This document shows positions 1 through 64,000 of a DNA stretch of 64,000 nt, piece by piece. Under the pieces are notes generated by a model, which was given only the letters and a program-made list of their open reading frames with translations, had not been told where the DNA came from and did no database searches. Position numbers and translations under genes: made by a program. Position 1 is the first letter of the stretch. The number at the start of each line of letters is the position of its first letter. Source of the DNA: Basidiobolus meristosporus CBS 931.73 (taxonomy: Eukaryota > Fungi > Basidiobolomycota); contig MCFE01000047.1 in the NCBI GenBank assembly GCA_002104905.1, positions 1 through 64,000 of the forward strand, given 5' to 3'.

Positions 1-429
1 GAGTAACCAACTTCTGAGTCACTATGAATAATATACTGCCGTGTAGGAAGTGGTTCTCTGTCTACAATATTAATGTTAGGTAGCATATAATAGTCAAGAC
101 ATATGCAGTATAGGCAACTAAACTTGCGGGAGGAAGTATCAATACCAGTTTGTTAGTACATGTTTTCAGAAATAATTTATACTGATGTTTGACATGCGTA
201 CTAAGAATCATAGAGTATTTCTTGGCTTCTGATTGACAAAAGACATATGCAAGCCTGTCACCCGCCATAAACTCAAACAAGGCTCAATACTTAAATGAAA
301 AGAATACTAGTATTTCAAGGTTTGTAAGTAAGCCCATCACAACGACGATGATAAATAAGCATCACGACATGGGCCCGTATGTTTCATTTCATATCAATCT
401 CTCAGGTCTTTATCGCCCATTCAACAAAG

Positions 430-1250
430 TACCTTGGTGCCCCTGACCATGAATGTACATCCTCATCATATGCCTTCAAGCACCCTTGTTCGATTACCTT
501 TCCCCAGATTGAATCTACATTTTTGTCAACGTATAACCTCTAGTAGCTCATTATCTTTACTGCTTTCATACTGGAAGTGCCTTCTGTTGCATCCATCTAC
601 ATTCTTGGCGGTCCGCTTGTCGGCTTCACAAATCTTCTTGTCACTCAGAATTTGTACTCAAGAATATTGTGTGCTTTCATCTAGGATGTTCAATCCTGGG
701 TAATACGGGGAAGCTTCAGGCTGCATACACAAATAGCTTCTATTATCAGGGAAATAAGTCAGGCAGTAGCCAGAAATGCAGGTCTTCACTTTAACAGTGG
801 AGTACAAATTTTCCTTGATGATACAGTACTTGCCGACATCATGATGTCCGTTTGAGGATTTTGCACCTTAGTATATACCAGGACCGCCGTACATTCTTGG
901 GATCAGATTTGACTGAACCTATAGTAACACAGGTGGCAAAGAGAAATGTAGACACAAGGCTGGTGGGTAAGTCGATGAGTATTGCTCATCAATGTACAGC
1001 TCTATGTCAGCGCTGATTTGTTTTATAAAGCCTACCCTCTTAGAGTCTGAAAGAATATAACCCTGTGCTAGTTTAGAGATTGAGAGACATTGACCACCAA
1101 CACATTCCGGCAAGTAGTTGCACGTTTCCCTAGTAAACTGAACAATAACCACTGACTATGTTGTAGGAGGTGTAGCCTTCATTTGTCTAGTGGCAATACC
1201 TCAGGAAGCCACAAGTTGCCATTAGTTCCATGTTATGATTTAAATTTATA
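430..1250 (-). mobile_element. possible highly decayed Ty3/gypsy pol remnant (RNase H/integrase/chromodomain-like fragments)
   Basis: Stop-riddled minus-strand frames give GHHDVGKY..CISGYC..LCMQPEASPYYPGLN (weakly like the integrase H2C2 region) and GAPRYFVEW (weakly like chromodomain YLVKW). No LTR or intact ORF is visible. Confidence 0.25.
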
Positions 1251-1308
1251 GGTCTTCAGTTGTGAGAAACTCCGGATATAATAGGCTTAATAAGATCTGC
1301 AAAACATT

Positions 1309-1380
1309 GGGCTCAACCGGGAATTGAACCCGGGACCTCCTCGACCCGAACGAGGAATCATACTACTAGACCATTGAGCC
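1309..1380 (-). tRNA. tRNA-Pro, anticodon CGG, intronless
   Basis: The reverse complement GGCTCAATGGTCTAGTAGTATGATTCCTCGTTCGGGTCGAGGAGGTCCCGGGTTCAATTCCCGGTTGAGCCC folds as a cloverleaf: acceptor GGCTCAA/TTGAGCC, anticodon stem CCTCG/CGAGG around TT-CGG-GT, T-loop GTTCAAT. A TTTT Pol III terminator follows a few nt downstream. Confidence 0.97.
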
Positions 1381-2695
1381 AAAGATAACAATTGTCATTC
1401 ACAGGGCAAACTATACCAGTAAGATGAGCGGTAGGCACTCCGTAGAGGACAATCATCTGTACTGATATAAGACCAATCATGCCGATCTGCACCCTAATAG
1501 AGTTACTCTGACAAAAATCCTATCTATCACTAATTTAGCACACAGTATATAAGGCACACCATGAATAACTATTGCAGACAGACTCGTACATGAATAAAGT
1601 ATCTTCTCCCTTGCATCCTGGATCGACTCTTACTCTCACAGGAATCCCAAGAGATTTACTATTTAGCCGGGATTTCTCTCTACGAGCGTAACATGTAAAT
1701 CAAGGATAAGCTAAGAAGAAGTAGAGGCTATTCAACAAGATTTGGAGAAGATATCTGGAGGGTTGATAAACCGGTGAAAGTTTGATACTTTGTTGATAGT
1801 AGTTAGAAGGGGCAAGCTTCCAAAAGGAGGGACCGAGATGTACTAAATAATATGTGTTATCATTGAGTGTGATCGATTGTAAGTATGCAGTTTCGAAGTG
1901 TTCGATCAATAGTGTTGAAGTGATTGGTAATGACCAGTTATGATTTAAATCATAACAACGTCTCTTCTCAATGTGAAGTTTATTTTCAGAATAAACTTTG
2001 TCATTATCACCGAAATATGTGATGCGTCACTACCAGTGCTCATCTATACCCATCTGAAGCTTATCATCCTGGAAATAAATTTCAGAAGATATTTTTAAAC
2101 GAGAGGTGATTAGCGCAATTTTAGCTAGTAATTGCAAATCTCACCCGTTCCCTATTTCAGTTACAATATCATGAATCCGATCATTTGTAGTAATCACAGA
2201 TTGGTATAGTAGTTGTCACTCTTGAGCGATTTGCGGATCAGTAACGCATTCCAAACAATTTTAACCTAGATCATCCATTTGCTGATCTGACATATCATAT
2301 TGAAGGGTTACTGACAAGCCTTGGCTGCATTGTGTCAGCTGCGATAGGCAGGTAGAAAGTTGTAGATAGTCATGACTGGAAAATATGCTAAGAATTCCGA
2401 TTGACAATCAATGCAAGAATTCCCCAGAAGATATGATGTGTCTCAAGGGCTAGGATCCATGATGAAGCATTCATAATCAATGATAGGCTTAGCTAGAAAC
2501 ATATACCATGCATCCTATAACGCACAAGCAAGGCCACATCAATCAATATATCATTACAACGCTTGAATATTTACTTTTCGAAAGGTGAGTATATTCATGC
2601 GTCCTATGAGAGAGTTGTGAATGCAAGCCCACCTCAGAATAAAAGCTGGAGCAACGCACTAGAATAAGAACATCAAACTTCAGCTACAAACAATC

Positions 2696-5667
2696 ATGAC
2701 CATCTCCAAGCTTAGCGGATCATCCTTCTACGGAGTTCGGGGCATAAGGAAGGCTTCAGTGCAAGAGTGTAAGGAGACTATTGATGCACGCAACTGAATC
2801 ACCAATACTTACCACCTCACCCTAGTCACAGCCCGTGAAAGAGCAAACAGAATTCAAAATAGCAATCTCGTCCGGTTGGTAGAGGCATATCGCACCTACG
2901 GCCATAAGTGTGCCAAGATTGATCCATTGGATATGTGGCGCCAAGAGTATGTTCAATCCTCTTGTGATTAAAAAAAGCGGTAACTAACAAGAAGCATATT
3001 CAGTCGTGAGCCATCCCTAAACCCGGCCATGTATGGCTTGGTCAATCCGGATACTGCATACTACCTTGAAGGTATATACTGCTTAATATCTTTATTTACA
3101 CACGCACTAACCGCCCTCTCAGGTGTTTTGGAGATGAAAGGGCTTAAGCGTGCAACACTTGCCCAGATCATTGATCACCTGGAACACACTTACTGTGGCC
3201 ATATATCATTCGAGTTCATGCACATAGCAGTAAGTTGTATACACTGCGCTTTGTTGTGAGCCTCACTAATTTCAGATTCCAGGATGATCACTTACGAAAG
3301 TGGTTTGCCCGTCAAGCGGAAACCTACAATGATATCAGATTCTCCAAGGAAGAAAAGTTCAAATTCTTGGAGTTGATCACAAAATCGGAGACTTTTGATC
3401 ATTTCATGATGCGCGAGTGTGGCCACCAAAAACAGTTCAGTCTTGAAGGTTCAGAAAGCGCGATTGTTGCCCTGCAGCAGGTTTTGGAGCTGTCCAGTAA
3501 ATACGGAGTGTTGGAAGTCGTGATGTGCTTGACACATCGCTGCCGTATGCAGATCATGATGGAGTTGCTGGGTGTCCCCAAGGACTCATTGTTCCGGAAA
3601 TTCCAAGGGCTCTCCGAGTTTCCAGAGGAGATACCCTCTCACATTATTGGGGACCTTGTCTATAACTCCCAAGCCTCCGTAGACCTGAACCTTGGTGGGA
3701 AACGTCCGCTACACGTGTCTGTGGTTCCTAACCCCTGTCACTTGGAACTTGTTAATCCTGTTGCGCTTGGCAAGGTACGAGCCAAACAGGAAGACTATTT
3801 ATCCCAGGAAACAGACGACTATAAAGTGGAAGATATGGTGATGAGCGTTCAGATGCATGGCGATGGTGGCTTCACCGGTCAAGGAGTGGTCACTGAAACA
3901 TTTGGTTTAACCAATCTCCCACACTTTACTACTGGAGGGACTGTTCACATCGTACTCAACAATCAAGTCAGCGTCACCACCGACTCTACAAATGGGCGAT
4001 CAACCAGATATTCGTCAGATATTGGGAAAGTCGTAGAGACCCCCGTCATCCACGTAAACGGTGATTACCCCGAACTAGCGGCAATTGCTGGACGAATTGC
4101 GGTCGACTACCGCAAAACCTTCGGAAAGGATATCATCATAGATATGATCACATATCGTCGCCATGGACATCACGAAGCAGAGGATCCATTTTGCGCGCAA
4201 CCCTTAATGTACAAGGAGATCAAGACGCACAATAGTGTAATCGACCTATACACCTCGCAACTGGTACAAGAGAAAATGATCGATTCCACTCAAGTCATGG
4301 CTGATATAAAGGCGAAACATGACGCTCACATCATGAGCTGCTATCGTAACGCACCAAAGTATAAGGTCCAACCGACCCATATGCTTGGGAAATGGAAGTC
4401 GATGACTGTTCCACTGGAGACTATTTGCAAGATGGACACTGGAGTAGAGCCTAATGTTCTGCGTAAAATCGGAGTACAGTCGGTCACAGTGGCGAAAGAT
4501 CTTGTCTTGAATGAAAAGATGAAAAAGCTCAATATTGAGCCCCGCTTGGCACAAATGGGGGAAGGAAAACATATTGGATACGCTGCTGCTGAAGCTATGG
4601 CTATTGGCTCACTCCTTCTTGAGGGATATAACGCCCGTATTTGCGGTCAGGACGTGGCACGTGGCGTATTTATTCCTAGGCACGCCATGATTAACTGCCA
4701 AAAGACCAATACCAAGTACACTCCTCTGAACACTCTCTCCTCTTCTCAAGGAAAGCTAGAGCTAGTGGACAGCCCACTTGGAGAGTTGGCAGTGATGAGT
4801 TATGAGTATGGCATGTCCTTGGAGACACCAAATCGATTAAACATATGGGAGGCTCAACTTGGGGATTTTTTCAACTCCGCACAAGAGGTGATCGACAGCT
4901 TCATCTCAGGGGGGGAAGAGAAGTGGCTACGACAATCGGGATTAGTACTCGTACTCCCCCATGGTTATGAAGGAGCGGGCCCTGAGCATACCTCCTGTCG
5001 CATAGAGCGCTTCCTCCAACTCTCCAGTGACCGGTTCAATGTGACCGATCCAAACATTAGCAACAATGTTAACTGGCATGTTGTCAATTGCTCTACGCCC
5101 GCTCAATACTTCCACGTCCTACGCCGTCAAATGAAGCGGAATTTCCGCAAACCTCTGATTGTTATTGGCCCAAAAAGGCTCACACGTATACCAAAGGCAG
5201 TGTCTGATCTAGATGACTTTGCACCAGGCACTTCGTTCCAACCAGTGATCCCGGATACCGAGGCCAATAGACTTATGGTACGTCGAGTGATATTCGTCTC
5301 TGGGAAACTATACTATGAATTGCTAGAGGAAAGATCCAAGAGAGGTTTGTCAGACATGATAGCTCTAGTTAGAGTGGAAGAATTTTCCCCGTTTCCCAAG
5401 GAAGATTTGGTGGAGGAAATTTCAAAGTATTCCGAGGCTTGCGAGTTTGTGTGGTGTCAAGAAGAAACCCAAAATGGCGGGGCATGGTTTTTTATGGAAT
5501 CAAGATTCAATCAAATCCTCCCAGCCCAACGTCAACTTGGATATGTTGGAAGGAGCACATGTGCCGCCCCTGCAAATGGTATTTACGTAAAGCATCTAGA
5601 TGAACAAAAACGAATTTACGAAGACGCACTCACATTGACGCCAATCCAACATCAACCATCAACTTAA
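2696..5667 (+). CDS. DHTKD1-like 2-oxoacid dehydrogenase E1 (OGDH/2-oxoadipate family), divergent active site; 4 introns in the 5' part
   Basis: Spliced N-terminus MTISKLSGSSFYGVRG..RLVEAYRTYGHKCAKIDPL joins ORF 3235-5667. Motifs HGDGGFTGQG..NNQ (ThDP binding), NPCHLE, WEAQLGDFFN and LPHGYEGAGPEH. Closer to DHTKD1 (RKFQGLSEFPE, GDFFN, SGGEEKW) than to OGDH. Confidence 0.9.
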
Positions 5668-5918
5668 TAAACATTTTGTATCATTTCCACATCAACGTCC
5701 ACTTCTCATATTCCGCGATAATGCCATCAAGTGTGCTAAGCACGACATATCCTTATTGACCTCATAAACAGGTTACTGTTGCCAATTGCAACTAGTTCCT
5801 TTGTGGGCGCTATTACAACCAAGTTGGGGATTCTCAGTTGTTAGTGGCCTACATCATGTTTCCAATAAATAGGACCCGGTGAAAGGATCGATTTTCAGAA
5901 CAACTAACTAGTGCAGCT

Positions 5919-6983
5919 ATGTCAGTAACCACCCAACGTATAGCTAATGAGGTAGAAACACCCAAAAAGAGTGCTCAGCATATCCAGGCACTGTTGCCAA
6001 CTTTTCCGAAGGCTGATTACCCTCCCCTTGAGGAGGTCACTGTGGATGATCGTGCTGCGTATGCCTCCAAGGATAAGAAATCTTTACTCGATGCAGTTAC
6101 CAAAAGGCTTGATCTGACTACCCATATTGGCACCGAACTGCATGGAATCCAATTATCCCAGTTGACCGATCAGCAGAAAGATGAACTTGCCTTACTAGTA
6201 GCCGAACGGGGAGTCGTCTTCTTTCGTGACCAGGATCTGGATATACACGAGCAGCTGGACTTGGGTCGCTACTACGGTCCCTTGCACATCCACCATACTA
6301 CGCCTCATCCAGAAGGCCTTCCCGAGGTTCACCTTATCTATCAAGATGAAAATGTAGGAGTCGATAATAGTTACCTTCCATATCCTAGCTCTCAGGATTA
6401 TTGGCATAGCGATGTATCCTATGAACTGCAACCACCCAGTTATACTACATTGAAGATCTATGCTCAGCCTGAGGTGGGTAGTGACACCTTATGGGCAAGC
6501 CAGTATACGGCCTACGATAAACTCAGCCCCATATATAAGAGATTTGTCGAAGGCCTGGTTGCTGTACATAGTGGCGTGGAGCAATCCGAAGATGCGCGTA
6601 AGAACGGAACTCATGTTCGCCGTGAACCAGTTGTACACGAGCACCCAGTGGTTCGTACCCACCCAGTCACTGGCTGGAAGGCATTGTACGTGAATCCAGT
6701 ATTCACCAGGTATATCAAGGGAGTGAGCAGACAAGAATCTGACAGCATTTTGCAGTTCCTTTACTCTCATATTACTGGAAGCTCCGATTTCCAGGTTCGC
6801 TTTAAATGGCTTCCCAACTCGGTGGCAGTCTGGGATAATCGAGTGACTGTGCATACAGTTGCACGAGACTCGTTTGGCTCGTATCGTCATGGGACTCGCG
6901 TAACCCCCCATGCGGAGAAACCCTATTTTGATACCGAAAGTAAAAGCAGGGCGGAGGAAATTAGAAAGCAGAGGAAGCAGTGA
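5919..6983 (+). CDS. Fe(II)/2-oxoglutarate-dependent dioxygenase, TauD/TfdA family (JLP1-like sulfonate dioxygenase)
   Basis: Intronless 354 aa; ERGVVFFRDQ, WHSDVSYE (HxD), HPVVRTHPVTG and WDNRVTVH (distal His). Confidence 0.93.
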   Translation: MSVTTQRIANEVETPKKSAQHIQALLPTFPKADYPPLEEVTVDDRAAYASKDKKSLLDAVTKRLDLTTHIGTELHGIQLSQLTDQQKDELALLVAERGVVFFRDQDLDIHEQLDLGRYYGPLHIHHTTPHPEGLPEVHLIYQDENVGVDNSYLPYPSSQDYWHSDVSYELQPPSYTTLKIYAQPEVGSDTLWASQYTAYDKLSPIYKRFVEGLVAVHSGVEQSEDARKNGTHVRREPVVHEHPVVRTHPVTGWKALYVNPVFTRYIKGVSRQESDSILQFLYSHITGSSDFQVRFKWLPNSVAVWDNRVTVHTVARDSFGSYRHGTRVTPHAEKPYFDTESKSRAEEIRKQRKQ

Positions 6984-7209
6984 ATGCAAAATGATTTATG
7001 AATAAAGCGACATATTATGTAAAAAAGAAACTGCTTTGCAGATGAGTAACATACGAGGTATTAAATGTGACGTCTCTGTCATTCTTGCGGATGTAGCTTT
7101 TAAATCCATTTTCATAAATTACAAGGAGTTGGAGCGTGAGGTATATATGTGTGGGGTCTATGAATCAGCGTCATATTATGAAAACACTAAATGCAGAGAA
7201 CGAATCACA

Positions 7210-7287
7210 CAACATAGACTACGGCTTTAAGCAAGTATATCCCATGCACGCAACATAAATTACGGCTTTAAGCAAGTATATCCCATG
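7210..7287 (+). repeat. 41-bp-period direct duplication
   Basis: caacatagactacggctttaagcaagtatatcccatg (7210-7246) and caacataaattacggctttaagcaagtatatcccatg (7251-7287); 27-bp identical core. Confidence 0.95.
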
Positions 7288-7892
7288 GTACTAAGACTCA
7301 TTCGCTCAATCGAGCCAAGTCAGTCATCTGCCCATCCAATCGTCAAGTGAGCTCATATTGTTAAAGAAAAGCACCACATTCTGCGAAATAATGGCGTGAC
7401 ATTGCTAACCCAATGCGACTAATCTAATCCAGACTAAGTACAAAGTCCACTACTCACTGATAAATGACTCTTGTCCTTGGTTTAACCCACCTCAGACGAA
7501 AATGAAATCTCCGATTGAATGGTGCAATTTTCCACGAAGAGAGTAAATTCAACCACAACCAATCATATGTCCTCATTAGGGATTGTAAAACTGAGCTCTC
7601 TGGTGATAGTTGGCAAACCTGTTTTACACCAGGTCATAGGAGTTGTCTCCACTATACCAATGGGACCGTGGAGAAGAACTGGTTAAGGAAAAATGGAATT
7701 TACACGACGGCTCGTGGAGTAGACAGCTGTGATAAATCATTGTTGACGCTAGAGCTTGTTATGGTGGCGTTAGCTTGTGGCATTTTACATTAATGGGATC
7801 AAATGCCACAGGCCAGCAGTCGTACCACTCTGGTCAATCCTTTAAAAAGAGGTATTCGAGCTCCATAGTAAAGTATTCTACCTGAATTCAAG

Positions 7893-9416
7893 ATGGTTTT
7901 AGAGAAAAAGCCAATTCAAGAAGACATACCAACAGTGAAGCACGAGAGGTACAGCCATATTGAAGGGTATGAGCCAAGTCTCGAATGGACACCGGAAGAG
8001 GAAAAGAAGCTAGTTCGTAAGGTTGACATTCGCCTTATGACATGGGTCGGTCTGATGTTCTTCTTCCTTCAATTGGATCGTGGCAACGTTTCGAATGCCA
8101 TGACAGACAACTTTGCTGAGGATCTTGGGATAACACTCAACGAACTCAACCTCGGCGCCACTATTTTTATCATTTGCTTCGTAAGTCTTGAGATCCCCTC
8201 CAACATGGTGATCCGCCGAATTGGTGCAGAAAAATGGATACCACTCCTGATGTTCTTGTGGGGTACTGTCAGTTGGGCGCAAGCGTTTATGCACGACAAA
8301 ACCTCCTTCTATCTCTCGCGCTTGTTCCTTGGCTTTACTGAGGCCGGCTATGTCCCAGGTATCATCCTTTACATGACCACATACTACACAAGAGAGGAAC
8401 TGGCCACACGTCTATCCTGGTTTTGGGGAGTCCTCGCTTTGGCTGATGCCTCGGCTGGATTGATTGCCTTCGGCGTCCTCCGATTACGCGGAGTTGCTGG
8501 CCTCAAGGGCTGGCAGTGGCTCTTTTTAATAGATGGTATCTGCACCGTCATTGTGGCACTGCTTACATTCTTTTATCTTCCGGAAGGACCCACAAGGACC
8601 AAAGGGCTTCTTAGAGGAAAGAATGGGTGGTTTGACGATAGAGAAGTCAAAATCTTGGTTACTCGTCTAATCCGGGATGATCCTAGTAAAGCCGTTGGAC
8701 GTAGAGAGGGAGTCAAGAGATCCGAGCTATTCGCAGCCTTCACTGACCTTCGTATTTGGGGACACCTTTTTATAGGCTTCTTTGGGCTAATGGCATCATC
8801 TCCGGTTACCTCGTACATGCCGCTGATCATCAAAAGTCTTGGGTTTAGTACGGTGATTAGCAACCTGCTGACCATGCCAGCTCATCTTCTCAAATTCTTG
8901 GCTATGCTTGCTCTAACACGCAACAGCGACCGAACCAAGGACAGGGCTTGGCACGGTGTAGTTGGTACTACTTGGTTTTTATTGGGGGTTCTCCTGCTCG
9001 AATTTTTACCCGACAATACCAACAAGTGGACGCTATACGGAGTTATCATTTTCACCGTCGGTTGGCCCTATTGGCATCCCATCAATGCAGCCTGGCTTAC
9101 AGAGAATGTAGCGCCTATGGGCAAAAGATCTATAGGCTTAGCAATGTACATCATGTCCGTCAATATCAATGGACTCGTCAGTAGCCAGATTTATCGTGAT
9201 GACGACAAGCCAAGGTTTCATCGGGGCAACTGGGTACTTATTGGCCTGGCTGTACTGGCCATTCTACTATTCATTGCTCAGCGGTATCATTATATCTATC
9301 TTAACCGTCAAAGAGAACGTAAATGGAACTCAATGTCGCAAGAAGAGAGAAACAACTACCTTCTAAACACGAAAGACGTCGGCAATGACAGATTAGACTT
9401 CCGATTCACCTACTAA
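7893..9416 (+). CDS. MFS transporter, allantoate/anion:cation symporter family (DAL5/SOA1/TNA1-like)
   Basis: 507 aa with multiple TM segments; EEEKKLVRKVD, LDRGNVSNA, RLFLGFTEAG and FFYLPEGP are family motifs. Confidence 0.92.
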   Translation: MVLEKKPIQEDIPTVKHERYSHIEGYEPSLEWTPEEEKKLVRKVDIRLMTWVGLMFFFLQLDRGNVSNAMTDNFAEDLGITLNELNLGATIFIICFVSLEIPSNMVIRRIGAEKWIPLLMFLWGTVSWAQAFMHDKTSFYLSRLFLGFTEAGYVPGIILYMTTYYTREELATRLSWFWGVLALADASAGLIAFGVLRLRGVAGLKGWQWLFLIDGICTVIVALLTFFYLPEGPTRTKGLLRGKNGWFDDREVKILVTRLIRDDPSKAVGRREGVKRSELFAAFTDLRIWGHLFIGFFGLMASSPVTSYMPLIIKSLGFSTVISNLLTMPAHLLKFLAMLALTRNSDRTKDRAWHGVVGTTWFLLGVLLLEFLPDNTNKWTLYGVIIFTVGWPYWHPINAAWLTENVAPMGKRSIGLAMYIMSVNINGLVSSQIYRDDDKPRFHRGNWVLIGLAVLAILLFIAQRYHYIYLNRQRERKWNSMSQEERNNYLLNTKDVGNDRLDFRFTY

Positions 9417-9497
9417 TAGACTGGTGGTGATGGTTTGAGCCTTAAATTTATTTCATTTTTATCCACCTGATGTAAAAATTCAATAAACCATGCACAA

Positions 9498-10338
9498 CTA
9501 TAGCCCCTTCAACGCCATAGAGGAGATGACAAAATTGTGTATGTCATCGAAGGAAGACTGGGTTGGATTGAATTTGTACATCTGCGAAGCGTGGTTCAAT
9601 AAAACTGCATTCATTTGATGAGATGGCCAATTACTCTACTAACCTTTTGAAGCAATTCCATGTCGGCCACTTTTCCAATATCTTCTAACTTTCCAACATC
9701 CCCCTTGACTACACTCTGGAACTCTTGCAGCAGCTATATCGATGGATTTGGTAAGAACAGGCCATCCTAGACGGGCGACACATACATGCAGCATGTACCT
9801 CTGCTTCGGTAGCATTTCCTATCTTAATCCCAACCAAAGTAGTCGAATCTTCTTTGACCCCAAAACGCTCCAAGGTTTGCGCAATCTTGTTATAGTTGAG
9901 TATGAAAACCCCGATGGTTGATTTTGTCAAAACACACTTACGTTCATGTTTGGTGAAAGGCTAAATATCGTTTCCAAAAGGAGGTTTCGTGTTTTTAGTT
10001 TCCCCAAGCTGTCCATATAAAGCGCACGGTTTGCGGCCACTAAGATCTGAAAAGTCGAGAGGATCTAACAAAAATCAGGACAATTTGGTTCAGTTCAAGA
10101 TTCTCCGGTAGCTGTATTTCAAAAATCCATCGTCGCCTTCTAACGGAAATTCCGGTCGAGCGCAAGAAATATTCGTATGGTCACCTACCATTCTAGCATC
10201 AACAAAACAACAACCAAGCTGAAAATCTCCTTCTGATACGAGACTTTTTATTTCGGAGGCGTTTGTAACGTTTTCGAATAACACCATGTTCACGGGACCA
10301 TGTTGTGTATATAAAGCCTCTTTAGTCAACACCGACAT
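9498..10338 (-). CDS. CGI121: KEOPS/EKC complex subunit CGI121/TPRKB (multi-exon)
   Basis: Spliced: ..[21 protein letters not shown]|[35 protein letters not shown]|[10 protein letters not shown]..|..ISSMALKGL*, with GT-AG introns. Confidence 0.88.
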
Positions 10339-10635
10339 ATTTTCTCTAGTGGAAGGAACACAACCAGGATGCTCTGCGAAGGGATGCACATTACCTTTTA
10401 GTAAATTTTAGATCCATACTGTGAGCAGATATTCCAATGATTTGATTAATAGCTGGTTTAAATATATGCCTATTAATGATTACTTCATCTTATCATTGTT
10501 CGTGATTAATGACAACATAAATCGTTACGGAAATAAAAAAAACCTCTAGTTCATCCTTAGGACGGTGTATGTTTTGTTGACGAGCGAATGAAGCCATATT
10601 AGATATACATATTGCGTCAAGCTGCATTTTTTGTT

Positions 10636-11530
10636 ATGTCTGGTAGCCCAGAAGTTTTTGGAGAGAATAATGTGGAAGCGGAGGCGGTTTTTACTGCGAT
10701 GAACATCACCAATATTGTAAACCCACCAACAAGCAAAAAACGAAAAGCTGAAGAGAGAACGGTAGATCCTTCCAAGACTCTCACAGCTGCTGCCAAGGAT
10801 TCTGTGACTGTAAAAGATCGCTTTGATTCCGGTGAGAAATCCAATTCAATGGAAAGATCTATTTACACAGCTTGCACTGACACGGCTCGCGCTACCTCTC
10901 TTTAGTCAAGCTCAACAATGGAATTAGATTATTACAGGCCGTAAAGGTTGGAGATCCCGTAAATATGGGTGAGCAATATTCCAACGTAAGTAGATCCTTC
11001 GTTATATTAGGTGAGCCAAATACTAATAGCTTTTTAAAGATGCTGCGCCATTGTAAGCGACAATTGGAAGGTATGCTTTCAATTTCACTCGAGCATTTCC
11101 GAGGAGCAAAGAATACTCAGCCTTTCATTACACTTTAGAAGACGACCCAGACCCAGATTCCCGTGATCTTGACCTTGAATCTGTATATAACTATCTAGCT
11201 TGGGCTATTCATCCACAAGATCAAGACTGCCATAGTGAGCCGACACCACAAGCACAACGGATCCTCCGAACCCTGCTACACAATCTATCTAGTAAGATTA
11301 TCAATTTGGGCTGCCTCGAACAACGTAAACATGTTGCGCGTAAATTAGCCTTAGTAAAGGCAAATCTTGAGGGCATCGAAGTCAAAACCACGAGCAAAAA
11401 GAAAAAAACCGATAAGGACCGGCCGGCATCAAACAATCCATTGAGCATCACTAGGCCAATGCTTGACCCGTTCAAAACGGCAGAAAACTCGCAATCCTCA
11501 TCGGATGAAGACACCATGTCACCCAAATAG
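10636..11530 (+). CDS. hypothetical protein, about 230 aa, 3 introns, NLS-like basic stretches
   Basis: Exons join in frame across gtgag../gtaagt../gtatgc.. introns (MSGSPEVF..KKRK..|VKLNNGIRLLQ..|MLRHCKRQLE|EDDPD..LDLESVYNYLAW..SPK*). No family recognised. Confidence 0.65.
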
Positions 11531-12003
11531 AAATATACTCACAATTAGACCAGATACCGCAACCGCAACCGCAACGATAAATGCATCTTCAAAAATCCAT
11601 AGCACACTAATTTAATAAATGCAGTACAAGTGTCGTCTATAAACGCCCCATCAATTAGTTGGTACCCAGGTATGATTGATTGATCATACGGATCTTGTTT
11701 ATTCATGTGAGTTTTTTCTTAGATTCGTATGCGATGACACCCTCATAGAATGAAAATGGCTGATCGGTTTCACACTGCTCAATCTCGTAATGCCTTTATC
11801 GATATCGGGCACCAGCAAACATGAATCTTCATTGATTATTAATGTACTATCACTGATTGGTTTTCTATCTTGATGGAAACAAGGATTTATTACAAGTGGC
11901 TTTGGGTGTTGCGGGGTGTGGGTCTGATGTACATGAATATATGGTTGGATTAATTTTGAGCGCCGCCAATATCACCATTGCATGGCTAGAATGCAGATGC
12001 TCC

Positions 12004-13284
12004 TTACTTCTGGTCACCCTTGACCTGATCTATGAGCGAAATGATGGCGTCTTTTGTGCCCAGAACGCATGCAATGGCGGAGACGATAACGATCACAGCG
12101 CACCAGAGTAGTTCGATTTTGCCCATGGAGCGGAATCCATATAGCTTCAGGTAGAGGACGATGGGAGCAATGAAGATAATGATAGAGTAGGCGAGGGCAC
12201 CGATCAGCGACATCAGACTATTGACGTATGGAAGGAACATGGCAATCAACGCCAATACCACGATAACAGCAGAGCGCAGGATGGCACGCAAGATGAATTC
12301 TTTGGAGGCTGAGTGGTATCTACGGTCAATCCTCAACATACCCTCCACCTCGTATGCGAAGCCCGTAAGATACAGAGGTGCAGCAAAGATGACGTGGAGT
12401 GTGATCATGATAATAGCAACGTAAGTCGGTGGAGTCTGTGGCAAGCTGGTATAGATAGGGGATTGAACCGTATCACCGTAGACATAATACCCGCATACTG
12501 AGATCAAGACATACATGCCACAGATGGTTGCCATCGCCATGGATAAAACCTTGGGCCATGATTTTGGGTGGGCCATTCCGGATTCAACATGAGGGTAGAT
12601 AACGTTACCACCAAAAGAGAAGCAAATGGAGGCAAGGGCTAGAGGAATGCTGGAGCTATTGAAAAAACTATGTGTAACGGTAACACCCACTCGCTCATGC
12701 ATATCTATAAAGCCCACGACCACAGACACAATGACAACTACCAATGTAGCTAAAGCACCAAAAGCGGACATTAAAGCAATCTCCTTGATTGACTTCAAAG
12801 AAACGAATGGAATCCAGATGATAGCAGCAGATATGATCACCCACATCTTTAGCCCGATGTCAACACCAAGCTTCAAAACAAGACTTTCGATGTTCATAGC
12901 GGCCAGCAGGATGTAAACACAACCAGTACCAAGCAAGATCGAATAATTGAAGGTTCTGATGAAGTATTTTCCAAACTTTCCAAACGCTGCTTCGGCGATG
13001 GCAGGATAATCGGCTAACCGCGAAACCTTATCGTAATAAAGACTCTTGATCAAGAGGTTACCAGCATAAATGGCGGCAATCGTGAAGAACACGATCAGGA
13101 TAACTGCAAACCAACCACCCTGGTGCAGGGCGAGAGGGAGTTGTAAAGTACCACTACCGGCAATAACACACACGATGTTGGCAAAGGCTCCGAAGGAAGA
13201 TCCGGTCCGGGCATGGCCGGGCACATCCTCGTACTCCAGCTGATGGACGTCTCTGACCTCTTCTTTATCCGTATAGTTCGACAT
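12004..13284 (-). CDS. amino-acid/auxin permease (Aa_trans, AVT1-like) transporter
   Basis: Intronless with about 11 TM segments; GSSFGAFANIVCVIAGSGTLQLPLAL, FSFGGNVIYP and SLMSLIGA motifs. Confidence 0.92.
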   Translation of the reverse strand: MSNYTDKEEVRDVHQLEYEDVPGHARTGSSFGAFANIVCVIAGSGTLQLPLALHQGGWFAVILIVFFTIAAIYAGNLLIKSLYYDKVSRLADYPAIAEAAFGKFGKYFIRTFNYSILLGTGCVYILLAAMNIESLVLKLGVDIGLKMWVIISAAIIWIPFVSLKSIKEIALMSAFGALATLVVVIVSVVVGFIDMHERVGVTVTHSFFNSSSIPLALASICFSFGGNVIYPHVESGMAHPKSWPKVLSMAMATICGMYVLISVCGYYVYGDTVQSPIYTSLPQTPPTYVAIIMITLHVIFAAPLYLTGFAYEVEGMLRIDRRYHSASKEFILRAILRSAVIVVLALIAMFLPYVNSLMSLIGALAYSIIIFIAPIVLYLKLYGFRSMGKIELLWCAVIVIVSAIACVLGTKDAIISLIDQVKGDQK

Positions 13285-14462
13285 GTATGGAGTAACAAGC
13301 AATTATTAGGTTTTTTAGTATTAAAGAATCAAGAGGCCAGAATATGGGAAAGCAGAGGAGGTCAATCAGCTTAAATATTCGTTTTCAACGGCCGGGACCT
13401 ATGTTACACAATTAACCCAGGAGTCATGAGACACTCAATTGAGCGCAGTAATACGAACAGTACGGATTGAGAAATACCATCAAATTGTAACGTTGCTCAT
13501 GATATCACCTGAACTTACAGATAAATTAGAAACATGTAGTTGTTGATATGGCCCGACATAATGAGGAAGGGGGCGGCAATGGTGTAGGTCAACGCAAAAA
13601 AAGTGGATGGAGCTGAATTCAGAAAACGCGCATAATCATCATGGCTAATGAATATTAAACTGAGCCCTCTCGAGGCTAATCTATATACGTAGATGAATAC
13701 CCCATATATAATGACCATATAAGCTCGTTCAGCATTTCGTCACAAATAAGTGATTTTCTAGATTATTTACCGGATTTGGTAGAAACAGTAGGTTTAGAAT
13801 TAGAGATATGCATCAGAGTAGAAAGCATCTACATCTACATGCATCAGTAACAGATACACGGGAACCAACCAGTAGACTCTTTATCTCTAAGACCAACCAG
13901 ACTTGTTACTAAATCCGTCAAGATTGATTCATGGCCCTGGCCCAAGTTGGAAATCCACTGAATGCCTCACCCAAACCCAATCTACCAATCCTCTCCGACA
14001 TTTACGAAGAAATGATCAGATGACCTGATGAGCAAAAGCGATATCACTTGTTTTCCCAGGCTACAGTAATCCCGAGGTGGATATTTCATCACTAAATGCT
14101 TGGATCAGTTCCGTTTTGTTTGCAATCTGACTAGTGAGATGATGACTTGAACTGATCGAAGATATGTCATTTCAACCAAAATGTGGGGGATGGGAAAATG
14201 TGTCAAACTGGTTTTGATCGGGTCAGCTGCAAACGTCGTGGGAAATCTGACCAGTACTCGACCCTGGGAAAAATCTGGTTGGTGCTGAAGATCCTTACAA
14301 GTGGATAGATCAGTATTGCGCGGTAAGAATCATTTCGATCATACCCTAGTGATGATTAACCTAGTCCTAGCCCTAATCGATCTTGATCAAGTATATGCTG
14401 ATGATACTCTAGAATCTGAATGTTTATTATTGTAGTGTAGTAGAAGAGAAGGTAGAGCAGGT

Positions 14463-15399
14463 TTAGTTCTTAGCGGCGGAGGCGTGTTGAGAGCTGAGTC
14501 TTCTCTTCTTGATTTCCTCCTTTCTCTCACGTTGTTCCTTGACACGTTGGGCAAGAAGCTTGGCATACTCGGCAGCAGCCTCCTTGGAGGCTTGGGAGTT
14601 CTTGCGCTTGAGGGCGATTCTGTGACGCTTGCGTTGAAGAGTAAGAGGAGTCACGAGACGTTGGATCTTGGGTGCCTTAGTGTATGGCTTCTTCTCGGCG
14701 TTCTTGGGTTGGACCTCACGACGAATGACAAACTTACGAACATCATCTTCCTTGGTCAAATTGAACATTTTTCTAAGTTTGGAAGCTCTCTTGGGACCCA
14801 AACGCTTAGGCACAGTAGAGTCGGTCAATCCTGGGAGATCTTGTTCTCCTTGCTTGACAATAACCAAGGAAAGGACAGACAGATCAGATCCAACGATACA
14901 ACCACGAACACTCTTTCTCTTACGCTCGCCAGTGCGGCGAGGGCGGTAGCAAGAGTGACCCTTGGATAGAAGAAGACGAACACGGTGTGGGAGGAGGATG
15001 CCTTGCTTCATGGGGAATCCCTGTTTGTCGTTACCACCAGTAATGCGGAAGACATAGCCCTTGAATTCGTCACCGAGAGAATCTCCTGGGACTTCACTAG
15101 ACATACGTTTATCGTAGAAAGCACGACTACAGCAATCTCGTTGAGTGAGTCTGACTTGGGGAATGGAAGCTAGTGTCATACGTACACTTTACGTTCGTCA
15201 TCGATTTCAATGGTCTTTTGACAGCCAGTAGCTGGGTTGGCGATATTCAACTAAAATATTGGTAGAATGTCAGCGAAACGATTTCCCTCTGATTCATAAA
15301 GTTCATCAATGGATGGATAAATATTCTTTTTGGATTCACTAACACATGTTGGATCCTAACGACAACCTATTCCATTCCACTGATAGTAATTACCTTCAT
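14463..15399 (-). CDS. RPS6: 40S ribosomal protein S6 (eS6), 2 introns
   Basis: MK|[22 protein letters not shown]|[27 protein letters not shown]; strongly biased codons. Confidence 0.98.
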
Positions 15400-15705
15400 G
15401 TTGGATGGAAATCGTGCCCGTTAAACCTTTGTGAAAGAGGAAGTCGACAACCATCACGCCACCATATTTATTTATCAAACTCTTCATTATAATTCTCGTA
15501 GATTCCTGTCTCCAAAATTGATTTGTTGAAAACGAGGTTAAATCGCCTGCACGTTTGTTTACTTGTCTTGGAATTTGATAAATAAGCAGTCTAACATTGA
15601 ATGGATGCTATAATTTAAATTTATTAAAATATTTCTTCATATCCTTTAACCGTTATCATCGCCAATCCTAAACAGCGTTAATTCTTGCCATATTGTTCAA
15701 AGGGT

Positions 15706-18700
15706 ATGGCAAGTCATACGCCCAAATCCTCTAACGGTTCCCACTATTCCCCACGGGTTGCTCCACCGCAGCCAAAACCACTTCCCGGCATTAGCCTCTC
15801 CACTCGCAATCTGGTGCCCTTGCAGCCTCAACCTCGGCCGCATCCACTCTTCCATGCTGTACAATCGAGTGAAGATTCGGTAGCACTGAGCAATCCTCAA
15901 CAAGTTGTTGAGGCCGGTTCAACTTCAACCTCTTCCCCTTCCAACTTGAGTAAGACCCCTGTTCAACAAGCCCCTCTTGGTGCTCAGAATGAAACTCCCG
16001 AACGAACGCCTATACGTTTAATTCGTCAAGTTGCCAACAATCTAAATTTAATCAATGGTGAAATGAAGTCGAGAATGCCCGATAAAATCGTTATTGCGTC
16101 TCCACAAACCCCTGGCACGGAAAACGACTCAAGTTGGAACACTTCGCAGAATAGCTATATAAACTCTTCGAGCTTATCAACTGATGTGAGTCCTTTGAAG
16201 ATGTAAGTGCAAATCCACTTCCAAACCATTCCTTTCCTGTGTTAACCATTCGTGAAAGCCACCAAACCCCAAAGAGTGGGATAGTGTATAGTTTTTCACC
16301 CGAAAGTTTGTTGAATCGGACCTTGTACATTGGCACTACAGCTTTATCTACCGCCGTACAATATTTCTCCAAGATTTCTTATGATTCCGGTTCATAATTG
16401 GCCAAGGGGAAGAGGAGGATTCCGAAATATCGGTCTTTTTGGATAGATTTGACCCAGGAAGAAGACAAGACGACGCAAAGAGCAAGGTTCCAACTACTCT
16501 GCTCAACGAAGACCTATTGTATGAGGTTAGTGGACTGATTCTGTCTATGGTTGCGTGATAGAGGCTAAATAAGCCGGCGTGTATCAGATTGTCAATGTGT
16601 CGAACCAAGAGTCAACAAGTGACCCAACAATAGCACAGTTTAGTAAGGCTTTAGAGGTAATTCTTTCACGTTAATGGAGAGTGTTTACAACGTCAATGAA
16701 CTAACAATTTGATAAGGGGTTGGACAAGCAACTCGCTAGTTTAACAACTCAGCCTTCATCTTTGGCCTCAATTTTTTTCACTTGTGACCAGAAGGATGTC
16801 AAATGTAAGCACTTAAATCCTTCTGTTTACAGTACCAGTTAATAACCTTTTTCAAGGCAATGTAGTTGTTCCAAATGTACATTTCCGTCTTCGGTATATT
16901 AAGCCACTCAAAGTTGCCGAAGGGGATGTGTTGAATTCCCTGAAATTGAATCGCTGCCAAGATGGGAATATTGGGTAACTTTCCTTTCCAGAGCCTCTTG
17001 AAGGAGTTCCTTCTAATTCAATTCTCTCTAATAGATATATTGTTCTTGATAACTCCGGTTCGTTGAACGTGGTGTCTGAAGAAACGGTGCGAAGAAAGCA
17101 AAATAGGATAGTTGGATTGTATGTAAATGCATTTTACATTTGGAAAGGAACATTTTATTGACATTTTCAATGATTATCAGATGGGCATACAACGTGGAGG
17201 TTTCCAACAGTGGCCTGGTGGACAAGATTATTCAGTATATAGCGTGGAGATGGAAGCGAAATGGGAACAATTCCGACAGAAGGCCAATGATACTATTGTT
17301 CTTCTCATTCAATACCAATACCGGGTCTCTAGAACAGCTTTTCCTGGAGTGTTTACCCAAGGTTTGAGTTACACTATGTTGCCCTCCGGCTGGACTTCGA
17401 TTTACCTCTGTATCTTACAGATGCAACACCCAAAATATTTGGCTTACAGTTGTTGTAAGAGAATTCTTGAAAACGACCTAGAGCCAATAAGGTTCGATTC
17501 TTGGGAGTTCGTCCTCGATATATGTCCGGCCTTTCAAAAGACCATGGAGAATCGATTTGGAGTTCAAGTTTCAACAATCATTAGTCAACCCGAGTTTAGC
17601 CTCCTGGAAAGTCCAAAAACACCATTAGGGGAGAACAACGTCGACACATATCCTTTGGCCATCAATGGCGATCAATCGAATGCTACTATTTGCGATCTTT
17701 CACCTTCGCAGCAACGTACCCCACCTGTAAATAAGATTAACCAAGGCTACCAGTATGCCGGACACACCCCTCACCCGAAATCTACTCAAAGTCGCCAAAT
17801 CAACGACAGCATTTTGTTACGGGATTCCAGAGCTCCTCGCGTTACCTTCGCTTCTCAAGAAGAGGTGATATCGAATGGGGAGGTCTTCGAAGACTCTAGT
17901 ATCACCATAGAAGATCGCTTTCATAGTAAGTTTGCCCAGTTGTTCAAGTATTAATACGAAGATGACTCTAATTCTTCCTCGGAATTAGCGCCCACATACC
18001 CGTTAAAAAGTGGGGCAATTCAACCCAGTCGTGGTGGTAAGATGAGACTACCCTGGCTACTTGGCATCTATAGGTGATATTGACACCTTTTTCACTATTA
18101 GTTCCAACAAGAGAATCTCCTGAAACTTGTTGCTGCGGCTCGCATTTACCATCGACAAGCGCCCATCCAGCAACCTACGATTCGGATCATGTGGACCTTA
18201 CGAGATACCATCACCGCCTCGCTACATACCAGGCTCCAAAAACGGGGAGAGAGCCAAGGCCGATTCTTTCACACTCTTCAGTCTGCTCTTTGCACAAGCC
18301 TATCTCATCTTGTGATCTCAGCGATGGTCCTGTTGAGAGATTCACCAATAGTCTTCCAGATAGAGTGCCGTATGAATCGCCTAACCGGTCCGTGGATAAT
18401 AAGGAGCCGTATATATGTTACTCTTGCCATCAGAAAAAGCTCAATGTTCGATATATCTGTATGAACTGCAACGGTGATCAGCCAAGTGTACTCCCTACCA
18501 AACCATTACGTAACGGCACCCAGATAAAAGATAAACACTGTTGGAAGCGCAGTTGTGTGGATATGACCATCGAAGCTCCCGACGCCACACACATCGATGC
18601 ATCTACGCCAAATCAAGCCGAGAATATCTACGGAAGTGAACACAATTCGATTGAAGAAGTACGTGAGGAAGCTGTTCAGTACTGCTCCACTCCAGATCGA

Positions 18701-19887
18701 GAAGTCGGGGAAAGAGCAGACTTGGACCGATATAACTTCCACGATGACTACAGACTAGTTAAAGATCTACTATCTGCGGCGTATTGCGAGGTAGAGCGTA
18801 GGGAATCCAACAGCAGTGCCATGGAGCTAGTGAATCATAACAAGAACCCTGAGGTAGAATCGAAAAATCGGGAATCGAGATTGGACTTTTTACAACAACA
18901 AATCGATCTGCTCAAAGTGCAGCTTGCCAGCAATAGGGATAGGCCAGCTACCCTGGACTCGAACCAAATCACGACTACCCTTTACCAGCATGCCTCTACA
19001 AACACTACTGCTTTGGGTCATGGATCAATTACTGAATTAGTGCGTCGGGATGTTGGAGTGAACACCACGATACAAGAGGTAGCCCCTTGTTCCTCCCAAC
19101 ACAAGCCAACCAACCCCACCAAAAAACATCATGAGAGTGCGCAAGGTAGAAAAACGAATTCACGAGAGCGAACTCGAGAGCAACGTTTACAAATTGCCAA
19201 ACTACTTCGCAGAGTAAATGAAATCCTAGCTGAAGGTGGCGAAAGTACCATGGTCGATGATGGACCAAGCCTGAACGAGGAGAGCGAAGATATATATGTG
19301 GCTGAGGTTGCCTCCTCTGAGGATGTGGGTGATCAAGGGATAATGGACAAGATTGCTAGCATGATCTCGGATCCTGAGGAAAGTTTTTCTCTTTGCAAAG
19401 CTGATCAATCTACTCAGGCCGACATACCACAACCATCTTCCGAAACTTTCCGTGCAGTTAGATCTCAGTCTGTACGAGCGAGGGAGACTGTCACCACCAA
19501 TTCCGCGAATCAAAAGACCACCACCATTGTGAGAGACATAGAAACACAAACCAGCCAGATACTAGAGAGGTCCGGGTTCCTTCCTCGAAAAGATCTGAGG
19601 CCGTCATCAAAAAAAGTCCACTTGCATGGCAGGAAATCACGTACTGTCATGAAAAATGCTCCAGCAAATCTCGATTCAAGGGTATTCGTTGAGGAGGTGG
19701 ACGATACTACCGAGAGTGGTATTATGAGATTCACCCGAAATCCCACACAAGGCCGTAGCTTGAGTGCTAATCCCTCTCGGACATCACATGTAAGTTTTCG
19801 TCAATGGGTCACTGCCAATTCCTACTAACTTGGGTTGATTTCTAGGATGCCGTAGATAAGCTGGTCAATCGATACCTTCAAGGATAG
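15706..19887 (+). CDS. STIL/Ana2/SAS-5-like protein (STIL_N domain, coiled coil, STAN-like C-terminus); multi-exon, apparent 1-bp frameshift near 16391
   Basis: Spliced translation gives FIIGQ..VFLDRFDPGR..VPTTLLNEDL, HFRLRYIKPLKV, GYIVLD..IVGLW..LFFS..FLECLP, then SRLDFLQQQIDLL and terminal DAVDKLVNRYL. These match, in order, remembered vertebrate STIL motifs. The exon junction at about 16520-16600 is unresolved. Confidence 0.72.
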
Positions 19888-20033
19888 CATTACGCGGCTG
19901 CATCACTCTGTGAATATATAGATCCTTGTACATACCCGTGTTTATTTTAGCAATAGTAATCTCTAGTAGGCTTTGGAACGGTGAAGTTATGCTCGTGATA
20001 GAGAAACTGTTGGCCATCATTACTGAAATACAT

Positions 20034-20996
20034 TCAATAATAATCTATATCCTCCTCTATCTCCTCGGCCTGTTCTTCTTTCTCCCCGAGATAATTCATA
20101 CATACGAAGAATCCCTCGGTGGATTCTTTCCTCGAAGATGCTGGTTTTTCATGATAAACTTTGCCAAATTTACTTTGCAGTAAGAGCTTGAAATCACGCT
20201 CAGTTCCACCCATAAGAAACTATATATCGAGCCCATAAGCCTTGTGTAGAATGTCTCAGTTCTAGAAACAAATCATACCTTACAGACAAACGTCCCGCCT
20301 TTTCGCAAGACGGTCTCTGCAAAGCCTAACGCGCTTTCACATAAGTTCTTGAAACAAGTGCAAAACGGTTAGTGTGGCATCCTAAATGGTGGCGAGGAAA
20401 CGTGTGTATCTTACCATGATTCGGGCATGGTCTACTGCGTGGTTTCCTTGAAGAAAATAGCGCTTAGTGTGATACGCTGTAGAAGAGGAGAGTACTCCTA
20501 CTTACCGGTAAACGAAGGAGCCATATCAGACAAAACGACGTTAACTTTGCGATTGTCCAAGATCTTTTTAATGGCATTTTGCGTCGAAATATGGGTGAAA
20601 TCCTTCTGCAGTATCTCCACACCAGGAATAGGATTGATTGGTAACAGGTCTATAGCAACAACGCATCCGTCTGTTGGCTTTCTTTCTTCCCCCGCTTTCA
20701 CCTTTCGAAACACTTTTCTAGACGCAACCTGGGACCAACCACCTGGGCTTGCTCCACAATCTATACAAATGTAACCTTTCTTCAAAAATCTATGCTTGTC
20801 ATTCAACTCAACCAGCTTGAAAGCACTACGAGCACGGTAATTATCTACTGTGGCTTTCTTGACAAACTGGTCGTTTCTTTGCCTTTGTGACCATTGCTTT
20901 GCGGAAGCGTAAAAGCGTATTGATACTCTAGTTGGGTTAGGTATGAGCCTACTGCTTACACCAAAAATTGCGGTCAAGGGTGAGCCTGGATAACAT
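20034..20996 (-). CDS. MRM2: mitochondrial rRNA 2'-O-methyltransferase, FtsJ/RrmJ family (MRM2-like)
   Basis: YRARSAFKLVEL, IDCGASPGGWSQV, VLSDMAPSFTG|NHVVDH, GGTFVCK and ASSRKESTE. N-terminus MLSRL.. needs removal of one G at 20978-20980. Confidence 0.88.
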
Positions 20997-21267
20997 TGAA
21001 CTGGTGAGGATAGAAATTTGGGATGGCGACATGCCTAACTACTAGCCTGTTTCGTGATTCCTATTTGCTGTGTTCCCTGAAAAGTTTGTTATCACTGATC
21101 AAGTCAATTCGACTTCAGAGCCCTCAAATCATGGCTAAATGGGTTTTGAACCAAGCCACAGATTAAGCAAACATCCATGAATGTCCACGTGTATAGCAAA
21201 TAGATCATAGGCATGGATGCTGGAAATGTGTGGTATTGAAAGACTATCTTCAACCTAAAGAGGCGAG

Positions 21268-22885
21268 ATGAAGAAAAGACAAGTGGTTACCTCGTTCATT
21301 GTATGTGACGTGGAGACATCTGACGGCAAGGAGGTCCTAAAGCCTGCTCGTTCCCGGTCAAGTCAAGGCCAAAGAATCCTGATACTCAAACGAAGTGAGA
21401 AAGTCCATACTTATCAGTAAATATCGAGTTTGTTCCCAAAGGGTTGACCCATCTTCCTTGTTGAATAAGGTTGTTGATTCTTTTGCTTTTGTAAGAAACC
21501 ATTGGGCTGGAGTTAGCGGGTCAATCGAGGAGCAGGACAAAAACCCTCTAGAGCGAGCACTAACGGAGATAAAGGAGGAGTTGGCACTGAATAGAGACTC
21601 GGTGGCTCTAATCCGCCCCGGAAAACCTCTGACCTTTCTAAGTAAAGAGCTGGAAACCGAATGGACGGTATTTCCATTTCTTTTCAGGCTGCTGGTTGAG
21701 CCCAACCAAATACAGTTGGATTTCGAGCATGTAGACAAGAAATGGATCAAGGTAGAGGAGCTGTCCACCTTTGAAACAGTACCAAATCTTCGGGAAGCAC
21801 TAGAAAGGGTTTATCTCCCCGAGTTCGTTCACAAAGGCTTGATCGACATGTCCAACGATCGAAATTCGGGTGCACAACAGTTGGCAGACAAGGCATTGGA
21901 GGTGGTTCGGCAGCTGGTAGTAAGTAAGGCTCTAAGAGGTGACAACATCAGCATCGAAGGCTACCTCGAGAAAATACGGATTATTGGTTGGCACCTGGTG
22001 AAGATCCGCCCCTCGATGCAAGCGGCAATCTCATCCACACTATCGGTTGTTTATAACACTATTAGCCAGGCGACAAAGGAAGGGGACATAAGTCTGGACA
22101 TATTTGAGAAGCAAGTCAGCGAGAGCATCACAACCTTCAGAAGAGAATCGCGAGAGTCCCTTCATAAACTGAACGTCCAATTCTTAGCCACCTTATTTTC
22201 TCCACTGTTCGCCGAGGCCAGCGATGACTCTAAAGCGCAACATTATTCTATCATGACTATAAGTTACAGTTCTACCGTCTTCGGGGTGTTCTGTATGCTT
22301 TGCCATCAGGTATTGATCGCGCCAATTGACCACAAACTGGATATCTACATTATGGAGTCTCGGCCATTAAACGAAGGTTCATTGGGACTGGCTGCCAAAT
22401 TGGATGACTTCTTGGCGCCTTCTGCCAACAATCCCAAAGCTAGTGCCCGCATCAGAATCCAGGTCATCACCGATGCCTCGTGTGCGTACTTCATGCCGAA
22501 GATGACCCACGTGTTACTTGGCGCCGACCATATCTCTGGAGTAGACGGTAGCGTAGTGAACAAGATAGGGAGTCTGAACCTTGCCTTGGCTGCGAAGCAT
22601 TTTGACAAGAAAGTCCACGTTGTGTCCCGGCTGGACAAGGTGTACGGGGTTGAGGAGGAGGAAGTGGAGGAGAACGAGCCGGTTGAGGTGTTTGTTTCTT
22701 ACGGGGGTGGCTTTGAGAAATGTCTAGCGCGCAAGCGAGTGGAAGTACGTAACATCTACTTTGACAAGGTCACCCCAGATCTTATTGATGGATATATTAC
22801 TGAGAATGGTCATCTCCTTCTGGAAGACATCCAATCTTTCTGGGGAGACAGACAAAAGCTTGTGACAGCTCTGTTAGATCTTTGA
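21268..22885 (+). CDS. Nudix hydrolase fused to an IF-2B/eIF2B-like (sugar-phosphate isomerase fold) domain; 1 intron
   Basis: Exon 1 MKKRQVVTSFIV..RILILKRSEKVHTYQ is spliced to NHWAGVSGSIEE..ALTEIKEEL (Nudix box-like). The C-terminal domain has TISYSSTV, ESRP..EG, LLGADHI, VVNKIGS and YFDKVTPDLIDGYITENG. Confidence 0.85.
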
Positions 22886-22959
22886 CTTTCTTGGTGAATT
22901 TATTCAATAAAGAAAACTCATTGACGAGGATTAGCTAAGGTTGAGTGGTTATTACGATA

Positions 22960-24484
22960 TTAATCAAATGGAAGCCGTTTGGCACTTTGTGATGCAGCAA
23001 TAGCGGATGGAACTCTCATGCCACAGCAGGTGGGTGCTTCCTGGCCATAGGCATAAACGTGGGCCACCTCGCAGCAATCGTCATCTTCGTCTGGTACATT
23101 TTGGCTGCCTTCGAATCGGAGTAAAGAGCCGAACATGAAATGCTGCATAATGGGAAGCTTTCCTAGGACTTCTGCTTTGTACATCTTAATCATGCCTGAA
23201 TTGACCTTGTCCCAAGTCTTCACTCCGCTGATGTCGTCCAGCATAGGGGAATGCCATCTAAGTGATGCAGTCTTGACCTGTGTCGATGTTAGCAAAGGGT
23301 TAGCACCGGTGCGATGGCGAGTGCTTAATTGATGCAAGTACATTGTTGACGAACTTGATGCAAGCCAGATACATGTAGTCTTTGGAGAATTCCTCCACAA
23401 TGTCTTGGTCGTGAATGGCCTTGGGGCGAATATGCTTGTGACCTTGGTATTGGTGTTGAGCGAAGAACTTGCAACGCTGGAAATCACGGGTATTTACCTC
23501 GTAGTTGTGCTGCTCCAAACAAAAAAGGCAAAAAGTGGTAGTCGTCAAGTCCCCATACACCGTGAGAGCCGGCAGGCTCCAGCCAGTAGGCGAATTGAAG
23601 CTTTCGCATCAGGTCGATGTATCTAGTACAATGGATACCACCGGTCAATTCACTCTGAATCGATGAAAAGCAACCCGTCTGCCTCTTACCCATAAAACAG
23701 CTTCAGTACCAAGGCAGCGTAATCCTCTTCGTGGATTAGATTCAGCTTCTTGATGCACAACCTGGAAATCAGAGCATGCTTTGTCAACGGCCAAGATCAA
23801 ATAGTCAAGAAGTAAGTAGGAAAAGCCTACATCCAAGCAATGAAGTTCGCCTCATGTCCGGTACCATAGTCGATGCGTCGGTGATTACCAAAGCTCTCAA
23901 CCAGATATTTACTGACCTCTGGGATTGCTTCCTCGGGTACAACATCCTTCAAGAGATCAGAGGCATTCTATATTCGGGTTAGTCCTGAAAGGTCATAAAT
24001 TGGAGTAGTTTTGTGTAGTTTTATCAACCTCGGCTACCCGGTCGTACCATGTTCTAAAGGCAGGATTGCCGAAACGGCTTTGTTCATTGTGCACCGGTTG
24101 GATTTCATCTACCCAGTCGGAAAGCCTCTTGATGATGTTCAATAGCTTCTCTACCACCTACGGGAGTTCGAGAATATACAATCAATGCTCCATAACTTTC
24201 CGATATAACTTGACCCAACGAGGGATAGTGGAGCGACAACAAACCGGGGAAATATGGCAATCTGTTCTTGTTGGCTTTCCAACCACTTGCTCGTTCAAGG
24301 CGATGATAAAACCCAAATACTCCTCATAGCAATCAGACTCTAAGAAGCGAGCCAAGTCTTCTGGGGTAAGAATCTGCCGAGTGGGAACTCGAAAAGTGGC
24401 TTCGTCGCCAGGCGCTGAGTCAATGGTTGGTTTCGAATGTTGGTGCTCATGTTCGTGAGCACAGCTTGGCGAACTAGGCATCAT
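22960..24484 (-). CDS. PP2A phosphatase activator PTPA (RRD1/RRD2 family), multi-exon
   Basis: [75 protein letters not shown]; the C-terminal CCxxxxPSAIAA..LPFD is RRD2-like. Confidence 0.93.
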
Positions 24485-24728
24485 GGAAGTGAAGTCAAAG
24501 CGATATCATCATCTGGTAAGCCTCTAAATCGAATACAAATGAATCTCATCGATTCGAAATTTTCCGAATTTGTTTTTCAAATACAATATGGGATTTATTT
24601 TTTCTTGGGTGTTGGACTGTCCTTTTCGCGCAGTCCAACTACAATCTCTTCATTAATGCTTACACGCAATTCATCTATAAGGGGAGGAGGGAGATCATAC
24701 ATCTAATCGCTCATAAGTCCAGCGATTC

Positions 24729-26433
24729 CTATTTACCAAAGCACTTCTTCAGCAAATGATAAGCCACATCACGGTGGTTCCAGTAGGAAAAATGAGCCCT
24801 TGAGCCAACCAAATATTCGTTGGCCACATAGTGGACAAAGCTCTCCTGTAGCGTAAAGTCTATGCGATGCGAGAGATCAGGGCACTGGTTGAATAGAACT
24901 GCTCGGTCTACAGACGAAGCCTCCGGCACTTCTTCATTAAATGCAACAGGCTCTGTGGGTGGACCGTCTATATCGGAGTAAAACTCCCCAAGGACCGTCT
25001 CAACAGTGTCTTCCAACTCGCTTAGCCCTTCACCCTCGCTGCTTTCCAGGGGTGTAGGAGAGATGATGCTGAATTTTTCCGCTAGATACATCACGGTACC
25101 CAAGAATCGGCGTGTGGTGGAGCTTTGCTCCTTGTCGTCCATCTCACTTGACTGCTTTTGCTCCGATTCACTCGACTCACCAGCTGGATTGGGGTCTTGT
25201 GTGAGATCGATGACCTCCATTTTTCTCCGCTTTGGTATGTCGCTATCTTCCTGCTCCAACAGGGAGCTGGAGGCTCTCTTTTCAATTTCAACCTGGGTGT
25301 ATCCAAACACTGTGGCCATCTGCCGGGAGAACACCTCCTTGGCTTGGTTGAGGGATGGTAAGCTCGGAATTATGGAGTTCATACTAATGGGAAACCGACT
25401 ATCGTAGAAATTTTCCAAAACCACAGGCGGAATGGTCTTGTATTCAGTATCTATTAAAGGCTCCAACCGATAGCCCTGTAGGATTGTGTTAGATGAGTCT
25501 ATGTATCGAGAGGATCGTAAAATGAGACATTACTATCGGGTCATATTGGTGGAAGATATTGTACAGTTCGCAATAATCCGGCAGGCGATAGGTGTCGAAG
25601 GTTTGATCTCTCATGACCATGACGGCGCCGAGAGGACTTCCGAATGTAAAGAGGTTGCGTGGCTTAAATAGAAGCTTTGTCACCTCAAATCTCAAACAGT
25701 CACGGCCATCGGCATTGACCCCTTCTTCTTGATGTGATAGAATATCATACACACATACCCCTCCCAGGCTATACCCGATGACCGAAAACTCTCCGGTATA
25801 ATACGGATGCTTTTCCATAAATGCTTCGTACTCTGCGTTCAATGCCTTGGCGACGATATCGATGATCTTCTGACCGTGGCGGTTGGTGAAGTAGTACAAT
25901 ACATCGGCTATAATATCGTTGTTGACACGTCTTACTGCAGGGCAGGTTGGAAGTGTGATGGAATTCATCCGCCTGGATACAACGTTTAGTTTGTTTCTGA
26001 ATGTGTGGCAAGCATACACTTACATGTCGACAATATCGTGAAGCACATTGTGCCATTCTAGAGGTCAAATTATAAGTAAGCCATGGCCTGGTGTACTACA
26101 ACCAGAGGAATTCCTACCTAGAGGGATAACTTCGACAGAACCTTGGACTTCGGGGAATTTAGCTGCCACCACTTCTTTGATGTTCTCACGAAACTGCTCC
26201 ACTATCATTCAGCGCTGTTGGTTAAGATTTCCGGTTGAGAACGTTTCATCTGCGCATTACCTCTCATTATGTACTTTCCTCGATTTCCGATAGTGGGGCC
26301 CATCCCGTGGACCATGAAGAAAACATGCTCAACTGTAGTAGGATGAATGAATTATAGAACTGTGCATATAACCGACTCCTATCTGTTGGAGATAAACTTC
26401 TCACGTACCTTTGTTCTCTGGTGGAGTTTCCAT
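24729..26433 (-). CDS. DDHD-domain phospholipase (PA-PLA1 family), multi-exon
   Basis: HVFFMVHGMG, IGYSLGG (GxSxG), FTFGSPLG, YNIFHQYDP and AHFSYWNHRDV. Confidence 0.9.
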
Positions 26434-26622
26434 ATTGTCGGAACAGAGGAAGGCTGTGAGCCAAATGTTACCATCATGCGATATTCATGTTAATCCCGAT
26501 TTAATTAATATTTAAACAGTAAAATGGCTAGATTAAATATCCAATTCATACATGTGAAATACGTGTCTGCCCGCTATCACTTTGCATATCCTGCCTCTTC
26601 ACCTTGCCACGTCTTCCATGTC

Positions 26623-29600
26623 ATGAAAACAGACACTTTTGGAATAGGTAGTTTGACTGACATAGAGTCACGTTTTAATGGTGTCCGTATACCCGAAGTG
26701 GAGCTTCCCGATTCTTCTTCCAAAACGATCGGCAATGCCGTGACTGAACTTTACAAGTTACAAGAAGACCTTCAAATATATCTTCAAGGAGGCCCAATTT
26801 TCGTAGCCAACTTGGAGGCAACCCAAAAAAGCAAGGCCCAGTCGTTACTAGAACAGGTACTGGAGGAAACTGCCCTTTACGAGGAGTTTTTGAGAAATTG
26901 TAAGCGGCAAGGAGGCGTGACACACTCTTGTGTTGGTGGTACTAATGTGTGTTTCTTTTGTAGCGGAGGACCTTCATTTGGACAAGATATTGAACGAATC
27001 CGATAGTGAAGAATTCCTAGGCACCGAAGCACTCGATTCGATATCTGTGGATTCCCCTCTTGATGTACATACACTTTACAACTTCAAAATAGTTGTGGGA
27101 ACTTTCTGTAACCGGAATCCTTTTTGTAGGATACTCAATCCAACGGCTCGCGGCCGAGCTTGCTACGTTCAGGTAGCTCAAAAGTATCTGATGTAAATCT
27201 TTACTCCACCATGGCCCACTCTCCCTCGTCTTTTGAGACCTCCTCTATCTCCTCGCGAAACAACTTCTCTCCAAGCTCTCAAAATACGTTTTCCCCCCGG
27301 ACATTCACTCCAACCCTATCACAAACCGAATACGACGACTTCATATTGGGCGTAGATACTTTGCAAGAGGCAGTCACCACAAGTGCGTTTAGATGGACCC
27401 CCCTCATGAAGATATCGAGTCACTTGTATTCAGACAGCATCAAGCATGAAATTGGCTTGCCATCTGTCTTGGCGGTAGCATTTTTCATTAGTAGTCATCG
27501 TGGTCGAATCTTCAGAAGAAACTGATGTTTTGATTGTCATTCTAGGCAAGTGGGTATATCGCTGTAGGCACCTCACGTGGATTTATTTTGCTGTATGACT
27601 TCTACCAAAATTTCGTTAGAACCCTAGACCCCAACTCCCTAGGTATCGCAGACATGTATGATTGCAACCGAGCATGATCTTGCTAACCCTCGACTCTAGA
27701 TTGCGGAGGAGTTTCGTCCTTGGCCATATCCTCGGATCATTCGGCTGTTGTTTGCGGATACGAGAGAGGCCACATCGCCATGTGGGATATCCAGAATGGC
27801 TCGCTGATCAGATCCATAACACCAATGAAACGAGGCCCTTCCCTCATCCGGAAAAATGGCCATCGATATGGGGCAAGCATCGTTCACGTCTCTTTCGTTG
27901 GAGCCGGAAAGAACAAGGTTGTCTCTGGTGACGATCAGGTACCCTAAAGGTCGAGATCAACCTGTGCATTGCCAAGTTCGCTAAATGAATTTTCAAAGGG
28001 AATGGTGTTCATTCACTTGATTTCCAAAGTCATGCTGGTCAAAAATGTAGAGACCACTCGGCTTTTGGGAAAACCACAAGAAGCAGTCGAGAAAGCTTCT
28101 CCACAAACGACTATTTTGGGTCTATCGGTACTCCCGTATGGTGAAGTGCAGCACGTGACTGACTCGCATGGGTTGATGGCCATCATCACCCCCCACAAAG
28201 TAACGTCATAACAACATGGTTGCTCGTAGGTAAAAGTGCTGACAGCCCGTACTCTAGTTACTTATTATACAGACCAAGCCCAGCCCCGAGATTGTACTCA
28301 AAGTGAAAAGGGAAATGCTTGATGCGGAGACGATAGCCAAAAATGACGAACATTTATCTGGCTGTATTGCTTGGTACCCTTCCGTCAAGAGAAGAGTTGG
28401 TAATGTCCCCTCGTTGAGTTTATCTGGAAATTCCGCTAACAATGATTGGCTTACAGTGCAAGAGCAAACAACCGATCCCCTACTAGCATTTTCATGGAAC
28501 GGCTACTTGTGTATTATCAATGTCAAGAATACTAACAGCCCACCCGCAGCTTCGCGTAAAAGAGGCCCAAACATGCAGTTTGTAAAACTTGGCGAGTGGA
28601 ACAACGACGCCTCGATTGTGGGCTTACAGTGGTTGAGTTACCAGGTATTCCCTTGCTAAGCACTCTTTGCGGCAAACCCATTGATCTCATGACCATCACT
28701 ATATAGATTTTGATTGTGATAACCAACGATGAGCAAGTGATCGCCTTCGATCCTAGAAAGATGCAAGAGTTGGAGCGGTGCAGCATCAGCACCTACAAAC
28801 TAATCTATCGAGACTTGTTTAATGCCCCTATGAAGGAATGGTTGAGCCAACAATCTGCTACTGCTCACATGGAGATGGCTTACTATCATAGTGTTCGCTC
28901 GCATCGAGGCAAGCTTTTCGCATTGGTAATTTGGGAATTTAGAGTTTGTCCCTTGTACTTCCATCTAACCATGTTGTGAATAGGGGGTGGACCAACTTTA
29001 TTTTGGCGTCATTTTATCATGGTCAGATCGAATTGTGTCTCTGATGGACGAGGGCGACTATATTAGAGCCATTCGTTTGGTTACCTCTTTCCTCTCGGGA
29101 GATTTCAATCTAGCTGTTACTGGGCTTCCTGATGATGAGGAAAGCCGCATCGTGCTGATAGGTGAGAAGCTTTTGGAGCTTATATCGGCGTCGTTGAACT
29201 ATGCCTTTTCCACAGAAAGATCCCTGGAGATTGCCGATGATAGTGAGCTATCGACGTTGGAGCCACACTACGCCATCCTTTGCCAATCTTGTTTTGACGC
29301 GTGCCTGAGCATGGATGCGGCGGACTTTTTGTTCAACACTGTTTATGAAAAGTACATTGATTTCGGATATCAAGCAGTATTCATCTCAACGCTCGAACCC
29401 TATATCCTCGAAGATAAGATCAAGGATCTTCCACCCTCGGTGATGCTTGATTTTGTTAAACACTACTCCAGTCAACCAGCCACTCTTCCTCAATTAGAGC
29501 AGTGTATCTTGCACATGAACCCATACGGCATTGACATTGACCGAGTCCTCTCTGTAAGCCGGACTGAAGGATTGTATGACGCATTGATTTATGTCTGGAA

Positions 29601-32073
29601 TCGAGGAGTCAAGGACTACACCAGCCCGATCGTGGAGTTGATCAGCGCAGCCTTGTGGCCACAGATGGATAATATATTTAGAGAGACGCTGTTGAACAGA
29701 AACAGCATCCCATCTCCCGAATCGCAGGATACAGAAATAGAAAAAGCGATTGTCTCGAAACTATTTGCCTACATTGAACACATTCTGACCGGAAGATGGT
29801 ATCCTGATGGGTCAAGCATTCCGCCCGAGGACTCGGTTGAAGCTCGTCTATCGGTGTACCAATTCCTGTTCTCTCCCGGAGTGGCCGAGTGGGTCGAAAA
29901 GGCGGGACAGATTGCGAAGATTGCCCAGCAGACTCAGGGTAATCAGTCAAAGTACCCTTATTTAAGTTTGTTGCTATCGTTTGATGTAAGCCAGCTGTTG
30001 CTGGTCCTGGAAAATGGTTTGGATGACGGCTTTTTTGACAACACGCCAACCGAGGAGGAGGATTTCCAGCATGTCAATCATTTGATCAACAGGCAGCAAA
30101 TAGTGGATGCCTTGCTCGTTATTGCTGCGCCTGACTCTACACCCTACACAAACCATATCTACTGCTTTGTCGCCCAGAGCATATTCAGATACAAGGACTC
30201 TGTTAAGTTATCTGACGAATGCCTGCACAATATCCTGGTTCATCTCACCACCAATAAACCGGCGAATACACGGCTGGAACGTCAAAAAGCTGCCCAATGC
30301 CTGCTGAAGGTCTACACGCCCCACGACGAGGGAAGTCTCACGCGGCTATACGAAGATGCCGGATTCTACCGGATTCTCGAAAACATCTACAAGAAGGGAA
30401 GGAAGTACGGACTGGTCATCACCACCTACCTCAAAGATGAGGAGCGAAAACAGGCGGTGTTTGGTTGCGTTCGAGCCTTTTTGGCCAACAGAGGAAGCAG
30501 ATTAAATGAGGATGAGCAGAACGAGGTCAGAAAGGCGTTGCTAGAGAACATCGAGCAGCTTGTTGCCATCAGTCCCCAGGAAACCGCTGGAATGATGCGG
30601 CTATATTTTAGAAGCGCCCATCATTTAGTCATTCGCCAACTAGAGTCCAAACCACAGACATTGCTGATCTATCTAAGGGCGGTTCTTGATCCGAAACCCG
30701 AGAATGAAACGTTCGCCGATGCGCCGGAACGAATTCCCTCTGAGATACACGAGCTATATATCTCCATGCTATGTACACGTGACCCCGGCTCCGTTCTCCC
30801 ATATCTACAACGTCGCCAAGGGAATGAGTATCGGATGGAGAAGGTTCTGCAGCTGTGTCAGCAGCATTCGGTGTTAGATGCAGTTATATGGATTCAAGAG
30901 ATCACCGGGAACGTCGTGGGAGCACTGAAGATGGTGATAGGCATTATCAACGAGCGCGTAAAGATCCTTATTGATATGATTGAGGCCAAGGAGATCGATA
31001 AGTGGAGCACGGACGAACAGCAAGTGGTCAGAAACGCCACCATCAAGATCATGGGCGCATTTAAGGTTGCAATCCAGCTGTGTGAACGGGCTAGTCAAAA
31101 GGCGAATCTTAGGGCAGCAAATGCCAAACTTCAAAACCCACCAAAATCCGACTACTTTCAAGAAGCAGATGAGGTCGAGACCCTGTGGTTTTTGTTGCTG
31201 AGTACCTGTGTAGATGCGTCTAAAAATATCACCAAGGTTACATCTCCGCTGGTGGGGGAAGACCCCACTCGGGAAACACCAGTAGCTGCCAAGACCATTG
31301 GGTTGTCCCTTGACCCTAGCTCGCTATCGTCGTCAACATCACCAAGCCAGTTGATTGGGCATATTGTCAGTTCCTTCAAGATTTATTTACAAACCATCCT
31401 GAACACGCTGCTCTATACCACTTCACCAGCCTCGACATTGTCCCTCCCCCGCCTTCTTCTTCGACTCATACAGTCCGACTCAATTGGAGAAGACCAGGAC
31501 TCCGGCATACAGACCGTAGCGGAATTCCGGGACGTTTTCTATGGGATCCTGGATACTTACAAATATGAGGGACAGCTCCTAGAGATGACCAACAAATTGG
31601 TTGATCGGGATCTTTTCAGCGGGGTGGAACTAGCCACTAAATACCGGTTCCGTGGGTGGAGACTCTCCCGAGGCAGATGTGAGCTATGTAGCAATGCTCT
31701 TTGGAGCATAGGTTTACAAAAAAGATCCCCGAAACTAGCGGAGCAGCTTGATATGGAATCGGAGGATAGTGCCTCCGTTAGTGCAACTCCATCCAGCCCA
31801 ACGAGTAAATCCCTTGCATCACCCAATGGAAAGGCTCCATCTACGACTGCCTCCTCCCATTCACCAATACCCCTCACACCTACCACCTCCGAGCAACCAA
31901 TCCCCAGTAACCCCGGTTCCACCGAAATCATTCTGTTTAGATGTGGCCACGGTTACCATCGGCATTGCGCAGAGTCCCTCAGCAGAATCGATGGCGGTTC
32001 CGATTGCAGGCTCTGTGCAGAGCGGAAACATCACAACTCTTCCCGAAGTCTTGGGAGCCGGTTGGGCTGGTGA
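26623..32073 (+). CDS. VPS8: CORVET subunit Vps8 (WD40 propeller, clathrin-like repeats, C-terminal RING)
   Basis: FRWTPLMKIS..GLPSVLAV, VCGYERGHIAMWD, LSWSDRI..GDYIRAI, LYDALIYVWN, YKYEGQLL..LVDRDLF and CELC..FRCGHGYHRHC..CRLC. The start codon is approximate. Confidence 0.92.
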
Positions 32074-32722
32074 ATGGAGTGCGTCGACATGAGCAAATTA
32101 ATTAAATAAATTCCACTCGATTGTACTATCAGGGACGGTTCTTGGCGAATGCCTATTTTGGTATGGGGTAATGTGCATATACGCTATACAGATCGAACTA
32201 GCCTTGAGGAAACGCGGCAAGCAAGACAGACATCTCCGTTTACACTTCAACACGCCAAGAACAATGTGTGTTCCTTCAACAACGGCCATGCATCTCTCGT
32301 GATAGGGTGGACGGAATCAAGCGAATATGGAATCATCAGATACTTCCACTTGGCGCCAATGCTGCCCTTAAAATAAGGGATCCATTACAATTGCTGATAC
32401 TACGTGTATTGGATTGAGCAAATTCCTCCTATTTCTACCAATCACATCTTGAGTTACCCGAAAGACCAGTCTATTACGACCACTGAATACATTCCAATTA
32501 CATAAGAGTATCATTTTGGTGGATGTTGATTTGTACAGCTAGAAAGCAGTGCCTTGATAATCGAATAGCAGAGAATGAAACATATACGTAAACCACCTGA
32601 GCCCTGGCTTAATTTTTGGTCTCACTAGATTTGCCAGGGCTTCGAACAATCACTCTATAAGACCCACCTGATGTTTTCGGTGGGAGCCTCGTTTTGTATC
32701 CTTTTCATTTTCTCTAATCAAC

Positions 32723-34031
<1,309 letters not shown>

Positions 34032-34689
34032 GCACTTCCCAACCAGCTTCAACCCCATCCTCGTTACTTCAATAAATAAAATTGCACATATCTTTAATCC
34101 AATGAATGTGGCCCCCCCCCTCGGTCGCTTGCGTCATGATTGGTCTGGTCGATCCGGGTAGACGGGTTCGTCTGTGACGTCGGATCAAGTTGGCCAGTGT
34201 TGAGGCGAAGTTCGGCTTTTCTTGAGGTCACCTGGATCTGTGATTACTCTCCCTCTCAAGGGCTACCTTTCACGGCAACGAGGGTATGATGCTGGGAAGA
34301 TTGATGGAATAGTGTGGTATCCGTACTTGCGAGCGTCTAGACAGAAGATTTGACTGCGCTAAGAATCCGGTCATTCCATGCACAACAAACTGACCGCATG
34401 CGGTCGCCTACGCTACTGGTTAATACCAAGCCAACCTCGACAGGATTTATGCTTATCAACCGTATCTTGGATTATCAGCCAAACTGGTCGAATCTAATCA
34501 GGGGTAATATATTGCCTGTAAATCGAGTGGTCGCCAAGGGGAATTCCAGTATCATGCTCGTTTTCCAACAGTAGAAATGCCAAAATAGATTCACATGGTG
34601 GTAACGCATTCGTTGCTTTTCATATGTCTGAGGGTAAATCGCTCAGACGGGCTTATTGGATTTGCTGATGGTATTGATTGTTGTAAATT

Positions 34690-35950
34690 TGTACTTGCAC
34701 CTAAATACTTACATTAACTTGGTCATCTAAAACTTAGTTTATCAACATTTCTTGCCAAATTTTCTGTTGGGATTCACTTTGTTTATTTTCATCGAAATTT
34801 CTGGCACCCAGAACATCAAGATCCTTATCCAAAGCCCCCAAACGTTGCACACATGTTTTTGGAACCTTCTTGATACTAAGCTACACGCCTTTTTTCCAAA
34901 ACCTTGGAGAAGTATAAATGCCACTTTTACACTCACTACATCATCAAGTGAAGACCACAAAGTCCACCAGTTCTCCCAATTGCACCCAATATCTCCAGAA
35001 CTTTCACAACATTGATACCTTATCAAAGCAATCTTGTGATGGAATTCCACTCTAAATATAATCATCCATTCTGTATTGCTCAAAACTTTACCAAGTACTA
35101 ATAGCTAGGCATATATGCAAGTGTCAATATTGCCGTTCACCTCAATACTTACATCAACTTGATCTGAGCTTTGCTTTTCCTGATCAAGTTCTCTGTCACA
35201 ATATACTTTATTTGGCTTTCACCAAAATGCCAGATACCTAGAATGTGCTATTTCTTGTTATCCAAAGGATCACAAGCTTTGTACAAAGTTTTTCATGCTA
35301 TTTATGTTGTAAAAATTCGCAATTACACCAAAATACTCACCTAACTTAGTGACTTGGATCATTACATGCAAATCTTAGAGAATTCTGAGCAAATTCCTTG
35401 TCGGGATTTACTTGGAATATTTTCAGCAAAACATCAGGTACCCAGAACATGAAATTTTGTTAAGTTATCCAAACAGCCCCAAACTTTGCACACATGCTCT
35501 TTGGACCTTCCTAAACATATTCTACGTATTTTTTCTGCTAAGAACATGTAGCAGCATAAATACTACTTCGACATTCAATAAATCATTAAGTGAAAACCAC
35601 ATAATCCTAGCTTGTTCTCCCAATCAATTCCAATATCTCCAAAACTCTTACAGCATTTTGCATAGCTTTAGAAAGCCTTTCTAGATATATACTTGTCTGC
35701 ACCAATTCCATGAATCATATTGCTCCTTTAACCAAGCTCAAAAACCAACTGGTGAATGCTACCCAAGCCCTCTGGCTTTTCAAATATCTTTTGAGTTTCT
35801 AACTCACCTTGTCACAGGTGATAAGCCCTAAGCTAGCAAGTTTGTCCCAAAATTCTGCAACAGCTTCTGTTACCTTCAGGCATATTAACATTCAAAAATG
35901 AACAAAATTGGCATACCGAAGTAGCTCTATATTTGTGTGAAATGAGCAAA
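34690..35950 (-). pseudogene. AT-rich decayed coding-like region with an internal duplication of about 635-bp period
   Basis: 34765-35000 aligns with 35400-35640 (cccagaacat, ttgcacacatg, ccaatatctcca). Minus-strand fragments NVVKVLEILGAIGRTG / NAVRVLEILELIGRTS and MCATFGALD / MCAKFGA are interrupted by stops. Confidence 0.4.
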
Positions 35951-36899
35951 GTTTTGAAACTGAGATGGCAATGTTATAATGCTTTTTGCCATTAAGTCAA
36001 TGTGGCATATTCAGGAGTGTGGTTCTGATTTACAGATCCAGTGATTTGAAATGATGAGTGAACTTCGAAAACATTACGCGATTAACTGATTCCAATAAAT
36101 ATCGGTTTTGCTTAGATGAAAGTAATATACGTCCAAGTATATGGATAATTAGGCACCGGGCTATCCATTTGAGTATATTAGGTAAAAACCAGATATTATG
36201 AAGATTTGTGTTGACTAAGATGATGTCAAGGAGTGTCCCGAAGCTGAGGGAGGGCCTTTGAAGGCATTCTCACCATTTTCGTATTTCCACAATCCAGAAC
36301 TTGGAAGAATTGGCAAGCCGAAGTTCAGATGATTTCTAACAAATTGACCAAATATATAGTCATGAAACAGGAATGATCAGGGGCAACACAAATTGTTTAC
36401 TGGGAAGTACTAGACCCGCCTGCCCAATTATTTATATGTACATTCGAAAGTTCACATTTCAAGAAAACCGGAAATATTGGACGTGAGTGCTTAGAAATAT
36501 CGATTATAACTGTCTCTTAAAGTATCTATGCTACACTACATCCAAGCACCAATGCTTCACAAATGCCCTCAATGGACAGCCCGACCATTGCATAAGCAAA
36601 AAGAGAATAGAAAGTCCCAAAATCAAGACTATTTGTAAATGTAGATGCTTCTATTTTGGATATTCCAATGGCTACGCTTGGATTACTGGTTGTAACTAGT
36701 ATGCACGCTCCAATTCCTATTTGCCCCTCGAATCGAGAATTTCTAAAACACAAACAACGGAATTTGGCATCGGAAAGCTCAGTAAAAGCAACTACCACTG
36801 TTACTTACAAAGTCAGAATTTCCGCAATGCTTCTAAATCTCTATTATCGAAGCAACTCCTGGTTTTTTCCAAGGTCAATAGGTTAATACTGCGACGCCG

Positions 36900-38900
36900 A
36901 TGGTGATCTTCTTCGTCCAGCATTGGTGACTATGTCATAAGACATTGTAACCAGCGGAGGGGATAAAAGAGGTTTAATGTTACGCATTCCATGTAAGCAG
37001 ATGATCGTCCTTTCCAGCACTGTGGATCATTGGAATATGGCGTTTTGTGATCACTGGGCGTGGACTTTGACCAAGAACGATGCCTTGTGAAGTGTGGTTT
37101 GTGTGTAAAAAATGGGGAATTTCATCATCAAGAAATGGAAGAATTCGCTTCGATACAAGGCTTTGAAGGATAATGAGCTGCATATCGATACGTAACACAT
37201 CCATACGTGAGAAACGCCAGCTCTACACGGTGTAACTACTATATCCCCAAACTATTGCTGAAAGGATGAAGAAAGGTCACCAGAAACCAGCTACTTCACA
37301 TCTGGTGAGCTTCCAAGTCGTTGATTATCCATCACTCGTTATGGCCGAGACAATATGGGGAATATTCTCTAGTATATATGTATGGGGTATGCTCTCTGGT
37401 ATATCACGTTACATTGGGTAATGATCGTGATAGCACAGGCAGGGGCATAGATTTGAATCTATGGTAACAAAGTGAATGTTTGGATAATGTCAATCCAGGT
37501 TACGCTATGTTTGCTGATCACTCCTTGGTGATTTCTCGGTATGTAAATACCTATGCCTTGTCCAAAACAGCGCATGTTACACTTTGAATGGGATTATGCA
37601 AAGTGTCTTTCTATTACATAATCCATATGAGAGCGCAGTTGTTGTTGGTATTTGCTCGCATCGAATGTTGGCAAGTCTCCAAGGAGTTTGGTGGGGGATA
37701 GAAGAAGCATCTTAGGATTAGGTTGAATACGATATCATCCCCAGCAGAGACCAATTGTGGGGAGGATAACCCGATATATTCCAGAATACCTCAACGTTCC
37801 AATGTAACCAAGCTGACCACTCTAAGCCTCTCGTCGTACCATTGGCCTTGTACTCGATTCTGATGGTGATGCTATCAAAGTTATTGGCTGATGCCAAGCT
37901 TTTGGCCTCGAGCAAAACCTTTCCATTCACTCGACAACTCATCAGAAGGGGCATATGCTTTTCCTTTGGCCAGAGCGCTACTTCAACTGAGTCATCTATC
38001 TCGCTATCTTATCTACGATGATCAAGTGCCTTAATCTGAATAAATGAAATACAGTTCTCCTTCAGTAATACTGATCACTATATGGCCTCAAATGGCATAA
38101 AGGTGAGGTTTGTTGGCAGTAACAGGCAGGCCATCATCGCCTATATTTATGTAGATGTAAACTATCTCAATTGGTGACGTGGGTTGGCCTCCAATTCTGT
38201 AGCATCCTCCTGCCCAGGCACCCAAGGCCCAACGCAAGTATATTGGAATGGCTATCAATCACCCGATCCCAGCAATCGTTATGTGATGTGTGTGATTACT
38301 CACCTCTGCATGCTGTTCTTCAGCTATGACACTGAATCATCACCCATATGTATCTGGGAATGCTACCTACATCGATTTTTTCATTCACAAGAACTGAGGC
38401 TGTGGCACCTTTGTATTGTCTGTTTGTACCGAACAATCCAACACCGGTGCGTATATTATTAAGCGAGATTGTCACAAATCTAGACCTTCACCCGTTAATC
38501 ATCAATCCAACCGCTTGCTACCGTAAATCCAGGTAGATGGATGAGGTGAACCTAAATATCCCATCCAGTCAGGTTACCTCAGCTACCTTGGTGCTACGAG
38601 GTATGAGGATTGGAGATACACACTCAAACCCTACTAGTGCCGGGTTGCAGAGATACCGTACTACTAGGCGGCTTTTTGGAAAAATATTTCCAATCATTAG
38701 GAATCGGGGCATCATCTCTTCGATGATCAGCTACAAACCAGTCACACCCATACATTCACGTCCAGTAATCTATACTATTGCGCTGTTGGTGTACGTGAAT
38801 TACTGGTGTCTCGCGTACTATTGCACTTCCAAAGAGTGTTCTTGTTTCAATATCCTGGAGGTACCAAACCGCTATCGTGAAACTATTTAATTATTGAAGA
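36900..38900 (-). mobile_element. possible decayed LTR-retrotransposon gag-pol remnant
   Basis: Minus-strand fragments CRVNGKVLLEAKSLASANNFD (aspartic-protease-like position and pattern), ..WSAWLHWNVEVFW and RILPFLDDEI (RT YxDD-like) occur in gag-pol order amid many stops. The similarity is weak. Confidence 0.25.
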
Positions 38901-39223
38901 ATCGAGCTATCGTGAAACTTCAATTAGTGAAGCAAGAATCAAGATGGCCAATGGAGGGCAGCACTTAATTAGCTCGATATGGTCACACAATTAGCTGATC
39001 GCAAATGGCGGCATCAGTGGAGATCGTCAATTAAGTGATATTTCTGTATTATCAATATGGTCAGGTGGAGGCCTATTTAATAACATTCGTAATATGCTAT
39101 TTCAGTGATGAGAAACCAGGAATCCATCAACGACGCAGCCACGACTACCAGTGCTCTGGATTCCTGCATCGCTCATCACATGCTTGCCGACAGTGTGTAA
39201 CTCCGCACTCCCAATTGGCATAG

Positions 39224-39256
39224 GTGAATGTTCCGTGAGTGTTCCGTGAATGTTCC
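39224..39256 (+). repeat. 3 x 11-bp tandem repeat (gtga(a/g)tgttcc)
   Basis: gtgaatgttcc gtgagtgttcc gtgaatgttcc. Confidence 0.9.
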
Positions 39257-39832
39257 AACATACTATGGTCAGGGTTCAGCACAGTCCAGTTGGCATCGTC
39301 AATACGGATCCTACCCCAGAGGTTTCAGGCTCCGCTCTGGCTGGTGGAGAAAACACTCTCGAGGCCGATGGATTTCTCGTTGGGGTTGCGTTTGACATGG
39401 TTGCACAGGTCATTTTTGGTAAACGAATGCGATGCTTCCGTAATCTTGGTATCTTTAACCATCCTGCGCTTAATTGCTTCTCTCTTTGTCTTTGGATAAG
39501 CACTAGGTTTGATCAACCTCAATCACCATTCTTCTGGGATGCCGGACCCAAACCGCTATTATTTATACTAAAGTGACGCTTCCTCTCAGGTTTCTACCAT
39601 TGGTTACTCCGGTTTCTCACTTTCATTTTCCCAAACATCTTTTGGGGCGAAATTCTTCCCTCTTATGGCAGCAGGCATGATGCTGAGCAAGGCTTCTCGA
39701 TCGATAGTCCATGACAACTTTGAGTGAGCGGCTTGCTTTCGTGCGCTCTACCAACACTGGTAAGATCAACCTTGAAGGGTAGGTACGTTCCATATATGGC
39801 GATTATTCACTAATGCCTCATGATCGCTTCTA

Positions 39833-41017
39833 TTGGTCGAAGGTGGTCCGAAAGCACTTAAAATGAGGGAGCATCGTCCGACTGGTATTTGCAATCATCA
39901 ACTCACGGTTATTAATTTTCCATCTCTGGATATGACTTATTCCTCCATATATCCCTTTTATTACGGCTCTCCCACAAAGCATGCCGATGGAGACTTCGCT
40001 GAGTTCAACTCCAATGTATGGAAAGTTAAGACCCATACTGGTCTCGGAATATCGCACACCTCAAACCCTTCGGCGCCCAAACAGTCATTGGGGAACTGCT
40101 TACCATTCAATCCAACCTACGGGCCCACCATAGATTTTAATAGTACTTACATAGACACACAAGTCAAGGTCGAGAAGCCGGAATACTTGCATTTTGATGC
40201 CCAGAACCCTCTCGTGTACGGACCAAGCTCACAGGAGGTCGCCCACCGAAAGTACTCTATTGAAAGCGTTCCCAGTCTGTACAGGGAAACCTGCTCACCT
40301 TTCGGCAATCATCTGGGCGATAACTCCTCCATAGAGAACTCCCCTCAACCGTTTTTTAGCGAGCATGATTTCATCAACTCTCCCATTGTGCAATCCCCCA
40401 AATCCACCGAATCCTACTTATGTCTGCAAGACTCAGTTTTCCATCACCCAAATGCCAAGAACACCACTGCTGCTCCTCATTATCCGAGCAGTCTGCTCCA
40501 CCCCAACCCAGTGTATCACCCATCGCTGATGTCTAGCAGCTCAGCATTTCATTTAGCAACCATGTCCCAACGTCATCACCCATATTACCCCGCTGCTCTA
40601 GATTCCCATACTCACAGTGAATATACCCATTACGAAAGGGCCGGGCATTCTCTTGACCCATCAAAAGATGTCGCAGTCAAGACGGAAGAATCCCCGCCTC
40701 GAATTAACAACCTCGAGTCGTCCCAAATAGGTGCTGGAAAACCTATAAACGTTGATCACCGCAGCAAATCATCCAACCGCCCGCCCACATCAATGATGAC
40801 CACATTCAGCTCGAAGATCATCTCGCCGACGACAAAGCGGTATCACTGCAGCATCTGCCAGAAAGGTTTTAGTCGCCCGAGCTCACTCAATACCCACATG
40901 TACTCACACACTGGGGAGAAGCCATTCCAATGCCCCTACCCAGGGTGCGGTCGTCACTTTTCGGTAGTTAGTAACCTACGACGTCACACCAAGATCCACA
41001 ATGAGAAGGCCACTTGA
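39833..41017 (+). CDS. C2H2 zinc-finger transcription factor (two C-terminal fingers), intronless; start probably ATG 39863 or 39932
   Basis: [53 protein letters not shown] after a Ser/Pro/His-rich region. Confidence 0.93.
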   Translation: MVEGGPKALKMREHRPTGICNHQLTVINFPSLDMTYSSIYPFYYGSPTKHADGDFAEFNSNVWKVKTHTGLGISHTSNPSAPKQSLGNCLPFNPTYGPTIDFNSTYIDTQVKVEKPEYLHFDAQNPLVYGPSSQEVAHRKYSIESVPSLYRETCSPFGNHLGDNSSIENSPQPFFSEHDFINSPIVQSPKSTESYLCLQDSVFHHPNAKNTTAAPHYPSSLLHPNPVYHPSLMSSSSAFHLATMSQRHHPYYPAALDSHTHSEYTHYERAGHSLDPSKDVAVKTEESPPRINNLESSQIGAGKPINVDHRSKSSNRPPTSMMTTFSSKIISPTTKRYHCSICQKGFSRPSSLNTHMYSHTGEKPFQCPYPGCGRHFSVVSNLRRHTKIHNEKAT

Positions 41018-41473
41018 AGTGGAATCATCTTCTCGCCCGCGCCCGCACCCGCACTCGTCTATACCATACATGCAAAAGTCCGTGGAAAAGCAAGCCATTG
41101 AGGTTCATTGCCTGGCATAATGAAGTGTACTGCCCTCTACTTTGCAAACACCTTGAATTGTATCATTTTGTTTCCAATATAAACCGTTTATTTATTGATA
41201 TATCGACCCGCTCTCAGAGGCTCCGCTGAAGTTCTAGTAAATTAATTATCAACAAACTGAAATCATTATAAATTGGCTGAACTCCCTATTATACATTCAA
41301 ATACGTTTCCCGCATCAGGTGGTGCTACAGGCTGAAGGAATGCCTTATATTACATGGACCGACCAAATTCCCCTCTAGTTGATACAACAATGCAGGCGGC
41401 TGCTGGGTATCTGTGAATCATCGGACAAGCTGGCCCACATCACGCAGTAAGCGATCACCGCCCTGTCCATTGA

Positions 41474-42433
41474 TCATGTTTTCTTTAGATTGTGGATCTT
41501 CGTGTGGCGTCTGAGGTTACTTAGCACGGAAAACTGCCTTCCGCAGCCATCGAATGGGCATCTGAACGGTTTCTCTCCGGTGTGAGAGTAGATATGGGTG
41601 GTGAGCGAGCTGGGCCTGCTGAAGCTCTTCTGGCAGATCAGGCATTGGTATTTTTTCGATTGCGCACGACTCACACCAGAACTTGGGCTTCCGATGGGGT
41701 TGGGATGTATGACCAGAGAATGATCGTACCCGGGCGTATCGCAGGCTAGGCCCTGCTGCTCGACAGCCAGGTAATTCCCCGCTTCATCAGGAAATTCTTG
41801 GATATGGGTGAAATTCTCTTGGTAATATTGGGCACCAAGTGGTGTTTCAGTTTTTTCTTGATAACCGCCTTCTGTAGGGAACCCGGCGACAGAGTCGGTG
41901 GATATAGGAGCGAACCCTGGCTCAACCCTTTTGAAGCCGTCGTTCACTGGCGCTTGGGAAATATCCGAACCTTGGGCTGAGGTGAACATTGTTTCTACGT
42001 AGTTATTGAATCGTTGCGAGTCTAGGCGAATTAATGGTTGTGGAATGCTTTCGCCAGGGTGGGGGGAATACTGTTCGACAGCAGTGAAGTGGCGGGAGTG
42101 GGCATCCACTAACAATGGCTCTGAGAAGGAGCTTATCTTCATGTATGGTTGGCAGGGTGTTTGGTCCCAGTCGCATATGACCGAAGAGAAGGGAAGGGGG
42201 AAATTAGGCGAGGTAGAGTTCGTGAGCAAAAAGACATCTTCCGCCTTAATCTCGGTGTTCATACCGTTTCCAAGGAAGAAAACTGAGCCTGCTGCCTCTT
42301 CTGGATTCGACTCTGATTCTCGTAGTAGCGCGGTGGTCGCGTTTTTGGATAGGAGGTTGGAGTATTCACGATACGATCTCTCGTCTAATGGTAGAGTTGG
42401 GCACAGATTTAGGTTCCTATAGGTTTTATGCAT
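41474..42433 (-). CDS. C2H2 zinc-finger transcription factor, paralogue of 39833-41017
   Basis: [53 protein letters not shown]; first in-frame ATG at 42433. Confidence 0.92.
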
Positions 42434-43938
42434 AATGGTTTTCCTTACAAAGCTACTGAAGAGTGACCTGTCTCGGAAAGATGGATGAAGGGTCACTCCA
42501 TGGAGATAGAAAGAAGGAACAGAAACGAAGAGATCTACAAGCGGCTGTTTATTTAACAGAATCACCGCATCGATGCATGCTAAACAAGTGGATTAAATTT
42601 TCGAGGGGTATATTGAGCGATGCCCTCCCCTCCAATTGTATTGGATGCTTTGACGCAATCCTAATAGGTGAATAAGTACTCACCTATTTCGTACCAAGGA
42701 TACCTGACATTGCTGTGCTTCCACCCATCATTTCAAATACGATGCATGCTGATTGTTTCTGTTGTATAGTGGAGTTCTCCATGATTGAAAGTGGGATGTT
42801 TCCACTTCTCCACTACTCTGTTTTCTCCATTAGTATGGCCACCATGAAACCAAGGCTCAGGCCATTCGCGTCTTCAACATGTAGAGGATTCTAGGGGTGA
42901 ATTCCAAACAATGCCAAGTTTCAGAGCAGTAGTGATCCATGTGATTTGAGGGGCTTGTAGAGCACCATTGCTACATGCAGTAGCAAGGGACTCGAACGCA
43001 GAAAGGTAGGGACGCGACTCATCACTTACTTCCCAGGATGCAGGGCTTTGATCGCCATCTCAGGATTGCTTTCACTGGCACTGAGAGCTGCGATCACCAC
43101 GGTGTTTCATATCTAAGACCATCATCTATGGTGCATGCATGGAAGGCCATATCTATTTTCTACGGTGCATGCTCTGAATGCTGCTCCTATTCAATCAAAA
43201 ACATGAGCTATTGATTTAAGGGCTTTCCAAACTAGCATTGAAATTGGGCCGTTCTAGTCATTACTTGCTGTTCTTCTCCCTAATTTTTAGAACGCGTTGT
43301 CGGTAGATGGTTTATACAGATGAAACTTAGGGGTTCGTTGTATTCAAGCTTTTCATCATGTGGCACGACTCTGAGACTAACCATACAAAAACTCGCCAAG
43401 GCCAATCAGGATGCGAGCGGGTGTCAATGTACTTGACTTGAGTGTGGTCGTGTTTTTTTCCTTAGATAGAAGTCTCATTTCAACTCCAATCCTAACCAAT
43501 CGGGATGATCAGCCTCAGATCGAATACAGATCACCATAGCAAGCTTTCCCTGTAGTCCACGTGATATGCCTAATCGAATCAACCTTATTTTATCGAATTG
43601 CTAGCGATTTCGAGTCTTGGTTTAACGCTATCCTCACTATGGCAAAAAAGAATGGTGCAAGCGGTCCAGAGCCTGCCATGGTCAATGCCTTACTTTCTTT
43701 CCACTCCCAATACTCGATGAGCGTTGGAATCTGCCACCACAGACCTCATTTTACGCAATTTCCCTGTAAATGAATGGAATAATTGTTGTTACGAGTATGA
43801 TGTATGCCCAGGTTTGTAGCCAACCAATCATCTTATATATTTTTTCATGACGTCGCACCTGACCTATTTCGTTGGAGCTCGAAATCACAATACTAATTCT
43901 CGCCAAACCTCCCTTACCTCACTACACCTTACTTTCCA

Positions 43939-44719
43939 ATGGGTAACTTGTTCGTAGACACAATAGTGGTGACAATGACTTACTGAATGGCTTTTTAACG
44001 TTCTCTAGCGGCACCACAACCACAACAGCAGCAACTTCAAGCCTGGTTCCAAACAGTTGATGCGTATGTACTACTGGCCAATGAGCTTCCTCTCCCTTTA
44101 CTTACTCCAGTTAATATAGCGATAACAGTGGAGGCATCACTGCTGATGAGCTTCAGAAGGCTCTCCTAAACGGTAATTTACCAAAGATGATTAGCGTAGG
44201 ATTGTCTTGTATTTCTAACTGCTTGTTCCATATATCTAGGCGACTGGAGTCCTTTCAATATTGAAACCGTCCGTATGATGATTAACATGTTCGACCGAGA
44301 TGATAGCGGAACCATCAACTTCCAAGAATTTTGCGGTCTATGGAAGTATATTGAAGACTGGAAGAAATGCTTCATGAGCTTCGACCAAGACCGCAGCGGC
44401 TCTATCGATCAGAACGAGCTGAAGAATGCGATGGTTACATTCGGCTACAATCTCAGTGACCGCTTTCTCTCCTTGATTATTCGTAAATACGATAAAAAAG
44501 GTAATGATTCTCAAATATAGATACCCCAGCGAGCATCGATTCGTTCGTTAACCTTCATCCGCTTTAGGCACCGGAAACATCACCTTTGACAATTTCATTC
44601 AAGCAAGTGTCACCGTCAAGACCCTTACTGACTCGTTCAGAAGATTCGACACCGATTCTGATGGTTGGGTCAACATCAACTATGAGCAATTCTTGGAGCT
44701 TGTAGTTGCTAACCGCTAA
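43939..44719 (+). CDS. penta-EF-hand protein (ALG-2/peflin/Pef1 family), copy 1, 4 introns
   Basis: M|AAPQPQQQQLQAWFQTVDA|DNSGGITADELQKALLN|GDWSPFNIETVRMMINMFDRDDSGTINFQEF..FDTDSDGWVNINYEQFLELVVANR*. Confidence 0.93.
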
Positions 44720-44860
44720 ATGGTTTTTATTATTCATTAATTCTCCCCGTGACCACTTGAAGACGGCTAAATAAAGTCTTTGATGGTTATACTGAATTTT
44801 GGATCTGGTATGGGGGTTTATTAAGGCTGTCCGCATCCCGGCAGCGGTTTGAAGTGATGA

Positions 44861-45735
44861 TTAACGGTTGCTAACAACAAGCTCCAGAAACTAACATGGA
44901 AGTGAGAAACATGGGCGGTTGTAAGGTGCTCAGGTGTACGTCTTACCTCTTCGTAACTGATATCGATACGGCCGTCCGAGTTGTCATCGAAACGACGAAA
45001 CGCGGTGGTCAACATCTGGATGGTGACGCAGATTTGGATGAAATTATCGAAAGTAACTTCACCATCATTTGGCTGGCCAGACTTCATTTTCCGGGCTATC
45101 AGAATGAAGGATTACTAATGGGAGGCGAGAGGGTTTCAGGAATTCCCATGCGATTACCATGTTTGTCATATTTACGGATCAAGGATTGGATGAATCCTGG
45201 ACTAAGGTTAAACCCGAAAGTACGTAACGCATTCTGAAGCTCGTTCTTATCGATGGTTCCGCTACGGTTTTGGTCGAAGCCAAGGAAACAGCGACGCCAA
45301 TCGTCAATATACTTCCAGAGCGCCATGAACTCTGGGAAACCGATGGTGCCACTATCATCCTTGTCGAACATGTTAATCATCAGTCTGACGGTTTCCAAAT
45401 TGAACGGAGTCCAATCCCCTATCGACCAAGGAGTCCGCATAAGCACAGAACCACATTCAGTCTCGGTACGGAAGTTAATTAGACGCCAACTCCGACTTAC
45501 CATTCAGGAGGGCCTTTTGAAGTTCATCTGCAGTGACCTGACCGCTACCGTCACTAGAAACTGTGTAAGGCTGGAGGCTCTACTACATCACATACAACGA
45601 AACGACACCTACGCGTCCACCTGCTTGAACCAAGTCTGCAATTGTTGTTCGCCTATTGGAAAGGAATAGATGTCAGGGCGGACTGTAGCTGGAAACGGGC
45701 ATTCCCAAGCAGAGCTTACCTGGAAGAGCACTCAT
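44861..45735 (-). CDS. penta-EF-hand protein, copy 2 (convergent with copy 1)
   Basis: MSALP|GEQQLQTWFKQVDA|..GDWTPFNLETVRLMINMFDKDDSGTIGFPEF..FDDNSDGRIDISYEE|FLELVVSNR*. Confidence 0.9.
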
Positions 45736-45989
45736 GCTTATGCGGCAGAGACGGTGGTGGTCAGGAATTTATACGAATTGGGGGACAAACTCGATCGCAC
45801 CATCATTACCAATCAAATGGCGATCGGAAATGAAGCAGATTTCGTATGAAAGAAGACCTGTGTACAAGACCAGACCTTTATTTGCCTTGGAAAACATTAG
45901 GAAAACAAAATGCAGTATTGTCTATTAAAATACATGAATGAATGGATTTGTATTGACAGTGGAAATGGGAGGTATCAAGAGGCTTGGCT

Positions 45990-48173
45990 CTAAACGGCAC
46001 AAAGGATGTCCGGATACTCAGATTGCACTAGGTCAATAATCTCTTGAGTATCTAACGGGCGATGTTTGATTTGATTCAGAAGGGTTTGCAAGGATTTCGA
46101 GCTGGGCTTGACCCCGTGCTCCTTCATCTCCGACGTAAATACCCCCTTCGCTTCGTTAAACGCTTCGAATTTGCATAGAGCCTCCATGTAAGCGTTGAAG
46201 TTATTTTCACTCAATGGAAAATGTTCGTCCTTCAGCCTATTCCAAATACTGTGCAGGGTCTCAAGATCCCCATTCGTTCCGCACGAGTCCAATAGGGTAG
46301 ACACATGCGCGACAAGTTGCTTTGCGGGAAAGATTTCTCTGGCCGCCTTCCAGACTTCGAGAGTTTTGGCCCCGTCTCCCATGAAGCTATGATAATTCAT
46401 CAGTATTCCGTAAGTAAACGCATCGGACGGAAGCTTTCTCCCCGTCATCTCACGGTAAAACGGCATGAATTGCTCCAATTTGAAGTTGGAAATGCATCCG
46501 TTCATCATGATGTTGAATGTACTGGTTATCAACGGGACGTGGTTCTTCTTCATTTGCTCGAGCATGTGGAGGGCTTGGTCGAATCTAGAGTTCTTCATGT
46601 ACCCGTCGATCAGCCCGTTATACGTAAGGGAGTTGGGTCGGAGCCCAACCGCCTGCATCTCTTCGAACAGCTCGATAGCCCTGTCCATACTCGAGTGCTT
46701 ACCATAACCATTGATGAGGACTGTATATGTCTTCACATTCGGCGCTATCTGATGCGCTTTCATCAACTTGAACAACTCAGAAGCCTGGTCCAGCTGATCG
46801 ATTTTGATGTAGCCGTCGATGAGCGTTGTGTAGGTAGCTACATCTGGTTGAAGGCTATGGCTCACCATCTCACCAAAGATGGCGCTTGCCTGCTCCATGT
46901 CACGGGACTTCGCGAAGGCATGTATGAGGGAATTGAATGTGATGGTATCTGGCTTGATGCTCCGTGAAAGCATGTCTTGATATAGCTTCCATGCGTTCTC
47001 AACATCTCCTCGCTTGGCAAACGCCCCGATGAGGATGCTGTAGGTCCTTTCGTTGGGTAAAACTCCTTTCGAGAGCATGCCCTCGAAATACTCCATCGCC
47101 TTTTCAAAGTTCTGGTTTCGAACGAAACCTTGGATCAATGTTGAGTAAGTGACTACGTTGGGAGTAACACCCTGCTTGATCATCTCCTCGAGAAGAAGCA
47201 CTGCCTCGTTTAAGCAAGACTTCCGGGTATATCCCTTAAGGAGAATAGAGTATGTCCATATGTTAGGTAAGAGTCCGAGTCGAGTCATGTCGTTGAAGGC
47301 ATTGGTGGCCTGCTCCAGACTCCCGCAGTTGATTAATGCGTCGATCAGCACGGAGTAGGTGGTGATGTCTGGGACAATGCGCTGGTCCATCATTTCTTTA
47401 TATATACGTGTGGCCTGGTCGATGTTTGAGGCTTTACAACATGAATAGAGCAACAAAGAGTACGTCTCGTTGTTGGGGAGCACTTTGATTTTCTTCATAT
47501 CCGCATAAATACTCATGACCCGGTCGAACTCCTCGTACTTGTTCGAGATCTTCATGAGAGCATTGCAGGTGGTGGCATCCGATAAAATTCCATGCTGCAG
47601 CAACATCCGGTACAACTGAAAACTGAGCGCAGGCGAGTTTCGACTCAGACTAGAAATCAGCTCAATATAGAGATCGGAGGTCGGCTTAAGCCTCTTTTGA
47701 AGCATTTGCTGTAGTGTTTCTTCCACGCGCTTGACGTCTCCCCTTCTCGCGTGATGTAGAGCAAGCGCACCGAACTCGGCGCTAGAGGTAAGCTTTATAT
47801 CGTTTCGTTCAATGTATGCAATAATTCGCTGACATCTTTCGACAGCGTTTGGGTCTTTTCCCTTCACTATCAAACGCAATAGAAGGGCAACTTGCTTGGA
47901 GGGTAGGATTTCGGTCAAGTCGTGCTCGTAGATCTCGCTAAAAATCTTCCAAGCTCTAACCGAATCACGCTGACGTACTGCGGTTTCAATGCTGGGAGTG
48001 GGAGGGATTTTGGTGGTGAATCGGTTGTACCTTGAAGCTAAACGAATTTGATTGCGAGAATCTATTAAAGGAGGGGATGGCGGCACTCTAAGAAAACTTG
48101 GCTTTGGGAGATTCTTTTGGATTATGGTGGATATTCCACGTCCCAAAGCCGGCACTCGCCCAAGCTGGGACAT
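45990..48173 (-). CDS. P-type pentatricopeptide-repeat (PPR) protein, about 14 or more repeats, probable mitochondrial presequence
   Basis: Consecutive exact 35-aa units such as VVTYSTLIQGFVRNQNFEKAMEYFEGMLSKGVLPN; Arg/Ser/Leu-rich N-terminus. Confidence 0.95.
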   Translation of the reverse strand: MSQLGRVPALGRGISTIIQKNLPKPSFLRVPPSPPLIDSRNQIRLASRYNRFTTKIPPTPSIETAVRQRDSVRAWKIFSEIYEHDLTEILPSKQVALLLRLIVKGKDPNAVERCQRIIAYIERNDIKLTSSAEFGALALHHARRGDVKRVEETLQQMLQKRLKPTSDLYIELISSLSRNSPALSFQLYRMLLQHGILSDATTCNALMKISNKYEEFDRVMSIYADMKKIKVLPNNETYSLLLYSCCKASNIDQATRIYKEMMDQRIVPDITTYSVLIDALINCGSLEQATNAFNDMTRLGLLPNIWTYSILLKGYTRKSCLNEAVLLLEEMIKQGVTPNVVTYSTLIQGFVRNQNFEKAMEYFEGMLSKGVLPNERTYSILIGAFAKRGDVENAWKLYQDMLSRSIKPDTITFNSLIHAFAKSRDMEQASAIFGEMVSHSLQPDVATYTTLIDGYIKIDQLDQASELFKLMKAHQIAPNVKTYTVLINGYGKHSSMDRAIELFEEMQAVGLRPNSLTYNGLIDGYMKNSRFDQALHMLEQMKKNHVPLITSTFNIMMNGCISNFKLEQFMPFYREMTGRKLPSDAFTYGILMNYHSFMGDGAKTLEVWKAAREIFPAKQLVAHVSTLLDSCGTNGDLETLHSIWNRLKDEHFPLSENNFNAYMEALCKFEAFNEAKGVFTSEMKEHGVKPSSKSLQTLLNQIKHRPLDTQEIIDLVQSEYPDILCAV

Positions 48174-48450
48174 GGTGGTTAATGGCAGCCAAGAAGGTAA
48201 ATTTTTTGTGTTTTGTTTGGGGCGAAGACCTCTTGCTATATTCCTAAATCGAGGGCAACCTTCTCAGCACGGTTTCATAGAAATTTTCACGGGGAATCAA
48301 ATTTTATTGAGTGATTTAGGCTGTGTGTGATTTGAAACACTCGGATTTCTCCCGCATCCCAAAAAATCCCATTTTGATCCAGATAACGCTGAATAATGAT
48401 CCAACAAATGAGTCTGAATTCCTGGCAAATGGATGGGGAAACTGGTTGGT

Positions 48451-50521
48451 TCATCTTTCCCCCACAAGTTTTCGGTGAAAATATGCCATTCTTTCACTCA
48501 GCGATTTTTTCATCTCACCTAACTTGGATGTGAAATGCTCGATGAACTTCTCCGAGAACTGGCTCAAAGGCTGTCTTGCTGTTTGAAGCCTTCGCCGAAG
48601 CTTGGTACGAAAGTGCATCCTTTTCTCCGCTAGACAGTGGAGATAGGCTTGGATGCGCAACCTGAGGCTTGCTATGGCTGCACGCAATTTCCTCTGCAGT
48701 TCGAGCGCCAGCATGACCGAACTATGCTTGATTTCCTTGACTCGGCATTGAACAGCGAAATTTGTACATCCATTAGGGTGGTGTGGATTAACAATCCGTG
48801 CAGGTCGAGGCTCGTTTCGAATATCCAATAAAGTAGCTTGTGCATTTGTTGGAGTCTGGAGAACCGAGTCTGTTGGTCGTACAATAGGCTCTGGTGGCAA
48901 TGGTGCTTCTATCAGTGTCTGATTACTATAAATAGCCAATCCCATTGTTTTATAGACTGGCTGTGTGGGATTCATGATTTTCGAGGATGTTGCGTTGTTG
49001 CTTAAATCTGGCTCGGAGACGTCAGATTCTATCCTGCCAAATAGTGACTGTAATGGGTTAGGACTGCACGTGGTTAAAGAAATGGTGGTTGCGACGGAGA
49101 TAGGTGCTGTCGATGAGTAGGGTGCTCCGTCTTGGTCTCCGTTAGCAGTGGTTGTAGTCTGATTGGCATTGGGGCATTGATCACTCTTAATATCAGCACC
49201 AGGGCTTGACCATAGTAACCAGCAGGCCAAGATGGAGAAAAATAGGAAGGTAGCAGACCATCGGATATGTGCCCATCTATTGTGTTTTTCTGGGGATGTG
49301 GCTCGCTTACTTTCCGCTTCGAGTGCATTGTGGTGAAGTTCCAAAACACGTTTGTATATGCTTCGGCTATTCAGCAAGGTGAATTCAGCGGTCGTAAGCA
49401 GTGTTTTAAAGCATGCATCTTCCTTGTATGGCAATAACCCATGTGCCAATAGTATATAGGAGTCTACAAAGGAGTGAATGCTGATAGCATTTCTTTCAAG
49501 TGTCTCCAGGATTGATGCTCGACACTTGGCAATTTCATAACCATCCAGTGCCTCCGCTCCGACTAATATAGGGACGATACTAGTTTTCTGCGCGACGAGT
49601 CTCATCCCCACGATGTCCTCTGGTTTTAGACAAGGAGTAACGAGATAGAAGCAAACGTCCACTCCATTGTGGAGTTGCTGTGTATTGGGGGTATCTTGGT
49701 CAAGAAGATTGCCAACCTGAATATAAACCCCGCTGTCCTCATAACGCACCGCCGCACTCCGTACCGTATCACGATCGTAAAGAATGGATGTAGGCAGTAC
49801 CACATAATTAATGCTAACTTTTTGTCTAGGTCTAAGGGAGTGAAATAAAGATTGACTATTAACAGGTGACGGCTCAAATAGATGAATAAGAGAATGACTG
49901 ATTTTCTCCAGGATTTGTTCTTTATCATCACGATTGCTGTTGGTTCCCATAAACAGAATATGCAAAGTCAGAGGCAGCTTGATAAGTGCTACATCATAAT
50001 CGGTATGTTGGGAGGATGTACATCTGGATCCCAGATTTGGCTCACTAAATTGGTGGTGGTAAGCGCCAGCACATAGTAAGGCCGCAATAGCAACAAGTAC
50101 CTTATTTCGCCATCACAGGCCGCTATGTCTTTTCGTTCTCCCACTTTGCTCTCCTCTGAAGTCATCGTAGTTGATGGCAGCACATCATTCTCAGGAAACA
50201 ATTCGTTGTCTTCCCGGCCTTGATCAAGTGCTTGACTGATCGTTTTGTCACCAAGTGCAAAAAGAACGTGAATATAGAGTCTTTACATGATGGAATATAG
50301 CCTCCTTACATTTGGTGTGAGGAGAGGAAGGCTGGTGGCGAAAAACCATTAAGTTCAGTAAAAGTGGGCGGTTCGGTGACGATGCTAGAGTTTTCAGAGG
50401 AGCAGTCATTCAAGCTCAGCGAATGCCAAGAGGTGGCTTCCTCAACGACCTCGAAATCCGAATAGTCTGAGCCTATCGAGTGAGAGTTCTCAAAGTTACC
50501 ACACTCCTCTGGAAAAGACAT
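48451..50521 (-). CDS. degenerate septin-like domain protein with a transmembrane helix and basic C-terminal helices; 2 introns
   Basis: Exons join in frame from ATG 50521. VDVCFYLVTPCLKPEDIVGMRLVAQKTSIVPILVGAEAL..CRASILETLERNAISIHSF resembles the septin core. Hydrophobic WSATFLFFSILACWLLW follows. Confidence 0.7.
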
Positions 50522-51919
50522 CCTTCTTGCCGTCCACGTCACTGAAATAAATAAAAAGAACGGCCAACCTCAAGAAAGTTTAGTGCTCACTCTAACAGTT
50601 CAACTTTGCTGGTTAAGGTGTTGGTCGGTTGCCCTTAAGTAGAAGGTACAGTATAAGCTGGCAGTAAATAGGAAACCTCAAAAATATACAGCGACTATAG
50701 TTCAATAGAAGAGCTCTGATACTACATACAAGGGCCTTTCCACTGGCAATTCCTGGGAACGGAATTTGATATACTCTATGGAATGGGTTCTTAGGTTAGT
50801 GCGATGTGACTGTTGCACTTTATATAGCATTGATCACCAAAAGCTTGGTGAAGGGAAAGAATGCGATAATTTAGACCACAAGATGATCTACCTACCCATT
50901 TATTGTTGCTATAGAGATAACCAATCAACATAGTTGGTGATTAAAGAACTAACAAAGATGTGGCTGGGGTGCAATAATGCTGGGCGGAGTAACTATCGAG
51001 CCAGAATATTCATGGAATCATGGCAACAATCACGTGAGCAGTCTAATTCAACTAGCGTAATATGATCATAAATAGGAAGTTGAGTCATAGTGCGGCCCAA
51101 ATGGGAGTACAAATGTAGACGCCATGTAGGAGCCAATTCAGACTATGTCAGTTCAATAAGTAAAAGGGTAGCACAGACAAGCCAATCATGAAGCGTAGGG
51201 TTAGGTGATTGCTTGACGATAGGGTTACTTGCCAAATATCAATGGTGGCGAATTTCTTACGATCTTTGTATCTATTGAACGCTTTTGAATGCCTCATTAA
51301 TAATTGATAATGCTCCAATTGCCATACCCTTTTTTAAGACTCCGAATTTACCACCCTAAATTCATCCCCCTGTGTCTGCTAGTTTAACTTTTTTTACCAA
51401 GGCCTCCCTTCGTCTCGACTTGATATTAGCCACTCAACTCTTATTCATCATTTGTAGTTGGAACTAAGCAAGACTTCACTTTTTATTGCCCGCCCTCTTT
51501 GCATAAGTGATCATCCTGAACTAGGTGTATGTATATTTTTTATTGTTTACGTATTCTCTAGCAACGAGAATTAGTAATAATTTGATTGTAGGGAAGTTCC
51601 CGCATCAGACGCAACTCTTGACCGGTTCACTTCAAGTACCAACAAACTAAGCATATACATTTCCTTTTGTTGCTGGTACTTTTTTATAAAGTAAGTTTTC
51701 CACCCTGGAACTGCTTCTAATTTACCTCAATTTAACTATGAATCATGTCTCGGTCTTAGGAAATCGAGGCTTTGTTATGATTTCTGTCCCTAATCCAGAT
51801 ACCAATTTCCAGAACAACGTAATAGGTAAAAGAACTGCTAGTTTGAGTGAAATCAAAGCAATAACTAATTTCTGTGTATAGCGCCAACTCAAAATTCCTT
51901 ATTAAATTCCACACATCCG

Positions 51920-54900
51920 ATGCAGGACGAAGAATTAGCACAACAGGAGTACCAAATCCCAGAAGATGTCCTCTCTGTCTTACCCTACTTTGATGGATTC
52001 ACGACCAAATTCTACATGCATGGTTTTCTTCATAAGAAAAATGAATCCACCCCGGATGGTAGACCTTTCAAGATGCGAGACTGGACTCGGTGGTATGTTG
52101 AGTTGTGTGGGCCTGTTATGATCTTTTGGAGAGCAACTCCCGAATATACCACAAGTAATGTTGAGAAATTGAAGGCTCTGGTTGCTCCGAACTTCTTGAA
52201 CGTCTCAGATTCCATCGTAAACGTTACCCAAGAGCAGGACGGCCGTAAATTCGTATTCTCACTCAATACCTCGGGAGCAAACTGCTTTTACATGGAGACC
52301 GGAAGTTTCAACGAGCTCAATGACTGGGTTTGTGCTATTCGTCTCTCATCTTATGAGATGGCCAAATTACACCATATGTATACATATGTGATCCTAACTC
52401 GCCCCAACTTCGCCAACCACTTTTCTACATATCACACTTTTACCGAAGGCCAGCTTCAGATTAAATATGCTGGCGCTTCTCAGTGGAGACAATGCTGGGC
52501 TGTGTTGGATAATAGTAATGCTGCTTCACCTGGTGGACCACAAGTCCAGTTCTTCGAGGACAATCATTCCGGCCCTTTCCTTACGTTGAGGAAAGCATAT
52601 CAAGCCTATTCGGTATACCCCGAGAGACCGGAGCTTTCAGACGTTTCGGGAATATTCAAAGTAGAGGGGACTATAGATATCAACATTGATAATAACGGGA
52701 TTAGACCCGAATTCATTATTATGAGCGCCGAGACTCCAGATGATATGGCAAGATGGGTGGTTGCCATTTTCGATGCATACAAGCTTTTGGGAAGACCTGA
52801 GCAACTTGATATCCCTCCTGCCCCTTCCGATGCCCAAAACCTTTTCTTGGATGTTGCGCAGGTCAATCACTTAGATATGGCCCGTAACAATTCGATGGAT
52901 TGCAAGCGTTTGTTCGAGAACGTTCTTACAGGAAACAATGAGCCCCTACATGAGCAAATGATGAATATGAAGCTCGAAAATGCCCCCAAAGTCACCAGAA
53001 CCGCTACTAAATCATCAGTCAGCTTCGCACCAAACACCAAGAAGAACGGAAAGAAGCCCAAGGCCGTCCTTCCAAGTGATTCCGAAGAGTCTGATGAAGA
53101 AGTGATGGTCGAAGAATCGGATAGTGATGATGATGATGGGTTGTTCATCAGCGCACCCGCTACCCAGCAATATGGTATATTTGGCTGGTTCCAAAACTCT
53201 TACCTCTGTTCTTAGCATTGACGATTTCTTGTAGAGAACACAAGCGCACGCTCTGAACGTGAATCAGTTGAACTTCAAGCGCAGTCATTGTCCAAGGTGC
53301 CCAAGGCCAAAAAACAGCTAGCCAGCGAATCAGAATCAGATAGTGATGATGGTGAACTTTTCAAAAAAGCACCCGGTGTCCAGCAACAGGGTTAGTCTGT
53401 GCATTAACTTGAGGGTCAAGTTTGTTTAAATAACATCATCTACAGAGAAGATAGAATCTATTGCTGGAGGTGAGTCGAATGACCTCACTGCATCGGCTTC
53501 GGCCAAAGCATTGAAAGCCAAAAAGCAGTTAGCGAGTGACTCTGAAGAAGAAAGCGATGTAGATGGTACTCAGCAACATGGTAAATATGCACTGTTTCCA
53601 CGATATCTCAGAATCCAAAGTAATAGCTCCTATCTTCTACAAAAGAAGTTGGTCCCACCACCGAAAATACTACGGCCAATCTTAAGGTGCCAAAAGCCAA
53701 AAAACAATTGGCAAGTGAATCGGAGGAAGATAGTGACGATGGTGAGCTATTCACCGGGGTGCGCAGCACTCAGCAACATGGTAAATATGAGTCATTTCTT
53801 TAATGTTTCGTCGATATTGAAGTTTTGACACATTTGCTCATCCTCAAAGAATCAGAAGCTAGTACTGAGAGTGGGCCAGTTGAGCTTAATGCCGAGTCCT
53901 CGTCTAATGGAGCTCCTACAGCTAAATCACTAAAGGCTAAGAAGCAATTAGCAAGTGATTCTGAAGAGGAGAGTGACCAAGATACCCATCTATCTAATCA
54001 GCAATCGTCGCCGGCTCAGTCATTTGCAACCAAGTCTTCGGACCCTGAACCTGCGGTTCCTAAAGCTAGAAAACTCAAGGCCAAAGCCGTCTTACCATCC
54101 GATTCTGAGGAGAGCGAGCATGAAGACGAGGATCCAGTGTTCATCAGCGACAACAAAGCTTTACAGCAACAACAGCCTGTTATAGCTTTTACTGGGCCTG
54201 AAAACGACATGTACCACGATCCACGCTACGCCAGTTCCGCGAATCAATTTCCACGCCCTACATCGGCAGTTGACCCTCGACCCATGAGCTATAATACCAT
54301 GAACCCTTACCCTCAGGATATTGGACGCAGGGATCAAATGGGACGACAATATCCCCACAGCATTGCTCAGAGTGAATACGATCCAAGATACCCAGGCTGG
54401 GAGGGAGGAGCTCCAGGCGCCAGCATGTATGCACGTGATCCTAGCATGGATGCAGAGGAGAGATGGCGTCGCGAGGAGTTTGAACGTCGCCGATTTGATA
54501 TGGGCCCAGCTTCGCCTACTCTACAGTCCAGTATGTATGGCGTAGAGGATGAAATGCCCATCGGCGGCTTCAACCCAATGGATAGGCGCCAACTTGAGCA
54601 CCAGCGCTTGACCGCCATGAGAGGAAACAGCATGTATGCATACAACAACTCCAGCAGCTATGGTATGGGCATGCCTATGAACATGCCCATGAATATGCCC
54701 ATGAACAATGGATCTGGGTATTATGCCGGCTCTGCATACATGGATGATTCTGGATTCGATTACCACGACCCAGCTTTCGGATATTCGCCATACCAATCAA
54801 GAATGGAGCCCATGGGGCTATTGGCCGCGCATGAAGCTGCTAGACTCTCTCGCTTTGAACAGCCCAGACACGGACCTTTAATACAGGTCGATAAAAAGAA

Positions 54901-55990
54901 GGTCACTCATCAAGTGGGCTTAGTAGGTGCTATTGCTGCTAGGGAGCAGTACAAAGCTACACACAAATACACCAATGCCAACTCTGGTAGCGCAATGCTA
55001 GAGTTGGCTCGCGAGAGGGAGGGGGCTCTTGAAAGAGAAAAGGAGCGTATGTTGATGGAGCAAAGACAGCAGGTTTACTATCAAGAGGAGCTTCGTCGAA
55101 GGATGGGTGCAGCAAGCACTGACAGAGGTTACATGTACCCCTCTTACGGCGGTGTTCCCCCGATGAACCCAATGATGCGCCCCGGAAGCAATGTATATAT
55201 CCCTGAAGGCTCAGATGAGGAGGACAATCAAACTCTTGTAAGAGCTCTCCCGGGGCAGCGGTTTTCTTCACCACACCTTCCTCAACAGCCTCAAAGCATG
55301 TATGGAGCTCCGAGCAACCAGCATCTTTCTATCTCACCTCAGTACCCTTCCCGATTATCCGCACCAATGAATAATGATGCTGCCCCGATTAGCCCAGGTG
55401 GACTGGGCCGTCACTCGTACATGGAATCTGGCTCGTTTGCTCCAGCCGCCCGTTCAGTTCAGAATGCTGGTGTTGGATATCCTGTCAACCAACGACCAGC
55501 TTCTTCATTTGCATCAACCAACTCATCTTCAAATGTCTCCCCCGCCTCATCAAGAAATCACATAGAGTCGATCACAACAGGTTCTCAAAATTCATTTGCC
55601 CAGCCTAAGCTAGCCGAGATGTCCCCGCAACCACTTGTCATGAGCTCTCTATCTTCGGCCATGGGTGTAAGCGTCTCCAATGATATGGAGCAGAGTGGTT
55701 CTGAAAGCGAGGAGGAAAATGTTCCTACGGCCAGTGGCGAAATTTCCGACAAGTTTGAGGAGTTTATCGATGACAAAGTAGAGATGAAACCATATTCATT
55801 TGTCGATTCTCAACACCTGTACGACTCGTATCTGTCGTGGTGTCGCGTGAAGAGATTACCACCCAGTGCTCAGGCGGGGCCAGGGCAAATGGAAGCTCTA
55901 ATGATGGAAAATGGATTTACTAAGAAGAAGAAGAAAGATGCGTCCCCAGATGAAGAGCCTGAGCAGTGGTACAACATTACTATAGTCTAA
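51920..55990 (+). CDS. PH-domain protein, CAF120/SKG3-like, with repeated basic-acidic exons and a low-complexity C-terminus
   Basis: FYMHGFLHKKNE..WTRWYVELCGPVMIFW, LNTSGANCFY..WVCAIRLSSYE, WRQCWAVL, AYSVYPE and WVVAIFDAYKLLGRP; 4 phase-1 introns at 53175-53849. Confidence 0.82.
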
Positions 55991-56543
55991 TTCAAACTAT
56001 CTTTCTATGCAGATGCATGGAACCCTAAAATCCAACCGACCCGTCGGTTACTAGTACGACAGGCTTATCTCAGCAATCCTCGACCTAGTTGATCCTGACC
56101 CTTCACACCATCCATCCCACTTCGTTAATTAGCCAATGCACCTGCCTATACTTACGCATCATCCATTCCTACCACTTTCACTTTGCTGCAGATATAAACC
56201 TTTTTATTTCCTCCCATTTTTTCCTATGCATTATTCATATAACCACCATCATTCGGTTGGTTGGTTAACTATTTATAATTTTTTACGACCAAAATCTTTT
56301 CCCTCTTCGTCTATATTTGTTTCATACCTTATCCACACTGCAATAAAGTCCCATCAAGTATGTTGGTATATGACGGTTTATCCTATGAATGTGTATATAT
56401 CAACGTACATACTCGATTGTTGAATAATGTAACACTGCTAGGATAGGATATTAACATTTATTTGATTAATAGTTGGTCCATAAAATGCGGTGTAATGCTA
56501 AATGCTGATTGTTTAACTTGGCCGGAGTTAATACGAAGATTAT

Positions 56544-57745
56544 TTATACAAGTGTGACGTAGTTTTCATGCTCTACTACCAATGGAGATTCGTTGTAACC
56601 AAGTATTTTGGAGACCATGGCCTCCTTGCAACCCTTGATACGGTCGAGTTCTTTGCTGGAATAGTTGACTAGTCCTTTGCCGACCATCACCGTGCCAACT
56701 TCTCCATTTTTGTTGATGGGCTTCTCCACCGCAATACTCACTCCTTGATTAGGGACAAATTGTCCGTCCACGCGGAGAATGTGTGAGCTGGAGAGTGCAT
56801 TAGGGTCTTTTGCCAGCTTGCTTGCAGATTCCTCATCAACCACAACTGTACCAGCAGTGTGGATCCCATGTAGAATCCACCACTTGCGGTCAACCATGGG
56901 AACTGACTTGGCAATAAAGCAGGTGTGCAATGGGACCGAAGCCTTCTTGCCATTGTCACCGCCCTCATAGTGCTCGATGATGTCAAACACGCGTTCTGGC
57001 TCGCTTCCTCGAGTGATCACTGTGTGGACTCCGGCGGAGGTGGCCAACTCAGCTGCAATCAGCTTGGTCACCATTCCTCCTGTTCCGACCGAACTGCCAG
57101 GGCTTGTTACGTTCACCTCCCTCTTTAGTTGCTCAATGTCAGTCACCTTTGACACTACCTTGGCATCAGGGTTTGTACGAGGATTGTCAGTGTACAAGCA
57201 GTCCACATCGGTCAGTAGGAACAGATAGTCCGCATGAACCATCCCGCAGTGATGGCACTCAGTGTGTCATTGTCTCCAAATCGGATCTCGTTCACACTGA
57301 TGGTGTCATTCTCGTTGACAATTGGAACCACTCCAGCTTTGAACAACTCCTCGAATGTATCCCTGGCATTGTTGTAGCGAGTACGATCGGCAAGATCCCC
57401 CTTGGTGATGAGAATCTGGGCGGTGGGTTGCTTGAACATGGAGAAGAGATCCTCATAAAGACTCATCAACTTGCTTTGACCCACGGCGGCCAATGCTTGC
57501 TTCTTGGCAAGCTCTGGTGGCTTGACATCCACGTTCAGGGCACGCATCCCGATTCCTACGGCGCCACTTGTGGTTAGCACGACGCGATGGCCAAGTGACT
57601 TCAGCTTGACGATGGTTTCCACGATATGGGAAAGGTTGGCCAGATGTGGAAGATGGGTGACTTCATCACAGATAGAGGAAGTGCCCAACTTTAAAACGAT
57701 GGTCAAGGCTCGGCTATTAGTTTGAGTAAGATTATTATTGGTCAT
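56544..57745 (-). CDS. PRO1: glutamate 5-kinase + PUA domain, copy A (1-bp deletion near 57245)
   Basis: IVLKLGTSSI, SGAVGIG, PIVNENDT, FGDNDTLSA, GTGGMVTK and GLVNYSS. Near-identical to copy B except for a missing T at atccc(t)gcag. Confidence 0.9.
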
Positions 57746-58956
57746 ATTGAAAGGTCTACTGCAATAAATGAGTTGACTGTCGATGATGGTGAAAGTAACC
57801 AGATGCACCGCTGGTTTTATACCCGCCATGCCGTTTGCAAATTTATACGACATACATTATTCTTACACTGGAGATTCCGGATTCATCCGGGCAACTTACA
57901 TTTCAATAATAGCTGCGTAATTTAGGTAAAAAACAAAGAATTCTAATGGACGTGAGTTTGACCGATATTTCATTGCCCATGATATGATGTCATTGCATTA
58001 GCCAACACTCCGTCTCGCTTTTGGTTCGCGTGTCACAAAAATAGTGGGGAGTAACTTCAGAGTCGACACGCATTAATCAGAATTCTTTTGGTTCAACCAG
58101 CCCGCTCCATATGTATTTACAATTATCCCAACATCTCAGCTTGTTACATATCGATTGAACATCAATGCCCACCTTACGTATATTGACGTAGCTTTCAGTA
58201 AATATAATCATCTACCAATGATATGAGTGGTAGATAAGATCAGCTTAGATAGGGGCCCGCACCTGCTCAACAAAATAAAGTTCGATCCAGAACTGCTATT
58301 TAAGTTCTCCTCATGATCCATTTCATTGGTAAATTGTCCATAAATGGGTTATGCCGCTCCAATACTGCTGCTCAAGCACATGTCTATTATTAAATCACTT
58401 ATTCTATTGGATTGGTACCGTTGACCCATACATTGATTGTTCCAATTCCTTGACATCATGGCGGTAACCGATCCCGCAATCTGTGGAAGGATATGCCCGA
58501 TATCATCATGCGTTTTATTGGTCTGATTTTGAAAAATGAAACAATTCTTTTCCACGAACGTGTGGTTCCCTTTCTGTACCTTGTACATCCAAATTAGGCC
58601 AGGAAAATTACCCGAGAATTCGAGAACCCATCCCTTTCTCTGGCACAATTCTCCATGTCGGCACCATATTGGTTACTTTGGGTTCTGGGGTAGATGTACA
58701 TAATTGGTCAATGGTTGTAAACTCCGGAGATCAAGTGATTGAGGATAACGGGTACTCCTTGAGCTACCGGCAAACTAGATTCGCTTGTTTCATGCCCCTT
58801 CGGTATTATCTGTGTTTTGACAAACACAAGTCACCCATGGAAGTGACACACGATCTGGTGCGGAAATTGATTAGACATTTTAAGTGTCGAGTCTAGGATT
58901 TATTTGTTAAGTTTAAGTCACGATATCCATTAAAATTACATTATTATATATGCTAT

Positions 58957-60150
58957 TTACACGAGAGTAACATAATTTTCCCGTTCAACTACAAGGGGAG
59001 ACACATTGTATCCGAGCAGTTTGGAGACCATGGCCTCCTTACAGCCCTTAATACGGTCGAGTTCTTTGCTGGAATAGTTGACTAGTCCTTTGCCGACCAT
59101 CACCGTGCCAACTTCTCCATTTTTGTTGATGGGCTTCTCCACCGCAATACTCACTCCTTGATTAGGGACAAATTGTCCGTCTACGCGGAGAATGTGTGAG
59201 CTGGAGAGTGCGCTAGGGTCGGTTGCAAGTTTGTTGGCTGATTCCTCATCAACCACAACTGTACCAGCAGTGTGGATCCCATGTAGAATCCACCACTTGC
59301 GGTCAACCATGGGAACTGACTTGGCAATAAAGCAGGTGTGCAATGGGACCGAAGCCTTCTTGCCATTGTCACCGCCCTCATAGTGCTCGATGATGTCAAA
59401 CACGCGTTCTGGCTCGCTTCCTCGAGTGATCACTGTGTGGACTCCGGCGGAGGTGGCCAACTCAGCTGCAATCAGCTTGGTCACCATTCCTCCTGTTCCG
59501 ACCGAACTGCCTGGCGTTGCTACGTTCACTTCTTTCTTCAGTTGCTCGATGTCAGTCACCTTTGACACTACCTTGGCATCAGGGTTTGTACGAGGATTAT
59601 CAGTGTACAAGCAGTCCACATCGGTCAGTAGGAACAGATAGTCCGCATGAACCATCCCTGCAGTGATGGCACTCAGCGTGTCATTGTCTCCAAATCGGAT
59701 CTCGTTCACACTGATGGTGTCATTCTCGTTGACAATTGGAACCACTCCAGCTTTGAACAACTCCTCGAATGTATCCCTGGCATTGTTGTAGCGAGTACGA
59801 TCGGCAAGATCCCCCTTGGTGATGAGAATCTGGGCGGTGGGTTGCTTGAACATGGAGAAGAGATCCTCATAAAGACTCATCAACTTGCTTTGACCCACGG
59901 CGGCCAATGCTTGCTTCTTGGCAAGCTCTGGTGGCTTGACATCCACATTCAGGGCACGCATCCCGATTCCTACGGCGCCACTTGTGGTTAGCACGACGCG
60001 ATGGCCAAGTGACTTCAGCTTGACGATGGTTTCCACGATATGGGAAAGGTTGGCCAGATGTGGAAGATGGGTGACTTCATCACAGATAGAGGAAGTGCCC
60101 AACTTTAACACGATGGTCAAACTTTTACGACTCTCGGTATTCATTACCAT
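58957..60150 (-). CDS. PRO1: glutamate 5-kinase + PUA domain, copy B (intact, intronless)
   Basis: Complete 397-aa ORF with all of the motifs listed for copy A. Confidence 0.95.
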   Translation of the reverse strand: MVMNTESRKSLTIVLKLGTSSICDEVTHLPHLANLSHIVETIVKLKSLGHRVVLTTSGAVGIGMRALNVDVKPPELAKKQALAAVGQSKLMSLYEDLFSMFKQPTAQILITKGDLADRTRYNNARDTFEELFKAGVVPIVNENDTISVNEIRFGDNDTLSAITAGMVHADYLFLLTDVDCLYTDNPRTNPDAKVVSKVTDIEQLKKEVNVATPGSSVGTGGMVTKLIAAELATSAGVHTVITRGSEPERVFDIIEHYEGGDNGKKASVPLHTCFIAKSVPMVDRKWWILHGIHTAGTVVVDEESANKLATDPSALSSSHILRVDGQFVPNQGVSIAVEKPINKNGEVGTVMVGKGLVNYSSKELDRIKGCKEAMVSKLLGYNVSPLVVERENYVTLV

Positions 60151-61600
60151 GATGTATAAAGAATTTCAGATGAAATAGGAAAAATAAACGGACTCGGGCG
60201 ATTGCTTGAATTGTAGTAAAAGATTACTTGACAAACTTGTCGAATATGGTGTTGGATGTGGATTGAATCGGTCCGCCCACCTGCTTTTATACTTCCCCTG
60301 TCCAATTAAATGATATTTACGAAGGAGTTCAAAGGAATCGTTTATCCATGTGGCTCACCGGTATTTGACGTCAATATTATCTCTAATCATAACAAGTCCC
60401 CCCAATGTCCTGTGCGCTAGGAACCTTATTGATTAAGCACGTTTGATCAACAGTGATTAGTGGACGGATTTCCAAAATAGGCACTGATCCATTCTATTCC
60501 GTAGTATGGCAAATCTTACTGGTCTCCCATGGCCAGTCGACCAGTTCCCAGAATCAACTTATTTCAAGGACCTTCTTGAAAGAATCATCGGCAACGATCC
60601 AATTTGCAAATCGTAACTTGGGTCTGGCATTAATTCCCCCAACTCTGCAAAGGCTTCCTCTAGAACCTCCATCCCGCACCCGATCTAGGCACTATCCTAT
60701 CCGAAGATCTCCAGTCAAAATACAGCCTACCCTTAATTGCCAAGCGTCCGAAAACATCGAGCAAAGAAATCATGCCAGCATTCCGTGTTTTGTGGTCTAA
60801 AAATACGTACCCCATTCTAGAATCACCCAGGTTCATCTATGATGGAATACTGGAATTCCCAAGTGGGCTGGATATATATGGAAAGTCACGTTGACATCAG
60901 CGTGTGCGGTGATCGCGAATCCATGTGAAAATGTGCAGCATGTTGCATAACCTGTTGATGATATAATGGAGCTACGCGAAGGGGGAGGGGAATGTCGGTT
61001 GCCAATTCTATTAGTGTGTGGGTGCATGAATGTTAGTTGGGATCACTTGTGCTAACACATTGCTCATGCCACTGATGTTGTGCGAAGGTCAGGTTATGTC
61101 AAAGACTTGGTAAAGTCGCTTTTGACTGGTTTCATATGGTCGTCGGTATGCAGTGTGCTTCATGTCAGTGAAGAGACGAAAACCATGTATCAAGTAGCCA
61201 TATGTACGATGGCGATGATTGATTTGCAATGACATCATATCTAATCTATTTGTGTTCATACTGTTAAATCCAATAGAATAGGTTGGATAAGAAGGTTGTG
61301 TTTGAGATGGGCGAGTGAAAGCCCATCATTATAGGTGTTGACAATGGATTCAATTGCAAACCGACATTCCCAACGTCATTGAAATGAATGCAACCAGAGC
61401 ATGTAATCTTTTCATTCAACGATCCTGGCCACCCTAAGGTGTGTGCATATTGCGTTTCAATTGTTTGTGAAGTACCAGATCCTGAATGGCATGTTGGTCC
61501 GTATAAATTGGCGAAGCTGGACAGCGGACTTCTGAAGTCCCACTCATTGAGTAATCCAATTAATCCTCCATAGATCTGTCTGCTTAGAGCTGTTGACACA

Positions 61601-62795
61601 ATGATCGAAATCAAGAGCACCGACAGACAACTGACCATTGTCTTAAAGCTAGGAACCTCCTCCATCTGTGATGAAGTCACTCATGTTCCGCACCTTGCAA
61701 ATTTATCTCATATCGTAGAGACAATTGTTAAATTGAAAGGCCTGGGCCATCGCGTGGTTCTCACTACCAGTGGTGCTGTGGGCGTTGGGATGCGTGCTCT
61801 AAACGTGGATGTAAAACCTATAGAATTGGCAAAAAGACAAGCATTGGCTGCTGTGGGTCAGGGAAAATTGATGAGTCTTTATGAGGATCTCTTCTCCATG
61901 TTCAAGCAACCCACCGCTCAAATACTTCTCACAAAAGGTGACCTGGCCGATCATACTCGTTACAACAATGCTAGGGATACATTCGAGGAGTTGTTCAAAG
62001 CTGGAGTGGTTCCAATTGTCAACGAGAATGACACCATCAGTGTGAACGAGATCAAATTTGGAGACAATGACACACTGAGTGCCATCACTGCAGGGATGGT
62101 TCATGCGGACTATCTGTTCCTACTGACCGATGTGGACTGCTTGTACACTGATCAATCCTCGTACAAACCCTGATGCCAAGGTAGTGTCAAAGGTGACTGA
62201 CATTGAGCAACTGAAGAGGGAGGTGAACGTAACAAGCCCTGGCAGTTCGGTCGGAACAGGAGGAATGGTGACCAAGCTGATTGCAGCTGAGTTGGCCACC
62301 TCCGCCGGAGTCCACACAGTGATCACTCGAGGAAGCGAGCCAGAACGCGTGTTTGACATCATCGAGCACTACGAGGGCGGTGACAATGGCAAGAAGGCTT
62401 CGGTCCCATTGCACACCTGCTTTATTGCCAAGTCAGTTCCCATGGTTGACCGCAAGTGGTGGATTCTACATGGGATCCACACTGCTGGTACAGTTGTGGT
62501 TGATGAGGAATCTGCAAGCAAGCTGGCAAAAGACCCTAATGCACTCTCCAGCTCACACATTCTCCGCGTAGACGGACAATTTGTCCCTAATCAAGGAGTG
62601 AGTATTGCGGTGGAGAAGCCCATCAACAAGAATGGTGAGATTGGCACGGTGATGGTCGGCAAAGGACTAGTCAACTATTCCAGCAAAGAACTCAACCGTA
62701 TCAAGGGCTGTAAGGAGACCATGGTATCACAGATTCTTGGATGCAGCGAGTCGCCATTAGTTGTCGAGCAGGAAAATTATGTAGCCTTAGTTTAA
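61601..62795 (+). CDS. PRO1: glutamate 5-kinase + PUA domain, copy C (inverted; 1-bp insertion near 62152)
   Basis: ORFs 61601-62173 and 62130-62795 join if one base is removed at actga(t)caatcc. Confidence 0.9.
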
Positions 62796-63358
62796 ACTTT
62801 CAGAACAATGTCTCTCATATTAATTGGTGTTGTAGTTATATAGTTTCATGTGTATTTCTATCGATATATTCAGTAAAGAGTTCCAAAGCTAACCTAGAAA
62901 TGCCGAGTTGCTCTCTAACTCAAAGGGATGGTAAAAACTAGTGCTCGTCCTCCAGATTCCTAGTCCACATGCGTTGGGTTTGATAGCCCACTATCTGAAA
63001 ATACAAACGCTACAGAAAATATGGTAGAAAAGCATCTGAAGCCTGAATAAATAAAAGATCGTGAATTTATTGCCACCAAAAGTAAAAGCATAATCATTAC
63101 ACAAAGGCATTGCTCTTGCTGAATCTTTCTGGTACAAACGTGGTATGGAATTAAATAGCTGTGTTTATTAAGATGTTACTTGGGTATTAGGGAAAAGATA
63201 GCCTTGAGAGATCAACTACTCAATAAGAAAACTGAACGTGAATGTGGTGGCTTTTCCTATGCCCTCTTGAGTCAGCACATGGATGATATTTGATGAGTGA
63301 TATAGATAGGTGGAGAATTTCACTGAACTATGCTAGATTTCAACTACAAGTAGCAGGA

Positions 63359-64000
63359 CTATTCATTATCACCAGAGTTGGAGTCACCATTGTCATCAGC
63401 ATCTCCACCATCATCCCCTTGATCGTCACTACCATCCCCACCCCCAGTACCATCATCTCCACCATTGTCACCTTGGTCATCAGCATCATCATTGCCATCG
63501 TCTCAACACCATCCCCGCCGTTGTTGCCTTCATCATCTGCACCATCGTCCCCTTGATTGTCAGCTTCACCACTACCATCATCTTCACCTTGGTCATCAGC
63601 ATCATCATTGCCATCGTCTTCAACACCATCCCCGCCGTTGTTGCCTTCATCATCTGCACCATCGTCCCCTTGATTGTCAGCTTCACCACTACCATCATCT
63701 TCACCTTGGTCATCAGCACTATCGCCGTCGTTATCATCGTCTTCACCACTATCACCAGCATCGGCGTCATCCTCACCGTTATCGTTGGCGTCTCCGTTGT
63801 CATTGCTATCCTCCCCATCGTCCTGGCCGTCTGCACTGTCGATTTCATCTTGGTCATTTGCATCACTCTCATTAGCGTCATCGCCTTGATCGTCCGTAGC
63901 TTCGTCAACATCACCGTCGTCACCATCACCGCCATCATCCCCTTGATCAGTACCATTGTCGCCAGTATTATCACCACCATCGCCCTGGTCGTTTGAAGTA
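63359..64000 (-). CDS. C-terminal Asp/Gly/Asn-rich low-complexity tail of a gene starting beyond the window
   Basis: The minus frame reads TSNDQGDGGDNTGDNGTDQGDDGG...ADDQGEDDGSGEADNQGDDGADDEGNNGGDGVEDDGNDD (twice)...DSNSGDNE*. One 1-bp deletion near 63503. Confidence 0.75.
63485..63717. repeat. 117-bp (39-codon) tandem duplication within the acidic tail
   Basis: atcgtccccttgattgtcagc recurs at 63544 and 63661 (offset 117). Confidence 0.93.

Follow-up and report, generated by a model that had tools for sequence, protein, structure and literature searches.

A Probable STIL Orthologue in the Non-flagellated Fungus Basidiobolus

STIL proteins follow a plan consisting of an N-terminal domain (NTD), a proline-rich motif, a coiled coil (CC) and a C-terminal conserved domain (PMC5095913). 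The crystal structure of the NTD is available from Trichoplax (5OI9/5OID), and its fold in 5OI9 comprises two MPN/JAB-like subdomains (PMC5928214). The CCD sequences differ among STIL, Ana2 and SAS-6 (PMC4830966). Outside animals, STIL orthologues have been listed (PMC6559791, supplement 1) for Monosiga (EDQ91796) and, as candidate EGF76849, for Batrachochytrium dendrobatidis, so that the occurrence of the family beyond animals, which the original prediction had put forward as new, was already known.

The animal centriole-assembly proteins are stated to be absent from fungi other than the flagellated chytrids; Coemansia possesses a centriole-like remnant, yet no centriole-assembly proteins have been found in it (PMC6559791, PMC6070874). 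Basidiobolus has been described as having a nuclear associated body that resembles a centriole and in which the microtubules are unusually arranged (PMC3281927); it is also the genus that the original prediction had mentioned on account of its microtubule-ring organelle. Our search of the literature returned no paper tying Basidiobolus to STIL, SAS-6 or Plk4. The gene described here, from a window of 64,000 nucleotides of Basidiobolus meristosporus CBS 931.73, is probably an orthologue of STIL, the scaffold of centriole duplication (Ana2/SAS-5 family), and a STIL-like role may be supposed for its product. Batrachochytrium and Monosiga have flagella and canonical centrioles, whereas Basidiobolus has neither; what looks new is the retention of STIL in a non-flagellated, terrestrial fungus. 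A STIL gene that is intact, expressed and under selective maintenance would provide a molecular test of whether the Basidiobolus nuclear body is a derived centriole, and is relevant to the loss or remodelling of centrioles during the fungal move to land.

Gene Structure and Expression

Splicing by hand yields a model of 11 exons encoding ~1195 aa, separated by ten GT..AG introns of 53-65 nt, at window positions 15706-19887 (+). Window positions 10461-26735 are identical to MCFE01000047.1 of GCA_002104905.1. The exons are as follows; X3 is a public read set, and the orthologue is that of B. ranarum.

15706..16202, + strand: exon 1, start ATG at 15706; disordered N-terminal extension of ~165 aa (ORF and splice model)
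16259..16525, + strand: exon 2, in which the STIL_N-like domain begins; holds the frame break and DRFDPGR
16588..16656, + strand: exon 3; intron 2 joint in X3, junction residues kept in the orthologue
16717..16804, + strand: exon 4; GT..AG model, orthologue intron at the same position and phase
16857..16974, + strand: exon 5; intron 5 joint in X3, NVHFRLRYIKPLKVAE block identical in the orthologue
17035..17118, + strand: exon 6; X3 joint 16973>17034, while at 17118 a loose end runs into the start of exon 7
17181..17361, + strand: exon 7 (IVGLW..., ILLFFSF..., LECLPK); model, 65% identity to the orthologue
17421..17925, + strand: exon 8; the folded N-terminal domain ends at ~17624 and a disordered linker follows; intron 8 joint 17925>17989 in X3
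17989..18036, + strand: exon 9, 16 codons; X3 contig 11 has joints 17925>17989 and 18033>18101 with AT between
18102..19789, + strand: exon 10, the long C-terminal half, disordered for the most part, with conserved helices; ORF, X3 contig coverage
19846..19887, + strand: exon 11, 13 codons and stop, DAVDKLVNRYLQG*; candidate STAN-like C-terminal helix

The six peptide segments quoted in the original prediction are all present in this product, in the order and at the places given there (among them DRFDPGR at 16442-16462 and SRLDFLQQQIDLL starting at 18875, with the last exon occupying 19846-19887). Run X3 is tagged 'DNA?', yet its contigs are RNA-like, with adapter loose ends and GT..AG joints. 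Introns 2, 5, 8 and 9 are precisely skipped in these contigs and intron 6 is indicated by a loose end; the joint after exon 9 in contig 11 is the predicted one, apart from a G>A difference at 18034. Across junctions 1-7, 9 and 10, which are all the comparable ones, the B. ranarum protein shows the residues of the model, and at each of these nine positions the B. ranarum gene has an intron of the same phase. The coherent 11-exon model, the X3 joints and the B. ranarum junctions bear out the claim that these exons belong together: this is one spliced, transcribed and intact gene.

Its reading frame is interrupted at a single place in the window:

16388..16391, + strand: 1-bp deficit of the window sequence relative to read sets X1, X2 and X3

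Compared with the window, X3 contains one more G after 16388, and in X1 and X2 a T is added after 16390 and T16386G is present; each restores the frame. The restored reading ...D[S/A]GFIIGQG... agrees with ...ETGFIIGQS... in B. ranarum. The frameshift that had been predicted is thus real in the window sequence but does not belong to the gene itself: being absent from three of three public read sets, it is an assembly error or a rare allele. A small intron in its place was rejected, because the sole GT..AG choice (16355-16406) is in the wrong phase. It is this 1-bp error (or rare allele) that led to the mis-annotation of the gene in GCA_002104905.1, where it is broken into models of 319 and 91 aa, hidden from view much as had been anticipated, which is a point of practical concern.

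The N-terminal Domain

The folded domain spans ~335 aa and is followed by disorder, a conserved short helix and further conserved helices. It contains the following motif:

16442..16462, + strand: DRFDPGR, the STIL N-terminal-domain signature motif (translation); Trichoplax STIL has these seven residues as well (HMMER alignment)

Positions 16391-16525 alone (45 aa) match the Pfam profile STIL_N (PF15253) with 31.9 bits (E=8.8e-8), and the B. ranarum orthologue does so with 29.8-33.3 bits. The profile search that had been proposed as a check thus gave scores above the curated cut-off of 27 bits for both the window exon and the orthologue, and STIL_N is the sole Pfam family over its cut-off. The match covers profile positions 29-129 of 404, only the first quarter, and segments spanning the remainder of the domain gave no STIL_N match even at E<=10. 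When the DRFDPGR exon was compared with 177,635 PDB sequences, a single match was returned, 5oi9_A, which is the Trichoplax STIL NTD (residues 80-118, E=1.1); two other exons of the domain did not retrieve 5OI9. PDB searches with these two exons, the whole orthologue, the domain, a small profile, the coil and the linker blocks gave His-tag or chance matches only. The AlphaFold2 single-sequence model of the domain has a pLDDT of 33 and is unusable, and Foldseek matches obtained with it are meaningless.

A protein unrelated to STIL that shares a DRFDPGR-type loop by chance, or as a motif only, might give a similar picture: the similarity is confined to ~100 residues, the E-value of the PDB match is poor, and all feature searches of the ESM Atlas with a protein language model fell below noise level. 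Such a coincidence is nevertheless highly improbable, since the Pfam E-values (3e-8 to 9e-8) apply to the whole library, the one PDB sequence retrieved is exactly the STIL NTD, and both domain size and protein layout suit STIL. Judged by its sequence, the folded N-terminal region is a member of the STIL_N family.

Large protein searches for which the orthologue's N-terminal domain served as query retrieved only the orthologue itself and no animal or chytrid STIL, and a metagenome scan with the full domain gave 100 pattern matches, none of them confirmed. Exon 10, searched against representative proteins, matched the B. ranarum orthologue and, from the genome to which the window belongs, a 91-aa fragment, but nothing else; as a 584-aa ORF in a large protein search it had no match in the length range covered.

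The B. ranarum Orthologue and Selection

The orthologue is KAK9720601.1 of B. ranarum, a protein of 1360 aa from a syntenic locus, at which Aa_trans, RPS6e, FtsJ, IF-2B/NUDIX, PTPA and DDHD are neighbours in both species. Identity between the two proteins amounts to 52.6% over aa 1-655 and to 44% over the C-terminal 384 aa, and the first 21 residues of exon 1 are the same. In this two-species comparison synonymous sites are saturated (pS ~0.75), and pN is lowest in the N-terminal domain (0.19), higher in the C-terminal part (0.30) and highest in the linker (0.44). Purifying selection has maintained the gene in two Basidiobolus species that are deeply diverged.

These data also bear on the idea that the locus is a decaying pseudogene or a contaminant, for which the 1-bp frameshift in the window and the fragmentary annotation could be cited. 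This is contradicted by a frame that is whole in three read sets, by spliced transcripts, by pN far below pS, and by the syntenic locus with its fungal-type short introns, present in two independent Basidiobolus assemblies. As far as the reads, the intron comparison and pN/pS allow, both are refuted, and we consider that they retain almost no probability.

Motifs Outside the N-terminal Domain

Three further elements come into question as counterparts of STIL motifs. The candidate coiled coil, STAN-like tail and CPAP-binding motif are conserved blocks, arranged in the order in which they would be expected from STIL. The features concerned, apart from the last exon, are:

15748..15789, + strand: proline-rich N-terminal motif SPRVAPPQPKPLPG, conserved; candidate CPAP/SAS-4-binding site of PRxxPxP type
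18872..18934, + strand: short conserved helix with a/d heptad, ESRLDFLQQQIDLLKVQLASN; candidate central coiled coil
19163..19240, + strand: second conserved helix REQRLQIAKLLRRVNEILAEGG, predicted (pLDDT 85-90) and kept in both species

The PRxxPxP motif has been defined previously (PMC5095913). It is exact in B. ranarum only (PRPKPLP, aa 21-27), the window having PQPKPLP with R replaced by Q; the motif is short, and by our estimate would occur by chance in ~2% of proteins.

Of the 14 residues with which ESRLDFLQQQIDLLKVQLASN starts, 13 are shared with the B. ranarum orthologue, in which AlphaFold2 predicts a helix here with a pLDDT of 69-84. The heptad positions L-L-I-L of this candidate coil correspond to L733/L736/I740/L743 of the human STIL CCD peptide (PMC4830966). 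It is also the best site for that peptide in the window protein, with an ungapped score of 24 against a shuffled mean of 26.7; the orthologue gives p ~0.1 against shuffles, so that the likeness is at chance level. A PDB search with the coil found no STIL-CC chain.

AlphaFold2 modelling of the C-terminal 351 aa of the orthologue gives three helices that partly reach a pLDDT of at least 70, and a fourth, C-terminal one below 50. This last helix, predicted with low confidence, is encoded by exon 11, which has 10 of its 13 residues in common with the orthologue and is preceded by an intron that agrees with the orthologue's in position and phase. Both Basidiobolus species have kept the tail ...SHDAVDKLVNRYLQG, a candidate STAN-like segment. 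There is no STAN profile in Pfam; the human STAN segment 'SMEANAIAL' (1061-1069) is known from a primer (PMC4830966).

The original prediction is supported in part, but its 'full architecture' goes beyond what the sequences show: STIL_N is recognizable only over the positions given above, and the coil does not score above shuffles. The KEN box is absent from both Basidiobolus proteins. In vertebrate STIL this degron is regulatory, and it is not known to be universal in STIL/Ana2/SAS-5.

Comparison with STIL, Ana2 and SAS-5

The layout of the Basidiobolus protein matches the published STIL plan. Like STIL (human STIL; Trichoplax STIL NTD, 5OI9), it has an N-terminal STIL_N domain in which a DRFDPGR loop is followed by a VPT segment, and an overall size of ~1200-1300 aa. 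Its middle is likewise long and disordered, its short central helix has a/d core residues identical to those of STIL, and there are conserved helices towards the C-terminus. Unlike STIL, it carries a 165-aa disordered extension ahead of the domain, is recognizable only within Pfam positions 29-129 and has no KEN box; its proline motif lies at the extreme N-terminus rather than after the NTD, and the protein stops directly after the STAN-like helix. The N-terminal placement of this candidate motif resembles Ana2, in which the SAS-4-binding proline motif is likewise N-terminal. A central coiled coil and a C-terminal conserved motif (both candidates here) are shared with both Ana2 of Drosophila and SAS-5 of C. 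elegans, but these are proteins of ~400 aa without the STIL N-terminal domain (PMC5095913), which the Basidiobolus protein has. EGF76849 and EDQ91796 are likewise STIL orthologues of non-animal opisthokonts, recognized by profile searches only.

A descendant of STIL need not have kept its partners. The NTD could have been repurposed as a protein-binding module outside the Plk4-STIL-SAS-6 pathway, for instance in acentriolar spindle-pole or other microtubule-organising roles, with C-terminal helices that are lineage-specific. The partial detection of STIL_N, the candidate status of the CC and STAN blocks (the coil being at chance level), the missing KEN box and the loss of the PRxxPxP arginine in B. 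meristosporus all accord with this, as do surveys in which fungi other than chytrids yielded no genes for centriole assembly (PMC6559791, PMC6070874). We regard repurposing as unlikely, given that the conserved blocks run in STIL order, that the C-terminal blocks are under purifying selection and that the genus has a centriole-like organelle (PMC3281927).

If the protein instead works as animal STIL does, its N-terminal proline-rich motif would contact SAS-4/CPAP, the short central coiled coil would self-associate and dock on Plk4, and the conserved STAN-like C-terminal helices would recruit SAS-6 once phosphorylated. Such a module would nucleate and copy a centriole-like, microtubule-containing, nucleus-associated organelle at the Basidiobolus spindle poles. 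We propose, tentatively and as a possibility to which we give somewhat less than even weight, that Basidiobolus has kept a working Plk4-STIL-CPAP(-SAS-6) module that builds and duplicates its non-canonical microtubule-ring nucleus-associated organelle, and that this organelle may be a living intermediate between centriole and spindle pole body, with cartwheel-type assembly and a symmetry other than nine triplets.

The family assignment is echoed in the UniRef entry of the B. ranarum protein, which bears the automatic name "STIL N-terminal domain-containing protein". Within the disordered linker of exon 8, two conserved blocks stand out, QYAGHTPHP and PRVTFASQEE.

Fungal Context and Likely Role

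We confirm that Basidiobolus meristosporus, a non-flagellated fungus, carries a genuine STIL-family gene, intact and expressed (STIL being an animal centriole-duplication protein). A centriole-like nuclear body whose microtubules are unusually arranged has long been described from Basidiobolus (PMC3281927). Centriole-biogenesis proteins have not been identified in fungi other than chytrids, and Coemansia yielded none of them, even though it has a cylinder resembling a centriole (PMC6559791, PMC6070874). STIL orthologues have been reported from Monosiga brevicollis and Batrachochytrium dendrobatidis (PMC6559791, supplement 1), and the presence of STIL at the opisthokont root was therefore already established. 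Our literature search returned no paper pairing Basidiobolus with SAS-6, and none of the Basidiobolus papers checked that mention "centriole" or "centrosom" deals with these centriole genes. We infer that the protein would most likely act, with Plk4 and CPAP, as a scaffold for the assembly of the Basidiobolus centriole-like organelle. The value of the gene is that an old cell-biological question becomes testable.

Gene Structure, Splicing and Reading Frame

Three-frame translation of 15650-19950, with frame-hopping coding segments joined at GT..AG sites, yields a hand-spliced model of the STIL-like gene (15706-19887) with 11 exons, ten introns of 53-65 nt each and a product of ~1195 aa:

15706-16202, +, exon 1
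16259-16525, +, exon 2
16588-16656, +, exon 3
16717-16804, +, exon 4
16857-16974, +, exon 5
17035-17118, +, exon 6
17181-17361, +, exon 7
17421-17925, +, exon 8
17989-18036, +, exon 9 (16 codons)
18102-19789, +, exon 10
19846-19887, +, exon 11

Translation recovered every peptide segment quoted in the original prediction, each at the position claimed for it. Window 10461-26735 agrees with contig MCFE01000047.1 of GCA_002104905.1 in every base. The gene is also hidden, as had been proposed, since the public annotation of GCA_002104905.1 shows only two separate models inside it:

15706-17247, annotated model of 319 aa, no Pfam hit on record
18461-18733, annotated model of 91 aa (P0002), 100% identical to the window, no Pfam hit on record

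The sole defect of the model is one base missing near 16388-16391, within exon 2, and it is because of this 1-bp error that the gene is mis-annotated in the assembly. Three public read sets cover the stretch: X1 and X2 are DNA, and X3 is labelled "DNA?", yet is transcriptome-like, with Illumina adapter loose ends on its contigs and exact intron skips. Around the frame break, X3 differs from the window only by an additional G after 16388, and X1 and X2 have an extra T after 16390 plus T16386G (Ser -> Ala); both changes restore the reading frame. Since all three sets keep the frame, the gene itself is intact, and the break is either a mistake in the assembly or a rare allele; the frameshift does not stand as a property of the gene. 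The X1 and X2 contigs differ from the window at ~0.3-0.4% of positions. Although X1 and X2 come from one sample, they also differ between themselves, suggesting two haplotypes or nuclei.

The X3 contigs leave out exactly 16526-16587, 16975-17034 and 17926-17988 (introns 2, 5 and 8), all with GT..AG ends. A further joint runs from 18033 to 18101 with "AT" in between, corresponding to modelled intron 9 plus G>A at 18034, and a loose end at 17118 continues with the 15 bases that open exon 7 (intron 6). Because these joints and the loose end match the modelled splices, half of the ten introns (2, 5, 6, 8 and 9) are directly supported; introns 3, 4, 7 and 10 sit in X3 coverage gaps. Intron 1 (16203-16258) is unspliced in one X3 contig (window 16064-16263), which could represent intron retention, pre-mRNA or DNA carry-over. 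The A of the X3 contig at 18034, where the window has G, would give Gly -> Asp in exon 9.

The Basidiobolus ranarum Orthologue

Exon 10, searched against 1.84 billion cluster representatives, found two proteins, the 91-aa fragment P0002 and P0001 (1360 aa). The latter, KAK9720601.1 of B. ranarum, is recorded as "hypothetical protein" and named "STIL N-terminal domain-containing protein" in UniRef; it shares 52.6% identity with the window protein across residues 1-655 and 44% across the final 384. DNA identity is 64-86% along the two loci, which are collinear, and the genes around the B. ranarum copy match those around the window copy (amino-acid transporter, RPS6e, FtsJ, IF-2B/NUDIX, PTPA, DDHD). 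Those flanking the gene in the window are:

14463-15179, -, ribosomal protein S6e gene (upstream)
20498-20977, -, FtsJ-type methyltransferase gene (downstream)

Beyond FtsJ lie IF-2B/NUDIX, PTPA, DDHD and VPS8, in an order identical in B. ranarum. The rebuilt B. ranarum coding sequence has nine introns, every one matching the window model in position and phase. Intron 8 (17926-17988), backed by RNA contigs, is missing from the B. ranarum gene as annotated, where a longer exon spans the site (L001:7776-8484); this reflects either intron gain or loss, or mis-annotation in B. ranarum.

The N-terminal Domain

STIL_N (Pfam PF15253, curated cut-off 27 bits) is the only family exceeding its cut-off, at 31.9 bits (E=8.8e-8) with the 45-aa exon piece 16391-16525 alone and at 29.8-33.3 bits with the B. 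ranarum orthologue, in agreement with the original prediction. The match covers only profile positions 29-129 of 404, and the Pfam search gave no STIL_N match for pieces spanning the remainder of the domain. Against 177,635 distinct PDB sequences the same exon piece had one match only, 5oi9_A/5oid (E=1.1, not significant alone), aligning ...ISVFLDRFDPGR...KVPTTLLNEDL with Trichoplax ...IINIDRFDPGR...HVPTAVIPGDV. 5OI9 and 5OID are the Trichoplax adhaerens STIL N-terminal domain, with a fold of two MPN-like subdomains (PMC5928214), and it is telling that the sole match is to the only STIL domain that the PDB contains. The other domain exons did not retrieve 5OI9 in PDB sequence searches, and large protein-database searches recovered no other STIL. 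AlphaFold2 without an alignment gave an unusably low pLDDT (33) for the domain, whose length (~335 aa) fits the 348-aa Trichoplax construct. At the sequence level, STIL family membership of subdomain 1 is well supported, and homology of the whole N-terminal domain is plausible but unproven.

Motifs and Helices Outside the Domain

The STIL family plan comprises the N-terminal domain, PRxxPxP, a central coiled coil, STAN and KEN (PMC5095913). B. ranarum matches PRxxPxP exactly, with PRPKPLP at residues 21-27 in a highly conserved N-terminus, and the B. meristosporus site reads PQPKPLP. AlphaFold2 confidently predicts a helix for the candidate coiled-coil block ESRLDFLQQQIDLLKVQLASN in the orthologue (pLDDT 69-84), and the block has the same residues as the human coiled-coil domain (CCD; peptide from PMC4830966, Table 1) at L733, L736, Q737, Q739, I740 and L743; mutating any of L733, L736, I740 or L743 strongly destabilises the human coil, and coiled-coil sequences differ between STIL, Ana2 and SAS-6 (PMC4830966). 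This site is the top CCD match in both Basidiobolus proteins, a similarity without statistical support: the best ungapped scores (window protein 24, orthologue 31) are no better than those of shuffled peptides or proteins (null mean ~26-27). The terminal exon (exon 11) is a candidate STAN-like segment; human STIL 1061-1069 reads SMEANAIAL, as translated from a primer in PMC4830966. A KEN box is absent from both Basidiobolus proteins. The full STIL architecture originally proposed is only partly supported.

Downstream of the candidate coiled coil is a second conserved helix, very confidently predicted (19163-19240, REQRLQIAKLLRRVNEILAEGG; pLDDT 85-90). Two more helices complete the C-terminal model, the third weaker and the terminal one of low confidence; all else in it is disordered. 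STIL and Ana2 typically have such a layout, though it is not diagnostic.

Selection and Conserved Blocks

Synonymous sites are saturated between the two Basidiobolus species (pS ~0.75), and nonsynonymous differences are far below synonymous ones:

N-terminal domain, pN 0.19
N-terminal extension, pN 0.30
C-terminal third, pN 0.30
Linker, pN 0.44

Conservation between the two species is block-wise:

First 27 residues
Folded domain
QYAGHTPHP
PRVTFASQEE
ESRLDFLQQQID
DVGVNTTIQ
Helix REQR.QI.KLL.RVNEILAEGG
PEESFSLC
IVRDIETQTSQ
Terminal SHDAVD..VNRYL.G

Judged by these substitution patterns, the STIL-like gene is functional rather than a relic.
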